Assembly: GCA_042408215.1 (NCBI GenBank)
Contig: JAYFMW010000030.1
Span: forward strand, 480,001 to 544,000
Direction of reading: 5' to 3'
DNA from: Microcoleus sp.
Lineage (GTDB): Bacteria; Cyanobacteriota; Cyanobacteriia; Cyanobacteriales; Microcoleaceae
DNA length: 64,000 bases
The position numbers were made by a program, and so were the translations under genes. Below are positions 1 to 64,000 of the stretch, piece by piece. Every line of letters starts with the position of its first letter. Position 1 is the stretch's first letter. Below the pieces are notes generated by a model. It was not told the DNA's origin, made no database searches, and saw only the letters and a program-made list of their open reading frames with translations.

Positions 1-152
1 CTAAGATGTAATCAGACTGACGCATCAAAATCCAAGAAACCGGGTTTTTAGCCATTTTTGCAAGCTGTGACGAAGTATCTCCCAAAAACCCGGTTTCTAA
101 CCACCAGTGCGTCGAAGACTAAATAAACAAGCTAAAAAGCAAGCAGGTAGCC

Positions 153-797
153 ATGACAGCCACCCTAATTCAAAGTCAAACTTCTGGAGTTTTGCTTACA
201 AACATTAGCTGGCAAACTTACGAATCTCTGGTAAACGAGCTAGCAGAACAGCGGGGAATTCGTTTAACTTACGATCGAGGTACATTAGAAATTATGACTC
301 CATCAGATCCACATGAGGGGAACAAACAAATCTTAGGACGTTTTGTAGAAACTGTCACCGAAGAATTGAATGTAGAAATTCGCAGCCTGGGTTCGAGAAC
401 TTGCAAACGCGAGGATTTAGAACGCGGATTAGAACCGGATCAGTGCTACTACATTGAGAATGAGGGAATTGTCCGCAGCCTCAAGCAAATTGACTTGAAT
501 CAAGATCCGCCACCCGATTTAGTAATTGAAATTGACATTACTAGCAGTTCTATTAACCGCATGGAATTGTATGCGAGTTTGGGCGTACCAGAGCTTTGGC
601 GTTATGACGGTTCGCGTTTAATATTCTATCAGTTAGAAGGTCAGGAATATGTAGAACGAGAGGTTTCTCCCCACTTTCCTTTTTTGTCACCCTCTGAGAT
701 TATGGGATTTGTGGAAACGCAAAAAGATGTGGGAGAAACATCGATGATTCGAGGGTTTAGGCAGTGGGTGAGGAGTAGGATTCAGTCAGGGGAATGA
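153..797 (+). CDS. Uma2 family (DUF820) putative restriction endonuclease
   Basis: Motifs 'ISWQTYE', 'RLTYDRGTLEIM', 'EPDQCYYI', 'PPPDLVIEIDITS', 'YASLGVPELWRYD'. Confidence 0.9.
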   Translation: MTATLIQSQTSGVLLTNISWQTYESLVNELAEQRGIRLTYDRGTLEIMTPSDPHEGNKQILGRFVETVTEELNVEIRSLGSRTCKREDLERGLEPDQCYYIENEGIVRSLKQIDLNQDPPPDLVIEIDITSSSINRMELYASLGVPELWRYDGSRLIFYQLEGQEYVEREVSPHFPFLSPSEIMGFVETQKDVGETSMIRGFRQWVRSRIQSGE

Positions 798-810
798 AAT
801 GAAAAGCGCA

Positions 811-1066
811 CTTGGATTGGGGGCGGGGTTCAGAAACCGGGTTTCTTCGGAACATCTCGTGAGGATGCGTAAATTCTCGTAGAAACCCGGTTTCTTGGAT
901 TGGGGGCGGGGTTCAGAAACCGGGTTTCTTCGGAACATCTGGTGAGGATGCGTAAATGCTCCTAGAAACCTGGTTTCTTGTATTGGGGGCGGGGTTCAGA
1001 AATCGGGTTTCTTCGGAACATCTGGTGAGGATGCGTAAATGCTCGCAGAAACCCGGTTTCTTGGAT
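811..1066. repeat. Three tandem 83-bp units, each with an AGAAACCGGGTTTCT/AGAAACCCGGTTTCT inverted pair
   Basis: Unit starts at 811, 894, 977 and a partial at 1060; only a few substitutions between units; the same palindrome family occurs at about 35-98 and 53910-53940. Confidence 0.9.
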
Positions 1067-1155
1067 GGTTGGGCGATCATCGCCTGTGGGATTAATTCAC
1101 CCACAATCGCCAAAAATATCGCATTCCCCCCTTTTGAAGAATGGGAATCTATTAA

Positions 1156-1344
1156 TTAAGGACAGTGATATGTGTTGCCATGCTTGTCTATGCAAATGTT
1201 TTGAGCTACGCTATGCTTCAACATCATCTTCATTGTAGCTCTTGGGGTAGTTGAGGTCGTCGCAACTTTGACCAATACCAAAGTCGAAGGGGCGATCGCC
1301 GAAATTAGTATAAATAAGCAGGAAATCAAGATTTTGCAATTCAT
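1156..1344 (-). CDS. Small secreted peptide precursor (62 aa) with C-terminal C-x9-C loop
   Basis: AGGTG Shine-Dalgarno-like motif 8 nt before the ATG; basic then hydrophobic N-terminus; possible 'SVA|Q' cleavage site; C-terminal QNICIDKHGNTYHCP; divergent from the STAND gene. Confidence 0.6.
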   Translation of the reverse strand: MNCKILISCLFILISAIAPSTLVLVKVATTSTTPRATMKMMLKHSVAQNICIDKHGNTYHCP

Positions 1345-1444
1345 TCTCGTGTCACCTAGTCAATTTTTTGAGTAGGGAACAAACGAGTTAGCGCTAACTG
1401 CTGTCTCCATAATTCCAGCATGAGGCAGGCCAAAAGGCTTTCGG

Positions 1445-1481
1445 GGTCACATCTAGGTCATTATTTGGTCATTTTGGGTGC
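1445..1481. promoter_or_regulatory. Direct-repeat operator candidate: GGTCA x3 at 11-bp period plus a degenerate GGTGC
   Basis: GGTCA at 1445, 1456 and 1467 and GGTGC at 1477, inside the divergent spacer between the peptide and STAND genes. Confidence 0.5.
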
Positions 1482-1534
1482 TAGATAAGTGAACCAGAAC
1501 AAAACAAAGAAAAAACCTAAGTAGAAAATAATTT

Positions 1535-4183
1535 ATGGCTGTGACTCTCAGAGCTTCTGACAAGGGGTTAAAAAAGATCGATCGCCTTAGAATTATCAAA
1601 GGCTGGTCAAAAAGAGAAAAGGCTTGGTATGAGTTGGCATATACTTCAGAATCTACTTTAAGGAGGTTTTGGAAAAAACAGCCAATTTCCTATGAAAATT
1701 TTGTCAAAATTTGCACAGTTATAGATGCAAACTGGCAAGATATTTTTGATGATAGTCATATCCCCGTAGGGACACAGCATTGCCGTGTCCCTACCTCTGC
1801 TCACCCCTTTGCACTTCCTGAAAAAATCGCACCAGTCAGGAATTGGGTAGGCCGATCGCGTGAAATCGACACCCTCAAATCCCAGATCCTCGATCCAGAA
1901 ACTAGAGCAATTACCATCACCGCCGTTTGTCTGGTAGGCTTAGCTGGAATTGGCAAAACCACTCTCGCCAGTCAGCTAATCCGCCAGCTACAAGCGGAAA
2001 ACGCCCCTTTTGCCGTTGCTGCTTGGGAAACTCTGCGATCGCCCACGGGCAAAGCACCTCAATTTGATAGCATTATTGATTCCCTATTGCTCACTCTTTC
2101 TCATGGCGAAATTTCTGCGGCTACTACTCAAAATGACTATCGCCAAAAAACAGAAATTTTGGTGAGATTACTAAAGGAAAAACCTTGTCTAGTTGTACTA
2201 GATAATGTCGAAACTGTATTGCAAACTGGGCAAGCTCAAAAAACGGGGTATTTTGCCGATGACTGTCTTGAGTATAAGTGGTTATTCAACCAGCTAGTCG
2301 AAACGGAACATCAAAGCAAAGTAATTTTTACCAGTCGGGAAAGTTTGGCAGAATTGTCCGCGATCGCGGTTAGAGAACTCCCTCTCAAAGGACTAGAAAA
2401 AGAGGATGCCGTGAACTTGCTGGAATCTCATCAGCAATGTTTGAATTTGACAACGACTTCAGAAGAATTAGCACAGTTGGCGGAACGCTATCAAGGACAT
2501 CCTAAAGCCTTGGAAGTAGTTTCAGCTTTGATTCGGGATGAACCCAAATTTAAAGGACAAGTAGGTAAATTTTTAGGCGATCGTCAATGGCTATTGATTA
2601 ATACCATCGATCGACTCATTGATGAAGTTTTTATTCGTCTCAGTGACTTAGAAAGAACTTGCTTGAGTCGGATTTCTGTTTATCAAACATCGGAATATCC
2701 ACTAGATACAGCCGGAATTGCAGCGCAGATGCCAGAGGTAAGCAAGTATGAGTTAGAAGAGAGCATTATTCAAGGACTTAGACGCAGGCAATTATTAGAC
2801 TATGACGATCAGCAAGAATCTTATCAAATGCACCCGTTAATTCAAGAAAAGGCTCATCGCGTCCTACGCCCTGATCCAAAATTTGCCACTTCAGAATGTC
2901 AAATTGCTAATCGCCAAGCCTATCGCTATTTCCTCAGTATCCAACTCAAAACTGAAGCTGAATGGCAAGAAATTGAGGATATTAAACCACTTCTGAGAGC
3001 GCACTATCACGCCTGTTGTGCAGAAGATTGGGATGAAGCGACAGGGGCAATTTTGGGAGTCTATGATTTCCTGCGTCTGGGATTTTTATTTCAGCTTTTG
3101 AAAGATTTATATACCAAACCAATCCCGCCTGACTGGAGAGATGGTAAACAATTAGTCACCTCTCCCGAAGTTCACGCAGATATTCTCCGATACCTGGGAG
3201 TAGCCTGTATTTATTTAGGTCAATATCAAGCGGCTCTTGAATATCTATCTGTCAGTTTGTCTACAGCCAGTAAAATTAGATATCGCGAAGGTGAAGCAGC
3301 AGCATTATGCGAGATAGGAGATGTTTACATAGAGACAGGAGACTACCAAATATCTTTAGACTATTTAAAACAAAGCTTAGTCATAGCTAGAGAAATTACA
3401 GCTAAGAAAATAGAATGTAAAGCTTTGATTTATCAAGGAACTAACCAATATTATTTAGGAGATTACTATCTAGGTAGAGCCACCTACAAGCAAGCTTTAA
3501 AAATAGCACGTCAAATTGGGTATATTGAAATAGAAGGAAGTAGCCTTAAGGATTTAGCTTTCTTTTATAATGTTTTAGGTGACTATCAATCAGCACTTGA
3601 CTATATTCAAAAATATTCATCTCTTCCTGATTCATATAAAGGAATCAGCTCTCTTAAAGAAGTTCAAGTCTATTTAGCTAATATATATTTTAATAAGGGT
3701 GAAGCTGAAACAGCCCAAAAATTTGCTAACGAAGCTTTACGCTTAGAGGGAAATATTGGAAAAAATTGCGGTACAGATTCATTTATTTCTTTTGGCATTA
3801 GCTACAGATTTTTTGAAGATTTACAACAAAGCTTTGAGTATTTTGACAAACGGTTTAAGAGAGCCAAGGAAATTGCTGTTAAATTCGATGAAGCCTGGGC
3901 TTTATATCAAATAGGCATGACTTATCTGCAATTAGGACAGCATGATTTATCTTTAGAGTATTTTCACCAAAGCCTTAATATTTTTCATAAAATAGGTACT
4001 CGTGCTTATGAGGCTGAGTCATTGTTGGAATTAGCAAAAACCAGTTTACTCATCAATAAAATCCCTTTAGAAACTATCCAAGATTACTGCGATCGCGCGG
4101 AAAACATTTGTCTCGATCTCAAGCTGCCACTATTAACAGAAGTACAAAAACTCCAAGCAAATTTACCGGAAAATCGCGACTAA
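1535..4183 (+). CDS. HTH + NB-ARC (STAND NTPase) + TPR protein
   Basis: N-terminal XRE-like helical domain ('TSESTLRRFW...FVKIC'); Walker A GLAGIGKT; Walker B LVVLDNVE; GHPKAL (GxP); YQMHPL (MHD-like); C-terminal TPR repeats. Confidence 0.9.
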   Translation: MAVTLRASDKGLKKIDRLRIIKGWSKREKAWYELAYTSESTLRRFWKKQPISYENFVKICTVIDANWQDIFDDSHIPVGTQHCRVPTSAHPFALPEKIAPVRNWVGRSREIDTLKSQILDPETRAITITAVCLVGLAGIGKTTLASQLIRQLQAENAPFAVAAWETLRSPTGKAPQFDSIIDSLLLTLSHGEISAATTQNDYRQKTEILVRLLKEKPCLVVLDNVETVLQTGQAQKTGYFADDCLEYKWLFNQLVETEHQSKVIFTSRESLAELSAIAVRELPLKGLEKEDAVNLLESHQQCLNLTTTSEELAQLAERYQGHPKALEVVSALIRDEPKFKGQVGKFLGDRQWLLINTIDRLIDEVFIRLSDLERTCLSRISVYQTSEYPLDTAGIAAQMPEVSKYELEESIIQGLRRRQLLDYDDQQESYQMHPLIQEKAHRVLRPDPKFATSECQIANRQAYRYFLSIQLKTEAEWQEIEDIKPLLRAHYHACCAEDWDEATGAILGVYDFLRLGFLFQLLKDLYTKPIPPDWRDGKQLVTSPEVHADILRYLGVACIYLGQYQAALEYLSVSLSTASKIRYREGEAAALCEIGDVYIETGDYQISLDYLKQSLVIAREITAKKIECKALIYQGTNQYYLGDYYLGRATYKQALKIARQIGYIEIEGSSLKDLAFFYNVLGDYQSALDYIQKYSSLPDSYKGISSLKEVQVYLANIYFNKGEAETAQKFANEALRLEGNIGKNCGTDSFISFGISYRFFEDLQQSFEYFDKRFKRAKEIAVKFDEAWALYQIGMTYLQLGQHDLSLEYFHQSLNIFHKIGTRAYEAESLLELAKTSLLINKIPLETIQDYCDRAENICLDLKLPLLTEVQKLQANLPENRD
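1766..1794. repeat. GTAG-type REP-like palindrome inside the STAND coding linker
   Basis: GTAGGGACAC-AGCATTGCC-GTGTCCCTAC, translated in frame within 'PVGTQHCRVPT'. Confidence 0.8.
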
Positions 4184-4205
4184 ATATATCATGAATTAGA
4201 TTTAC

Positions 4206-4925
4206 CTACTCCCCCAAAGCTTGCCGCTGAGCCTCCAACAATTCCTGAATCCCAGTTTCCGCCAAATCCAAAATTTGATTCAACTGACTCCGACTAAAAC
4301 TTCCCTCTTCCGCAGTTCCCTGAACTTCAATAATATTCAAATCCCCATTCATCACCACATTACAATCAATTTCCGCCGCCACATCTTCCACATAATTCAA
4401 ATCTAAAAATAGCTCACCTTCCAAAAGACCCACAGACACGGCCGCCACTTGACGCACAAGGGGCGATCGCACTAAATCACCTTTTTGCACCAACTTATTC
4501 AAAGCATCAGCCACAGCGAGAAACGCGCCATTAATAGAAGTCGTCCGAGTCCCCGCGTCCGCTTGCAAAACATCAGCATCGACAAGTATTGTGCGATCGC
4601 CCAATAGTTGCATATCCAAGCACGATCGCAAACTCCGGCCAATCAACCGCTGAATTTCCTGAGTGCGCCCCGATAACTTCATAAATTCCCGCTCTTGTCG
4701 CTGCGGCGTAGATCCCGGTAACATTCGATACTCCGCAGTCAGCCAACCTTTTCCGGTATTCTCCAGAAACCTAGGCACTCCCGGCTTAATCGTAACGCTG
4801 CACAGTACCTGAGTATCGCCACTTTTCGCTAGCACCGAACCGCTAGCAAATTTGGTAAATTCGCGATCGAAACTAATCGGACGCAGTTGATTTGGTTGTC
4901 TACCATCGGCACGTTTTATGGACAT
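4206..4925 (-). CDS. rph: Ribonuclease PH
   Basis: '[12 protein letters not shown]', '[11 protein letters not shown]', '[16 protein letters not shown]', 'LQADAGTRT'. Start moved to the ATG at 4925; the upstream ORF extension is repeat DNA. Confidence 0.97.
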
Positions 4926-4929
4926 AAGT

Positions 4930-4990
4930 AATTGGGAATTGGGAATTGGGAATTGGGAATTGCGAATTGGGAATTGCGAATTGCGAATTG
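4930..4990. repeat. STRR heptamer array (AATTGGG/AATTGCG)
   Basis: About 8 tandem heptamers. Confidence 0.9.
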
Positions 4991-5200
4991 GTGTCAACTT
5001 AACTTCTAACCCAGTCACAGACTGCGGTTTAACTATTAAACTTAGATCCCCCCGACGCCAAGAGGGCGGGCACGGGGGCACCGCCCCTACAAGGGGGGGA
5101 CAAGAGTCTGCTCAAAGTCCCCCTTCTTAAGGGGGATTTAGGGGGATCTAGACTGAGGTAAAAACTAGATTTCTCAAGGCTTTTAGTCTTAACTTGACAC
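4991..5200. mobile_element. MITE with terminal inverted repeats GTGTCAACTTAA...TTAA(C)TTGACAC
   Basis: Terminal inverted repeat; homologous second copy at 58716-58955; nested GC hairpins inside. Confidence 0.75.
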
Positions 5201-5256
5201 TCCTTGGGCATTGGGCATTGGGTATCCATCGATAAATAACAACTAACTAATAACAA

Positions 5257-5808
5257 CTAATTATTAACAACTTTAAGAATATCCTGCTGCACTTGTTCAG
5301 GAGATCGATCGCCGTTGACAGTTAACAGCTTGTTGCGATGCTCGTAATAATCTAAAATCGGGAGCGTTTGCTCCTCAAACAAATCGAGCCGGCGCTGCAA
5401 AATTTCTGGACTATCATCCGATCGCGATCGATCGCTCGATCGACTCAACAACACCTCCGTCGGCACCTTCAACCAAATCGCCCAATCTAGCTCTTGTCCC
5501 AAATCAAAGAGCAAAAAATCCAACTCCTCAGCTTGAAAAGCCGTGCGCGGATAGCCCTCCAACACCCAGCCATTAAAGACATCCCACAGCAGCAGTCTCT
5601 GGCGAAAGAATTGAATCATCGTGGCGTCGGGCACTAATTCCCCTGTTTCCACATAAGGCATCGCCAACTTGCCCAAATCTGTTTCAGAGGCGATCGCACC
5701 CCGCAGAATGTCCCCCACAGCCAGCAAAGGAATGCTCAAATTACTGCACAGTAGTTCAGCCTGAGTTCCCTTGCCCGCTCCAGGCCCTCCCAGAATCACC
5801 AATCTCAC
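5257..5808 (-). CDS. adk: Adenylate kinase (short form, no long LID)
   Basis: GGPGAGKGTQA P-loop, 'GDILR', 'GELVPD', 'EGYPRT', 'RSDD'. Confidence 0.9.
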   Translation of the reverse strand: MRLVILGGPGAGKGTQAELLCSNLSIPLLAVGDILRGAIASETDLGKLAMPYVETGELVPDATMIQFFRQRLLLWDVFNGWVLEGYPRTAFQAEELDFLLFDLGQELDWAIWLKVPTEVLLSRSSDRSRSDDSPEILQRRLDLFEEQTLPILDYYEHRNKLLTVNGDRSPEQVQQDILKVVNN

Positions 5809-5907
5809 TGTGCTCTGCTCCTAGCGCTGCGACATTCAAAGTTTACCCGTTATTGAGATAGATCGGGCAAAATGGCTGCGATCGCCACTACAGCCAGCTT
5901 TAGACAA

Positions 5908-5965
5908 TTTGTATATCTAGCGTGCGATCGGATGTACACTAAGTCCAGTACACTATATATTGTCA
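5908..5965 (+). promoter_or_regulatory. Tandem NrdR-box-like sites
   Basis: ACACTATATATTGTCA (5950-5965) fits the NrdR consensus acaCwAtATaTwGtg; a weaker box TTTGTATATCTAGCGT (5908-5923) lies 42 bp upstream. Confidence 0.55.
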
Positions 5966-6032
5966 ATCAGGCTTCATCCTCGTCAAGGTCGGAGCCGCCC
6001 CCAAGACTTAGTTGCTGATTAGATATTGCCCT

Positions 6033-6569
6033 ATGATTGCCCAGTTAAAAACCCCTACCCTCAATTTAACCCACAGCTTGCCCTACACTGTTGAAGGGCT
6101 GGTGCAAGTCTTTACAGGCCCGCACCGCAGCTTTTTTACAACTGTCATGGCTCAGACGCTCCGAATTGCAGGACAGGGGACTCCGGTGCTAGCGGTGCAG
6201 TTCCTCAAAGGAGGAATTAATCAAGGACACAAGCATCCGGTGCGGCTAGGGCAGAATTTAGATTGGGTGCGGTGCGATTTGCCACGCTGCATTGACAAAG
6301 CCGATTTAGACGAGCTGGAGATGCGATCGATTCGGGAATTGTGGCAGTATGTTCAAGATGTTGTACGCCAAGGCCGTTACGCCCTAGTCATTCTCGACGA
6401 ATTGAGTTTAGCGGTTAATTTGGGTTTGATTCCCGAAGCAGAAGTATTAGCATTGATTGACAGCAAGCCACACCATTTAGAGATTATTTTTACCGGGCCA
6501 TCTATGCCGCAAGGAATTTTGGATGTAGCCGACCAAATTACAGAAATTCGCCGCACTCAAGGACAATAA
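6033..6569 (+). CDS. CobA/CobO/BtuR-like cob(I)alamin adenosyltransferase-family protein (degenerate P-loop)
   Basis: 'GLVQVFT', 'VQFLKGG', 'LVILDEL', 'IIFTG', 'ADQITEIR'. Confidence 0.8.
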   Translation: MIAQLKTPTLNLTHSLPYTVEGLVQVFTGPHRSFFTTVMAQTLRIAGQGTPVLAVQFLKGGINQGHKHPVRLGQNLDWVRCDLPRCIDKADLDELEMRSIRELWQYVQDVVRQGRYALVILDELSLAVNLGLIPEAEVLALIDSKPHHLEIIFTGPSMPQGILDVADQITEIRRTQGQ

Positions 6570-6634
6570 TTCAAGTTGCGATCTCGCCTCCCAAAACTTG
6601 TCCGATCGGGCGATCGCGATCGCCTCTAATCCTG

Positions 6635-6797
6635 AGACATTTCCCACAAATAATCTCAAGCTTTTTTACAGATATATGGGTGAAGCTTGGGGGCGACAAT
6701 TCCTATTGAAAACCTCTTATTTTATGCCCAAATGCTTCACCCTCCCCAAAAGCGGGGATCGCACTCCTACGCGATATTTTATTTGTGGGAGATGTCT
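6635..6797. mobile_element. MITE with inverted repeat AGACATYTCCCACAAATAA
   Basis: 19-bp near-perfect terminal inverted repeats; no credible ORF. Confidence 0.65.
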
Positions 6798-6826
6798 ATT
6801 GAATTATTGGACAAATGTGGGCAAGT

Positions 6827-7337
6827 TTGACACTCTCCGGGAATCAACGCCACGGAGATTCTTAAGACCACAATTTGAGTCTTAAAGGCGCTGACAAATC
6901 GCCTCTACACGCTCAAAACAACTACTAACACGAGAAGTATTGCAATTGCGCTTACTTTGATCTTTTTATACTTTCAGAGTCCATCACGCCCGCCAGTTAG
7001 GTACGCTCAACAATTCACTATTACTTGTTTAACCAGACTCGATCGAGTCGAGGCGAGCTAAATCAGGAGTTACACCTTTTGAAATTGTTTCAACACGTAG
7101 ATAGTTGTTCTTACTTGCCTTTCTAAATATTCTAACACGAAGCCGTCAATCGATTTTAGATTTTAGATTTTAGATTTTAGATTTACCCCACGGATAAATG
7201 CGGGGGCTTGAGGATTTTAGATTTGGGATTTTGGATTGATTCCACGGATCAATCCGGGGGCTTGTACCACCTTTGAAATTATTGGTCAAGCGAAGGACGG
7301 GTCTTGGGCCCTGCGCTTCGCTCCGCCCATTTTTTTG
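6827..7337 (-). mobile_element. Non-autonomous IS200/IS605 derivative (ends plus omegaRNA-like segment, no ORF)
   Basis: Right end AAGAATCTCC...GGAGAGTGTCAA; left end closely matches the left end of the TnpB element near 49610-49653; left-end hairpin is split by a nested insertion at about 7148-7293. Confidence 0.75.
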
Positions 7338-7461
7338 GTGAATCACCCACAAACGTAGACCTTTTCACGGTCATAGGCTGGCTATCTCTCCTCAAAACGA
7401 TCGTGTTTTCCACTTTTGTCTTAAGTTCGGCGGATAGCACCAAATCAATTTAGCAGGAATA

Positions 7462-7641
7462 TCACGCTTGAATTACCGGATCGAACACAACAGTCAACCG
7501 ATCGGCCGGAACCATCCGCTTGAGAATTTGCAAGTGACCGTCTGCATCAGACCAACTGCGAAACTGACCCACAACCACCTTTTCCAGATTCGGAAGCGCT
7601 CGAACTACAGTCCACGGCTTGAGACGTTTTTCTTGCAGCAT
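7462..7641 (-). CDS. Small cyanobacterial hypothetical protein (59 aa)
   Basis: AAGGAG RBS; resembles a recurrent cyanobacterial family 'RL.PW..VR.LP......V..FR..SDA..HL..L......VVFD'. Confidence 0.7.
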   Translation of the reverse strand: MLQEKRLKPWTVVRALPNLEKVVVGQFRSWSDADGHLQILKRMVPADRLTVVFDPVIQA

Positions 7642-7824
7642 AATAGATATATCTCCTTTTTGAATTGGAGCCAAAGCCAGTCAACCATGCTTGGCCACGG
7701 CAGAATACTGGCTTTTGACTTGATAAACTTGCCCTTCTCTCAAAACATATCACAAAAAAAATAGTTTGTGATTAGATCTTATTTTTCATTTTTTTATAGC
7801 TATTTTCTACATAACACATCATTT

Positions 7825-8188
7825 ATGGTAATTGGTCATTGGTCATTGGTCATTGGTCATTGGTCATTGGGGAATTGGTCATTGGTCATTGGGAATAACA
7901 ACTAACAACTAACAACTAACAACTAACAACGAACTAATGACTAATAACTAATAACTAATGACTAATAACTAATGACCAATGACTAATGACTAATAACTAA
8001 TGACCAATGACTAATGACTAATAACTAATAACTAATGACTAATGACTAATGACCAATGACTAATGACCAATGACTAATGACTAATGACTAATGACTAATG
8101 ACTAATAACTAATGACCAATGACCAATGACCAATGACTAATGACTAATGACTAATGACTACTGACTAATGACTACTGACTAATGACTA
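7825..8188. repeat. STRR arrays (TTGGTCA, then inverted TGACYAA/TAACTAA)
   Basis: Long heptamer tracts in opposite orientations; the kinase stop codon is the first unit. Confidence 0.95.
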
Positions 8189-9685
8189 CCAATCTCCCCT
8201 CGACAGCAGAAACCAGATCCCACCCAAACCCAAAACACCACCCAAAACCCCACCTTCCCACCCAAAAACAGTCCCTCCCGGTAAATGTCCCGGCGAAGCC
8301 TTAGAAGTAAAATTCACATCAGAATAGTACACCCACTGATTATTGACCCGCCAGCCCACTCGATCGCCAAACTTATCCCAAACTGTAGCATCGTAAACTC
8401 CCGGCTTTCCCCCTGACTTTAGCCACAAACCCCTTTGCACAGAAAAGCCGAACCTGCGGTGACTGTGCCGCACCCAAAGTCGATCGATAGTCTGCAAATC
8501 CTTAGCCGGAAACTTCCCAATATCTTCCTCAGTCAAATAACCTCGGGAAACTTGCTGCATCACCTCCAGCATCTTAGCAGAAGTTTCCCGATCGGCCCCA
8601 CGCCATTTTTGAGCAGCCAGCAGTCTTTCTAAGTCAGAATAATCAATCCCTTTTTCCGACTCTAACTTCACCGAAACTAGGGGAGTCTGAGTAACAGGTT
8701 GAGTCGGTACAGAAGCACTAACCACTGTCACCTCCTGCAACTTTTGTGGCAGCGGTTCAACAACAGCAGCAGGTTTTAAAGCTGACAAAACTTCCTCAGC
8801 AGACTTGTAACGGTCTTTAACATATTCCTGAATCAACTTGTCCAAAACCTGACCTAAATCCTCACTAATCTTTGTGCCTTTCGGCAAAGCCTCCCTCCAC
8901 AGCCAGCGACCTTCCAGCGGGTCATAAAGGTCATCGTGAATGTCCCCGTAGATATCCAAATAAGGCATAACAGAAGTCAACAAGCGAATGCAAGTCACCC
9001 CCAAACTGTAAAGATCGCTAGCAGGAACAGCCCTCCCGTACCGCTGTTCTAGAGCCACATAGCCGGGAGTTCCCAACTTAGTTCCCGCTTGGCTCGGAGC
9101 AGCAGCTACTACCTGTTTAGAAACCCCAAAATCTATCAGCACCAATTTGCGATCGCGATGGCGGCGGATCACATTCTCAGGCTTAATATCCCGGTGAATT
9201 ACATTGCGCTCATGCACAAAATTCAGCAAAGGCAACAAATCTAACAGCAGTTCCCTAGTTTTAATTTCGCTATAAGCACCGTACTTTTCTAACTCATCCT
9301 TTAAATTATTACCGTCTATAAACTCTTGCACCAAATACAATCGCCCGTCTTCCTCAAAATAAGAAATTAACTGAGGAATTTGCGGATTTTTCAGTTCATA
9401 AAGTCGCCTTGCCTCTTGTTCAAACAGTCGGACATACTTGTTAAAATGACTGGTATTCCGCTGAAATTCCTGCGGTGGCGACAACTGTTTGATCACGCAC
9501 AGTTCCTCAAATTTTCCGTGATTAACAGCTATAAAAGTCCTGCCAAATCCCCCGTCGAGCAGCGGTTCAGTTGCTGCATAAAGGTCTTTTAGCAGCAACT
9601 TTGAACCGCAATTAAGACAATACTTTGTGCCTGGTGGGTTCTGACGCTTGTCTCTTGGGCAATCGAGATTAAGGCAGTATGTCAT
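8186..9685 (-). CDS. Ser/Thr protein kinase with C-terminal GUN4-like domain
   Basis: N-terminal Cys motif; GGFGRTF, VIK, HRDIKPEN, DFG; C-terminal 'GIDYSDLERLLAAQKWRGADRET...RFGFSVQ...GHLP'. Confidence 0.93.
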   Translation of the reverse strand: MTYCLNLDCPRDKRQNPPGTKYCLNCGSKLLLKDLYAATEPLLDGGFGRTFIAVNHGKFEELCVIKQLSPPQEFQRNTSHFNKYVRLFEQEARRLYELKNPQIPQLISYFEEDGRLYLVQEFIDGNNLKDELEKYGAYSEIKTRELLLDLLPLLNFVHERNVIHRDIKPENVIRRHRDRKLVLIDFGVSKQVVAAAPSQAGTKLGTPGYVALEQRYGRAVPASDLYSLGVTCIRLLTSVMPYLDIYGDIHDDLYDPLEGRWLWREALPKGTKISEDLGQVLDKLIQEYVKDRYKSAEEVLSALKPAAVVEPLPQKLQEVTVVSASVPTQPVTQTPLVSVKLESEKGIDYSDLERLLAAQKWRGADRETSAKMLEVMQQVSRGYLTEEDIGKFPAKDLQTIDRLWVRHSHRRFGFSVQRGLWLKSGGKPGVYDATVWDKFGDRVGWRVNNQWVYYSDVNFTSKASPGHLPGGTVFGWEGGVLGGVLGLGGIWFLLSRGDW

Positions 9686-10452
9686 ATATTAAAAACAGGT
9701 GCACAAAATTATACTTAGGGTGTCATTTTATTCAGGAGCGATCGCCCGAACTTTTGTTGTCGAGGCGAAACCCGGAGCCTCTTCTGGGCGGCAGCGACTG
9801 AGCGAGCAGAAGGGGAACTCTAGCCAGACAGCCCCACAGCAAGTATAACTCTCAAGAGGGTTTGACCTCAAACTCGAAGAGTCAGTCTCACCTCAAACTG
9901 CGATCGACACAATACAGCAGTTCCCGCTGTTATGAAACACGGTAGGGACACTCCAAGAGCCGTGTCCCTAGGAGGATTGAACGATAAGTGGGTGTACCTC
10001 ATAACAGCGGTTTCCGCTGTATATTCGACAAAGAGGTAACATAGCAAGCACATTAAACAAAGTCAACTAATTGATCGATAGTAATTTATTACCGCCCAGC
10101 TACCTCTGCAACTTCTCAAAGAAACTTAGGATTCCGCCTGAGATATAATTTTACTAGCAGAGAGAAGCTGTCTAACTCGACCACAGCTTCCGTCAAGTCC
10201 ACGCGAGCGAAGCTATCCCGAAGGGAATCCCCCCGTGATATTTTCCCTGGAAAATTTTTACACCGAACCCAGGCGAAATCAACCATCCAAAACCCCCAAA
10301 TAAACGCACATGAAAATCAAAGACTAGCCGCTCGAACTCAACCCGACCTCAACCAGAACGCCACCCAATAATTAGCCAGTTTTTCAGATTTCCAACCACA
10401 GCCATCACCAGTTACATTAAATTTGACCGATCTACTTAATTAGGAACTACCA

Positions 10453-11904
10453 GTGACACCAAAACTTCAGCCCTCTCCCACTCCAAATTCCCGCAAAGAA
10501 TCTCCCAAAGTACCCTGGTTCGAGCGGTTCATAGCCTTGGTAGCCCTAGGAAATTTAAGCCTAGTATTATTTGACATCAGCTACGTCCCTTGGCGAGATT
10601 TCTACTTCCGGAAACTGCCAGTCCTTACTCAAATATACGATCCATTTAAAGGAATTAAACCTCACCGAGACACCCAGAAATATCTAGAAACCTTAGAAGA
10701 CTTAAAAATTCAAGTAGTGCAAACAGGCTTACCCTCTCCCCAAGTAGCAGCTAAATTGCAGGAACTAGACAATCTCAGCGCGAAAATGATCGACGAAGAC
10801 CCCTTTCGAGTAGCATCAAAAAGTGGTAGCCTCGAAAAAATCAAAGACCGGCTCCGCCAGCGTATTCCGAACCCACAAGACTCCGCCAAACAATCATTCC
10901 AAACATTCTGGAGCCAAGACTATTTAACCAGAAAAGGCTGGCCACAAGAAATCAACTGGTTTGAGCGCAAAATCAAGCCATTAATCGCCATCAACTATTT
11001 CCGCGAAATCGGAGAAAACGGGGAATTCATCGACAATTTTTGGGTCATTGACCTGCCATTTATTGCCATATTTGCGATCGAATTTCTAGCCCGCACCTAC
11101 TTCATCAGCCGCCGCCACCGCAGCGTCACATGGCGGCAAGCCATGCTCTGGCGGTGGTACGACATCTTCATGCTCCTCCCATTCTGGCGGTTATCGCGAG
11201 TATTAACCATCACAATTCGCATCCACCAAGCAAAAATGCCCGATCTCCAACCCATACGCAGTCAAATCAGCCGAGGTTTCGTCGCCAACTTCGCCCAAGA
11301 ATTAACCGAAGTAGTAGTAATTCAACTGATCAACCAGATGCAACAATCCATTAGCAGCGGCGAACTAGCAAAGCAACTTTTCCAATCTCAAAAACAGCGA
11401 TATTTAGACATTAATAATATCAACGAAATAGAAGCGATCGCCACCCATTTAGTTCAAATCACCGTTTACAAAGTCCTCCCTCAACTCCAGCCCGACCTAG
11501 AAGCTCTCCTCCGCTACAATATAGAAATGTTTCTCAAACAATCCCCCCTCTATCAAGGATTCCAGCAAGTACCCGGACTCGGAAACCTCCCCGCACAGCT
11601 AGCAGAGCAATTAGTTGCAGAACTGTCAAAATTAGCCACACTCGGCCCGCAAAATGCCTACGAAGCCTTCAAAATCGCTAGCGAAGATCCCAAAGGCATC
11701 CAACTCTCAAACCAGCTAGTCCAACATTTCGGGCAAGCTTTAGGAGCTGAACTGCAACAGCAGCAAACCTGGCAAGAAATACAACTACTACTGTGCGACT
11801 TCCTAGAAGAGTTCAAAATCAACTACATCCAGCGGTTGAGCGAAGAAGACTTCGAGAAAATTTTAGAACAAGCCAAAGAACTGCAACAAATAGCTCCGCG
11901 TTAG
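10453..11904 (+). CDS. Cyanobacterial hypothetical membrane protein
   Basis: 483-aa ORF with hydrophobic segments ('WFERFIALVA', 'IDLPFIAIFAIEF', 'WRWYD'). Confidence 0.8.
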   Translation: MTPKLQPSPTPNSRKESPKVPWFERFIALVALGNLSLVLFDISYVPWRDFYFRKLPVLTQIYDPFKGIKPHRDTQKYLETLEDLKIQVVQTGLPSPQVAAKLQELDNLSAKMIDEDPFRVASKSGSLEKIKDRLRQRIPNPQDSAKQSFQTFWSQDYLTRKGWPQEINWFERKIKPLIAINYFREIGENGEFIDNFWVIDLPFIAIFAIEFLARTYFISRRHRSVTWRQAMLWRWYDIFMLLPFWRLSRVLTITIRIHQAKMPDLQPIRSQISRGFVANFAQELTEVVVIQLINQMQQSISSGELAKQLFQSQKQRYLDINNINEIEAIATHLVQITVYKVLPQLQPDLEALLRYNIEMFLKQSPLYQGFQQVPGLGNLPAQLAEQLVAELSKLATLGPQNAYEAFKIASEDPKGIQLSNQLVQHFGQALGAELQQQQTWQEIQLLLCDFLEEFKINYIQRLSEEDFEKILEQAKELQQIAPR

Positions 11905-11909
11905 GAAGC

Positions 11910-12250
11910 AGTCATTAGTTATTAGTTATTAGTCATTAGTCATTAGTCATTAGTCATTAGTCATTAGTTATTAGTTATTAGTTATTAGTTATTAGTTATT
12001 AGTTATTTGTGAGTTGCTCCCAATAACGAATGATCCGTTACCAATAACCAATAACCAATAACCGATGCCCCATGCCCCATGCCCCATGCCCCATGCCCCA
12101 TGCCCCATGCCCCATGCCCCATGCCCCATGCCCCATACCCCATGCCCCATGCCCTATGCCCCATGCCCCATGCCCCATGCCCCATGCCCCATGCCCCATG
12201 CCCGATGCCCCATGCCCCATGCCCCATGCCCCATGCCCCATGCCCCACTC
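11910..12250. repeat. STRR arrays (TTAGTCA/TTAGTTA, ACCAATA, GCCCCAT)
   Basis: Tandem heptamers; they generate the spurious MPHAPCP/MGHGAWG ORFs. Confidence 0.95.
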
Positions 12251-12402
12251 CCCCTCCGCGAATGGGCGAGATCCGAAGAGGTTTGTCACTGGGCGGGCGA
12301 TCGAGCTAAACTGAGGACTGAGGAAAACTTCGATCGGAGGAAGCCTTCAAACTTCTTGGAAGAAATTGTTTCACCTAGGAGCCAGACTCAATCGCCAAAA
12401 AG

Positions 12403-13647
12403 CTTGCTAAACTTATCCATAGTCAATCGTAAAAACAGGTTTGTATGTTTGCCATCAAGCGAGCGCTCAAATTGAATAACCAAGCTTGCACCTTGCTGGC
12501 AAAACACGCAGGATTCAGACGGGTCGTCTTCAATATGGGACTATCCCTGCGGACTCAAATGTATAGCGAAGGCAAGCTTACCGACTCAAAAGTAATTAAC
12601 GAAGTCAAAAAAGTTTTGACCAATCACGTCAAGAAACAACCTGAATTTAACTGGATGAATCAACTATCCAGCCGAGTATATCAAAACGCATTAATCGACT
12701 TGAAAGATGCGTTCAGTCGTTACAGAGCCGGAAAGTCAGGTCATCCAAGATTCGCAAGTCGCAGAAACGGGCAATCCTTCACAGTAGATTCATCAAACGG
12801 AAAAGTTTTACTTGCTGCTGGAAATACAATTAAAATTCCCACCCTCGGAACATTCCGACTGCACGAACCACTGGAAAGTAGCTTTGTTTCCCAGACTTTC
12901 ACCCTGTCAAAAGAAGGAAGTCGATGGTTCGTCTCCTTCTGCGTTGACGCCGAACGCTTGCCCGGGAAGCAACTGCAAGAATCCGTAGGCATTGATGTCG
13001 GAGTTAAATCCTTTGCCACCCTGTCAAACCATCAAGTGTTTGATGCGCCCAAACCGTTAAAGCAAGCGAAAACCAAGCTAGCAAAATTACAACGCAAGGC
13101 TTCAAAACAGGTAAAAGGTTCCAACAATCAGCGCAAAACTGAAGATAAAATTAGCCGCATTCACTCGCGGATATCCGCGATCCGCTCAGATTTCCTCCAT
13201 AAGTTAACAACTTACTTGGCGAAAACTTTCAAGCGAATTAAGATAGAAGACTTAAACGTGAAGGGAATGATGGCTAATCATAAAATTGCCGGAGCCATAT
13301 CGGACTTAGGTTTTTACAAATTCAAGCGCCAACTCGAATACAAATGTCAGATGTATGGAGCAAATTTAGTGCTAGTAGACCAATGGTTTCCTAGTTCCAA
13401 AACCTGCTCCAACTGCGGACACAAAAAAGATCTGCCACTGAGTCTCAGGACTTATGATTGCCCTGTTTGTGGTAGATCGATTGACAGAGACTTAAATGCC
13501 AGTTTGAACATTTTAAACTGGGAACCTTCGGCTTGAGGGGGATAGCCTGCCGATCTTGGGATGGCCGACCACCCAACAGCGCAGGAAGTAAACACTAATT
13601 GTTCAAAGTCTAACTTTGAACAAGTCTAGATAAGTTTTATAGAGCAG
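12403..13647 (+). mobile_element. Non-autonomous IS607-like element carrying tnpB only
   Basis: AG dinucleotide at both junctions (12401-12402 and 13646-13647); inverted AACTTATC motif near both ends; removal restores the hairpin AAAAAGTGGG-TCAAG-CCCACTTTTT; no serine recombinase gene. Confidence 0.75.
12445..13536 (+). CDS. tnpB: RNA-guided endonuclease TnpB
   Basis: RuvC motifs GIDVG, IEDL, DRDLNA; zinc finger CSNC...CPVC. Confidence 0.95.
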   Translation: MFAIKRALKLNNQACTLLAKHAGFRRVVFNMGLSLRTQMYSEGKLTDSKVINEVKKVLTNHVKKQPEFNWMNQLSSRVYQNALIDLKDAFSRYRAGKSGHPRFASRRNGQSFTVDSSNGKVLLAAGNTIKIPTLGTFRLHEPLESSFVSQTFTLSKEGSRWFVSFCVDAERLPGKQLQESVGIDVGVKSFATLSNHQVFDAPKPLKQAKTKLAKLQRKASKQVKGSNNQRKTEDKISRIHSRISAIRSDFLHKLTTYLAKTFKRIKIEDLNVKGMMANHKIAGAISDLGFYKFKRQLEYKCQMYGANLVLVDQWFPSSKTCSNCGHKKDLPLSLRTYDCPVCGRSIDRDLNASLNILNWEPSA

Positions 13648-13669
13648 TGGGTCAAGCCCACTTTTTTTT
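13646..13669 (+). terminator. Hairpin plus U-tract in the rimP leader
   Basis: AGTGGG-TCAAG-CCCACT followed by a T run. Confidence 0.6.
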
Positions 13670-13761
13670 GTTGCATCGATCGCAGGAAAAGGGCTGAGTA
13701 CATCACACTTGCGAGTCCAAGACCTGATTTTTCCTTGCTTGTTTTAACTCAAAAATTCCAT

Positions 13762-14229
13762 ATGACTCATCCCCTAATCCCACAAATCATTGACTTAGCT
13801 ACCCCCGTTGCCGAAACACTGGGATTGGAAGTAGTGGGAGCAGTGTTTCACACCAACCAAAATCCTCCCGTCTTACGGGTAGATATTCGCAACCTCCAGC
13901 AAGACACCGGTTTAGCCGACTGCGAGCGGATGAGCACAGCCCTCGAAGCCGAATTAGAGGTAGCCGACATCATACCCGACGCCTACGTGCTAGAGATTTC
14001 CAGTCCCGGTATATCCCGATTGCTCAGCAGCGATCGAGAATTCATTACCTTTAAAGGTTTCCCGGTGACAGTCAAAGCCGCCGAACCGGATTCGCGAATC
14101 AAAGAGTGGAAAGGACAACTGGTCTGCCGCGATGAAACAACAGTTTATCTCAATCAAAAAGGGCGACAGATTAAAATTCCCCGCCCTCTGATTGCCCAAG
14201 TAGAACTAGACGAAGGAAAGGAGATGTAA
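13762..14229 (+). CDS. rimP: Ribosome maturation factor RimP
   Basis: 'LRVDI', 'DCERMS', 'YVLEISSPG'; first gene of the nusA-infB operon. Confidence 0.95.
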
Positions 14230-14363
14230 AAGGAAGTTTTGAGTCTTGAGTTCTACTAATCCCTCATCACTCATAATTTACCCTCGGCAATTGCCGATGA
14301 CCGATGCCCCATGACCGATGCCCTGTTTGGCCGATTACCCAATTACAAAAAGGAGTTTTTTAT

Positions 14364-15647
14364 ATGTCAATGGTTCCTCTGCCCGGACTAAAAGAAATGG
14401 TCGAAGGTATTAGCAAAGATCGCAATTTACCCAAACACGCCGTCCAAGCAGCCTTGCGAGAAGCCCTGCTCAAAGGATACGAACGCTACCGCCGTACCCA
14501 AAAACTCGACCACTTCAGCGAAGAATACTTCGACAATTTTGATGTAGAACTCGACGCAGAACAAGAAGGTTTCCGCGTTTTAGCCAACAAAACTATTGTT
14601 GAAGAAGTTAACAATCCCGATCACGAGATCGCACTCTCTGAAGTGCAGGAAGTGGCCACCGAAGCTCAACCGGGTAGCATTGTTCTCGTAGATGTAACAC
14701 CCAATCAAAAAGAATTTGGTCGGATGGCTGCCATCCAGACTAAACAAGTGCTGGCTCAAAAACTGCGCGACCAACAGCGCAAAATGATTCAAGAAGAATT
14801 CAAAGATTTAGAAGAAACTGTTCTTCAAGCAAGAGTTCTCAGGTTTGAGAGGCAGTCGGTAATTTTAGCAGTCACCAGCAGTTTCGGTCAGCCAGAAGTA
14901 GATGCCGAACTCCCCAAACGTGAACAGTTGCCCAATGACAATTACCGCGCCAACGCTACATTTAAGGTCTACCTCAAACAAGTAGGCGAAGGCTCTACTA
15001 GAGGCCCACAGTTACTCGTCTCTAGAGCCGATGCAGGTTTGGTGGTTTACCTGTTTGCGAATGAAGTCCCCGAAATAGAAGACGGAGTGGTGAGAATTGT
15101 TGCCGTAGCTAGAGAGGCAAATCCCCCTTCCCGCCATGTCGGCCCCCGGACTAAAATAGCTGTTGATACTCTCGATCGCGACGTAGACCCCGTAGGAGCC
15201 TGCATCGGAGCGCGGGGATCGCGGATTCAGGTAGTAGTCAACGAATTGCGCGGAGAAAAAATCGACGTGATCCGCTGGTCTCCAGACCCATCAACTTATA
15301 TTGCTAACGCTCTGAGTCCAGCTAGGGTAGATGAAGTGCGTTTAGTTGCCCCAGAAGGCAGACGGGCACACATTTTGGTCGCTGAAGACCAACTCAGTCT
15401 CGCCATTGGCAAAGAAGGTCAGAACGTCCGCCTCGCAGCCCGCCTGACCGGTTGGAAAATCGATATCAAAGATATTGCCAAGTACGATCGCGCCTCCGAA
15501 GATAGCAAATTAGCAGCAGAAGAGACCAGGCTTGAGGAACTAGCAGCCGCAGAGGAGGAAGCCGCCGAATTTGAGGGAGACAGAGAAACCGCAGAATTTG
15601 AGGCAGAGGAAGCCACAGCAATGGACGAAACCGCAGCCGGGATCTAA
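14364..15647 (+). CDS. nusA: Transcription factor NusA
   Basis: 'FGRMAAIQTKQV', 'DPVGACIGARGSRI', 'LAIGKEGQNVRLAA'; AGGAG RBS. Confidence 0.98.
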   Translation: MSMVPLPGLKEMVEGISKDRNLPKHAVQAALREALLKGYERYRRTQKLDHFSEEYFDNFDVELDAEQEGFRVLANKTIVEEVNNPDHEIALSEVQEVATEAQPGSIVLVDVTPNQKEFGRMAAIQTKQVLAQKLRDQQRKMIQEEFKDLEETVLQARVLRFERQSVILAVTSSFGQPEVDAELPKREQLPNDNYRANATFKVYLKQVGEGSTRGPQLLVSRADAGLVVYLFANEVPEIEDGVVRIVAVAREANPPSRHVGPRTKIAVDTLDRDVDPVGACIGARGSRIQVVVNELRGEKIDVIRWSPDPSTYIANALSPARVDEVRLVAPEGRRAHILVAEDQLSLAIGKEGQNVRLAARLTGWKIDIKDIAKYDRASEDSKLAAEETRLEELAAAEEEAAEFEGDRETAEFEAEEATAMDETAAGI

Positions 15648-15776
15648 AAACCTGTGACATTTACAAGACTTGCCCCAGGGGGAGACCAGGAGGACTTCTC
15701 CCCCATTCCCACACTCCCCCACTCTCCTCCAACTGTGCGAGATCACGGACTATTCCCCCTCTCCCCCTCCCAAGTG

Positions 15777-16103
15777 ATGAAACCGAACTACCGATGCTGT
15801 GCCTGTTGTCGCAAAATAGCTCTCAAAGAAGATTTTTGGCGAGTAGTCAGGGTCTATCCTTCTCATCAGGTACAATTAGATAGTGGCATGGGTCGTTCAG
15901 CTTACCTTTGTCCGCAAGTAGAATGCCTCAAAGCAGCTCAGAAAAAAAATCGACTTGGGCGATCGCTCAAAGCACCTGTGTCTGACGAACTCTACCAAAC
16001 ACTTTGGCAGCGTTTAGCCAGATCAGACATGACCAGCTCCCGGCTTAAAGCCGACAAGAGTGAGCGTGTAAACTGTTGGCCTATAGTAAACGAATTTTTG
16101 TAA
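15777..16103 (+). CDS. ylxR: YlxR (DUF448) family RNA-binding protein
   Basis: 'RCCACCRK', 'GRSAYLC', position between nusA and infB. Confidence 0.88.
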   Translation: MKPNYRCCACCRKIALKEDFWRVVRVYPSHQVQLDSGMGRSAYLCPQVECLKAAQKKNRLGRSLKAPVSDELYQTLWQRLARSDMTSSRLKADKSERVNCWPIVNEFL

Positions 16104-17078
16104 ATTCCGAGCACTTCGAATTCGCGAGCGTGACCAGCGGTAGAAATTGGTAGTATGTCCTATGGACGCTACCGTTTAAAATGACCGCGTTGAAGCATCG
16201 GGCTTTTAAGAAAGTTTCGTAGTCAGCGCCACGGCTGTGCCCCCAAAACTTCGACTTCGCTCTGTTACCGTTTTTATATAGCGCTTTCAGTATTTTGTTG
16301 ACAGCTTTGAGAGATACCTCCCGATCCGTCAGGCTAAAAGCTTGATAGATCTGCCATACACAGTAGATTTAGGCGCAATCCTGGATTTACCGGGTTAAAT
16401 GTATCTGTTGATTAATATCTGGGTATATTTAGGCAATTATCTGCATAAATGCCTAGATATTAGTTGTAACATGGGATTACGCCTGATTAGTGCGGGTTGT
16501 TAAAGCTTAGAGGAGTGTGAAAACCTAGAAACACTTGACACAAACTAATCATCCAAATAACTTAATGCCTTCAGTCCTTTGCTGTTAACAGCAATCTCTA
16601 ACTGGGAAGATCAGGTCAAACTGAGTAATCGGTAAGCCCCCTGGCGCTTGATCGAGGCCTCTTATACACCGCTGACTTTCCTCTACCCATATTTGCGGAC
16701 TAGCGCCTAGATATGCGTAGGTTTTTATAAGCGGCTAGAACTAAAACCCCAATCCGATCTGCCCACCAGTCTGGAAAGATTTGTGTCAGATTAGATAAGG
16801 GTAGGGTACTAGCAGAGGTATCCTCAAAGTGGAAAGGCGAACTTTGAAGCTTGAGAGAGTGGCTTGAGCCAAAACTCAGACTTCTAATTTATAAGTTCCC
16901 AAACAGACTTGAGAATTCTCCGAACGCAGACTTCAGCGGGTTGCATCTTCTAGAGCAAACTGCTGAGCAAGTACCAAAACCCCGATTCCTGACACTGAAT
17001 CTAAACAGCGAATGATGTCGTCATTAGAACAAAAAATCACAATGTAAAAACTGGTTGGCACAAAAGAGGGCAGAGTGG

Positions 17079-20000
17079 ATGAACAACGGCAAAGTAAGAA
17101 TTTACGAATTATCACGGGAACTAAATTTGGATAATAAAGACATCTTGGCAGTTTGCGAGCGGCTCAATATTTCAGTCAAGAGCCACAGCAGCACAATTAC
17201 AGAATCCGAAGCAGAACGTATTCGCAAAACAGCGGAAAAATACGTCGCCAGCCACTCTTCCCCCGGCAAGCCAGCTCCTTCTGAGAGAGCAGCAGCGCCA
17301 TCGAGAGAATCTGGCCCTCATCCTAACGATCAACAAAAAAAGCAGCAAATTTTAGAAATACGCAGTCCAAAAGTACGACCCCAGGCTGGTGCAAACTCCC
17401 AGCAGTCGGGGAATGAGGAGAGAAAAAAACCGCAGGCAACCGTCGCCACTCCTCCCAAATCACCCGTCGCTCAACAGCTCCAGCCTCCGGCTAAACCAAA
17501 TATCAATCGACCCGTACTGTCGAAGCCTACTGTTCCATCAGCAACGGCTTCGTCAGAAACAGTGTCAGAAACAGTGTCAGAAACAGTAGGTGCGATCGCC
17601 TTAGAAACAGACACCCAGGCTGCTGCATCGACAGCACCCCAACCGTCGTCGGAAAAGGCTCCCGAACGAAAAGAGCGCATGGCGATCGCTCCCGGGCCGT
17701 CGGCAAAACTGACCTCGCCACCAGTCAGACCCGCCGGAGAGTCGGCTAACCGCACCCAACTGAATCAGGGGAATCGGCCGGTACTCAAACTTGCCAAAAC
17801 TGAGCAAGAACAATCAGAACAGGCAGAAAGTCTGGAAGCACCTGCTAAACCGACTCGACCGAGCCGACCCGCCCCCGGTGGTACCGAATCTCGCCCGCAA
17901 AGACCGCGCCTGGATGGGCCCGCAAGCGTCAAAACTCAACTTGCCGCTCGACCCCAGCCTGGTGGCGGCCCACGGCGGAGCCTGGCCCCGGCAACGTCAG
18001 CTACCGGGCTGCGTAGCCGCGGTGGTGACACCGGAGCGGCTGGGGATGACAGTGACGATAATGAAGAAGATAATACGCCGTTGCTGGGGATTACTCTCCT
18101 CGAAAGGCCCTCCCTCCCTCGTCCGGCCAAAAAGACTCAGGTCATTTGGGAAGAAGATGACGAAGAAAACTCAGATGCTGCCAAAGCCGCCAAGGCTGGC
18201 AAGGTCAAGCGTTCTCGACTAAAACCCATAGACGAAGACGACGATGACCTAGAAAATGGCTTGGATATGCCAGCACCAGTAATGGTCAGCCTGTCCCTAG
18301 CCCGACCTGCTAAGGCGAAGTCACAAGCAGCACCCAAATCAACACCAACTCCGGGCGCACCCGGCAGCAGTGGCAAAAATAAGAGACCGGGCCCTTCTCA
18401 CGATAAAAGCTCGTCTGGTTCGACCGGCGGACGTGGTAGCCGTGGCAAAACAGCCGAAGCTAAGGTAGAACGTCCAGAAACACTGGTACTCAGCAGGCCG
18501 ATGACCGTTCAGGAACTCGCAGGTACTCTGGCTGTTCCCGAAACCGAAATTATCAAGCGGCTGTTCTCTAAAGGCATTGCGGTTAACATTACTGAAACCC
18601 TGGACATTGCAGCGGTGAGAATGGTAGCTGAAGAAATGGGCATAGAGGTGGAAACCCCTGAAAAAGTAGCCCCAGCTATCAAAGTCATCGAGATGCTGGA
18701 CGAGGCAGATATGGAATACCTCCAGCGCCGTCCGCCAGTAGTAACGATTATGGGTCACGTGGATCACGGTAAAACTACCTTGCTCGACTCGATCCGCAAA
18801 ACCAAGGTGGCTCAAGGAGAAGCTGGGGGCATTACCCAGCACATCGGTGCTTACCACGTGGATGTGGTACACGAAGGCAAGAGCCAGCAGGTCGTATTTT
18901 TGGATACTCCAGGTCACGAAGCCTTTACAGCGATGCGGGCTCGCGGAACGCGGGTGACAGACATCGCTATCTTGGTGGTGGCGGCCGATGACGGTGTGCG
19001 ACCCCAGACAATTGAAGCTATCAGTCACGCCAAAGCGGCTAAAGTGCCAATTGTTGTGGCGATTAATAAAATTGACAAGGAGGGCGCTCAGCCGGAACGG
19101 GTGAAGCAAGAGCTTACAGAGTACGGCTTGGTTGCAGATGACTGGGGCGGCGATGTCACGATGGTTCCTGTCAGCGCTATCCGAGGGGAAAACCTCGATA
19201 CGCTGTTGGAAATGATTCTGACAGTCGCGGAAATGGAAGACCTCAACGCCAACCCGAACCGAGCGGCTAAGGGTACTGTAATTGAAGCTCACCTCGACAA
19301 GGCAAGGGGGCCTGTGGCAACTCTGCTGGTGCAAAATGGCACTCTGCGAGTGGGCGATATTGTGGTCGCAGGCTCGGCCTTGGGTAAGGTGCGGGCAATG
19401 ATTGACGATCGCGGCGATCGCGTCGATCAAGCAACTCCATCCTTTGCGGTGGAAGTGCTGGGGCTGCGGGAAGTTCCTCGCGCCGGAGACGAGTTCGATG
19501 TCTTCGGGAACGAAAAAGAGGCGGCGGCGATCGCCTCTGCTCGCTCTACATCCCAACGAGATTCCCGTCTGCTGCAAGGCGGCAGGATCAGCCTCAGCGG
19601 CTTCTCTCAACAAGCTAAGGAAGGCGTTCTCAAGGAACTCAACTTGATCTTGAAGGCAGATGTCCAAGGCTCCCTCGAAGCAATTGTCGGCGCTCTGACC
19701 CAACTTCCTCAAAAAGAAGTTCAACTCCGACTGCTGCTATCTGCTCCTGGGGAAGTCACAGAAACCGACATTGACCTCGCAGCCGCTAGTAATGCCGTGA
19801 TTATCGGGTTCAATACTACTCTCGCCACCGGCGCTCGCCAAGCGGCCGACCAAGCAGGGGTAGACGTGCGGGAATACAGCATCATCTACAACCTCTTGGA
19901 TGACATTCAAGGGGCGATGGAAGGCCTGCTGGAACCTGAATTGGTGGAAGAACCTCTGGGTGAAGTGTCAGTCCGCGCTGTCTTCGCGATCGGTCGTGGG

Positions 20001-20246
20001 GCTGTGGCTGGATGTATGGTACTCTCTGGCAAAGTCATCCGTAACTGCAAGGTGCGGGTGCGCCGGGGCAACAATGTCATTTACGAAGGTATCCTAGACT
20101 CCCTGAAACGGATGAAGGAAGATGCCAAGGAAGTCAATGCTGGCTACGAATGCGGTATTTCCTTGAGTGGCTTTAGCGACTGGGCGGAAGGCGACCTGAT
20201 TGAAGCCTACCGGATGGTGACTAAACGCCGGACTCTATCTCAATAG
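17079..20246 (+). CDS. infB: Translation initiation factor IF-2
   Basis: 'KVRIYELS' N-domain, [17 protein letters not shown]. Confidence 0.99.
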
Positions 20247-20471
20247 TTGCTAGTGATGAGTTTTGAGTTTTGAGTTGGAAGAGAAGTTTTGAGTTTCGGA
20301 ACTAAATTGCCGTGAGCTCGTAACTACTCTCTTCTCTCAATACTGCAAACCTCATCACTCGCAACTTGTTTTTTACTCAAAATTTCCAACTTCAAATTCA
20401 CAACTCAAAACTCATCACTTAAAATTCGCTCCCTCTCTGACTCGCTCACTCAAAACTCAAAACTATTTAAA

Positions 20472-21086
20472 GTGCGTTATTTTTGGTCTGAACCTTTTTT
20501 GTGGATTCACCTGGCTGGGGTGGCGGCACTGCCGATTTTCCTGGGACTGTGCTTGCTGGGACTGGCAGTGGGTTCTCCGCTACTCCCTGTGTGGGTAGAA
20601 CTATTTTTAGTTGGGGCGATCGGTATTGCTCCTGTGCTGTGGATGCAGTGGTTTCGCCCTTTTTACATTTTTAGTATTTTAGTGGTGGCGGTGAAACCCC
20701 AGAATTTAACGAATGCACAGCAGCGGATTCTTGCTGGGTTTAAATCTCGCTTAAATAAGGGATTAGCTCTGTTTGTGGCTGTTGTGCTGGCAGTAATTTT
20801 GTGGCAACTATACCGATTTGCTCCCCTCGCTGCCCTATTGGCTCCGTTTCCTCCTCAATGGCGATTAGCTGGATTGTTGTTGGCTGCCTTAGCTTTTCTC
20901 GCTAGCAATTTGTTCTTGCAGGTGCCTGTGAGTGTCATTGCTGTTTTGCTGATGCCGGAATCAGAATTTGCAGCGATACAGCCTGATGTTTTAGAAAAAA
21001 TTGGGCTGGATTTTACGATCGCAGGCTGGCCAGTCGATCGAATTTTGCCGAATTTTGTCGGCGAGATCAAAGAAGACGGAAGGTAG
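20472..21086 (+). CDS. Low-complexity tail membrane protein (cyanobacterial)
   Basis: 'EPFLWIHLAG', 'LWMQW.RPF..FS', 'NLFLQVPVS'; several TM segments. Confidence 0.8.
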   Translation: MRYFWSEPFLWIHLAGVAALPIFLGLCLLGLAVGSPLLPVWVELFLVGAIGIAPVLWMQWFRPFYIFSILVVAVKPQNLTNAQQRILAGFKSRLNKGLALFVAVVLAVILWQLYRFAPLAALLAPFPPQWRLAGLLLAALAFLASNLFLQVPVSVIAVLLMPESEFAAIQPDVLEKIGLDFTIAGWPVDRILPNFVGEIKEDGR

Positions 21087-21109
21087 AAGGCAGAATTATC
21101 AACTAGGGG

Positions 21110-21232
21110 GCATTGGGAATTGGGAATTGGGAATTGGGCATTGGGCATGGGGCATCGGGCATGGGGCATGGGGCATCGGGCATTTGTAACAAATGACTAA
21201 TGACTAATGACTAATGACTAATGACGAATGAC
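21110..21232. repeat. STRR arrays (ATTGGGA/GGGCAT, TGACTAA)
   Basis: Tandem heptamers. Confidence 0.9.
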
Positions 21233-21451
21233 TTAAATTGTATTTAAAGATACTGCGGATTTAAGGCTATTGTGCTAGAAAATCAATACTTATTAAGAGA
21301 GATTTATTGAGATTATTAAGATTTAATATCAAATTTTCAATGGGAGGTTATTTGTATTTTTTATTGGCTATTTGGAGAGGAGAATATATAATGGGAATTG
21401 TCCAGGTAAGATTTAAATCCTCATAGGGGATTAAAACAGAGGTATAAAAAT

Positions 21452-21676
21452 ATGGCGAATTCACGAACGATCGCACCAGAACCTCAAGTCGCAGAGCCGA
21501 TCGATCTTAAGGAAGATTCTCAAATCTGGGCCAGTCTCAAAAAAGCGATCGGTGCTAGTTCTGGATTTCAACGCTGGCAGCTAGAACTCAATTTTGAGAG
21601 TCAGCAGGCTCCGGTCAGCATCGACCACCAGGTTCGCTCCTATCTGCGGGAAACTTTAGAAACTTTGGCTTACTGA
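21452..21676 (+). CDS. Small cyanobacterial hypothetical protein (74 aa)
   Basis: GAGGT RBS; motif 'W.SLK.AI.ASSGFQRW...YLRETLETLAY'. Confidence 0.8.
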   Translation: MANSRTIAPEPQVAEPIDLKEDSQIWASLKKAIGASSGFQRWQLELNFESQQAPVSIDHQVRSYLRETLETLAY

Positions 21677-22063
21677 GTGCAGCCAGACTAGCTCCTGTAA
21701 CGGTTTGTAAATTTTACCGTCAAATTCCGCCGAATCCCCTTCAAGATGCGATCGTGAGTGCGTAACTTCGGAACTCAAATTGCAGGGGAGAATATTTCTG
21801 CTTACGGAGTCTTGACTAATTCAAACACCTTAATTCCAACACCAGCGAAAAAATCCATAAAAAAAGCCGGAAACCCCCGACGTAAAACGAATGCGGGGGA
21901 ATTCGACTCACCCGTATCTTACCCAAACTCTTGATAATAGGACTGAAGCAAAATAACAGTAACAGCGCTTGACTAGCGGTGAAGAAAACCGTCAAAATCA
22001 ATCTGATACAAATATTTTGTACCATCAGTCCTATTAGACATTTTAGAGCAAAAGTTAAGCAAA

Positions 22064-23247
22064 ATGCATTTAGTGATAGTTCAGTATGCAGTCGATTACC
22101 GAGAAGCCTATGAGCAGCTAAAGGTGGCCGTGAAACATACTACGCTCAAAAATATTCTGTTGATACCGTTACCGAGATGGGGAAACGAGTTGAGTCAGTA
22201 GCGGTGATTTGTGCATGACCTCCAGAACCTTACAATCAGGTTCTAGAAAACGGGGTACGGGCGATAGGTGCAGGATTTAATCAACAATTGAAGGTTCAAG
22301 AATTAATCGAGTTAATAGCGCAGCAAAATCCAACTCATCTCGTCATGCGCACACCTGTTAGAGAAGTTTTTAATTGGGCTATCACAAATAAAGTTAGAAC
22401 GATCGCGACCTTTGCCGAATCTTTTTTTACAACCACTTGGCGCAATAAAATCCGCAACTATGTACTTGCTAAGTTATTGAATAACAAGCAAATAGAATGG
22501 GTTGGTACTTACGGTCTTACTTCTTCCCTACTCTTCCAAGAAATCGGAGTTAAACCTAATACAATCATGCCTTGGGATTTTCTCATAGATAGTGACCCAG
22601 GCTCTTTGCCACCCAAAGAACCACCAGATAGCGTCAAAAGTTTGAAATTATTTTAGGCTGGTTTGTTAATACAAAGTAAGGGGGTTGGTGATATTTTAGA
22701 AGCGGTAGCAAAGTTGAAAGACCAGAATATATCAGTGCATTTAAAACGGGCTGGTAAAGGCGAAGAAGAGTTTTTGACCTAGCGAGTGGAACAGTTGCAA
22801 ATTCAAGATTCTGTAGAGTTTCTCGGAATAGTGCCAACTCAGACTTTAGAACCTTTAATGAGAGAAGCTGATCTTGTCCTAGTTACTAGCAGGCACGAAT
22901 ATCCAGAGGGTTTTCCCCTGACAATTCAGCACGCTTTGCGGACGAGAACGCCGATCGTAGCTTCGGATCGCCCGATGTTTACAACCCACTTGCACCCCGG
23001 CGCTAATGCCATGATTTTTGAGGCTGGGAACTCTTAGGCTTTAGCAGAATGTATTGAAAAACTGGTTTCCGATGCACCGCTTTACCGCAATATTTCTCTA
23101 GGTTCTCATGCAACGTGGCATCAGTTGCGTCTGCCCGTCAAAGGGGTACAACTGATCGATCGCTGGCTGGATGATGCTCCTGAAAGCAAACAGTGGTTAT
23201 TTGAACAACGACTAGCTTCTGGGGCCTACAACTCAAGACCAAGTTAA
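22064..23247 (+). pseudogene. Glycosyltransferase (GT4-like) pseudogene
   Basis: Early frameshift near 22120; in-frame stops at 22216 (TGA), 22654, 22780 and 23035 (TAG); GT motifs 'AGLLIQSKGV', 'SRHEYPEGFPL', 'PIVASD' persist across the stops. Confidence 0.85.
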
Positions 23248-23276
23248 TAATTAGGTCGCTCTAATTAAACTTGAGT

Positions 23277-23575
23277 AGGACTTACAGCATATTCCATGTA
23301 TATGTGGTACACACAAGAAGAGAGACGCGAGTAAGGTGCGTTACCACCCGTCAATCTGCAATCTTTATCAAATATGAAGCCGCGACGCACCCTACCGATT
23401 AAGACCACATAATATAGCTGCTACTGTACTTCATGAACCACCGAATATGCTGTATATCTAGTCCTAAGCTTTTGTGCATTTAAATTGAATGTAAAAAAAT
23501 AATCTAAGTCTTGTGGGGAGTAGGGGTTGGGCGTCTCGCCCGCCCTGAATATGCAATTTAAATGCGTGACAGCTT
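23277..23575. mobile_element. Two abutting MITEs (AGGACTTACAGCATATTC ends; AAGCT..GCATTTAAATTG ends)
   Basis: Inverted terminal matches at 23277/23465 and 23466/23575; nested REP-like pairs inside. Confidence 0.6.
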
Positions 23576-23577
23576 AT

Positions 23578-24525
23578 CATATAACCCCTTTGCGGACGCA
23601 GGCATAACCGAGGAAAAGGACGTTAATTTCCTCTGAGGGCGGTTTGTGGGATTGTTGACACTCCCCGGTCTGAAGACGCGGGGATTCTTAAGGACAAACA
23701 TTGGGGGATGAATCCGCCCAAAGTTGAATGCTTAAAGGGTAAGTCAGATACCCACTACCCACTCGCTCATGACTGAGTCTATGGCTACTTTTTTGCCTAA
23801 CGGCTTGCAACTGTCGGGTTTTTCACCAACTAAGTTTCAACAACTTTATCAAACCAAAATCAGTTTGTCAAGATGGGCAGGATAAATCCTGCAACGCCCT
23901 TTCATCCCTGGACTAAAGTCGCAGGGTTTTCAGGGTATTTCTTATAATTGGGGAAATGCTCTGGCGACCAACCTTCAGTCGTTAAAAGCAGTTTCTCTTC
24001 AGAAACTCCGGCTTGTTGAAAGGATTTTACTACTGTCGGACTAGGACAAAACAGAAAGTCAGCTACCTTAAGTTCTTGCTCTTCCTTCTGAATTTTTTCT
24101 GGGGTAATGTCGTGTTGAGGTTGCAATCCCAAGCGAGAGTAAGCATCGTCAAGGATACTCTTAGCTTGCCTTTGACAAGTATTAACTCGCTCCAAAAAAA
24201 TCGGCTTGTTGTGCTTGTTAACGCTCTTGACAGTATCAGATGAGGTACCGGGCCACAAGTAGGCAACATCAAAATCTTTGAGATCTTTGAGAAAACGCTT
24301 CTCTGCCTTGATTTTGGGAAGAGTAGGGCTACAGTAATACAGTTTTTTCAGAAATGACGGAATTGCTTCAAGCATATTGGAGCCGCGGCACGAGCAATCG
24401 CAACTCGGGACAACCATGCGAGCATTCAGCTCAGAGTTGTGCCATTCTTTGCACACTGAAAAAAATACGTGGCTAATGGCTCGGTCACTGCAATGAATTG
24501 GGAATAAAGCACTCAGTTTTAACAT
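23578..24525 (-). pseudogene. Glycosyltransferase pseudogene interrupted by a mini IS605 element and truncated by a MITE
   Basis: N-terminal part to ...HFPNY resumes in frame after the element as QSHKPPSEEINVLFLGYACVRKGV; the C-terminal domain is missing. Confidence 0.8.
23655..23943 (-). mobile_element. 289-bp non-autonomous IS200/IS605 element (left end, omegaRNA-like segment, right end)
   Basis: Inserted 3' of TTAT without target duplication; left-end hairpin CCCTGCGACTTTAGTCCAGGG; right end AAGAATCCCCGCG...GGGGAGTGTCAA. Confidence 0.85.
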
Positions 24526-25132
24526 AGCATTAATCTTCTATTAACTAGAGTTTTTCGGTTTTTATCTAAACATTGACATTGGACAGTGATGCTCAGTTTG
24601 CAGAGCAGTCTCGTTTTATTTAAAAGCAGATTCCGTAACCTGAATGTGATTGTATTCTGCAAGTATAACACTTCAGTAAAATCACTGACAAGACCCTGAG
24701 AAAAAACTATGTATTTTGGCTGTAAATGATTAAAGTGTAGCAGCCAAAACGCAGTTAAAATTTTTTAACTATGTTTAGCGTCCTAATTAATAGGGGTTTT
24801 CAACCCTGTGTTCTAACTGAGTGATTGAAATTTCTGCTACACATAGTCTCCTCCGGGATATTACTGACTAAAAAAACTGACCGGGTGTTAAGCCAGGATT
24901 TGGTAAGTAAGCCCACGTAAAAAAACAGAATACCCAGCACCCCGACTTCGCAGTTGTCGGGACTCTAAAAGCGATCGGATTTTACGTTTAATTAAAGCGA
25001 CTTGCCGATCATTACCTTGTAAAGGGCGTTGTGGATCAAAAAAACATCGAAAAAAAACATCGAAAAAAAACATCATAGCTGCTTTTCTGAAAAAACAGCT
25101 AGGATGTTTTAATGACAAGCTATTTCAGGACT

Positions 25133-26338
25133 TTAGCCTGCTGTTGCCAAAACTGGATTCTGAATTTTGCCGATCGCCAAACACTTTTTAACACCAGCAA
25201 TCACATCTTCAACATCTGCATCTGTTAATTTTGCCGAAATGGGTAAACTCACTGTTTGCTGTCCAATCCGCATCGCATTCGGATAGTCTTCCGGCCGCCA
25301 TCCAAATCTTTCCTGATAGACAGGATGTTCGGAGAGGCTCTGATAATGAACGCCGATACCGATGTTTTCAGCAGTCATCGCGCCTAGAAAAGCATCACGG
25401 CTAATACCGGCTTTCGCTTCATCAACTAAAATCGTGTACAAGTGATACCCATGAATAGTTTCTGGTTCTGGATCTGCTGGTACTGTAATCGGCAAATCGG
25501 CAAATGCTTGATTGTAGCGCTGCCAAATCTGCTCGCGGCGGTGCCAATAAGGGGTGACTCGTTCCAGTTGATGAATGCCGATCGCAGCTTGCAGATCCAT
25601 CATATTGTATTTAAAGCCGACTTCCACTACTTGATAGTGCTTGTAACCTGAGTCGCTGAAGCGCTTCCAAGCATCTTTGCTCATCCCGTGCAGCCCCAAT
25701 ATTTTCAGGCGATCGGCATCTTCTTGACTGCGAGCTAAAATCATGCCGCCTTCGCCCGTCGTGATGTTTTTGGTGACATAAAAGCTGAAGCATCCAAAGT
25801 CGCCAAATGTGCCTGCTTTCCGTCCCTTGTACTCTGTTTCGATGGCGTGAGCACAGTCTTCGATTAACTTCAAATTATGGCGTTCAGCCAGAGCGCACAG
25901 CGCATCCATATCGCAAGGACGGCCTGCAAAGTGAACTGGCAAAATTGCCTTAGTTTTTGGAGTTATTTTAGCTTCGACTTTCGCCGGATCGATATTCATT
26001 GTCAGCGGGTCTACATCCGCCAGTACCGGTGTGGCCCCTGCGTGAATAATCGCATTAACTGTGGCACAAAAAGTCATAGGAGTAGTGATGACTTCATCCC
26101 CTGGTTTCAACCCAGCAGCGAGGATACTTAAGTGCAGTGCCGCCGTACAGGAATTGACTGCAACCGCATAGGGAGAGCCCTTATAAGCTTTGAATTCGTT
26201 TTCAAAGCGCATGACTTTAGGCCCTGTACCCAACCAGCCTGTTTTCATGGTTGCTACCACTTCCTGAATTTCAGCATCTTCGATCGCAGGAGCGCCGAAA
26301 ACCAGGAAACGGTCTTTAGAACGAATAGGATTGTTCAT
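25133..26338 (-). CDS. DegT/DnrJ/EryC1/StrS family PLP sugar aminotransferase
   Basis: 'NSCTAALH', 'EDCAHA', 'SFYVTKNITTGEGG', 'GFKYNM'. Confidence 0.95.
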   Translation of the reverse strand: MNNPIRSKDRFLVFGAPAIEDAEIQEVVATMKTGWLGTGPKVMRFENEFKAYKGSPYAVAVNSCTAALHLSILAAGLKPGDEVITTPMTFCATVNAIIHAGATPVLADVDPLTMNIDPAKVEAKITPKTKAILPVHFAGRPCDMDALCALAERHNLKLIEDCAHAIETEYKGRKAGTFGDFGCFSFYVTKNITTGEGGMILARSQEDADRLKILGLHGMSKDAWKRFSDSGYKHYQVVEVGFKYNMMDLQAAIGIHQLERVTPYWHRREQIWQRYNQAFADLPITVPADPEPETIHGYHLYTILVDEAKAGISRDAFLGAMTAENIGIGVHYQSLSEHPVYQERFGWRPEDYPNAMRIGQQTVSLPISAKLTDADVEDVIAGVKKCLAIGKIQNPVLATAG

Positions 26339-26770
26339 TTTGCTAGTTGTTACCCAGTAAATAAAGTCTATCTGCTAAAAATGTACTACCCTAACTATGG
26401 TCTTATTTTCAACCCAGATGCTTTAGGCATTGCGTCCTAGCATCTGTTGTGGCAGGACATTACCACTAACAAGCTGTTTTTTTTGGCAACGGCCTTACTT
26501 TCACAGCATTTCTCGATCTTAAGATAAATAATCAGCAATGTCTACAGCACAATGTTTCAGTTTATGACGGCTACAGTAGCACTTGCTTTGCCCGCTTTTT
26601 TTAGATCAAATATTGTTCTCAGTAAAGATACGGAGATTTTATTTTACAAAATTTGTTAAACATCTAACATCTATCGCAAGACTTAACTTACAGCCAAGTT
26701 TAAATCAGGAGAAACTTACACAAAAAATATAGTTTTGGAGAATAAATATATGGCGCGCTGAGATAATTTC

Positions 26771-27346
26771 CTAGAATCTAGGAAGGCGAATTTTATGCAA
26801 AATGTCTTGTACCCGTTCCGAGACTCCGCCCAATTCTTCTGACACAGCTACAAGTTTGCTGTAAGCTTCAACTAAGCGATCGCCCTCAACGTCAACCTCG
26901 GTCGTCGGATAATTCTTGATGGTTTCGAGCAATGTAATTTCATTATCATTACTCGCCGACAGCACCAAAGCCGCGCGCAAAGCCTCTCTATTGGCATTCC
27001 CAGAAGGAGTATGAATTACCTGACCCACCTGATCGAGAACAATTTCCCCTACTTTACTATTTAAAGTTTGATCCAAAAACCTGTGACTGACTTTCACCGG
27101 TCTCGTCAGATTGCGGCGCACCGCTTCCGGGTCTTTTTTGGCTTGTCCCAAGAGCATTTCTAAGCCAGACGACATTTGTCCAGTTTCGGCGAAAATTTCT
27201 AATTCGCTGACTGGTAAAGTCATCCGTATCACACTGTATTTGAGCACTACCTTTTCGGCGGCTTCCGCAGCAGTGCTGTAAAATACAATTCCCGCGCCTG
27301 CTGCTAAAAACAACGTCCACCGCCGTTTGAACAATGACCAGCCCAT
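26771..27346 (-). CDS. DUF1400 (alpha/beta hydrolase N-terminal) secreted protein
   Basis: Signal peptide ending 'AEA|AEKV'; 'LEIFAETG', 'ALRAALV.SA', 'TLLE.IKNYPT'; AAGGAG RBS. Confidence 0.85.
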   Translation of the reverse strand: MGWSLFKRRWTLFLAAGAGIVFYSTAAEAAEKVVLKYSVIRMTLPVSELEIFAETGQMSSGLEMLLGQAKKDPEAVRRNLTRPVKVSHRFLDQTLNSKVGEIVLDQVGQVIHTPSGNANREALRAALVLSASNDNEITLLETIKNYPTTEVDVEGDRLVEAYSKLVAVSEELGGVSERVQDILHKIRLPRF

Positions 27347-27572
27347 AGTAAAACTCCTTAAACATCTGTTTCTACTTAGACTATAGCGACATCTAATTAA
27401 TGACTGCACCGGTAAATCTGTTCGGGAAACGCCTTCGGGATTCGTGAGCCTCAGTACACAGGTATAAAATCCCACCTAAAACTGGCACCAATCCCAGATT
27501 CCCACACAAACACCCAGCGCCAGCTCTTCTATAAATGAAGGCTGGCGCGGGGCTTAAAGTTATTTTGTATAT

Positions 27573-27659
27573 TTAGGGTCTTTATCAAGGCTGACCCCTA
27601 TTGAACAGACTAAAAAGGATGTATGATTAGGGCCTTTAAATTGGCTGACCCCAATTGAA
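27573..27659. promoter_or_regulatory. Two 33-bp direct repeats (54-bp period), each GGGYC-N12-GACCC
   Basis: TTAGGGTCTTTATCAAGGCTGACCCCTATTGAA and TTAGGGCCTTTAAATTGGCTGACCCCAATTGAA. Confidence 0.45.
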
Positions 27660-27775
27660 TCCATACACCCATAATCACAGGGATCGATCGCAAACCAGGA
27701 TTTCGTAATAATTTCTTTATCTTTATAACTTTTCCTTACCTCACATATAATTTTATTTCGATTTGTAAATTTTTG

Positions 27776-28084
27776 TTACTTAAGTTTCGGGGATCGGTTG
27801 CCGGCGCGCTGCTCAAGACGAAACAGCAGCACCATCAGAGCTACGACTCCGACTTGGAGGGCAAAATTGGGCAAAGCGGAGCTAACTTCCCGCCCGGAGG
27901 CAATTTTAGCGAGGAAAACCAAGCCACCGATGAAGCCAGAGGCCCCGCAAGCTACATAAACCACCTGTCGCAGAGGCCGATAAGGAGCAGCCATCTCTGC
28001 TGTTAAACGCTCGTATTGTTGGGGAGTGAGGTGGCGGGGGTTTTTTGGGCTGTAAGGGCGATCGGGCGAATTGGGAGTTGGCAT
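27776..28084 (-). CDS. DUF3493 domain membrane protein
   Basis: 'RL.AEMAAPYRPLRQ..Y...GASG.IG'. Confidence 0.8.
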   Translation of the reverse strand: MPTPNSPDRPYSPKNPRHLTPQQYERLTAEMAAPYRPLRQVVYVACGASGFIGGLVFLAKIASGREVSSALPNFALQVGVVALMVLLFRLEQRAGNRSPKLK

Positions 28085-28144
28085 GGATTTATGAAATAAA
28101 TGAATATTACGCTAAAACAAATATCTCATAAAAGTCAAAATAAA

Positions 28145-29377
28145 TCATCGCTGCACCAAAAGCACAACTGTCTGCAAACAGCCTACCAAAACACCCAAAA
28201 TCCCACCTAAATTGACAATTCCCTGCAACTCGCTTTTCACAATTCCCTGAATTGCTAACTCCAAGTCTTCAGGAGAAGTACCTTTAACTCGATCGACAAT
28301 TACCTGGTCGATATTTAAAATCGGGATCGCCTGAGCCACAATATTTTCTAAATCCCGCTCCAGATAGCGCTCTAAAACCAAAGCCAGTTCTTTGCTGATC
28401 ATTCCCAGGGAAGTATTCATCACTGCTGAAGTCTGCAATCGATTCAGAATTAACTTGGAAATATTTTCCCAGTCAATAGACTTGCTCAATCCCTGAAGTA
28501 GATCTGTACCCCGTTCTTGAACATAGCTGCGAACGCTGTCGCGCATAGTTTTTCGCAACTGTCGCACTGTCGAAACTGGTAAGTTTTGCATCGACAAATT
28601 TTGCAGCCACTCCTGAATCCGCCCGCGAATTCCCAAAGCAATAGTTAATTCTGCTAACCGCTGATTTGTCGCCTCTTTGTCATCCAGACAAAAAGTCCGC
28701 AGGCGAGTTAAAGTGTTCCGCAAACCAAACAAATTGGCGACTACCCAATAAGTGCCGCTGGTTTTTTCTCGAAACCCTTCATCGATGATCGAAATATTGC
28801 GATCGGTCAAAAAGTCAATCAAAGTCTGCCGCAGCACTTCCGGCGGTATTACTACCTGCAATAACCAATCAGCCAACTGACCCGCCTGAGCTTCAGTGAG
28901 TTGAATTTCCAGCAAAACTTGGTCAAAAATTTGATTGAGCTGAGCTTCTAAAAAATATTCCCGGCGCGCAAAAACCTTGAGAATTCTTGGCACTGATTCC
29001 CCCAGTAAATCTCGCAGAATGTTAGCGAGAATTTTAGCAGTTTTTTGCTCTGCGTCTGCTTTAACTTGATCTAATGCTAACTGTAATAACCAGAGAATCA
29101 CCGACTGCATTCGCTCTGTTTGCAGCAGGCGGCGGGCTAAATTTTGTAACTCCTCTGGCGTCAGCAGCGAACCCATAATTGTGTCAGAAATTCGCAGGGC
29201 TAAGCGCTCTTGATTGCGGGGTATCAAGCCGGGAGTGAATGGCAATTGCCGGCCTTTGAAATAAATAGCTCGATAGGGGCGGAATAACATTTTGATGGCT
29301 ATATCATTAGTGAAATAGCCAATAATTCCTCCCACTACAGGTGGGGCAAAAAACAGCCAAATATCAGACTGGTTCAT
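28145..29377 (-). CDS. DUF445 family membrane protein
   Basis: '[20 protein letters not shown]', 'PGLIP', 'EL..IVNLGG.LG'; start moved past the STRR extension. Confidence 0.9.
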
Positions 29378-29380
29378 CAA

Positions 29381-29616
29381 TAATTGGGAATTGGGAATTG
29401 GGAATTGGGAATTGGGAATTGGGAATTGGGCATTGGGAATTGGGCATTGGGCATTGGGCATTGGGAATTGGGCATTGGGCATTGGGAATTGGGCATTGGG
29501 CATTGGGCATTGCAAGCAATAACAACTAACCAATAACAACTAACTAATGACTAATGACTAATGACTAATGACTAATGACTAATGACTAATGACTACTGAC
29601 TACTGACTACTGACTA
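29381..29616. repeat. STRR arrays (ATTGGGA/ATTGGGC, TGACTAA, TGACTAC)
   Basis: Tandem heptamers filling the spacer. Confidence 0.95.
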
Positions 29617-30315
29617 CTGACTAATGACCAATACTCCCATCATAGCTCCAGCAATAGGATAGTGTGTGGCTGTGGTAAATCCGGCTTGGTGGGCGATCGC
29701 GACTTGTTCCGGGCCGATCGGGAATTTTTCTAAACTAGGATTGATATAGGCATATTCTTGAGTCATGCCAAATTGCTGAGCGATCGGCACTACGAGAGTT
29801 TCCAGATACAACTGCTGAAAACTGCGCATCAGGGAATTACTGGGGCGGTGGAGGTCGAGAATAGCTGCTTTTGCACCGGGTTTGAGCACGCGGTGCAATT
29901 CCTGAAGACTGCGGGGGATGTCAGTCACGTTACGGAGGCCGTAGCCCATTGTCGCGCAGTCGAAGTAGTTGTCGGGAAAAGGCAAGTCTAGGGAGTCAGC
30001 TTCTACCCAGGAAATGGGACTTGAGGGGGTGAGAAAAGGTCGATCGCGACGGGCTGCAACGGCCAATTGTGCGACGGAAAAATCTACTCCAAATACAGAA
30101 CCGGTAGGGCCTGCTTGCTGTGCTAAAAGTAGAGCTAGATCCCCGCTACCACAACACAAGTCTAAACAAGTATTACCGGGGCCTGCATTGCTCCACTTCA
30201 GGGCCATTTGCTTCCAAATCCGGTGTTGCCCCAAGCTCAACCAGTCGTTCATTTGGTTGTAAACTGGTGCAATTCGATTAAATATAGTTTTAATTTGTTC
30301 TGGGTTATTAGTCAT
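29614..30315 (-). CDS. menG: Demethylphylloquinol/demethylmenaquinone methyltransferase (UbiE/MenG family)
   Basis: 'FNRIAPVY..MND.LSLGQHR.WK', 'LDLCCGSGD', 'GYGLRNV'. Confidence 0.9.
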   Translation of the reverse strand: MTNNPEQIKTIFNRIAPVYNQMNDWLSLGQHRIWKQMALKWSNAGPGNTCLDLCCGSGDLALLLAQQAGPTGSVFGVDFSVAQLAVAARRDRPFLTPSSPISWVEADSLDLPFPDNYFDCATMGYGLRNVTDIPRSLQELHRVLKPGAKAAILDLHRPSNSLMRSFQQLYLETLVVPIAQQFGMTQEYAYINPSLEKFPIGPEQVAIAHQAGFTTATHYPIAGAMMGVLVISQ

Positions 30316-30650
30316 TGGTTATTAGTCATTAGTTAGTAGTCATTAGTCATGAGTCATTGGTCATTAGTCATTGGTCATTAGTCATTTGTATTGGCGATCG
30401 GTCATGAATCCGGAGAAATAAATAATTAATCCGCTCATTGGTGTCGTACTGTCGCTAGTGATTAAGGTATTGTTATCTGTTAGCGATCGGTTATCTTTTC
30501 TCTTGAATCATTGGTCAGCTCTCATTTTCACATCAAGACTGACAGCCCACTAATAACTAATGACCAATGACTAATGACTAATAACTAATAACTAATGACT
30601 AATAACTAATAACTAATGACTAATGACTAATGACTAATGACTAATAACTA
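30316..30650. repeat. Inverted STRR tracts (TTAGTCA...TGACTAA) around a unique core
   Basis: Tracts at about 30316-30386 and 30550-30650 in opposite orientation. Confidence 0.85.
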
Positions 30651-31592
30651 CTGACCCTGCAAACTCGTCAGTACCAAAGCAACTTGTTGAGCCGCGAGGT
30701 GAAGGGTTGTGATTTCATCTGGGCGGAGAGAACAGGGCTGCTTCCACTGGAGAGACATCAGGGCGATCGATCGACCTCCGTGAACCACCGGGATGCTCAG
30801 ATGGGATTGAATGCCGGATTTTTGATAGTGTGGCAGGCTCGCTAAGGCTGTGTCGGTGGCAATGTTCACAGCACCCTGAATCGTTCCAGAGGCGATCGCC
30901 TTTTGAGCCAGGGGGTCATCGGCCAGCCAATTTTCCACAGTTTGGCCGCTGGTGTGAATGCCTTGTGCTGGCATTAAAACATTCCCTTCCACCAGTTGCA
31001 AAATGCAAGCATCGGCCAAAAAATTGTCGCTAATAGCAGTAGCAATTGGCTCTAAAGTTGCCTCCAAACTCGGAAATTCCATAGCCGTTTGCATGATAGT
31101 TGCTAACAGTTGTATTTGATTTTGGGCGCGATGCAACTCCTCAGTCCGCTGCTTGAGAACTTCATAAGTCTCCGCAGCCTTTTGCACCACCATTTTTAAT
31201 TCGTTCGGGTCCCAAGGCTTAGTGATATACTTGTAAACCTGTCCAGAGTTAATCGCATCCACCAAGTCTTCAATATCCGTAAAACCAGTCAAGATAATTC
31301 TGACCGTATTCGGAAACTGAGGCACTGTTTTGCTAAGAAACTCGGTTCCCTTCATTTCTGGCATCCGCTGATCGGAAATGATGACAGCAACTTCGCCCTC
31401 AAGGCCCAAGACTTCCAGGGCGCGAATCCCGCTCTCAGCTTTGAGCACGTTAAAATCTCGTCGGAAAGTGCGGTAGAGTAAATCCAGATTGTCTGGTTCG
31501 TCGTCTACTACCAGCATTTTGGGCTTTTTCGGTCGGTGTAGGGTCATGAGCTGGCGTTTAATTTGATCTAGCTCTGGAATGGCATTATCCAT
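30648..31592 (-). CDS. Response regulator (REC + GAF-like domain)
   Basis: 'MLVVDDEP', 'ISDQRMP', 'YITKPW'; C-terminal GAF-like 'HLSIPV...LMSLQ'. Confidence 0.9.
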   Translation of the reverse strand: MDNAIPELDQIKRQLMTLHRPKKPKMLVVDDEPDNLDLLYRTFRRDFNVLKAESGIRALEVLGLEGEVAVIISDQRMPEMKGTEFLSKTVPQFPNTVRIILTGFTDIEDLVDAINSGQVYKYITKPWDPNELKMVVQKAAETYEVLKQRTEELHRAQNQIQLLATIMQTAMEFPSLEATLEPIATAISDNFLADACILQLVEGNVLMPAQGIHTSGQTVENWLADDPLAQKAIASGTIQGAVNIATDTALASLPHYQKSGIQSHLSIPVVHGGRSIALMSLQWKQPCSLRPDEITTLHLAAQQVALVLTSLQGQ

Positions 31593-31743
31593 AACAATAC
31601 GATAAACTCCCCAAATTCAGGCGAGGGATTATTCTGCAACAATAGTCTGATCGTTCACATAGTATCAATCAATAGCTCTGCCGCGACATGAGCCTTGCTG
31701 GTATCTAATCAAACATAACTTAGCGCTGGTTTTTGACACAATT

Positions 31744-32839
31744 ATGACTGACACACCGCAAGATTTCTCGCCCCCCGCATCTCAAGCCTCTATTAATGCT
31801 GTGGATGTCGAAACATTAGTCCGATCGCTCCGCCGCAAAGAAGGCAGTTGGGTAGAATGGGGACAAGCATGCACGGAATTGCAAAAAGCTGGCTACAACT
31901 CTCAGAGGATTTTTGAGGAAACTGGTTTTGAGCCAATTCAGCAAAATCAAGTTGGCGTCGCAGCCCAAGTGTACACCAGCATGGTAAACGCTGGAACTTC
32001 CGAAGCAGTTCGATCGCACTTTCGGCGCAAAGGTAGTGATATTTTGTACGAGTTTCGGATTCTCGCTCCAGCAGAACGATCCGCCGCAGCGGCTTTGATC
32101 CTCGCCCACAATTTGGATTTTGACGACGCTCGTGATGTCGCTAAAGCCATGAAGGAGTTTTCCCGCTTCGGGAGTCTCCCCCAAGGTTTCACAGACACTG
32201 CTGGCGATGCTATGGCTTACCAGTGCTGGCAATTGGCCAGACAAAACAGTGACTTGCAAGAGCGATCGCGCTTAATTGCTCGCGGTTTAAAATTAGCTAG
32301 CAGCCAAACCGCGCGACAGCAAGTCGAGCAGTTGCTCGTCGATTTTACCGTAGTTCCGAGGCGATTGGCGCCGCGCTTGCCCCTCTATCGGCTCGACTGC
32401 TGAAGAACAATCGCCCCGCATTGTCCCCGTGGTGGGTAAATTGCCCCTGTCTACGACAGATTTGCAGGCAGTGCCTCTGCCGGAGGAAATCGCGCCCTTC
32501 CGCATGGTAAAATTTTCCGGCGAGGGAGCTTGGGTGGCTCTGCCGGGGTGGCAGGTAATTTTGAATGCTGAAGATCCGATCGCGGTTTTGGAAATGAGCG
32601 ATCGACTGCCGGTACCATTACAAGGCAAAGTTGAAGAAATTTTGATTATTGTCGATCGCTCCCAAAGGCAATGGGATGCTGAGAGTTATTTCTTTGCAGA
32701 CAATGGCGGCAATTTAGAATTGTATTGGTTTGAAGAATCCCCGGAGCTTCAGATTTTAGGAAGAGTTGTTCTAGTAATGCGTCCGCAAAAGATTCTGGAT
32801 GAAGACTATACCAAAGATGGATGGCAAATTGACGATTAG
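31744..32839 (+). pseudogene. raf1: Rubisco accumulation factor 1, split by a one-base frameshift near 32398
   Basis: 'LRRKEGSWVEWG', 'IFEETGFEP', 'SDILYEFRIL' in ORF 31744-32403; 'EEQSPRIVPVVG...WVALPGW...WQIDD' continues in the next frame. Confidence 0.85.
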
Positions 32840-33107
32840 TCAGTAGTCATTAGTCATTAGTCAGTAGTCATCAGTCAGTAGTCATTAGTCATCAGTCATT
32901 AGTCATTAGTCATTAGTCAGTAGTCATTAGTCAGTAGTCATTAGTTGTTAGTTGTTATCATGTCTGGTGAATTATATCAAATCCGATGATATCTGAATTA
33001 TGAGAGTGCGAGCGTCCTCGCTCGCGCTGACATCATCCAAATATATTATTCCGATGCCACAGGAAATGACTACTGACTAATAACTAATGACCAATGACTA
33101 ATGACTA
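32837..33107. repeat. Inverted STRR tracts between convergent genes
   Basis: TAGTCAT/TAGTCAG tract at 32837-32957 and TGACTAA-type tract at about 33067-33107. Confidence 0.85.
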
Positions 33108-34094
33108 ATCAGGTAATTTCGGTTCTTGAGTTGGCGGAACAGACTGCTGTTTCTTAAACCTCTTAAAACCATAAACCCCAGCCCCCAATATCAAAAAATA
33201 AGGACTGTAAGCCAACAACCAAATACCGAAATCAAACAAACCTAAAGTTAATTCTCCTACAGAATGAGTAGCTTTACCCCAAGTTTCCTGCATCCGCAAA
33301 CCGAGAGCAGGTTCAGGAGTTTGTTGAGATGATACTGCTGCTTCTAAAGTTAGGCTAATAGTAGAATAAGCCACTTGATTTCGCAAACTTTTTAACTGAG
33401 CATCAATCCGTTCTATAGACTCCCGAATATTACTCAATTCTTGAGCAGCTTTCAGCACGTCGCCTACAGAGCCCGATCGCTCCATAATTTTTAACACCAT
33501 TTCCTCCGATTTACGAAGGTTCCGCAATCTAGCTTCACTGTCCACTAATTGCGTAGTAACATCCTCCGCAGTCAGAGCACGATTCTGTACAGTTCCCAGT
33601 TTTGCTAAACTATCTAAAGTAGTTTCTAAGCGTTCTTGAGGCACGCGAATCTCCACAGTTGCGGTTTGCCGGATACTCGGATCTGGCGGCTTTTCATTTT
33701 GAAAAGCCAAAATATCGCCTTGCTGTTTTTCGACAATATTGGTAACAGATTTAGTGCTGGAATCAATAGATTTGACAACTAAACTCAGTGCGGCTTTTTT
33801 AATCAATTGGGGACGAGTTACCGGAGTTTCTGAAGAGGCTTGTTTTGGTGCAGCAGCCATTTTTGAGTCTGCGGCTTCTCCTCTTATTGATCCGGGCGCG
33901 GGTGCGGGAGAGGCTTGTGGAGCCGATCCCGCAACCCGGTTTTCAAGGCTGTTGGGTGGAGCTCCGCAACTTGGTAAAGCGGTAGAGGATAAAGTTAAAA
34001 ATGCCACCATAGCAAAGGGAGTTGTGCTTTTCTTTGCTAGGTTCAGGTTTCGCTTAACTTGTGGCAGGGAATTGGTGGTGAGGTAAATTTTCAT
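33105..34094 (-). CDS. DUF4349 domain lipoprotein
   Basis: 'LPSC' lipobox-like motif; 'QLIKKAALSL', 'IRVPQ', 'EDVT...D..ARL.NL', 'VAYSTI'. Confidence 0.88.
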   Translation of the reverse strand: MKIYLTTNSLPQVKRNLNLAKKSTTPFAMVAFLTLSSTALPSCGAPPNSLENRVAGSAPQASPAPAPGSIRGEAADSKMAAAPKQASSETPVTRPQLIKKAALSLVVKSIDSSTKSVTNIVEKQQGDILAFQNEKPPDPSIRQTATVEIRVPQERLETTLDSLAKLGTVQNRALTAEDVTTQLVDSEARLRNLRKSEEMVLKIMERSGSVGDVLKAAQELSNIRESIERIDAQLKSLRNQVAYSTISLTLEAAVSSQQTPEPALGLRMQETWGKATHSVGELTLGLFDFGIWLLAYSPYFLILGAGVYGFKRFKKQQSVPPTQEPKLPD

Positions 34095-34254
34095 AAAAAA
34101 AGTTCGGTGGTGGTTTGTCCTCTAAAAACGTTTGGGTATTAAATGTTATACTGGTTTGGATTTAAGCTGGAGTGGATAGTGTTAGTTTAGCTGATCCTAA
34201 AATGGAAACGGTGAAAAATATTTTTCTCATCTAAAATTTAAAATCTCAAATCCC

Positions 34255-36711
34255 ATGACAGACGAATTTGATCCTAATTTTACTCCCTCGATCGCCGATA
34301 TCGATCGCCCGGATGTTACTTCCTCCGCGTCTGACTCCGCCGTGGTGCGGGAACAAGCTCTCCGTAAACTGCGCGACAGCTTGCGTGAGGGGCAGCAGCA
34401 GATGGCCGATTGGGAAGGCGGCCCCCTTGCTGTTTCGGCGGTTCCAGGGTCCGGGAAGTCTACAGGAATGGCTGCTGCTGCGGCAATTGCGATCGCCCGC
34501 TATCGACTTCACAGCCGTCGCCAGTTAGTAGTTGTGACTTTTACGCGATCGGCTGCTGCTAATATTAAAGTTAAAATTCGCGAAAATCTCCGAGAATTAT
34601 CTTTACCACAAGGTGGTTTTGTCGTACACACTTTGCACGGTTTGGCTTTGAATATAGCGATGCGGCATCCCGATTTATCCGGTTTGAATTTAGAAAATTT
34701 CACTTTAGTTACTCCGACTCAAAATCACCGATTAATTCGCACTTGTGTAGAACTTTGGATAGCTGAAAATCCCCGCAGATATCAAATTTTGTTGGAAGGG
34801 CAACAATTTGATGGCGAAGAAGCAGAGAGGCTGCGGCGACAGTCTGTTTTACGCACCGAGGTTTTGCCACAGTTAGCTAATACTGTAATTCACGAAGCGA
34901 AATCTTCTGGTTTTTTTCCAGAAGATTTGTTAGAAATTAGCGATAAATCCCCTGGAGATAGTTATGAAATTTTAGCTGTAGCGGGCGGTTTATATCAAAA
35001 ATATCAAGCTTTGTTGCGGAGTCGGGAATTCATTGATTATGACGAAATGATTTTAGCAGCTTTGCGGGTGTTGGACAATCCGAAGGCGAGGGCGAACGAG
35101 CAAAAACAAGTATTTGCTGTTTTTGAAGACGAAGCGCAAGATTCTACACCTTTGCAGACGAAGCTTTTGGAAAAATTAGCTCAAGATCCAACAAATCCTA
35201 ACTTACCTGCTAATTTTATCAGAGTTGGCGACCCAAATCAAGCGATTAATTCTACATTTACCCCGGCAGATCCGATTTATTTTAGGGAGTTTTGCTCACA
35301 GTGCGAATTGGACAATAAGTTAGCAACAATGGATAGTGCAGGTCGCAGCACCCAGGTGATTATTGATGCAGCTAACTTTATTTTAGCCTGGGTAAATAAA
35401 TCTGAATTGGCGGGAACAGAACAGCCTTTTCGCGACCAAAAAATTAAGGCAGTTAGCAGCGAAGACCCGCAGTTAGATGCGAATCCTGCACCCCTTGGAC
35501 GCGGATTAGAATTGCATACTCCCCGCGACACTTACCACACAATTGAGTTAATTGGCAAGCGGGTAATAGAGTTAGTTGAGCAATTTTTACCCGCTGGTTT
35601 TGAATGGGGAATACATGATAAAAAACTCGAATTAGGCGGGGAAGTAAGCGATGTGGCAAACCAGGCAAAATTGCCATTAGAACATCTGAAATCAATGGCT
35701 GTTTTGGTACGGGAAAATAAACAGGGTAAGTTTATTAAAGAGGTGCTAGAAAATCCTAAAAAACACGGTTTGAGCGTAGATTTAAGCAAATATGGGATTA
35801 AAATTGAGGATATCGGAGAACGCGATCGGCATTCTCAAGTACCTTGGGAAATCTTAACATTGCTGCAATTTCTCGATCGCCCCCACTCACCAGACTACCT
35901 GAAAGCAGCATTAAAGATTTTGAGCGATCGCCAACTGATACCCAAACAAGACTACAATGCTTTTGCCACTAGCCCAGAGCAATTTCTGTACCCAGGCCCC
36001 CTCGATCCAAAGCAGTCAGATCCTGTTCGCAAATGTCGCTATTTTTGCTGCGGTTTGTTACAAGCACGCCTAGAACTTCCACCCTATCAAATTATATCAT
36101 TTCTCGCCCTAGCACTGCAATACGACCAAACAGAATTAGCCACAGCAGAGAAATTAGCAGAACGAGTAGCAATCCAAACAGTCGGGAACAATTCAATGAG
36201 CAATATTTTGGGTGTGATCGGCGAAATTGTCAGTTCCGAAAGATTTGAACCAGTGGAAGCAGAAGAGAAAATAGAAGAACGCTACACCAGCAAAGGTCAA
36301 CTAACAATTATTACGATGCACAAAGCAAAAGGATTGGATTGGGATTGCGTTTTTATCCCATTTTTGCACGAACAAACAATCCCCGGAAGTTTGCGAGTTT
36401 TGCCACAATCTAAATTTTTAGGAGACTTTACTTTAGCAGAAGTAGCGAGAGCACAAATTCGCGCTAGTTTGCACAAAAAAGATGCTTTCCAAAATCTGGG
36501 TAAAGCCTGGGAACAAGCAGGATATTTGAAAACAGCAGAAGAGTTTAGATTGCTATATGTGGCGATGACACGAGCCAAAAGCTTGCTGTGGATGTCGGCG
36601 GAGAAAAAAGGGCCTTTTACTTGGAATAAACCAGATAAATTGCAGGAACTCAAACCTTGTCCGGTGATGCCTGTTTTGAAACAACACTTTCCCGGTAATG
36701 TGATATTTTAA
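34255..36711 (+). CDS. UvrD/REP family ATP-dependent helicase
   Basis: 'AVPGSGKS', 'VTFTRSAA', 'EDEAQD', 'VGDPNQAI', 'TMHKAKGLDW', 'LYVAMTRA'. Confidence 0.95.
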   Translation: MTDEFDPNFTPSIADIDRPDVTSSASDSAVVREQALRKLRDSLREGQQQMADWEGGPLAVSAVPGSGKSTGMAAAAAIAIARYRLHSRRQLVVVTFTRSAAANIKVKIRENLRELSLPQGGFVVHTLHGLALNIAMRHPDLSGLNLENFTLVTPTQNHRLIRTCVELWIAENPRRYQILLEGQQFDGEEAERLRRQSVLRTEVLPQLANTVIHEAKSSGFFPEDLLEISDKSPGDSYEILAVAGGLYQKYQALLRSREFIDYDEMILAALRVLDNPKARANEQKQVFAVFEDEAQDSTPLQTKLLEKLAQDPTNPNLPANFIRVGDPNQAINSTFTPADPIYFREFCSQCELDNKLATMDSAGRSTQVIIDAANFILAWVNKSELAGTEQPFRDQKIKAVSSEDPQLDANPAPLGRGLELHTPRDTYHTIELIGKRVIELVEQFLPAGFEWGIHDKKLELGGEVSDVANQAKLPLEHLKSMAVLVRENKQGKFIKEVLENPKKHGLSVDLSKYGIKIEDIGERDRHSQVPWEILTLLQFLDRPHSPDYLKAALKILSDRQLIPKQDYNAFATSPEQFLYPGPLDPKQSDPVRKCRYFCCGLLQARLELPPYQIISFLALALQYDQTELATAEKLAERVAIQTVGNNSMSNILGVIGEIVSSERFEPVEAEEKIEERYTSKGQLTIITMHKAKGLDWDCVFIPFLHEQTIPGSLRVLPQSKFLGDFTLAEVARAQIRASLHKKDAFQNLGKAWEQAGYLKTAEEFRLLYVAMTRAKSLLWMSAEKKGPFTWNKPDKLQELKPCPVMPVLKQHFPGNVIF

Positions 36712-36924
36712 GATAAATTTTTGGAACGCACCGCGAAGACGCGAAGGACGCGAAGTTTGAGAAAAGAAGCATTAGCAAAAAAACATATAGGGGCAGGTTT
36801 AGCCCGAAATCTTGGTATAATACCAACAAAATCTAGAAAAAACTTCTCCTTTCTTCCTTCGTGTGCTTCGCGCCTTCGCGGTTCGTTAAAAAAAATCTCA
36901 TTCACAAAGAAAATTAAGATTGCT

Positions 36925-37671
36925 ATGACCAACTCAGAAATTCGCACAAAAAACGTCACAATTCCCAACGGGGATTTGCAAATCGCCGCCTACCAAGCCC
37001 AACCCGCAGCAGCAGGGCTATTTCCCGCAGTCATCGTCATTCAAGAAATCTTTGGCGTCAACTCGCACATCCGCGAAGTTACCGAAAGAATAGCAAAAGA
37101 AGGATATGTGGCGATCGCCCCAGCAATTTACCAACGCCAAGCCCCCGGCTTTGAAACCGGCTACACCCCCCAAGACATCAAAATCGGCAAAAAATACAAA
37201 GAACAAACTACCGCATCCGAACTCCTGGGCGACATCCAAGCCACCATCGACTACCTCAAAACCTTGCCATTTGTCAAACAACCAGGCTTTGGCTGCATCG
37301 GCTTCTGCTTTGGAGGGCACGTCGCCTACCTCGCCGCCACCTTACCCGAAATCAAGGCTACAGCGTCCTTCTACGGCGCTGGTATCGCCACCCAAACCCC
37401 CGGTGTCGGTGCCCCCACCATCACCCGCACAGCACAGATTCAAGGCACTCTCTATGGCTTTTATGGGACTCAAGATGCCAGCATTCCCTTAGAACAAGTT
37501 GACCAAATTGCAGCCGAACTGCAAAAACATCATATTTCTCACCGAATTTTCCGCTACAATGCCGATCACGGTTTCTTCTGCGACCACCGCGGCAGTTATA
37601 ACGCTACCGCAGCAGCCGAGTCGTGGGAGCAAGTCAAGCACCTATTTCAACAGGAACTTCAACCAGCTTAG
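36925..37671 (+). CDS. Dienelactone hydrolase family protein
   Basis: 'QEIFGVN', 'GFCFGG', 'ADHGFFCD'; start moved past repeat DNA at 36720-36890. Confidence 0.93.
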   Translation: MTNSEIRTKNVTIPNGDLQIAAYQAQPAAAGLFPAVIVIQEIFGVNSHIREVTERIAKEGYVAIAPAIYQRQAPGFETGYTPQDIKIGKKYKEQTTASELLGDIQATIDYLKTLPFVKQPGFGCIGFCFGGHVAYLAATLPEIKATASFYGAGIATQTPGVGAPTITRTAQIQGTLYGFYGTQDASIPLEQVDQIAAELQKHHISHRIFRYNADHGFFCDHRGSYNATAAAESWEQVKHLFQQELQPA

Positions 37672-37951
37672 ACAGTCCTGGATACCATTCTCAAAAACCT
37701 GTAGGGGCGGGCGATGTCCTGAGCGTAGCCGAAGGGTTCACCAAAAGCCCTAAAGGGTGTAGACAGGTGAAATAAACCCGCCCCCACCCACAAAAAAGCC
37801 ATTTATTGATATTGGCCCCTGATGTGAGTTGAAATGCGTAAGTTCTGTTAGAGAGAGGAAGATGGGAAGATGGGGAAAGTGGGAGATGGGGAGAGTGGGA
37901 AAATTTTTCTACAGACAACTGACAACTGACAATTAATAACTGACAACTGAC

Positions 37952-38851
37952 ATGAATTCCAAATCTACAGGTTCTCAAAGCGCAAAAGCATCCTTTTCAA
38001 TGGACGATTTTGCTAAAGCCCTCGAACAGCACAATTACGAGTTTCAGAAGGGACAAATAGTGCGTGGGAAGGTGTTCGAACACGACTCAAATGGTGCGTA
38101 TGTTGATATCGGCGGCAAGTCTTCGGCGTTTTTACCCATCGAAGAGGCTGCTTTGAGAACGATCGCGGATTTGTCGGAAGTCGTTCCTTTGGAAGAGGAA
38201 CGGGACTTTTTAATTATCCGCGAACAAGATGCTGATGGCCAAGTTACTCTGTCTCTGCGACAGCTACAAATTCAGGAAGCCTGGGAACAGCTAATCGAAT
38301 TGCAGGAAAGCGGTAAAGTCCTTCAGGTGCGGGTTTCGGGCGCAAATAAGGGCGGGGTGACGGTCGATGTACAGGGAATGCGCGGCTTTATTCCCCGATC
38401 GCACTTAATCGATCGCGACAACATAGAAGGGCTCATCGGTCAAGCTTTGACTGTGAGTTTCTTAGAAGTCGATCGAGAACGACAAAAACTGGTACTTTCC
38501 CAGCGGCTAGCAACTCAATCTTCTGCCTTCAGTCAGTTACAAATCGGCCAGTTGGTAGAAGGAAAAGTTAGCAGCATTAAGCCTTTTGGCGTGTTTATAG
38601 ACATGGAAGGAATTAGCGGTTTGCTGCACATCAAGCAAGTCAGCCAAAGATATATTGAAAACCTTTCTCAGCTATTTTCTCCCGGTCAAATTCTGAAAGC
38701 ACTGGTGATTGACCTCGATGAAAGTCGGGGCAGAATTTCCCTTTCTACCCGGATTTTGGAAAATTATCCAGGGGAAATGGTGGAAAAGATGGCAGAGGTG
38801 ATGGATACCGCAGAAGAGCGATCGGAACGTGCTAGAAAAAACCTTTCTTAA
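37952..38851 (+). CDS. S1 RNA-binding domain protein (second ribosomal S1 homologue)
   Basis: Three S1 repeats ('YVDIGGKS', 'GFIPRSH', 'GLLHIKQVS'). Confidence 0.9.
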   Translation: MNSKSTGSQSAKASFSMDDFAKALEQHNYEFQKGQIVRGKVFEHDSNGAYVDIGGKSSAFLPIEEAALRTIADLSEVVPLEEERDFLIIREQDADGQVTLSLRQLQIQEAWEQLIELQESGKVLQVRVSGANKGGVTVDVQGMRGFIPRSHLIDRDNIEGLIGQALTVSFLEVDRERQKLVLSQRLATQSSAFSQLQIGQLVEGKVSSIKPFGVFIDMEGISGLLHIKQVSQRYIENLSQLFSPGQILKALVIDLDESRGRISLSTRILENYPGEMVEKMAEVMDTAEERSERARKNLS

Positions 38852-38883
38852 GTCTTGAGAACCTCGTCCTCCTTACAGTCGGA

Positions 38884-39271
38884 GCTCCCCCTAAATCCCC
38901 CTTAAAAAGGGAGTAGGGTGTGAGTAGGGGGTGACGAGAGAATGCTCCGCTCCGGTTCCCCCCTTAAAAAGGGGGGCTAGGGGGGATCTGGGTATTCTGT
39001 TTTTTCAGGTGGGCTTACTGATTGTTGCCAATTTTTGCCAAATGTTATAGCAACCGCCCTGGTTATGAGGAGTTCTTAATTCCTGAAATCATTCCTTTTA
39101 GGGCATTTTAACCTCGACTTCTTCCTTCTTCCTTCGGCTATATATAGCGGTTCTCAAGAAAGTGAGGTATGCCCTATGCCCTATGCCCTATGCCCTATGC
39201 CCTATGCCCTCCGCCCTATGCCCTATGCCCTATATCAAGCCTGCACCGCACTGTTACTGAGAAAGGCTATA
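38884..39271. repeat. Cluster of dispersed repeats: CCCCCTTAA..AAGGGG hairpin element and TATAGC...GCTATA-bounded MITEs with a nested GCCCTAT STRR
   Basis: Similar elements at about 5046-5150, 54013-54115 and 58770-58903; TATAGCGGTTCTC/GAGAAAGGCTATA ends at 39143-39271. Confidence 0.7.
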
Positions 39272-39281
39272 TAACCCCATT

Positions 39282-41519
39282 TTATCGTGCTTTAACGCCA
39301 TTAGCTACTACTCCAAATACTCTAAGATCCGCTATATTTAATTGATCTAAGGCTTTGCTTACCATGTCCCGATCGGTTTTTTCTATCTTGACTATCAGCA
39401 CAGTACCATTAGTTTGAGAAGCTAGTAAGTGACCGTCAGCTACATCAATTAAAGGTGGCGTATCGTAAATTACTAAATCAAATAAGGCTAGGAATTGTTC
39501 CATTAAATAGTGCATCTTTCTGGAAGAAAGTAATTTAATTGGGTCTGGGGGACTGCTACCAGCAGTGAGGACAAAAAGATTTTCATCGTCGGGTAATCGC
39601 TGAATTGCCTCATTTAAACTTAAATCAGAAGTCAAAGTATTACTTAAACCTCTAATATTTGATACGCCAAGGTATGTGTGCAGTTGAGGAAATCGCATAT
39701 TGGCATCCACTAATAATACTCGTTTACCAACAGCAGCAGCAGTTTTAGCTAGATAAACTGCTACAGTAGACTTACCCTCACCTTTAACCGTCGAAGTGAT
39801 GGTTAAAGAACTTATAGGCTGTTCAGCACTTAATAATTGAATGTTGGTGTATAGGTAGTGAAAAGCCTCTATTAAAGGAAAATCTTTTTGATTTGACACT
39901 ATTATTCGTCTTGAAATTGCACTGCTATTAGTTGAGCTTATGCTAGTGAATTTAGGTGCTACACTGTCCCCTCTACGCGATTTAATCTTCATCCCTTTGG
40001 CGATCGGAATTACTCCCAAAATAGGGCGTTTAGTTGCATATTTAATTTCTTCTGGAGTATGGAAAACAGTATTTAAAACTTCTACTAGGAAACCTATAGC
40101 AATACCTAGTAAACTGCTAATAACGATCGCGATCGTTAGCTGGCGCCGGGTGGGTTTTGTTGTTACAGGATTGGGAGCACCATTTTCGTCTGTGACTAAC
40201 TGTGGTTTAGATATAATTTGCCAAGAGCCATCAATTTGACCAGCATCTAGTTGTAAAGTTTTTTGTTTGTCTATGAACAGTTTGAGAGTATCTTTAGCTA
40301 CTTCTAGTTTTAATTGTATGTCATCATAGCGACGTTGAGCTTGGGGCATTTGAGTAATTTTTGCTTGTAGTAAATTTTGGCTATTAGTTACCACTCGCTC
40401 GCGAACTTTCAACTGTTCTAGTTGTGATTTCATCTGCCTGAGGACAGACTCAGCTTCTCTTTGCATTAAATCGCGCAAACTTTTCTGCTTTTCCCGCAAA
40501 GATTGAATGGGAAGGCTATTTTCATAAAATTGAGTAGAGCTTAAAGCTAATTGCGACTCTATTTCATTTACTTTTCCCATTAAACTTTCATAAGACTTGG
40601 GGCTAATATCAACAATCCAACGATTATCACCCCTTAACGATCTTTGTTTGTAGCTTTCATATTGGTGCATACTTTCTGCTAGTTGTGCTTGCACTTCTAG
40701 GCGACGATTAGTTAAACTATCTAGCTGATCTGATAGGCTGCGGCTGCGTAGTTCTGGTTGATTAAAGTTATACTTAGTTCTTAAGGTTTGTAATTCTTGT
40801 TGCAAGTTATCTACGTTCTGCTGGAGTGGCGGCATTTGTTTATCGATAAAGTCAATACTTTTTTTGCTAACTCTTAACCGCTCTTGGCGCATATATTCTA
40901 GGTAATATTTTGCCGTTTCTTCCAGCACATATTTGATCCGCTTGGGGTCTCGATCGCGGTAAGTAATATCTAAGAGTTTAGTACCCCCCTGCTTCCCATC
41001 TCGCAAGAAAGTAACACGTTGGATAGTCAAGCGGTTGTTCAGATTTTTATACTCAAAGTTTGGATATTTTTCTTGCAATTTATTAACTAATGGTATTAGC
41101 ACTTCTGGGCTTTTTAAAACCCGCGCTAAACTTTGATAATCCACCGAGGAACCTTCTTCCGCTGAGGATTTAATTTTGTTCAAGTCTGTGATGCCTAAAC
41201 TGTTATTTTGAGCTTGGACAAAGAGCTTTGATAGCCGATCGTCAGCCGTAATGGGTTCTGCTAAAACTGTAAATTTTCCTTCGTACTCAGTAATAGATTT
41301 TTTGGCAGCCCTGAGAATCAAACTACCGCTCAAAGTAGCTATGCTTGCAGCTACTATGGCCATCACCAGAAGGCGACGTTTGACCACAGCTACTACCCAT
41401 GTCAGATCCAGAACTTGGTCATCTCCTTCTGGGGTACTAGCTGCGTAGTTAGGGGATGTGGCGGACAGATATTGACCATTAAGGTCATCCTTGAGGGGAG
41501 AAAACAGCTTTTTATCCAT
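39282..41519 (-). CDS. wzc: Polysaccharide co-polymerase/tyrosine autokinase (Wzc/GumC family)
   Basis: Two TM segments around a coiled coil; 'TSTVKGEGKST', 'LLVDANMR', 'IYDTPP'. Confidence 0.9.
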   Translation of the reverse strand: MDKKLFSPLKDDLNGQYLSATSPNYAASTPEGDDQVLDLTWVVAVVKRRLLVMAIVAASIATLSGSLILRAAKKSITEYEGKFTVLAEPITADDRLSKLFVQAQNNSLGITDLNKIKSSAEEGSSVDYQSLARVLKSPEVLIPLVNKLQEKYPNFEYKNLNNRLTIQRVTFLRDGKQGGTKLLDITYRDRDPKRIKYVLEETAKYYLEYMRQERLRVSKKSIDFIDKQMPPLQQNVDNLQQELQTLRTKYNFNQPELRSRSLSDQLDSLTNRRLEVQAQLAESMHQYESYKQRSLRGDNRWIVDISPKSYESLMGKVNEIESQLALSSTQFYENSLPIQSLREKQKSLRDLMQREAESVLRQMKSQLEQLKVRERVVTNSQNLLQAKITQMPQAQRRYDDIQLKLEVAKDTLKLFIDKQKTLQLDAGQIDGSWQIISKPQLVTDENGAPNPVTTKPTRRQLTIAIVISSLLGIAIGFLVEVLNTVFHTPEEIKYATKRPILGVIPIAKGMKIKSRRGDSVAPKFTSISSTNSSAISRRIIVSNQKDFPLIEAFHYLYTNIQLLSAEQPISSLTITSTVKGEGKSTVAVYLAKTAAAVGKRVLLVDANMRFPQLHTYLGVSNIRGLSNTLTSDLSLNEAIQRLPDDENLFVLTAGSSPPDPIKLLSSRKMHYLMEQFLALFDLVIYDTPPLIDVADGHLLASQTNGTVLIVKIEKTDRDMVSKALDQLNIADLRVFGVVANGVKAR

Positions 41520-41540
41520 AGGGCAAATTTTATTTAATTC

Positions 41541-42971
41541 CTAATTTCCTAATAGTTTGAGCAGCTCTATGAATCTGATAGGAACAAGAATTGCACCAAT
41601 GATGTTATTAGCTGGTGTGAGAGCAGTGTTAATGTTGTCTGTCCACACAGCTTTCCCCGAACGCGCCACTACAATTATGTCATTATCTTGAATCAGTGGG
41701 TTAATTTGAGCATTGATCCCTTGATTCAAATTAATTGGTACTTGAGAACGGGATATAGTGCCATTCGGATTCAGCCGGATCAGTTCCACTAAGCTAGAGT
41801 TAGCCCGATTTGATTTGAAACCACCAGCACTCATAATCGCTTGATTTAAGGTAGTATTGGGAGGTAGTTTGATCGCCCCCGGAGCATTAACTTCTCCTAC
41901 AACACTCACTTGCACAGTCGGCGGAGCAAAGCTAGCAGTAGCTAGAACAGAAACTTCTGCTGGGTCGATCGCCGTCGCTGTCGGGACAAAGATGATATCC
42001 CCTTCTTGCAGTATAGTATCTTGAGAAGTATCTTGTTCTTGCAAATATTGCCAAAGGTTGAGAGTGATGATTTGTTGTTTGCCACTTCTAGTATAACGTT
42101 GGAGTTGGATTTGGCGAATATCGGCGATTTGGGTGATGCCACCTGCTAGTTGTAGAGCACGGATGATCGTAGTTTGTCCGCTGGTTCTTTGACCATTTTG
42201 GGTATCACCACCGATCGCTACATACCTACCGGGGCGCTTCACCTCTCCGAATACTGAGACAGTACGGGGTTGATCTGGTGCTAGAGAAAAGGTAGATTCA
42301 CTAAGTTGATTTATTTCTGCTAAGTTAATTTTTTCTTGAGGGGGAACCAATATTTGATCGCCATCTCGCAACGTTATGTCTTGGGCTGTTTGACCAGTTT
42401 GTAAATAATCCCACAGGTTATAAGTGATAGTCACCTCTTGGTTAGCATTGAGGCGACGTCGGATAATTACTCGGCGGATATCAGCGCTAGCTCGAATACC
42501 CCCAGCTTTTTCTAAGGCTTGAGGAAGGGTAGGAAACTGAACTGATGGTTTAGTTCCGCCTCCATTAGCGAGGGGTAATAAGTAGGAGCCGGGGCGACTT
42601 ATTTCACCAGATAACCAAATATTGAGGGGGCGGGCAGCTTGTAAGCTGATGGTAACTAATGGTCTTTTGATGATGCGGCCATAAGCTTTGGTGATCGCTT
42701 GGGCGGCCTGTTCTAAAGTTAATCCTTGGAGGGAAACGCTACCAATAATGGGGATTTGAATAGATCCACCAGCGGGAATTTGATAATCGCCGCTAAACTG
42801 GGGCAGATCGTAGATATCAATTCGAATGTTGTCTCCACCACCTAGATAGTACGCAGTATTAATGCTGATTGTGGGGGAACGGGACTGAGCGAGGTTGGTT
42901 TGAGGGTAGGAGAGAGCGAGTACGAGCACCAGCAGTGGCTGGCGTAAAGCAGGAAGGGTTAGCCATTTCAT
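41541..42971 (-). CDS. wza: Polysaccharide export protein with SLBB repeats (Wza family)
   Basis: 'YYLGGGDNIRI', 'G.I..P.IG.V...GLTL', repeated 'GEV..PG', 'AGG'; start could be 43007. Confidence 0.88.
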   Translation of the reverse strand: MKWLTLPALRQPLLVLVLALSYPQTNLAQSRSPTISINTAYYLGGGDNIRIDIYDLPQFSGDYQIPAGGSIQIPIIGSVSLQGLTLEQAAQAITKAYGRIIKRPLVTISLQAARPLNIWLSGEISRPGSYLLPLANGGGTKPSVQFPTLPQALEKAGGIRASADIRRVIIRRRLNANQEVTITYNLWDYLQTGQTAQDITLRDGDQILVPPQEKINLAEINQLSESTFSLAPDQPRTVSVFGEVKRPGRYVAIGGDTQNGQRTSGQTTIIRALQLAGGITQIADIRQIQLQRYTRSGKQQIITLNLWQYLQEQDTSQDTILQEGDIIFVPTATAIDPAEVSVLATASFAPPTVQVSVVGEVNAPGAIKLPPNTTLNQAIMSAGGFKSNRANSSLVELIRLNPNGTISRSQVPINLNQGINAQINPLIQDNDIIVVARSGKAVWTDNINTALTPANNIIGAILVPIRFIELLKLLGN

Positions 42972-43005
42972 AGGTAGTAACAAATTTGATGATAGAAGTA
43001 AAGCC

Positions 43006-44361
43006 ATGAAAGATATTTTAAAGGTGCCGATGTTTGCGTTGATGCTTTTGTGTTTTGCCGCGATCGCCTTTGTGACTATTTATATTTTAGTCGCCCGCCA
43101 TCGCAAATTTGCAGCCACCTTAGAAAAAATTTTTGTGGGGATACTTTTTTTTACCATCACTGGTGGTTCGGGGATCACGGCCATGCCCTTTACCAAACTC
43201 CATCCTAACATTTTCTACAACTTAGAAACTACACCCCCAACGATTATTGGTCAAATAGCCATTTATGGTGGCATGATCTTAATGTTATTTCCCCGCTTAA
43301 GTAAAACTACCAAAAACTTTGTTTATGTACTCATTAAATGGATCTCAGGAGACCCTTGTTTATGTTTGTTTTTGTTGCTGATGACTTGCTCTGGGTTGTG
43401 GTCACAAACTCCTGAAATGACTTGCCGGGCTATTTTTGCTATTTGGGGAGTAACACTGGTTTCTATTTATGTAGGAAAACAGTATACTTGGTTGGAAATT
43501 TATGGATTATTGAGATGGCTAACTGTTTTATTAGCTTTGTGGGGAGTGGTAAAAACAAATGCAGGTTCAGACGGTTGTTGGTCGGGAGTTTTAGGTCATA
43601 AAAACCCTTTTTCTTTTCAAATGGCTAATACGGCTTCTTTATGGATTTTATATGCTTTTAAGGAGCGTAAATATCGATATTTATCATTATTTATCACTTT
43701 AATAGCTTTAGTAGGATTGCAAAAAGGTTGTAGTGGAGCTAGTCGGATTTTGACGGTGATATTAATCAGTTTTTGGGTTTATTTAGGAGTTTTAAAAAGA
43801 TTACCTGTAAAATGGGCTTTTGTCTACTTTATCTTATTTTTGGTGGGCAGTATAGGTATGGGTATTTTGGTGTTAAATAATTTAGAGGCTATTGTTGTGG
43901 ATGGTTTGGGAAAAGATATGACTTTAACGGGTCGGACAGACTTTTGGCCTTTAATTATTGATCGAATTAATCAAAATAGTCCCATATTTGGTTATGGAGT
44001 GGTAGGATTTTGGCAGTCTTGGCGGGGCTTGGAAAACCCAGCTTACGGAATTATGGTAGCTAAATCCGGTTTTGTGCCACCCCACTCCCACAATGGTTTT
44101 ATTGATCTTCTTTGCCAACTGGGTTGGGGCGGCTTGTTGTTGTTTGTTGTGTCCTTTTTGAATAATATATTTAGAGGTGTAAAGTACATGACTCAAGAAA
44201 GTTTTCCAGAGTCTGCTTTGCCTTTGTATCTATTAACATTTATGCTCATGACTAATTTGACTGAGGGTGGATTATTTGGGGTTGGTACTTATTGGTGCTG
44301 GTATGTAGTTTTATCGGTAAAATTGAGCTTAGATACGACAGCGAAGAATAATCAACATTGA
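43006..44361 (+). CDS. O-antigen ligase/polymerase (Wzy-like) family membrane protein
   Basis: Many TM segments; 'GVLGHKN', 'LTGRT..W', 'HSHNGF'. Confidence 0.88.
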   Translation: MKDILKVPMFALMLLCFAAIAFVTIYILVARHRKFAATLEKIFVGILFFTITGGSGITAMPFTKLHPNIFYNLETTPPTIIGQIAIYGGMILMLFPRLSKTTKNFVYVLIKWISGDPCLCLFLLLMTCSGLWSQTPEMTCRAIFAIWGVTLVSIYVGKQYTWLEIYGLLRWLTVLLALWGVVKTNAGSDGCWSGVLGHKNPFSFQMANTASLWILYAFKERKYRYLSLFITLIALVGLQKGCSGASRILTVILISFWVYLGVLKRLPVKWAFVYFILFLVGSIGMGILVLNNLEAIVVDGLGKDMTLTGRTDFWPLIIDRINQNSPIFGYGVVGFWQSWRGLENPAYGIMVAKSGFVPPHSHNGFIDLLCQLGWGGLLLFVVSFLNNIFRGVKYMTQESFPESALPLYLLTFMLMTNLTEGGLFGVGTYWCWYVVLSVKLSLDTTAKNNQH

Positions 44362-44412
44362 TGATGTCAGCATTTGGTCAGGCGTATTAGGGAATCTTTA
44401 AACAGCATACGC

Positions 44413-44445
44413 AGAGCCCCGACTTCTTTAAGAAGTCGGGGCTCT
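44413..44445. terminator. 16-bp inverted repeat between convergent genes
   Basis: AGAGCCCCGACTTCTT-T-AAGAAGTCGGGGCTCT; may be a dispersed repeat acting as a terminator. Confidence 0.55.
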
Positions 44446-44480
44446 AACAGCGATCGCGTTTTAAGTTGAATTAAGTGGGC

Positions 44481-46646
44481 TTACATAACATGACTCGAAC
44501 TTGTTTCACTCTCAACCTTTGCTTCCACCGGCCAAGGATTTTCAACTAAGAGAGTTGTTTTTGGCTGATAAACTGCCAAATCAAACCAGAAAGTCGTACC
44601 AACATTAACCTCACTAACTAAATTAATTTTAGTGTGGTGTTTATCAATAATGTTTCTGACAATAGAAAGACCTAAACCCGTTCCTTCTAAAGTATGAACT
44701 CGGTTTTCTACCCGGAAAAAACGCTCGAAAATTGCCTGTTGGTCTTCGGGATCTATGCCAATCCCAGTATCAGAAATTTCGATCCGCACCAGAGGCGAAT
44801 GTTGAGCAGCAGGTGACTGGTTGTATTTCCCGGAACCAGAGTCTTTGTGCTGCGTCGTTTCCGACTCTAGCACGTAAGCTCGAATAGATATCTGACCCCC
44901 GGATTCAGTAAATTTCAAGGCATTTCCGACCAAATTTGCCAACACTTGCAACAACAAATCATAATGACCTAAAACCGATGGCAAGTCCGGGTCAACCTCT
45001 TGATTCAGTTCAATCCCTTTATCCCTAGCATTCAACTGATAAGTCCGCAGGGTTTGTTCCACAGCTTGATGGAGGTCAACAGCGTCCAATTGATAAATTC
45101 GACAGGATTCCAGCCGTGACAAATCTAACACATCGTTAACTAAACGGGTGAGTCGATCGGTTTCTCGATTGGCAATTTCCAGGAATTCCCTGCGCTCGCT
45201 TTCTTGAAGGTCTTCTCCGTATTCGTAGAGAGTTTCAATAAAAGATTTGATATTAAACAAAGGCGTTCTCAATTCGTGAGAAATATTGCTGATAAAATTG
45301 CTTTTAGCTTCATTTAGTTCTACTTCGCGAGTGATGTCCTGCACAGTCATCGCAATGCCTTTAAGACTCTCGCGGTATTGCGATGCATCTGGATGTTTTG
45401 AGGTTTGTTCATAGAAAGTGCATTCCACAACCTCCGGCCGTTCGGAGTCGTTACAGGTATTTTCCTCGTCGCGGATGCAGCTTTTGCACAGCGATTCTGC
45501 TCCGGGCGCTTTATGGAGAATTACAGTAGTTAAAACAATCCGAATTGTGCGGTTTACAGGTTCCCTCATGGAGATCCGAAATTCGCCGCCTTCCCGATCG
45601 CCCGCCGCTATTTCCTGCAATGGTCTGGTCAAATCCTGCTGCACTTCCGGGGGCAAAATGTGCAGGAGATTAACTCCGATCGCATTTTTGCCTTCCCATC
45701 CAAAAATCCGTCTACCCGTCGGATTAACTAAAATCACCTGCAAATTCGCGTCTAATAAAAGCGCCCCATCAGCAATCGTTGAAACCAAAGTTTCTAACTT
45801 AGCTTTTTCCGCTGTTAGTTCTTCAATATTTTGTTCTTCATAACTTTCCAGTTTCTGAGCCATCTCATTGAAACTACCAATCAACTCGCCCAATTCTCCA
45901 CCCAAAGGCAAGTCTACTCGCTGCTTAAAATTTCCAGTGGCAATGTTTTTGACTCCCAAAACTAATTGTTTAATTGGTTGAGTAATTGTCAGCGCATTAA
46001 ATACAGCTCCCAAAATTACCATGACCCAAATTGTGACAAATACGGCTAAAGTGACATCTCTAGTCAAATTTGAAGAGATGACAGCAGCCGGATTGGGATT
46101 AATCCCGATCGCCAAAACTCCCAAATATTTGTCTTCATGAATTAAGGGAACAAATACATCAGTGACTTCTCCGTCAGGAGTCAAGTGCTGCCGCACCAAA
46201 GGCAAAGAAGTTAAATTTCTCGCCTCAATATCGGCGAGAAAATTATCAGGGAGTTTAATCTGACGGCGCAGAGTCAAGGAAGTTTGCACCTCCGATTCCG
46301 AAAAAGGTATCCCCAGGAAAATATCCCCCGCTTCGTCGGCGTAGAGCATATAGCGGACGCTAGAGGTGCTGCTATAAAATTGACGGGAAAAGCGAGCCAC
46401 TTCTGAGCGATCGTTTTTCGCAATCAGCGGAGCCACATTAGCCGATAACAGCAGACCCAGGTCACGACCGTAGCGGGTATCATTAAGTCTGGCGTCTTGT
46501 TGGATAGTATTGACGGCCCAGAAGGTCAGACCGCTCATAATTAACGAGACTACGAGGGTAGCACCGGCCATCAGGCGAGTCTGGAGGGTAAACTCCGACC
46601 ACCAGCGGGCAATGATTTCTCCGATTTTGTTTAGTATGGCCAACAT
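44481..46646 (-). CDS. nblS: Sensor histidine kinase NblS/Hik33 (TM-HAMP-PAS-HisKA-HATPase)
   Basis: 'WWSEFTLQTRLMA.ATL', 'NDTRYGRDLGLLL', 'SHELRTPLFNI', 'RVENRVHTLEGTGLGL'. Confidence 0.95.
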   Translation of the reverse strand: MLAILNKIGEIIARWWSEFTLQTRLMAGATLVVSLIMSGLTFWAVNTIQQDARLNDTRYGRDLGLLLSANVAPLIAKNDRSEVARFSRQFYSSTSSVRYMLYADEAGDIFLGIPFSESEVQTSLTLRRQIKLPDNFLADIEARNLTSLPLVRQHLTPDGEVTDVFVPLIHEDKYLGVLAIGINPNPAAVISSNLTRDVTLAVFVTIWVMVILGAVFNALTITQPIKQLVLGVKNIATGNFKQRVDLPLGGELGELIGSFNEMAQKLESYEEQNIEELTAEKAKLETLVSTIADGALLLDANLQVILVNPTGRRIFGWEGKNAIGVNLLHILPPEVQQDLTRPLQEIAAGDREGGEFRISMREPVNRTIRIVLTTVILHKAPGAESLCKSCIRDEENTCNDSERPEVVECTFYEQTSKHPDASQYRESLKGIAMTVQDITREVELNEAKSNFISNISHELRTPLFNIKSFIETLYEYGEDLQESERREFLEIANRETDRLTRLVNDVLDLSRLESCRIYQLDAVDLHQAVEQTLRTYQLNARDKGIELNQEVDPDLPSVLGHYDLLLQVLANLVGNALKFTESGGQISIRAYVLESETTQHKDSGSGKYNQSPAAQHSPLVRIEISDTGIGIDPEDQQAIFERFFRVENRVHTLEGTGLGLSIVRNIIDKHHTKINLVSEVNVGTTFWFDLAVYQPKTTLLVENPWPVEAKVESETSSSHVM

Positions 46647-46809
46647 TTCACCAGTTAAAATTTAAAAGCAGAATTAATTAAGTTAGCTTTTCCTCAGATT
46701 TTGTACAGTGAATGAGTGCACTGCCGCCACCGCAAAGATGCCAGATTTATTGTGACACTTCTACTTTGAGATTGGTTTGCTTTTGGATGGCGGGCGCGGA
46801 TAGTAATTC

Positions 46810-48093
46810 CTAATTTTTGTCTGCCAAAGCTCGGCGGCCGATGTCGCGGCGACAGTAGACCCCTTCAAATTCAATACAATCTACAGCCTCGTAGGCTTTA
46901 GCAATAGCTTGTTCCAAAGTTTCTCCCGCAGCGGTGACGCCCAAAACCCGGCCGCCGTCCGTCACTAACTGCTGCTGCTTCAACTGGGTGCCGGCATGAA
47001 AGACTTGCGCTCCTTTGGCTTCGGCTTCCTCGATGCCTGTAATAGTTTTGCCTTTTTGGTAATTTCCAGGATAACCGCCAGAGGCCAAAACTACGCAAAC
47101 TCCGGCCCCGGACTTCCAGCGAATGTTGGAAAAATCTCCCAAACGCTGCTTACAGCAGGCTAGCAGTAAATCTTCGAGGGGGGTTTCCAGCAGGGACAAA
47201 ACAGCCTGGGTTTCGGGATCTCCGAAGCGGCAGTTGAATTCTAAGACTTTGGGTTCTCCTTCGGCTGTAATCATTAAACCTGCGTAGAGTACGCCCCGGT
47301 AGTCGATTTTGCGTTTTTGCAAAGCTGCGAGGGTGGGTTCGAGAATTTCTGTTTGAATCCTTTCCATCAGCTCTGGGGTGACAATGGGTGCTGGTGCGTA
47401 GGCTCCCATGCCACCCGTGTTGGCTCCTTTGTCGCCTTCGCCGATGGCTTTGTGGTCTTGGGCTGGCAGCAGGGGTTCTACTGTGATGCCGTCGGTGAGG
47501 GCGAGAATCGAGACTTCTTGACCTGTTATATATTCTTCGACTACGACTCGGATGTTGTCGGTGCCGAATTCGCCACGAAAAATGGTGTTGATGGCGGTGT
47601 GAGCCATTTTGACGGTGGTGGCAACGGTGACTCCTTTGCCTGATGCGAGTCCGTCTGCTTTGATGACTATTGGGGAGCCTTGTTCCACAACGTATGCTTT
47701 GGCTGCTTCTGCGTTTGTAAATACGGCTGCTTTGGGCGTTGGGATGCCTGCTTCGAGCATCAATTCTTTGGCCCAGGATTTGCTCGACTCAATTTGGGCT
47801 CCGGCTTTGGTGGGGCCGAAAATCATCAGTTTTTTCTTTTGGAAGTAGTCAACGATGCCTAGTGATAGGGGCAATTCGGGGCCGACGATGACAAGTCCGA
47901 TGTTGTTGACCATCACAAAGCGTTCCATGCCTTCGAAGTCGTCGATGTTGAGTGGCAAATTTTGGCAGCCTTTGGTGGTAGCTGTGCCGCCGTTGCCTGG
48001 TACGCAGAAGACTTGTTTAATCCGCGTTGATTCTAGCAGTTTTTTTGCGATCGCGTGTTCGCGACCTCCGTTCCCCACAACCAAAACTTTCAC
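46810..48093 (-). CDS. purD: Phosphoribosylamine--glycine ligase
   Basis: 'GNGGREHA', 'KADGLASGKGV', 'NTGGMGAY', 'EFNCRFGDPETQ'. Confidence 0.98.
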   Translation of the reverse strand: MKVLVVGNGGREHAIAKKLLESTRIKQVFCVPGNGGTATTKGCQNLPLNIDDFEGMERFVMVNNIGLVIVGPELPLSLGIVDYFQKKKLMIFGPTKAGAQIESSKSWAKELMLEAGIPTPKAAVFTNAEAAKAYVVEQGSPIVIKADGLASGKGVTVATTVKMAHTAINTIFRGEFGTDNIRVVVEEYITGQEVSILALTDGITVEPLLPAQDHKAIGEGDKGANTGGMGAYAPAPIVTPELMERIQTEILEPTLAALQKRKIDYRGVLYAGLMITAEGEPKVLEFNCRFGDPETQAVLSLLETPLEDLLLACCKQRLGDFSNIRWKSGAGVCVVLASGGYPGNYQKGKTITGIEEAEAKGAQVFHAGTQLKQQQLVTDGGRVLGVTAAGETLEQAIAKAYEAVDCIEFEGVYCRRDIGRRALADKN

Positions 48094-48287
48094 AGTATCC
48101 TCACCTATAATTTTTTTGCCTGAATGGCCACTTTGCAGTGTTTGTACTTATCTATCTGTTTTTTGCACTGCTGTCAATTATGCCATGCTTGGCGCTAGGG
48201 AATGGCTAGATGTGGCACTTGTCTCGACGGGCGGGGCTTTGCTGCTGTTTGGCAATGGCTCAGCTTGTCCCATGATTAGATGTTTTT

Positions 48288-49653
48288 TTGACACTCCCGG
48301 GCGTGAACGCGCGGGGATTCTTGGTTCAACCAGTCAACTTGCCCGTTGATGTCACCACCAGCGAGTAGAGGTCGGTCTGTCCCCAAGCGTTAATTCCGGT
48401 GTGCCCCACCGTATTTAAATTAATTCCAGCACGGGCTTTCAATCCGAGAGCCAAAATATTCAAAGCTGCATTACGATCGCGATCTAAAACTGCACCGCAA
48501 CTGCAAACATGAGTCCTAACTGAAAGCGATTTCTTAACTAGATTCCCACAACTTGAACAATCTTGGGAAGTGTACTGAGGAGCAACAGCAATTACCGTTT
48601 TACCGTACACTTTCCCAAAATATTGCAACCACTGGGCAAATTGTGACCATGCTGCATCGCTAATAGATTTAGCAAGTTTATGGTTTTTAACCATATTTCT
48701 CACTTGAAGATTTTCGGAGGCTACGAAATCGCTAGATTTCACTACGCACAACGCCGTCTTGATGGCAAATTCTTTGCGTTGCCTACTGACTTTTAGGTGT
48801 TTCCTTCCTAACTTATTGATGGCTTTCTTGCGATTACTGGAACCTTTCTTTTTCCGAGAAACTCGTTTCTGCAATCGCTTTAAAGCTCTTTCACTTTTAC
48901 GCAAATGCCGAGGATTCGGAACTGTTTCTCCGCTACTATCGGTAGAGAAATGGTTTAAACCTACATCTATTCCAATAGCAATACCAGTAGGAATAGATGC
49001 CTCTGTCCGTTCCACGTTAATACAGAACTGAGCGTAGTAACCGTCGGCACGACGAATTACTCTGATTCGCTTGATTTCCTTGGGTGCATAGAAATGCAAA
49101 TCTCGACTACCGAGTAATCTGAAGGTTCCAGCAGCAAAACCATCCGTGAAAGTCAGGCATCTTTTGTCGGTGGAAAGTGCCCATCCTGATGTTTTGTATT
49201 CTACCGAACGGGTATGCTTTTTGAATTGTGGATCTCCTTTTTTCCCTGGCTTCTTAGCTTGGCAATTAGCGAAGAAACGTTGGATAGCAAAAATTGTCCG
49301 TTGGGCCATCGCCTGACGCGCCATTGAGTTAAGTTTACCTGCCCATTCAAACTCTGAGGCCATGATGGCGCATTGTTTGTAGAGAGCGGACAATTTAACT
49401 CCGGAATTGTCGAGCCAAGATCTGAGAGCTTTGTTTCGGACAAACTGAGCTGTGCGGATCATTTCGTCTACGATCCGGTATTGCTGTGGCTTGTTTTTTA
49501 ACTTAAACTCTAGTACAATCATGGAATAATTCTATCACGTTTACGAGCAGGTGTTGCTATAAATCGACTATTTCAAGAATCTTTACACTCGAATTAAAGC
49601 CGTCCTATAAGGACGGGGCTTTAGCCCTGCGCTTCGCTCCGCCCAGTTTTTTG
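48288..49653 (-). mobile_element. IS200/IS605-family element with tnpB only (IS1341-like)
   Basis: TTAC target just 5' of the left end (49654-49657); left-end hairpin AAGCCCCGTCC-TTAT-AGGACGGCTT; right end AGAATCCCCGCG...GGGAGTGTCAA. Confidence 0.85.
48326..49522 (-). CDS. tnpB: RNA-guided endonuclease TnpB
   Basis: GIDVG, SENL, DRDRNAA RuvC motifs; CSSC...CSC zinc finger. Confidence 0.95.
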   Translation of the reverse strand: MIVLEFKLKNKPQQYRIVDEMIRTAQFVRNKALRSWLDNSGVKLSALYKQCAIMASEFEWAGKLNSMARQAMAQRTIFAIQRFFANCQAKKPGKKGDPQFKKHTRSVEYKTSGWALSTDKRCLTFTDGFAAGTFRLLGSRDLHFYAPKEIKRIRVIRRADGYYAQFCINVERTEASIPTGIAIGIDVGLNHFSTDSSGETVPNPRHLRKSERALKRLQKRVSRKKKGSSNRKKAINKLGRKHLKVSRQRKEFAIKTALCVVKSSDFVASENLQVRNMVKNHKLAKSISDAAWSQFAQWLQYFGKVYGKTVIAVAPQYTSQDCSSCGNLVKKSLSVRTHVCSCGAVLDRDRNAALNILALGLKARAGINLNTVGHTGINAWGQTDLYSLVVTSTGKLTG

Positions 49654-49896
49654 GTAAGAATCGTATGGATAGGGGCAACCACGGGGCCAAGATCCCCTAC
49701 AAAACGCTATATGTAGATGCTGTGCTTCCAGGACTGAATTAGAGGCTTTCGCAGCTCCAGGATTCTGCGGTTATTCCTTAAATCAATACTTTTATTTAAC
49801 TTGTTGCTGGTTGATTAATTCTGTAATTACTCTCACAGTCCTGGACGCATTTCAACTTACATCTTGCACCCAGATCCATCGCAGACTCTCGCGCGG

Positions 49897-50059
49897 GGTA
49901 GGGGCGGGTTTATTTAACCTGTCTGCATTCTTTAAAGCTCAAGAGTGAACCCGCCCCTTGTATCTTAAAAGAGGTAGATTGCGATTTACTGTTGGGTGGG
50001 GGCGGGTTTATTGCGATTTTTGGTACTTGTTATATATTGTTGGTGAACCCGCCCCTACA
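49897..50059. repeat. Two REPIN-like pairs (GTRGGGGCGGGTT...AACCCGCCCCT)
   Basis: Two inverted pairs with short spacers; same family at about 37701-37787. Confidence 0.75.
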
Positions 50060-50122
50060 GGATATTCATTGCGGTACTTTTTGCTATAAAATAGTCTGGT
50101 TAACCTAATTAAAATTACTCAG

Positions 50123-51295
50123 ATGAAATCAAGTCAAACCGCTGCTAATCCGTCTTCCAAAATTCAGCGGGTGGGTGTTGTCGGCGGCGGTCAACTAGCT
50201 TGGATGATGGGGGCTGCTGCTAGTAGGCTGGGTATTGAATTGGTGGTGCAAACTCCCCATGCTACTGACCCGGCAACTGTGATTGCTGCCGATCCTGTTT
50301 TGGCGGCAGTTGATGATGTTAATGCTACTGCTGAATTGGCCGATCGCTGCGATGTTATTACTTTTGAAAATGAGTTTGTTGATTTGGATGGTTTGCGAAC
50401 ACTAGAAAAGCAAGGTGTTTTATTTCAGCCGAGTTTGTCGTCGCTTTATCCTTTGTTGGATAAGTACGTCCAGCGCTGTTATTTGCGAGATTTGGGTTTG
50501 CCAACTCCGAGGTTTTGGGAATGGGATTGTGGCCAGGATTTGCCGATTGACTTTCCGTTTGTTGTCAAGGTGCGCCGCCACGGTTATGACGGTCAAGGTA
50601 CTTTTATTGTGAAAGATTCGGCGAGTTTTGAGTCAATTTGTGTTAAGCTTAAAGGTCTGGCTTTGTTGGTGGAAGAATTTGTGCCTTTCGATCGCGAGTT
50701 GGCTGCGATCGTGGCTCGATCGGCAAATGGTGAAATTGCAATTTATCCGATCGTCGAAACTCAGCAAGAAAATCAGGTTTGTCGCCTGGTGATTGCGCCG
50801 GCCCAGATTAGTTTAGAGGTGAAAGCTGAAGCTGAGGCGATCGCCCGCACTCTCCTGAATAGCTTACAAGCTGTCGGCGTATTCGGCATTGAACTATTTT
50901 TAACCGCCGACAATCAACTATTGGTAAATGAAATTGCACCCCGCACCCACAATTCGGGACACTTTACCATAGATGCTTGCGAAACTTCACAATTTGAACA
51001 ACATTTGCGCGCAGTTTGTCAACTGCCTTTAGGCAATTGCGATCTAAATTCTGCTGGTGCTGTCATGGTAAATTTACTTGGCTATGAGTCGGCTGAGTCT
51101 GATTATTTAGACAAACGAAAACAACTGGCACAAATCGATGGTGCTTTTGTGCATTGGTATGGTAAGAAAGCATCGCGTCCCGGCCGCAAACTGGGTCACG
51201 TTACTGTTTTGCTGGATGAGGAAGCGGTGGAAAATGGACGATCGCCAGCACAGGCGATCGCTCGAACCGTTGAATCTATCTGGCGTGCAACTTAA
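50123..51295 (+). CDS. purK: 5-(carboxyamino)imidazole ribonucleotide synthase
   Basis: 'GGGQLAWM', 'TFENE', 'GYDGQG', 'NEIAPRTHNSGH', 'GRKLGHV'. Confidence 0.98.
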   Translation: MKSSQTAANPSSKIQRVGVVGGGQLAWMMGAAASRLGIELVVQTPHATDPATVIAADPVLAAVDDVNATAELADRCDVITFENEFVDLDGLRTLEKQGVLFQPSLSSLYPLLDKYVQRCYLRDLGLPTPRFWEWDCGQDLPIDFPFVVKVRRHGYDGQGTFIVKDSASFESICVKLKGLALLVEEFVPFDRELAAIVARSANGEIAIYPIVETQQENQVCRLVIAPAQISLEVKAEAEAIARTLLNSLQAVGVFGIELFLTADNQLLVNEIAPRTHNSGHFTIDACETSQFEQHLRAVCQLPLGNCDLNSAGAVMVNLLGYESAESDYLDKRKQLAQIDGAFVHWYGKKASRPGRKLGHVTVLLDEEAVENGRSPAQAIARTVESIWRAT

Positions 51296-51307
51296 ATTGC
51301 TCGAAGC

Positions 51308-51337
51308 TTGCCAAAATCTAGTTAGTTGCTGTATATT
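51308..51337 (+). promoter_or_regulatory. Sigma70-type promoter of 6S RNA
   Basis: TTGCCA (51308) with 18-bp spacer then TATATT (51332), 7 bp before the RNA start. Confidence 0.65.
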
Positions 51338-51344
51338 GAATAAA

Positions 51345-51532
51345 GGTTCCACTGCGACGTTGGTGACTGCCAATAATGTTTTTTTGATCTATAACTCTTA
51401 ACTCTAGGGAATCAAGATGTTTGGACAGCAGTAAACTGGGCTTGTACCCAGAAACTTTAAGTCCGAGCCAACGGTGCCCACCTGGTAAAATACCAGGTCA
51501 AAAGCTGAGGTAAGACGGCGTTGCGGGGAGCC
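51345..51532 (+). ncRNA. ssaA: 6S RNA (cyanobacterial 6Sa)
   Basis: About 188 nt; 5' GGTTCCACTGCGACGTTG pairs with 3' CGGCGTTGCGGGGAGCC; internal ACCTGGTA-AAA-TACCAGGT hairpin; known position downstream of purK in cyanobacteria. Confidence 0.85.
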
Positions 51533-51551
51533 ATTAAAAAAATTGATTGAG

Positions 51552-51587
51552 ATAGGCGCTGTGAAATATGGCTAGCCTATTTTTTTT
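51552..51587 (+). terminator. Intrinsic terminator after 6S RNA
   Basis: ATAGGC...GCCTAT followed by a T run. Confidence 0.55.
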
Positions 51588-51591
51588 GTTT

Positions 51592-51951
51592 AATAGGGCA
51601 TAGGGAATAGGGCATAGGGAATAGGGCATAGGGAATAGGGCATGGGGCATGGGGCATGGGGCATGGGGCATGGGGAATAGGGCATGGGGCATGGGGAATA
51701 GGGCATGGGGAATAGGGCATTGGGAATAGGGCATTGGGAATAGGGCATTGGGAATGCATAAACTCAACTAACAAATAACAAATAACAAATAACAAATAAC
51801 AAATAACAAATAACAAAGATGGGAATAATGGGAATTGGGAATTGGGAATTGGGAATTGGGAATTGGGAATTGGGAATTGGGAATTGGGAATTGGGAATTG
51901 GTGATTTCATAATTGCTTGTTGCTTGTTGCTTCTTGCTTGTTGCTTCTTGC
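51592..51951. repeat. Compound STRR arrays (ATAGGGC/ATGGGGC, TAACAAA, AATTGGG, TTGCTTG)
   Basis: Four heptamer types in series. Confidence 0.95.
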
Positions 51952-52125
51952 TTTGCACCACAGAGGGACAGACGATCGTACAATAGGATCTCCCCACGCG
52001 GGCGATCGCCCATCCTGTATATTGCCCCAAATAAATGCAGTGCCGCCCCCAACCCGCAAAGCCCGCTTGCAGAAAGCACCAAAAATGTGATATGTTTGGA
52101 TATTGTGTCCAAATAACACCAATCC

Positions 52126-52323
52126 ATGCCAAAACTCAAAACTCGCAAAGCAGCCGCAAAGCGCTTTAGAGCGACCGGCACCGGTAAAATTGTGCGCCGC
52201 AAAGCTTACAAAAGCCACTTGCTCTCTCACAAAAGTTCAGCCCGCAAAAGCCGCTTATCTAAATTGGTCGTCATTGATGAGACCAACGACGCTAACGTGC
52301 GGTTAATGCTTCCATACTTGTAA
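52126..52323 (+). CDS. rpmI: 50S ribosomal protein L35
   Basis: '[14 protein letters not shown]'. Confidence 0.98.
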
Positions 52324-52342
52324 AGTTTAACGGAAATTAAAG

Positions 52343-52699
52343 ATGACACGGGTAAAACGCGGTAACGTCGCTAGAGGACGCCGCAAAAAAATTCTCAAAT
52401 TAGCCAAGGGATTCCGAGGCGCACAGTCCAAACAGTTCCGCACAGCTAACCAGCGGGTGATGCAGGCTTTGCGTAACGGTTATCGCGATCGCAAAAAACG
52501 CAAACGCGATTTCCGCCGCCTGTGGATTGCTCGGATTAATGCCGCATCGCGCCAGCACGGCACGAGTTACAGCCAACTCATCGGCAACATGAAGAAAGCC
52601 AATATCGAAATCAACCGCAAAATGCTGGCACAAATGGCAATCATTGACCCGGCAACATTTGGTAAAGTCGTGGAAATGGCCAATCGAGCCAAAGCGTGA
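52343..52699 (+). CDS. rplT: 50S ribosomal protein L20
   Basis: '[11 protein letters not shown]', '[14 protein letters not shown]'. Confidence 0.98.
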
Positions 52700-53106
52700 A
52701 AACTTGAGCAGTTTTCAGAAGTCAGAAATTTGTAGGGGTAATCTCTGGTGAAAACCCCCTACTTTAGGCGATGTTGCATAAGTCTTAAATGATCCCGCTA
52801 TCTGCCAGAGAAGGAAGACTGTTCTGATTAATCTAGAAGCAGGATACCAACTTTCCTTCTTGGTTCTTACTTCTGGCTTCTGGCTGTTTCAAAATTGGCT
52901 CCTGGGCAATTGCGATCGCCATTTTCCCGCTTTTCCCGCTTTTTGTAAAATTTCACAGGCTCGCCCGATCGCGATTCCTAACGAATTAAAATAAAGAAAA
53001 GCTTCCACATATAGCAAACCCGATCGGTTCCACCGGACGTTATTAATTGCTGAAATCATTGCGGGAAATTGCCCGATCGCATCGACTTCTTGCTTCTTGC
53101 TTCTTG

Positions 53107-53310
53107 CTTCTTCCTGACATCCGTTACATCCGTTACATCCGTTACATCCGTTACAGAATCCGTTGCCGAACTGCCTTCTTCCTGACATCCGTTACATCCG
53201 TTACATCCGTTACATCCGTTACAGAATCCGTTGCCGAACTGCCTTCTTCCTGACCGGCGTTACATCCGTTACATCCGTTACAGAATCCGTTGCCGAACTT
53301 GCTTCTTCCT
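53107..53310. repeat. Hierarchical tandem repeat: 68-bp units containing CATCCGTTA 9-mers
   Basis: Units start at 53107, 53175, 53243 and 53302; the third unit lacks one 9-mer. Confidence 0.9.
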
Positions 53311-53338
53311 TCGGCTATACCTACCTAATTTAAAAAAC

Positions 53339-53869
53339 ATGGATAGCAATTTGCTCATTATTTACTTATCAGTCTTGCTAGCCATCCTCGGCAGTAGTGC
53401 CTGGTTTATTGTGCGCCAGATCCTCAAAACTCGCAAGCGGGAAATGTCCCTAGAACGCTTAGAAAATAAGCTCACTCAAGAGCAAGGAAAAGCACAGGAA
53501 TACTACGAATTGGGCAGTATTTATTTAGACAAAAATCTCTACTCCCAGGCGATCCTACTCTTTCAAAAAGCCCTAAAAGCCCCAGACTTGGAAGGCGAAG
53601 AAAATATAGCGATCATTTACAACGCCCTCGGTTTTGCACACTTCGGCCAAGAACAGTACGACATAGCCATCCGCCAATACAAAGAAGCCCTCAAATTGCA
53701 GCCACAATACGTTACATCTCTCAACAATCTGGGGCACTCCTACGAGCGGAAAAAATTAACAGCTCAAGCCTTAGAAATGTACGAAACAGCCCTCATCTAC
53801 GAACCAGACAATGATACGGCCAAACGGCGAGTAGAGTCACTCCGCAAGCGGTTAGTGATATCTAATTGA
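53339..53869 (+). CDS. ycf37: Ycf37-like TPR protein (photosystem I assembly)
   Basis: N-terminal TM segment, 'RQILKTRKRE', three TPRs; located after rplT. Confidence 0.8.
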   Translation: MDSNLLIIYLSVLLAILGSSAWFIVRQILKTRKREMSLERLENKLTQEQGKAQEYYELGSIYLDKNLYSQAILLFQKALKAPDLEGEENIAIIYNALGFAHFGQEQYDIAIRQYKEALKLQPQYVTSLNNLGHSYERKKLTAQALEMYETALIYEPDNDTAKRRVESLRKRLVISN

Positions 53870-54276
53870 AGGCAGACTTCTTTGATCGCTGCAAAAATAC
53901 AGACCCCGCCAACCTGGTTTCATTCAGAAACCGGGTTTTTTTGTTCCCGTATTCAAAGATCCTAAACAATCAAACAGCTTATACCAATTTAATGGGTCGT
54001 TGCATATATCTCGATCCCCCTCGCATCCCCCTTAATAAGGGAGTAGGGTGTGAGTAGGGGGTGACGAAAGAGCAGAATCTTGTTCCCCCCTTATTAAGGG
54101 GGGTTAGGGGGGATCAGATTCTACGGGGCCTCATAAAAAACTGGTATTAGTTTTTAATAACAGGAATTCCGCAACGGGCGATCGCACTTTTGCCCGCGCG
54201 CGTTGAAACTGCTGTCAAAATAAAAGCAGTACCTGCAACATCGGTCAGTCCTAAACAATTAAAGGAGGAGAACGTA

Positions 54277-54654
54277 GTGACATCAATTCTCGTTGTCGAA
54301 GATTCGTGGTTGACTCGCAGGGTAATCTGCAAAATCCTGCGAGCAGAAGGATACGAGACTTGGGAAGCGTCTTGCGGGCCAGAAGCTTTAGAAATGCTCA
54401 GCACTCAGACCCCAAACTGTATGCTGTTAGATCTGCTGATGCCGGAGATGGAAGGTCGGGAAGTCCTGCAAGCCATGGGAGAGAAGGGGTTTAAAATACC
54501 AGTGATCGTAATTACCGCAGACATCCAATCCACCACCCGCTCCGAGTGCATGGAACTCGGAGCCCTAGCAGTCATTCACAAAATGCCCAACTCAGACGAA
54601 CTAATCGGCTGGATCAAAAAAGCCCTCAGTGCTAGCGAGGAGAGCGCCCCATGA
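54277..54654 (+). CDS. Single-domain response regulator (CheY-like)
   Basis: GGAGG RBS before GTG; 'ILVVEDS', 'LLDLLMP', 'VITAD', 'HKMP'. Confidence 0.9.
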   Translation: MTSILVVEDSWLTRRVICKILRAEGYETWEASCGPEALEMLSTQTPNCMLLDLLMPEMEGREVLQAMGEKGFKIPVIVITADIQSTTRSECMELGALAVIHKMPNSDELIGWIKKALSASEESAP

Positions 54655-55259
54655 AATTGACCGCTCGACAGCTCGATGCTTTGCAGGAACTCGTCAACAT
54701 CGGTATCGGTCAAGCAGCAGGGATCTTGAACGATATGATCGACTCCCCCATTCGCTTGCAAATCCCCTACCTCCAAATCTTGTCTCCCACGGATGTGCAA
54801 GAAGAGTTAGAGATCCACCTCGACGGCGAGCAAATCGCCGCCGTCCAGCTCAAATTCACAGGTTCCTTTGGAGGCATTGCTCAGCTAGTCTTTCCCACCA
54901 ATAGCGCAGCGATGCTGGTGACGATGCTGACTGGGGAAGAAATCGGCTCTCACGACCTGGATTCAGTCAAAATTGGTACGCTGAGTGAAGTGGGAAATAT
55001 TGTAATCAACGGGGTTATGGGTGCTATCAGCAATGTACTTCAGCAGCGCTTGAACTACTCAATTCCCAGTTATACCGAAGGGACGATCGCTACCTTGCTG
55101 ACATCAGGTGGCTTATCTACTGATACAGTCGTTTTATTAGCCCAGACTCGTTTCATTATTGAAAGGCTTCACATTGAAGGAGATATCATCCTCATTTTCA
55201 ATGTCAATTCCTTTGACACCTTGTTGACTGCGATCGATCAACTTGCCGGGGGTCTATGA
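54651..55259 (+). CDS. cheC: CheC-like phosphatase
   Basis: Two E-x-x-N motifs ('QELVNIG', 'SEVGNI'); ATGA overlap with the upstream gene. Confidence 0.85.
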   Translation: MKLTARQLDALQELVNIGIGQAAGILNDMIDSPIRLQIPYLQILSPTDVQEELEIHLDGEQIAAVQLKFTGSFGGIAQLVFPTNSAAMLVTMLTGEEIGSHDLDSVKIGTLSEVGNIVINGVMGAISNVLQQRLNYSIPSYTEGTIATLLTSGGLSTDTVVLLAQTRFIIERLHIEGDIILIFNVNSFDTLLTAIDQLAGGL

Positions 55260-57469
55260 GCCAAGAAAGCAAAACTATTGAGGACAAGTTTGGGGTGCTC
55301 GACAGCGTACCAGTCGGCGCTTGCTTGCTGCGAGATGATTTTGTGGTGCTGTTTTGGAACACTTGTCTGGAAGACTGGACAAAAATTCCCCGCAGCCAAA
55401 TCTTGGGAACCAAGATCACAACCCATTTTCCTCACCTAAACCAGCTAAAGTACGCAAATCGCTTCCAGCAAATCTTTGCAGGAGGCCCGCCAACAATTTT
55501 TTCTTCTCAAATTCACAAATACCTGATTCCGGCAACTTGGCAAGACGGCCAGCAGCGCATCCAGCAAACTACTGTAACGGCAGTGCCTGCTGGGCAGGCG
55601 ATAGTTGCAGAACAGGAGATTAGAGACTTGGTTCGATCGACTCTGGAGTTGGAACCAGACGTTACTGTCGGAGTCGGAGAACCAACAACTGCTTTTTTGG
55701 ATTGGGAATCTCCACCCGTAGGGGCATCGGCATTGCCGTGCCCGCCTCCAACTTGCCCGGTGACTAATTCCCAATCGTTCTACGCGCTGCTGGTGATTCA
55801 GGACGTGACCGACCTCACGCAACGCATCCAAGCTTACCGCACCATGCGGGATCAGGCTTTGGAAGAAGTGAAAGTGCGCCAGCGGGTAGAGGAAGAATTG
55901 CGATCGAGCCAGCATTTCATCCAGCAGATTGCTGACGCAGCGCCTTATTTGCTGTATATCTACGACTTGACCGAACAGCGCAACGTCTACGTCAACGGTC
56001 AAGCTTCTAAGTTACTGGGCTACACGCCACAGGAAATTCTACAGATGGAAACGGCTTTGTATTCCAGTTTGGTGTACCCAGAAGATTTGCCGAGGATGTC
56101 CGAGCACCTGGAACAATTTCCCTCGGCCCAGGACGGCTGCATTGTGGAGTTGGAGTATCGCCTCAAACATCGATCGGGCGAATGGCGCCACTTTCGCTGT
56201 CGCGACCAAGTTTTCGCCCGCACAACCGAGGGCTGGCCCAAACAAATTTTTGGTACTGCTCAAGATATCACAGAGTACAAGCGGGCAGAAGAGGCGCTGC
56301 GACAGCAGAAGGAACGGGAACAGTTGATGGCGACGATTACTCAGCACATCCGCCAGTCTTTGGATTTAGGCGAAGTGCTCAGCACGACAGTCAACGAAGT
56401 GCGCCAGTTTCTGCAAGCCGATCGGGTGATGATCGTCCGCTTTAACCCCTGTACAGGCAGCCTCTGCGCGGCGCCGGCAACGGGGGCGGTGACAGTGGAA
56501 TCTGTAGCTCCTAACTGCCGGCCGATGCTGGGGGAAACGCTGGAAAATTTCTGTTTTGACGAGTTCTATTTGGAAGCTTACCAACATCGGGCGATCCGAC
56601 CGATCGCAGATATCTGCGCCGCCGATTTACCACAATATCAAATTGATTTGCTCGCACAATTTGATGTCAAAGCTTATTTAGTAGTGCCGCTGGTACAGGG
56701 GGAGGATTTGTGGGGGCTGCTGATGGCTCACCAGTGCAGCCCCAGACAGTGGAGCCAGTTGGAGGTCGAGTTGCTGTCTTCTTTGGCCGCCCAGTTGGCG
56801 ATCGCCATCAAGCAAGCAGAACTTTACCAGCAGTTGCAGGCGGCCAATCTCAAATTAGAGCGCTTGGCCACTTCGGACGAACTCACGCAGCTAGCAAACC
56901 GACGCCGGTTCGACCAATATCTGGAAACAGAGTGGCGCCGACTGTTGCGGGAACAAACACCCCTGTCCCTAATTCTTTGCGATATTGATTATTTTAAGAG
57001 TTATAACGATACCTACGGGCATCCAGGTGGAGACGAATGTTTGCGACAAGTCGCCCGGGCGATCGGCGATGCAGTCCATCGCCCCGCCGATTTGGTGGCT
57101 CGCTACGGAGGCGAAGAATTTGCCGTTATTTTGCCGAATACTAAGATTCAAGGGGCTGTGCAAGTAGCCGAACGCATACGATTCAAAATCGCAGCTTTGC
57201 AGCTTCCTCACGCAGGTTCTCAGGTCAGTCAGTACGTCACCCTCAGTTTGGGCGTAGCGAGTGTGGTTCCTGGATCTGAATCGGGAGCCGAAATTCTGAT
57301 TGCCGCCTCTGACCAAGCCCTATACCAAGCAAAAAGACTTGGGCGCGATCGCATCCAACTGTACCAGCCAGACCCTGCTTCTGGCAAGCCGAACGGAACA
57401 ACAACTCCCATACTCCCTGTAGATTTTTCCCTACCCAATAATAATTTTCCCTCTCCCACAAGCGCTTGA
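55256..57469 (+). CDS. PAS-PAS-GAF-GGDEF diguanylate cyclase
   Basis: 'RPADLVARYGGEEF' (RxxD I-site plus active motif), 'DIDYFK'; PAS and GAF signatures. Confidence 0.93.
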   Translation: MSQESKTIEDKFGVLDSVPVGACLLRDDFVVLFWNTCLEDWTKIPRSQILGTKITTHFPHLNQLKYANRFQQIFAGGPPTIFSSQIHKYLIPATWQDGQQRIQQTTVTAVPAGQAIVAEQEIRDLVRSTLELEPDVTVGVGEPTTAFLDWESPPVGASALPCPPPTCPVTNSQSFYALLVIQDVTDLTQRIQAYRTMRDQALEEVKVRQRVEEELRSSQHFIQQIADAAPYLLYIYDLTEQRNVYVNGQASKLLGYTPQEILQMETALYSSLVYPEDLPRMSEHLEQFPSAQDGCIVELEYRLKHRSGEWRHFRCRDQVFARTTEGWPKQIFGTAQDITEYKRAEEALRQQKEREQLMATITQHIRQSLDLGEVLSTTVNEVRQFLQADRVMIVRFNPCTGSLCAAPATGAVTVESVAPNCRPMLGETLENFCFDEFYLEAYQHRAIRPIADICAADLPQYQIDLLAQFDVKAYLVVPLVQGEDLWGLLMAHQCSPRQWSQLEVELLSSLAAQLAIAIKQAELYQQLQAANLKLERLATSDELTQLANRRRFDQYLETEWRRLLREQTPLSLILCDIDYFKSYNDTYGHPGGDECLRQVARAIGDAVHRPADLVARYGGEEFAVILPNTKIQGAVQVAERIRFKIAALQLPHAGSQVSQYVTLSLGVASVVPGSESGAEILIAASDQALYQAKRLGRDRIQLYQPDPASGKPNGTTTPILPVDFSLPNNNFPSPTSA

Positions 57470-57716
57470 CTTTTTCGAGTATTTGTGCATCAGGAGTTAG
57501 ATCGCATCCGGTTGAACCGGAATGATTGTTGACGGTTGACAGTTAACAGTTAACAGTTAACAGTTAACAGTTAACAGTTAACAGTTAACTCAAATTTACT
57601 ATTCCGATGAAGAGAGGATTTGATATTAGATCGCATCCGATTGAACCGGAATGATTAAACCGCAGAGGACACAGAGGACACAGAGGAAGAGAACAGAGAG
57701 CTCCATGATTCCGATG

Positions 57717-58364
57717 TCAACGGAATTGCTCTGATTCCTTCGCGGACTCAAGACGGGAGTAATTCTTAACTTGAAGTTCTAAAATCTCCCGCGGAAGGCG
57801 GGATTGAATGTTAATGTTTTGAATCGTACTCAGCTCACCGTTAATATTTCTTAACAGTTTTAATTGACCTTTTGCTTGCAATTTTAATTCAAAACTTTGG
57901 GTGTCTACGGTCGTTTTATAAATGCTTTCTAGCACGTTAATCTGATTAATTATGTGAACCGTTGTGATTTCTTGGCTTTGATAGCTAGTAGAGGCAGTAA
58001 TGTTATACTCTTGCAGCAAGTCTTCGGAGTTAGTTAAGATAATCCCAAAGATGAGAGAGGCGAATTTTTCAACATTTTCTAAATTAGTGTCGTAGATCTC
58101 AATAAAAAACTCTTGCTCAAATTCCCGCATTACAGTTATTTCTTGGCGGTTTTCCTCTGGGTACTGCTTGAGAGATTTTAAGTTTCTCATGCTTTGATCT
58201 AGGGTAAACTTACCTAAATAAACACTAATTTGGGGAAATGGTTCTGAAGGAGATTCCCTTAACTGTTTAGTGGTAAAATGTTGGTCTGACTGAGGAATGT
58301 CTGCACTCAGTTCGGTTTTCAGCAGGTTGGCGATCGCCGTCAGTAGCTTATAAATCATAATCAA
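57717..58364 (-). CDS. Hypothetical protein of the contractile injection system locus (possible cap/terminator-like)
   Basis: Co-oriented last gene of the tail locus; the N-terminal helix and 'PQISVY' loosely recall Pvc16-type proteins. Function is uncertain. Confidence 0.5.
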   Translation of the reverse strand: MIMIYKLLTAIANLLKTELSADIPQSDQHFTTKQLRESPSEPFPQISVYLGKFTLDQSMRNLKSLKQYPEENRQEITVMREFEQEFFIEIYDTNLENVEKFASLIFGIILTNSEDLLQEYNITASTSYQSQEITTVHIINQINVLESIYKTTVDTQSFELKLQAKGQLKLLRNINGELSTIQNINIQSRLPREILELQVKNYSRLESAKESEQFR

Positions 58365-58370
58365 TCAAAA

Positions 58371-58631
58371 TTAGCTTTGACTACTTTGGGGAGAGACTTC
58401 TCTAGCGGGGGTTTCAGAATCGAGAGCATAAGTATTTTCCGAGGGAGTGTGGATTGTATTGCTGTCAGCTTTGACCAGTTCTTCTTCCAACACTTGAATT
58501 GCACCAGCCATGCGAAGTAAAGTATCTCTCACATTGGCTTGTTTTGCCTCTAAATCCGCTAGGACTTTTTTACCCGATTCGTATTCGGCTTTGAGTTCTT
58601 GCAGACGTTGTTGGAGTTGTTGTTTCATCAC
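58371..58631 (-). CDS. Small coiled-coil protein
   Basis: Heptad pattern 'LQQRLQELKAEY...LLRMAGAIQVLEEEL'. Confidence 0.75.
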   Translation of the reverse strand: MMKQQLQQRLQELKAEYESGKKVLADLEAKQANVRDTLLRMAGAIQVLEEELVKADSNTIHTPSENTYALDSETPAREVSPQSSQS

Positions 58632-58715
58632 AGTTTTACATCAATTACCTACATCATATCGTTTCCGGTTGCATCGGAATGATAGCAACTCTGGACACTC
58701 CAAAAGCCCTTCTTC

Positions 58716-58955
58716 GTGTCAACTTAACGTCAAACCCAGTCAGAGAGTGTTGTTTGACGATTGGGTCCAGATCCCCCGCATTCTTGCCCCCTACTCAACC
58801 CCTACTCACACCCTACTCCCTTAAGAAGGGAAGTAGGGGAGTAGGGGGTGTGGGACAAGATTCCGATCAAAGTCCCCCTTCTTAAGGGGGATTTAGGGGG
58901 ATCTAGACTCGAATAAAAACCTGATTTATCAAGGGTTTTAGGCTTAAGTTGACAC
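58716..58955. mobile_element. MITE with inverted repeat GTGTCAACTTAA...TTAAGTTGACAC (second copy)
   Basis: Perfect 12-bp terminal inverted repeat; homologous to 4991-5200. Confidence 0.8.
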
Positions 58956-58975
58956 CTATGGGCAGTGCCGTTTCC

Positions 58976-59181
58976 CTACTCCAAAATAATCGTAGCACTC
59001 GCAGAGGGCTCCCAGCCATCGTCTTCGCTCGGATGTAACCATCGCCCGATTAATGGTATCGGTCAATCCTGGACGTTTCTAGCCGGACGATTTCCTGCAT
59101 GGCTGCATTCCAGTCTGCCGATCGAACTGGATCGCCTGTTTTTTTGACTTCGGGTGTGAATTTAGTGCCGTTGTTGGTCAT
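58976..59181 (-). pseudogene. Remnant of a second tail-fibre-like gene
   Basis: ORF 59050-59181 reads MTNNGTKFTPEVKKTGDPVRSADWNAAMQEIVRLETSRIDRYH and aligns with the first ~41 aa of the upstream fibre; a short possible C-terminal piece follows in another frame. Confidence 0.75.
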
Positions 59182-59232
59182 TGTTGGATTTTCCCAAAAT
59201 TGTTAATTATTTAACTTATTGTTGGTCATTAT

Positions 59233-60156
59233 TTATAGCTTCATAATGAAAGCAAGGGCATAATATGGAGGTCTGTTTTCGTGTGCTTGATTACCACCTA
59301 CAGTAGTAGTATCGAAGTCCCAGAGGGGAGAATCGTTATTATTTGCTGGGAAATTCCCACCCCCATCGATAGATGTGACAATGTGTGAATATCTGTGACT
59401 GTGGGCGGGCATTTGTGCAACGGTAAGAGTTACAGTAGCAGCACCACCTGTAGATGCTACTGCATAACTATTACCAGCACCTACAATAAATCTATCTCTC
59501 AAATCTGGTGTGCCATTTTGACCATTACAAAGCGCCCATCCTGTAGGAATTTGCTCGACAGGCCCGGACCACATCACAATTATTCCTTTGACAATCGCAC
59601 CGTCACCAATAAAAGCTGGCGCGACGATCGCATTATTCACAACCAAGTTCTTTGTAGAATGTCTTGAACTGATTGTGCCAAAAACAGTAATCAGATCTCT
59701 ATCTTCATTACCGAGTTCGACATTGCCCTCCATCTTTTGGATATCTTTCGATATCACCTCTCCGTCCACGGTAAGTTTGCCATATACCCGCACATCTTTG
59801 GCTTTAAAATCTTGATTTTCACTCCCTTGAACAGCCCTATCTACATAAGCTTTAACAGCTTTTTGAGTCGGAACAATAGTATCTCTATTATTGCTGAGAC
59901 TCTCATCATTAGAAAACTGATTGACAGCCACTCCATCGGCCAACTTTAAAGCACCTTTAACTTCTAATTGCACGCTAGTAACTGCTAATGCCGATTCGAT
60001 CGTCAGAGGGCCCTGTAAAGAATCCCCGCCCTTTCGGTTAACTTTCGCACTCTCTAAGCGGACTGTTTCCTGCATTCCCGCATTCCATTCATCAGACAAA
60101 ATTAAATCGCCTGGTTTTTTATGTTGGGGAGCAAATTTGCCGTTATTGGTAGTCAT
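59233..60156 (-). CDS. Tail fibre protein with phage tail collar domain
   Basis: 'GIIVMWSG...IPTGWALCNGQNGTPDLRDRFIVGAG', 'LTVAQMPAHSH', 'HENRPPYYALAFIMK'. Confidence 0.88.
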   Translation of the reverse strand: MTTNNGKFAPQHKKPGDLILSDEWNAGMQETVRLESAKVNRKGGDSLQGPLTIESALAVTSVQLEVKGALKLADGVAVNQFSNDESLSNNRDTIVPTQKAVKAYVDRAVQGSENQDFKAKDVRVYGKLTVDGEVISKDIQKMEGNVELGNEDRDLITVFGTISSRHSTKNLVVNNAIVAPAFIGDGAIVKGIIVMWSGPVEQIPTGWALCNGQNGTPDLRDRFIVGAGNSYAVASTGGAATVTLTVAQMPAHSHRYSHIVTSIDGGGNFPANNNDSPLWDFDTTTVGGNQAHENRPPYYALAFIMKL

Positions 60157-60191
60157 TATTTTTACCTATCCTGAATTTTTGAATCGCCAAT

Positions 60192-60707
60192 TTAAAAAAT
60201 GATTTCCCAAACTAAAGTCAGCTTGAAATCAGCCGTTTTAGTAATGTTGGGAAATACGACTCGATTGTACATAATTCCCCCTTGGGCGCTATTAAATAGT
60301 CCGGCTTCAGTCAAAGCTAGCGGTTGATTGGGGGGTTCGGCAAAGTCTAAGTCAACGCACAATCTCACCTTGCGATTTTTTTGTCTGACGGTTCCGCTTT
60401 CAACTTTAATCGGGATTTCATCGGCATCGCTTAAATCTCTGGCAAGATCCAGGGGTTTGACTTCTTTGCGAAATACTTCTTTTTGCAATGCGGTATCTTC
60501 AACTGGATTCACCGGATTACTCCCAGTACCGATCGCCAGATAACGGATCGGCTCGATTTTTTGATTTAAAAACATTTTCGCAACTAAATCTCGTCCGCTA
60601 TAGACGATGAAATTATTGGCTTTAACTTCATCGACAAGTTCACCTGCGGGATTAAATTGTTGGATAATCAATCGTCCTTTCATGTCCATTGCATCAGCCA
60701 TTTTCAT
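60192..60707 (-). CDS. Phage tail-fibre attachment-like protein
   Basis: 'N.IVYSGRD', 'YLAIGTG', 'LTEAGLFN', 'YNRVVF..ITKT' resemble baseplate-proximal fibre N-terminal domains. Confidence 0.7.
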   Translation of the reverse strand: MKMADAMDMKGRLIIQQFNPAGELVDEVKANNFIVYSGRDLVAKMFLNQKIEPIRYLAIGTGSNPVNPVEDTALQKEVFRKEVKPLDLARDLSDADEIPIKVESGTVRQKNRKVRLCVDLDFAEPPNQPLALTEAGLFNSAQGGIMYNRVVFPNITKTADFKLTLVWEIIF

Positions 60708-60731
60708 AGTTTTAGTTTCCTCAATTGGTAG

Positions 60732-62768
60732 TTATTCAAAGCCGTTACCTGAGTCGAAATCGGTATAATCAAATACACCGGAGATTAAGAAATTATCGGT
60801 CATTTCATGGTAATTTTCGTCAGGGGCGGGTGGTGGGATAGAGGGAAAGCGATCGCCATAGTCAAATATAGCATAATCAAACACTCCAGTAGTTAATAAT
60901 TTCTCACTCATTTCGTGTCTAATGCCGTCGGGATAGGGAACTTTTAAGCCCAGAAGATTAAATTTTTCTTCGGCTATGTGAGTTTCCATAAAAGGCGATC
61001 GCACGACGGTTAACCTGATTTGTAAATCCTGGGTTTCTCGGAAAACTTTTTCATAATTAATCAGGGCCAAAACACCGGCACCTTTCACACGATCGATGAT
61101 ATTAGCAATTTGGTGTCGCGGATGGTCTGACGCTTCACCAAACTTATCAGAATATCCGGGAATATCCCAAGGAATTGTCACCTCAAACATCCCAGGATTA
61201 AGTTTGTAAATTCGCATCTCTAAATGGATGGCGACTTCAGCAAAACCTAGGGTACTGGAATCAAACTTTTGCCGATCGAATAAGCCGACAGGATAATCCC
61301 CGATAATTTGGGCTTCAAAGCGCCACCGAGAGTTACTGATTGGTAGTAATGGCGTGTTTTCTTGAGTGTGAAAAGGTTGTCCATTGACTAAGACGGTATT
61401 CCCTCGAAATAATAACTTATCACCGGATTTTATCCTGCCTTGGTAGCAGATAAAATTTCCCGTATCGAGATGAACTATTCGGGGATTATACAACCCTTCC
61501 ACAGGTAAAGTTGGTGGAACTTCTAAGAAAATTTCAATTTCCGATGGTTGGGGGTTGAGGCTGGCGGCGACAAACTCTTCAAACAACCTTAAAGGATAGT
61601 GATAGGCGATTATACCGAAGGAAGTATTCGGAGGACGTATCCAGGTTTTTTCCGGGTCAAATTCTTCGATCCGAATTTGCTTTTTGGCCGCTAAAGCAGC
61701 CTCTGAATCGCCTAAAATTCCCAAGTTAGCTGCGACTAAATCGAGAATCCCTTGACGAGTGGCTGCACCTTGCCGCAAAATCGCGATAATCCCTTTCAGT
61801 CTTTCCCGATAAGGGGCATAACTTTTTTCTAGTTCCCTGGGATAAGTGGCTTCTAACAGCAGGCGATTTTGTTTGATGCGATTGGTAGTATCTAGGGGAT
61901 CATTTTCGGGTTTGTAGGATTCTAAAAAGCGATTTAGTTCGGCAATTAAGGCTTGTTCAACTTCACCTTTTGATGGAATGTTGCTAGACTCAATATATTC
62001 GGGATAGGCTGCTTCTAATAGGAGTCGGTGCAGTCGCAGGCGATCGTCGTGATTAGTGGGCGCTGCTATGAGTTGTTTAACGCTTTCCAGCAGTAGTTGA
62101 CTCTGGAAATATGCCTTATTTTTGGCATAAAAATAGGGTTGGGTGAGTTGCTGGTTGAGTAGTGTTAAGAGTATTTCTTGTAGGGGTTGGGGTACGGATT
62201 CGCTACCGTCATATAGGCTTAAAAGTTGTTGGCTTTCAGAATTTAGTTGAGAGTGGAGATACTTACTGACAGGATGTTGGGCGACGAGAATTGAAATTGC
62301 TAATTGGGGTAGATTTTTAAAGGAATTTTGGTGAAAATTTGGCTGAGTTACTTGGTAGCGATCGAGTATTTGGTTAGTTTCGAGAGTCAGATTTTTGCGT
62401 AACTCCTGGGATACTATGTCGGTATTTGTTTGCAGTTTCGCGACGAAGCTATCAACATTTTTGATGGAACCGATGCTAAAGCGATCGCTAACCTGAATCA
62501 GTTGAGATGTACCACCCAAGGCTTCTAAATAGATGGTAAGTAATTTATCTAAATCGCCTTTTTGCTGACCAATAAAACCTTGAGAACCTTCATTAGTAGC
62601 GGTATCTACATGATGGGCGTGCATCACATCCAATAAGTCAGTTTCTGCTTGTTCGATGATGTAGCCAAAAACATCGATAAATTGATATAGCACACTTTCG
62701 ACATTTTGGGTGTCGTAAAAGTGGGGTAAGCGACTGGCGATGTTGAGGGTTTTACCGAGTTTTTCCAT
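60732..62768 (-). CDS. Baseplate wedge/tail protein of a contractile injection system
   Basis: 'RLPHFY...LYQFIDVFG', 'YRERLKG...GAATRQGI'; directly downstream of the baseplate J-like gene. Confidence 0.65.
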   Translation of the reverse strand: MEKLGKTLNIASRLPHFYDTQNVESVLYQFIDVFGYIIEQAETDLLDVMHAHHVDTATNEGSQGFIGQQKGDLDKLLTIYLEALGGTSQLIQVSDRFSIGSIKNVDSFVAKLQTNTDIVSQELRKNLTLETNQILDRYQVTQPNFHQNSFKNLPQLAISILVAQHPVSKYLHSQLNSESQQLLSLYDGSESVPQPLQEILLTLLNQQLTQPYFYAKNKAYFQSQLLLESVKQLIAAPTNHDDRLRLHRLLLEAAYPEYIESSNIPSKGEVEQALIAELNRFLESYKPENDPLDTTNRIKQNRLLLEATYPRELEKSYAPYRERLKGIIAILRQGAATRQGILDLVAANLGILGDSEAALAAKKQIRIEEFDPEKTWIRPPNTSFGIIAYHYPLRLFEEFVAASLNPQPSEIEIFLEVPPTLPVEGLYNPRIVHLDTGNFICYQGRIKSGDKLLFRGNTVLVNGQPFHTQENTPLLPISNSRWRFEAQIIGDYPVGLFDRQKFDSSTLGFAEVAIHLEMRIYKLNPGMFEVTIPWDIPGYSDKFGEASDHPRHQIANIIDRVKGAGVLALINYEKVFRETQDLQIRLTVVRSPFMETHIAEEKFNLLGLKVPYPDGIRHEMSEKLLTTGVFDYAIFDYGDRFPSIPPPAPDENYHEMTDNFLISGVFDYTDFDSGNGFE

Positions 62769-62773
62769 GACAA

Positions 62774-64000
62774 TTAACCTCCGGTAATTTCCACGATAAT
62801 TTGTAGGTTATCCCCGCTGAGATTGAGGGGTTCTAGTTGGGCGCGTTCGATAATCCGCATCGGGATATCCTGCTGGGTAAAAATGCTTTCCCGCGCCGTA
62901 AGTTCTAAAGTATCTAGGGTATAATCTGCCCCCCGCAGAAAAATTCGGGTAACATCAATGAGTTGTGCTTTGTTGTCACCGTCAGGAATCAAGGTTTGCA
63001 AGGTGGCTAGGGAAAGATTGTTAGCCCGATCGCGAATTAATGATAGCAAGTTAGTTCGCAATTGCTCGTAGTCGAGATTTTCGCCCAGATTCAAACTCGG
63101 CAACTGTTGGGTAAAACTGGGGGTAAACAGACTGGTTAAAGTCTCTTTCATGGCGGTTTTTAGCTGTTCTGGATTGATATTTTCCGGTGGTAATCCGGTG
63201 GTATTCAGTCTCAGTTTTAACTTGCTAATGGCGATCGGCACTACCTGGACATCACTATCGATCGCAAAATCAGTGGCCAACTGGGTTTTTTCAAATGGTT
63301 CCACCCGAATTTCTTTTTTCTGAACATCTAGGCGATCGCGAGCATTTTCTAAATCTAATACCTGAAAATCTCCTAATTTCCAATTGACATCAAGCACCGA
63401 TTCAACGTCAAGTGCCCGATTGACAAATTTTTCAATTTCGATATTTTCTTCCGGCTTTAGCTGTTCCAGATAATCGCTCAATTCTTGTCTGACTTTGGTT
63501 AATACTGTCTGTTTTTCCAAAGCAGTGATGGTAAGCGGCAATATCAGTTTAATCGCACCACTAATTCTCAGGAAATTAGAGAATATAAAAGTTTTTCCTA
63601 GCTTGCCTTTTTCAACAAAACTCACCTCTACTGTTTGGTCATCAAAACTCATTTTGGGATTCCATAAATGGGGATTCATCCACACTTCGACTTCGGCATT
63701 TAGTTGAGCTTTAATCGCACTGACACTAATACTTTCACCCACTAATAGACGCTGGAAATAGGTTTGCAGTGTTTCGAGGAAAGTATTGTGAGTTTCCTGG
63801 GTTAAACTTGTGGCTTTTACTTGCACATCTACAGTTAAAGATTTAATTTCCGAAGCAACGCGGATGGATTTAACAGTGAATTTTTCCAGAATATCTGCTT
63901 CCAATCGCTTCACAGTCTTCACAGTGGAAGCATAGGAATCGACTTCTGGTTTTTTCCCTACTTGGCGCGTCGTTTTCAGAGCAAAATCTAATAAATCGCT
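62774..64000 (-). CDS. Baseplate J-like protein, C-terminal part (runs off the window)
   Basis: Frame stays open from 64000; repeated 'L..Y...L..GE.I' units typical of baseplate J C-terminal domains. Confidence 0.6.
   Translation of the reverse strand, partial: SDLLDFALKTTRQVGKKPEVDSYASTVKTVKRLEADILEKFTVKSIRVASEIKSLTVDVQVKATSLTQETHNTFLETLQTYFQRLLVGESISVSAIKAQLNAEVEVWMNPHLWNPKMSFDDQTVEVSFVEKGKLGKTFIFSNFLRISGAIKLILPLTITALEKQTVLTKVRQELSDYLEQLKPEENIEIEKFVNRALDVESVLDVNWKLGDFQVLDLENARDRLDVQKKEIRVEPFEKTQLATDFAIDSDVQVVPIAISKLKLRLNTTGLPPENINPEQLKTAMKETLTSLFTPSFTQQLPSLNLGENLDYEQLRTNLLSLIRDRANNLSLATLQTLIPDGDNKAQLIDVTRIFLRGADYTLDTLELTARESIFTQQDIPMRIIERAQLEPLNLSGDNLQIIVEITGG

What the first reader, a model, noticed from the sequence alone, without database searches (positions are those of the whole stretch)
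1156..4183. Candidate peptide-signalling module: secreted Cys-loop peptide divergent from an HTH-NB-ARC-TPR regulator
Seen: a 62-aa ORF with an RBS, a signal-like N-terminus, a possible SVA|Q cut and a 15-aa tail QNICIDKHGNTYHCP (C-x9-C). It sits head-to-head, 190 bp away, with a protein that has a DNA-binding-like N-domain, a STAND ATPase and TPRs. Known: RRNPP quorum receptors bind re-imported peptides through TPRs and sit next to their propeptide genes; STAND regulators such as MalT oligomerise on ligand binding. Inference: a cyanobacterial NLR-like peptide receptor with its cognate ligand, used for quorum, kin or filament signalling. I know of no described system with this architecture.
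Basis: partly seen in the sequence, partly recalled or inferred. Interest (0 to 1): 0.82.

Follow-up and report, generated by a model that had tools for sequence, protein, structure and literature searches.

The report
Cys-loop peptide beside cyanobacterial NLR-like regulator
A real small gene for an exported peptide with a cysteine-closed loop sits back-to-back with an NLR-like regulator gene in a filamentous cyanobacterium, but the peptide's likely binding partner is a different, dedicated repeat protein that is missing from this locus.

Summary
In detail: a 62-aa ORF (1156-1344, minus strand) lies 190 bp head-to-head with an 882-aa protein made of an XRE-type HTH, an NB-ARC ATPase and TPRs.

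- **The ORF is a real gene.** It belongs to a small peptide family related to NCBIfam NF040661. Members have a hydrophobic N-terminus and a C-terminal loop, C-x-D-x-x-G-N-x-Y-x-C-P. The family occurs in 77 of 79 genomes of the genus.
  - The family's constant neighbour is a dedicated TPR domain ("pTPR"), found beside a peptide gene in 76 of 79 pTPR loci.
  - A co-fold places the Cys loop in the pTPR groove, with score 0.82 against a best control of 0.09.
  - The window has no pTPR.
  - Only 2 of 14 full-length homologues of the NB-ARC-TPR part have the peptide.
  - The same loop occurs beside STAND proteins whose sensor arm is TPR or WD40.
- **The linkage is real.** All 11 window-type peptide genes face an XRE-HTH-NB-ARC gene. 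The shared spacer holds three GGTCA repeats at 11-bp spacing, unique in the genome.

Best reading: the STAND protein is a transcription regulator acting on this divergent promoter region, and the peptide is read by pTPR proteins. All evidence is computational. The peptide-pTPR-STAND/TRADD-N triad was not found described in the papers searched.

The parts
1156..1344 (-). Gene for a 62-aa Cys-loop peptide precursor. It has a hydrophobic N-terminus (aa 1-28), a variable linker, and the conserved C-terminal loop ICIDKHGNTYHCP.
   Evidence: ORF. Paralogues in the same genome. Family alignments A2/A4 have C51, G56, C61 and P62 invariant. Found in 77 of 79 genomes of the genus. Hydropathy.
1122..1143 (-). 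Terminator-like hairpin followed by a T-run, just after the peptide stop codon.
   Evidence: 1 site found; shuffles give a mean of 0.6, so the consensus match is weak on its own.
1352..1357 (-). Shine-Dalgarno-like AGGTGA, 7 nt before the peptide ATG.
   Evidence: Sequence. Relatives have AGGAGA at the same place.
1386..1399 (.). 14-bp perfect palindrome AGTTAGCGCTAACT inside a ~75-nt block conserved upstream of peptide genes.
   Evidence: The variant AGTTAGGCCTAACT, also palindromic, occurs in other loci and in a relative's contigs (changes at 1392/1393). Function not tested.
1445..1471 (+). Three direct GGTCA repeats at 11-bp spacing in the shared spacer; candidate operator of the HTH-STAND protein.
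   Evidence: 1 match in the window, 0 of 100 shuffles with a match; the only exact match in the genome. Exact triple in 6 of the 7 other window-type loci with this HTH subtype (G227 has a variant middle repeat) and in L105. Other HTH subtypes have GCTCA repeats instead.
1535..1759 (+). N-terminal XRE/Cro-type helix-turn-helix domain (aa 1-75) of the 882-aa protein.
   Evidence: AF2 model pLDDT 72.7. All listed Foldseek rows are XRE-family HTH, best E 9.5e-3. Pfam HTH_26 is below cut-off.
1919..2551 (+). NB-ARC (STAND) NTPase domain, aa 129-339.
   Evidence: Pfam PF00931, 55 bits against a cut-off of 23.5.
3170..4144 (+). TPR array (aa 546-870), the presumed sensor arm.
   Evidence: Pfam TPR_12 93 bits, TPR_2, TPR_1. 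Only generic likeness to pTPR.
811..1066 (.). 83-bp tandem repeat (3.1 copies). It occupies the place where related loci carry the convergent pTPR gene.
   Evidence: Copies of the repeat occur elsewhere in the genome. No pTPR hit anywhere on this contig.

Best explanation
**What it is.** The 62-aa ORF is a functional member of a lineage-restricted family of small exported or membrane-inserted peptides. Its business end is a C-terminal 12-15-residue loop closed by two cysteines.

**The partner.** The family's binding partner is a dedicated TPR domain (pTPR) with an asparagine-lined groove. This pTPR is fused in different loci to an ECF-like or XRE HTH, to EAD4, to a membrane segment, to a Ser/Thr kinase, to a CHAT protease or to an NB-ARC NTPase.

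**The cassette.** In related loci the peptide and pTPR genes sit head-to-head with an 'NLR-like' operon. That operon is either XRE-HTH-NB-ARC with TPR or WD40, or TRADD-N-DUF1822 with WD40.

**This window.** Only the peptide gene and the HTH-NB-ARC-TPR gene remain, and an 83-bp tandem repeat lies where the pTPR gene would be. The 882-aa protein most likely acts as a STAND-type transcription regulator. Its XRE HTH would bind the three GGTCA repeats in the 190-bp spacer and so control its own gene and probably the divergent peptide gene. The peptide would be read by pTPR proteins encoded elsewhere in the genome: two small pTPR proteins and an HTH-NB-ARC-pTPR fusion.

**Shown versus inferred.**
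- Shown: gene reality, family membership by homology, the conserved gene orders, the domain content and the uniqueness of the repeats.
- Supported by a model only: peptide-pTPR binding and the HTH fold.
- Inferred: export, disulfide formation, DNA binding to the repeats, regulation of the peptide gene, and any signalling role.
For: **The gene is real**
- A paralogue at 44% identity and a true NF040661 member (140 bits) occur in the same genome.
- The family occurs in 77 of 79 genomes of the genus.
- C51, G56, C61 and P62 are invariant in 40 sequences.
- dN/dS is 0.2-0.5 for most pairs of the other window-type copies; the three near-identical copies have too few changes to say.

**pTPR is the partner**
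- Of 79 pTPR loci from genome contigs, 60 have a peptide by motif and 16 more by HMM.
- In all 23 type II loci examined, pTPR is convergent with the peptide.
- Co-fold of the pTPR domain with peptide residues 29-62:
  - Score 0.82 (runs 0.83/0.82/0.81); the best of 3 controls is 0.09.
  - The mark was reached by 116 of 157 solved complexes and 2 of 215 mismatched pairs. These counts hold only roughly because my own alignments were used.
  - The runs share at least 65% of their contacts, and the partner's pLDDT is at least 54.
  - The interface is peptide residues 48-49 and 51-62, which is the Cys loop.
- pTPR positions N11, Y45 and A74 at the interface are invariant, and N12 and N46 nearly so.
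- Rosetta-stone fusions link pTPR to these NTPases. A 709-aa NB-ARC+pTPR protein with an ECF-like N-terminal HTH (read by eye) is encoded in the same genome, and WD40-family+pTPR fusions occur in L133 and L163.

**The link to the HTH-STAND gene**
- 11 of 11 window-type peptide genes face an XRE-HTH-NB-ARC gene: 8 in the genus plus L102, L103 and L105. They lie at two or more genomic sites.
- The block 1140-1756 (peptide, spacer and HTH aa 1-73) recurs at 86% and 79% DNA identity joined to a different NB-ARC.

**HTH and operator**
- The N-terminal domain has an XRE fold.
- GGTCA x3 at 11-bp spacing is unique in the window and the genome and is conserved across loci with this HTH subtype.
- Other HTH subtypes have (G/A)GCTCA repeats instead.
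Against: - No experiment and no usable expression data. The only RNA-library data are contigs of a 90-95% relative. They span both divergent genes, so they cannot show transcription.
- The co-fold used a relative's pair (L044), not the window's peptide. TPR-peptide complexes such as OGT and Hop are solved, and pTPR's N-terminal repeats resemble OGT and consensus TPRs. The pass may therefore lean on memory.
- Topology is unresolved. The pTPR proteins that accompany window-type and type II peptides have no hydrophobic segment and so are cytoplasmic, while the peptide looks exported. This needs re-import or a different topology.
- The window has no pTPR gene, and its peptide shows dN/dS of about 0.9 against the closest relative, with changes clustered in codons 25-44. 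This copy may be drifting.
- The upstream block with the palindrome also occurs with partners that lack this HTH (p176), so the palindrome is not this regulator's private site.
- Co-inheritance of the HTH subtype with its repeats could be plain physical linkage.
- No sigma-70-like promoter was found in 1000-1700.
Confidence: 0.5

Rival explanations
1. First reader's model. The peptide is exported, processed and re-imported, and it binds the TPR array of the 882-aa HTH-NB-ARC-TPR protein. That protein then oligomerises and acts on DNA, making an NLR-like peptide receptor with its cognate ligand.
For: - The head-to-head arrangement is conserved in 11 of 11 window-type loci.
- The window and G223 lack pTPR, so some other reader of the peptide is needed there.
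- A pTPR fused to an NB-ARC NTPase exists in the same genome, which shows that STAND proteins of this kind can use a peptide-type TPR as their sensor.
Against: - 12 of 14 full-length homologues (47-85% identity) have no peptide gene on their contig.
- The same loop, CIDKNGNKYHCP, lies beside a fused TPR (G260), a split TPR (G243) and WD40 (L103).
- The 882-aa TPR shows only generic likeness to pTPR.
Confidence: 0.12
2. The peptide is an effector rather than a signal. It would be a bacteriocin-like or membrane-active peptide produced under control of the STAND regulator, with pTPR acting as its immunity, chaperone or sequestering protein.
For: - It is small, has a hydrophobic N-terminus and a disulfide loop.
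- It sits inside neighbourhoods that Kaur et al. interpret as conflict systems with variable effectors (passages read in PMC8195603, and PMC7159879).
- The tight pairing with a binding protein resembles toxin-immunity pairs.
Against: - pTPR is fused to output-type domains: HTH, kinase, CHAT and EAD4. This fits a receptor better than an immunity protein.
- There is no transporter or maturation gene in the loci examined.
- The loop is conserved rather than diversified, as one search shows.
Confidence: 0.13
3. The window copy is an orphan remnant. After the pTPR gene was lost to the 83-bp repeat array, the peptide gene is no longer used and persists only through recent common descent.
For: - There is no pTPR on the contig, and a repeat array lies in its place.
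- dN/dS is about 0.9 against the 95%-identical relative, with many changes in the linker.
- Decayed loci exist elsewhere. L112 has a truncated peptide ending PCA.
Against: - The reading frame, start codon, RBS-like site, hydrophobic N-terminus and all invariant loop residues are intact. The last 18 codons are unchanged against the closest relative.
- The spacer is conserved in 7 of 8 loci.
- The linker is variable across the whole family, so changes there say little.
Confidence: 0.13
4. The hydrophobic N-terminus is a membrane anchor, not a cleaved signal. The small protein would tether cytoplasmic pTPR proteins (or present its loop on the outer face) as a fixed membrane adaptor, with no diffusible signal.
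For: - The uncharged stretch of about 21-24 residues (Kyte-Doolittle 2.3-2.5 over aa 1-30) is longer than a typical signal-peptide core.
- It would resolve the compartment problem for the cytoplasmic pTPR proteins of types I and II.
Against: - Type III members have a canonical short signal (MKRT..., then ASKA before the linker). They pair with pTPR domains placed after a membrane segment or behind kinase or CHAT domains, that is, outside the cell.
- A-x-A-like sites lie near residue 26-28 in most members.
Confidence: 0.1

Closest known systems
RRNPP peptide quorum-sensing systems (Rap, NprR, PlcR, PrgX, ComR, AimR) of Firmicutes and their phages
   Same: - A small propeptide gene lies next to a TPR-type receptor gene, and the active part is at the peptide's C-terminus.
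- Some pTPR proteins have the RRNPP layout, an N-terminal XRE-type HTH plus a C-terminal TPR of about 300-345 aa (L049, L051).
- The N-terminal domain model resembles the ComR DNA-binding domain among other XRE domains.
   Different: - The host is a cyanobacterium.
- The peptide carries a Cys-closed loop rather than a linear pheromone.
- There is no sequence membership. The AimR model gives 31 bits against a cut-off of 70 on the 882-aa TPR, and no RRNPP family was found for pTPR.
- The window's neighbour is a STAND NTPase, not a plain HTH-TPR.
- pTPR also occurs outside the cell, on kinase and CHAT proteins.
- Import is untested.
- A library search for RRNPP with cyanobacteria gave 9 papers, none on such a system by listing. 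In the RRNPP_Detector paper the word occurs only in the reference list.
STAND transcription regulators (MalT; AfsR/SARP-NB-ARC-TPR)
   Same: - The parts are the same: an HTH, a STAND NTPase and a TPR sensor arm.
- Weak matches occur to MalT_TPR and to the AfsR model.
- Direct repeats at one-helix-turn spacing lie in the promoter region. This is the kind of site such oligomerising regulators use; that statement is recalled knowledge, not tested here.
   Different: - The HTH is XRE-type and N-terminal. MalT has a C-terminal LuxR-type HTH and AfsR an OmpR-type one (recalled).
- Scores are far below the family cut-offs: AfsR 47.8 against 1430, MalT 31.7 against 537.
- The inducer is unknown.
TRADD-N / NTP-dependent 'conflict systems' of multicellular prokaryotes (Kaur, Burroughs, Iyer, Aravind 2020, PMC7159879; 2021, PMC8195603; passages read)
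   Same: - Sister loci of the peptide carry TRADD-like_N, DUF1822, EAD4, WD40 and NB-ARC-TPR proteins with shuffled N-terminal HTH or EAD domains.
- The papers describe this architecture, including ECF-like HTH heads and neighbouring AP-ATPase-TPR genes.
   Different: - The peptide and the dedicated pTPR are not mentioned in the passages found. 'Signal peptide' occurs 0 times in both papers, and 'secreted' occurs 0 and 2 times, the latter unrelated.
- I did not read the whole texts or the supplements.
NCBIfam NF040661, 'Osc7112_2153 family protein'
   Same: - The same motif and layout.
- A true member of the family (140 bits) is a paralogue in this genome, and it too sits directly after a pTPR gene.
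   Different: - The window peptide scores 16-21 bits against the cut-off of 50.
- It ends at the loop without the ~10-residue acidic tail.
- The family has a name only. A library search for the name gave 0 papers.

Membership tests
NB-ARC / STAND NTPase (882-aa protein) | NB-ARC domain above Pfam's gathering score, with a P-loop. | tested here: met
   PF00931 scores 55 bits against a cut-off of 23.5, over aa 129-339. GLAGIGKTT and LVVLDNV can be read in the translation.
NB-ARC / STAND NTPase (882-aa protein) | C-terminal array of structure-forming repeats serving as the sensor arm. | tested here: met
   TPR_12 93 bits, TPR_2 66 bits and TPR_1 50 bits over aa 546-870.
XRE/Cro-C1 HTH (N-terminal domain) | Family HMM above cut-off. 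| tested here: not met
   HTH_26 scores 13.8 bits against a cut-off of 22. No PDB sequence hit at E up to 10.
XRE/Cro-C1 HTH (N-terminal domain) | Five-helix XRE fold. | tested here: met
   The AF2 model has pLDDT 72.7 and five helices. All listed Foldseek PDB rows are XRE-type (C.BclI, SinR, VanU, C.AhdI, ClgR, HipB, ComR DBD). TM normalised to the target is 0.55-0.7 and the best E is 9.5e-3, none at or below 1e-3. Confidence is moderate.
XRE/Cro-C1 HTH (N-terminal domain) | Sequence-specific DNA binding. | not testable with these tools
   Only candidate sites are available: GGTCA x3 at 1445-1471 and the palindrome at 1386-1399.
RRNPP quorum-sensing pair | Receptor belongs to an RRNPP family by sequence. 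| tested here: not met
   AimR model 31 bits against a cut-off of 70 on the 882-aa protein. No RRNPP family among the Pfam or NCBIfam hits of pTPR proteins.
RRNPP quorum-sensing pair | Propeptide gene adjacent to a TPR receptor that binds the mature C-terminal peptide. | tested here: inconclusive
   Adjacency to the 882-aa gene is met, but binding to its TPR was not tested. For the family's pTPR a co-fold passes at 0.82 against a best control of 0.09. That is a model only, made on a relative's pair.
RRNPP quorum-sensing pair | Export, processing and re-import of the peptide. | not testable with these tools
   Only the hydrophobic N-terminus and A-x-A-like sites read from the alignment are available.
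NCBIfam NF040661 (Osc7112_2153 family) | Score at or above the curated cut-off of 50 bits. | tested here: not met
   16.3 bits and 20.6 bits. A paralogue in the same genome scores 140 bits. Homology is supported by profiles A1 and A2.
TRADD-N / EAD conflict systems (Kaur et al.) | TRADD-N, EAD or DUF1822 components in the locus. | tested here: not met
   The window locus has none. They occur in the sister loci of the peptide family: TRADD-like_N 51.5 bits, DUF1822 and EAD4 60 bits, and in 23 of 23 type II loci by BLAST labels.

The most novel reading that the evidence does not exclude
A cytokine-like circuit in a multicellular cyanobacterium. NLR-like STAND regulators and TRADD-N systems would control release of a Cys-loop peptide. 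A dedicated asparagine-ladder TPR receptor domain would read that peptide. The receptor domain is wired to transcriptional (HTH), adaptor (EAD4), kinase or caspase-like (CHAT) outputs, so that an immune or cell-death decision in one cell is passed to its neighbours in the filament or mat.
Probability: 0.2. Interest if true: 0.9.

Novelty: new variant of a known kind. Interest (0 to 1): 0.66.

Why it matters
STAND (NLR-like) and TRADD-N systems of multicellular bacteria are known only from comparative genomics. What they sense and how they signal is open. This finding adds a concrete and testable pair: a 13-15-residue Cys-loop peptide and a roughly 200-residue TPR domain, with a predicted interface and invariant contact residues. 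The pair is genetically wired to these systems in at least three architectures.

It also gives candidate operators, direct repeats specific to each HTH subtype, for a class of XRE-HTH-STAND regulators. If the peptide is a diffusible signal, this would be peptide signalling of RRNPP logic outside the Firmicutes, tied to immunity-like modules. If it is not, the pair is still a handle for working out what these systems do.

Tried and rejected
- **Word-index homologue search.** The search with the peptide found nothing. The peptide is too short and divergent for the method, so this says nothing about novelty.
- **Expression.**
  - The look-up of sequencing runs gave only metatranscriptome runs with a small share of the words.
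  - Laying four of them showed contigs of a 90-95% relative covering the peptide gene, part of the spacer and the NB-ARC gene. One contig spans both divergent genes, and the libraries may hold DNA.
  - No verdict on transcription is possible. These contigs do show a relative with the peptide but a different HTH segment (402 letters replace 1450-1807).
- **Orphan ligand and orphan receptor.** I asked whether genomes with a pTPR-less window-type peptide always carry the HTH-NB-ARC-pTPR fusion. G000 does, but G223 and G204 do not. Rejected.
- **A second GGTCA-type site** at C20:391688 (1 mismatch) has no related genes nearby. Treated as chance.
- **The palindrome at 1386-1399 as the private operator of this HTH.** Rejected, because the same block occurs with partners lacking the HTH.
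- **Profile comparison of pTPR with the 882-aa TPR** gave only generic TPR likeness, probability 26%.
- **Other negative scans.** Rfam found no family in 1-6000. The sigma-70 promoter scan found none in 1000-1700.
- **Earlier notes of this scan.** Two notes near the window concern other elements, and a look-up by sequence found nothing.
- **Representatives search.** There were 68 hits. About 20 are small proteins of the family. The rest are long repeat proteins that match only the loop motif, for example P0009 and P0010 with ...SICxDxxGNVYAAG... repeats. I read this as motif-level likeness to a beta-hairpin, not homology.

Full report
**1. The observation**

The window holds a 62-aa ORF at 1156-1344 (-) and an 882-aa ORF at 1535-4183 (+). 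They are divergent and 190 bp apart.
- The small ORF has Cys51 and Cys61 (C-x9-C) and ends QNICIDKHGNTYHCP.
- AGGTGA lies 7 nt before its ATG.
- A terminator-like hairpin follows its stop codon.
- The large protein has an NB-ARC domain (55 bits, cut-off 23.5) and TPRs over aa 546-870.
- Its first 95 residues hit no family above cut-off and no solved sequence.
- An AlphaFold model built from 18 relatives (pLDDT 72.7) matches only XRE/Cro-type HTH domains among the listed Foldseek rows. The best E is 9.5e-3 and none reaches 1e-3.

The description is correct.

**2. The small ORF is a real gene of a small family**
- The same genome has a 59-aa paralogue at 44% identity. It shares MNCKxLIS at the start and ICIDxxGNxYxCP at the end.
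- It also has a 75-aa protein that passes NCBIfam NF040661, 'Osc7112_2153 family', at 140 bits. The window peptide scores only 16-21 bits against the cut-off of 50.
- The loop motif occurs 4 times in the six-frame translation of the genome, and 3 of these are the family.
- A profile finds the family in several samples:
  - 77 of 79 genomes of the genus;
  - 14 of 201 genomes sampled from the order, in 6 of 96 genera;
  - 23 of 401 sampled from the phylum, where only 15 candidates per genome were scored.
- A profile search of 1.84 billion representatives gives 68 hits. About 20 are small proteins.
- In 40 aligned members C51, G56, C61 and P62 are invariant, and D53, N57 and Y59 nearly so. The linker varies.
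- Relatives found in named records are titled Microcoleus, Tychonema and Oscillatoriales.

**3. Three subtypes and their neighbours**

*Type III (75-76 aa, the NF040661 type)*
- It lies directly after a 241-aa protein that has a moderately hydrophobic segment followed by a special TPR domain, here called pTPR.
- In other genera pTPR follows a Ser/Thr kinase or a CHAT domain and a hydrophobic segment. The peptide gene is next to it.

*Type II (59-63 aa)*

All 23 loci examined have the same order:
- [X-pTPR], convergent with the peptide gene.
- The peptide gene, divergent from [TRADD-N/DUF1822].
- A WD40 protein next in 19 of the 23.
- X is an ECF-like HTH, EAD4 or an XRE HTH.
- The domain names come from Pfam. 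The locus-by-locus labels come from BLAST to those references.

*Type I (62 aa, the window type)*
- It occurs in 8 genomes of the genus, plus three further loci from named records, L102, L103 and L105.
- In all 11 the divergent neighbour is an XRE-HTH-NB-ARC gene.
- The spacer is about 190-320 bp in 10 of them and 963 bp in G223.
- pTPR is convergent with the peptide in 7. It is absent in 2 (the window and G223). It cannot be seen in 2 because the contig ends.

From the pTPR side, 79 loci fetched with a pTPR profile have a peptide gene beside them in 60 by motif and 16 more by HMM.

**4. Which TPR reads the peptide?**

Four results point away from the 882-aa protein's own TPR.
- **Homologues lack the peptide.** Full-length homologues of aa 96-882 exist in 14 other genomes of the genus, at 47-97% identity.
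  - Only G204 and G260 have the peptide.
  - G230 (85%), G062 (70%, partial), G267 (54%) and nine at 47-50% have no peptide match on that contig.
- **The sensor arm varies beside the same loop.**
  - It is a fused TPR in the window, G204, G260 and L105.
  - It is one of two kinds of split TPR in G243/G223 and in G217/G227/G262.
  - It is WD40 in L102 and L103.
  - The loop CIDKNGNKYHCP occurs with fused TPR, split TPR and WD40.
- **No specific resemblance.** The 882-aa TPR resembles pTPR only generically.
- **The co-fold passes** for a pTPR domain (214 aa, 34-row alignment) with peptide residues 29-62 (39 rows).
  - Score 0.82, best of 3 controls 0.09.
  - The mark was reached by 116 of 157 solved complexes and 2 of 215 mismatched pairs. 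These counts hold only roughly because my own alignments were used.
  - The runs share at least 65% of their contacts, and the partner's pLDDT is at least 54.
  - The interface is peptide residues 48-49 and 51-62, which is the Cys loop. It lies against pTPR positions that include the invariant N11, Y45 and A74 and the near-invariant N12 and N46.
  - Position 49 is W where the loop ends KYHCP and L where it ends EYPCP. This is a hint only, because the sequences are related.

Caveats on the co-fold:
- It is a model of a relative's pair.
- TPR-peptide complexes are solved, and pTPR's first repeats resemble OGT and consensus TPRs. Memory may therefore help the score.

**5. What links the peptide to the STAND gene?**
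- The DNA block 1140-1756 (peptide gene, spacer and HTH aa 1-73) recurs at 86% and 79% identity joined to a different NB-ARC. The NB-ARC-TPR part recurs at 90% joined to a different HTH without the peptide.
- The spacer is conserved in 7 of 8 type I loci. It holds two features.
  - The first is a 14-bp palindrome at 1386-1399, inside a ~75-nt block that precedes peptide genes. That block also occurs where the divergent gene has no such HTH. It therefore belongs to the peptide gene.
  - The second is three GGTCA repeats at 11-bp spacing at 1445-1471. They match 0 of 100 shuffles of the window and are the only exact match in the genome.
- The exact triple is found in 6 of the 7 other loci with this HTH subtype (G227 has GGTCC as the middle repeat, at other spacing) and in L105.
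- HTH-NB-ARC genes of other subtypes, with or without a peptide, carry four or five (G/A)GCTCA repeats in the same place.
- An XRE HTH on an oligomerising NTPase with helix-turn-spaced direct repeats before its own gene fits an autoregulated STAND transcription factor. In type I loci the same array lies 100-130 bp before the peptide's ATG.
- That it controls the peptide gene is inference. Physical linkage alone could explain the co-inheritance.

**6. Wider network**
- pTPR is fused to an NB-ARC NTPase with an ECF-like HTH in a 709-aa protein of this genome, which has no peptide nearby.
- In L140 the genes for HTH-NTPase, pTPR and peptide lie in one direction. In L133 and L163 pTPR is fused to the WD40-family protein.
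- In L052 and L055 a peptide faces an ECF-like-HTH-NB-ARC gene.
- The peptide, pTPR and these NTPase or TRADD-N modules therefore form one functional neighbourhood.
- Kaur et al. describe such TRADD-N, EAD and STAND systems, with shuffled N-terminal HTH or EAD heads. I read passages of PMC8195603 and PMC7159879. 'Signal peptide' occurs in neither, and I found no mention of a small exported peptide. I did not read the whole texts or the supplements.
- The family name gave 0 papers. Searches for RRNPP with cyanobacteria, and for Microcoleus with related terms, gave nothing relevant by listing.

**7. Open problems**
- **Compartment.** The pTPR proteins of types I and II have no hydrophobic segment, while the peptide's first 30 residues are very hydrophobic. 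Re-import (RRNPP logic), a membrane-anchored form or another topology is needed.
- **Expression.** It is unknown. RNA-library contigs of a relative cover the locus but cannot show transcription.
- **State of the window copy.** It has no local pTPR. An 83-bp tandem repeat lies in that place. Its linker has changed a lot (dN/dS about 0.9 against G204), yet the last 18 codons are unchanged.

**8. Verdict**

A peptide-TPR module tied to NLR-like proteins does exist here. However, the likely receptor is the dedicated pTPR, not the neighbour's TPR array. The neighbour is better read as a regulator sharing a promoter region with the peptide gene. The triad of peptide, pTPR and STAND or TRADD-N operon was not found described in the papers and passages I searched. 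All evidence is computational.

Noticed in passing
window 811-1066: An 83-bp tandem repeat (3.1 copies, 94% matches) with internal GAAACCCGGTTTC palindromes. The same unit forms longer arrays elsewhere in the genome (C20:571025-572473, C17:684454-686739, C5, C3) and occurs in relatives.
   Followed up: partly
window 797-4206 (between the Uma2 gene and rph): This interval is a variable island among congeners. Between the same flanks, other genomes carry a different HTH-NB-ARC(+TPR) set, a 341-347-aa protein with a signal-like N-terminus, a 304-aa or an 868-aa protein, and 1.7 to 6.1 kb in all.
   Followed up: partly
window 4206-5081 (-): The RNase PH ORF is 291 aa from a GTG start. Relatives start at the equivalent of residue 53 (239 aa). 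The extension is translated from short direct repeats ([19 protein letters not shown]) and is probably not coding.
   Followed up: no
G000:C29:98441-100570 (L178:2442-4571): A 709-aa protein with an NB-ARC NTPase (Pfam), a pTPR domain and an N-terminal part read by eye as an ECF-like HTH, all in one chain. It has no peptide gene nearby. Relatives at 84-94% identity occur in 5-6 genomes, and a group at 48% identity with one in-frame TAG occurs in 8 genomes.
   Followed up: partly
L040, L041, L043, L046, L039, L102 (upstream of their HTH-NB-ARC genes): XRE-HTH subtypes other than the window's have four or five (G/A)GCTCA direct repeats at about 10-12-bp spacing before the start codon. L080-L082 have GGTAC repeats. 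Each HTH subtype seems to have its own repeat word.
   Followed up: partly
type II loci with the long TRADD-N-DUF1822 partner (e.g. L083, L012): These peptide genes have a different upstream block with its own palindrome, TATGACAnnTGTCATA, instead of AGTTAGnnCTAACT.
   Followed up: no
P0025: A 129-aa protein from the representatives library carries four tandem copies of the loop C-V-D-x-x-G-N-x-x-E-C-P after a signal-like start. It is a multivalent version of the same motif.
   Followed up: no
G000:C6:229250-230944: The closest paralogue of the 882-aa protein (NB-ARC part 61% identical) is matched in several frames. It may be a frameshifted pseudogene.
   Followed up: no
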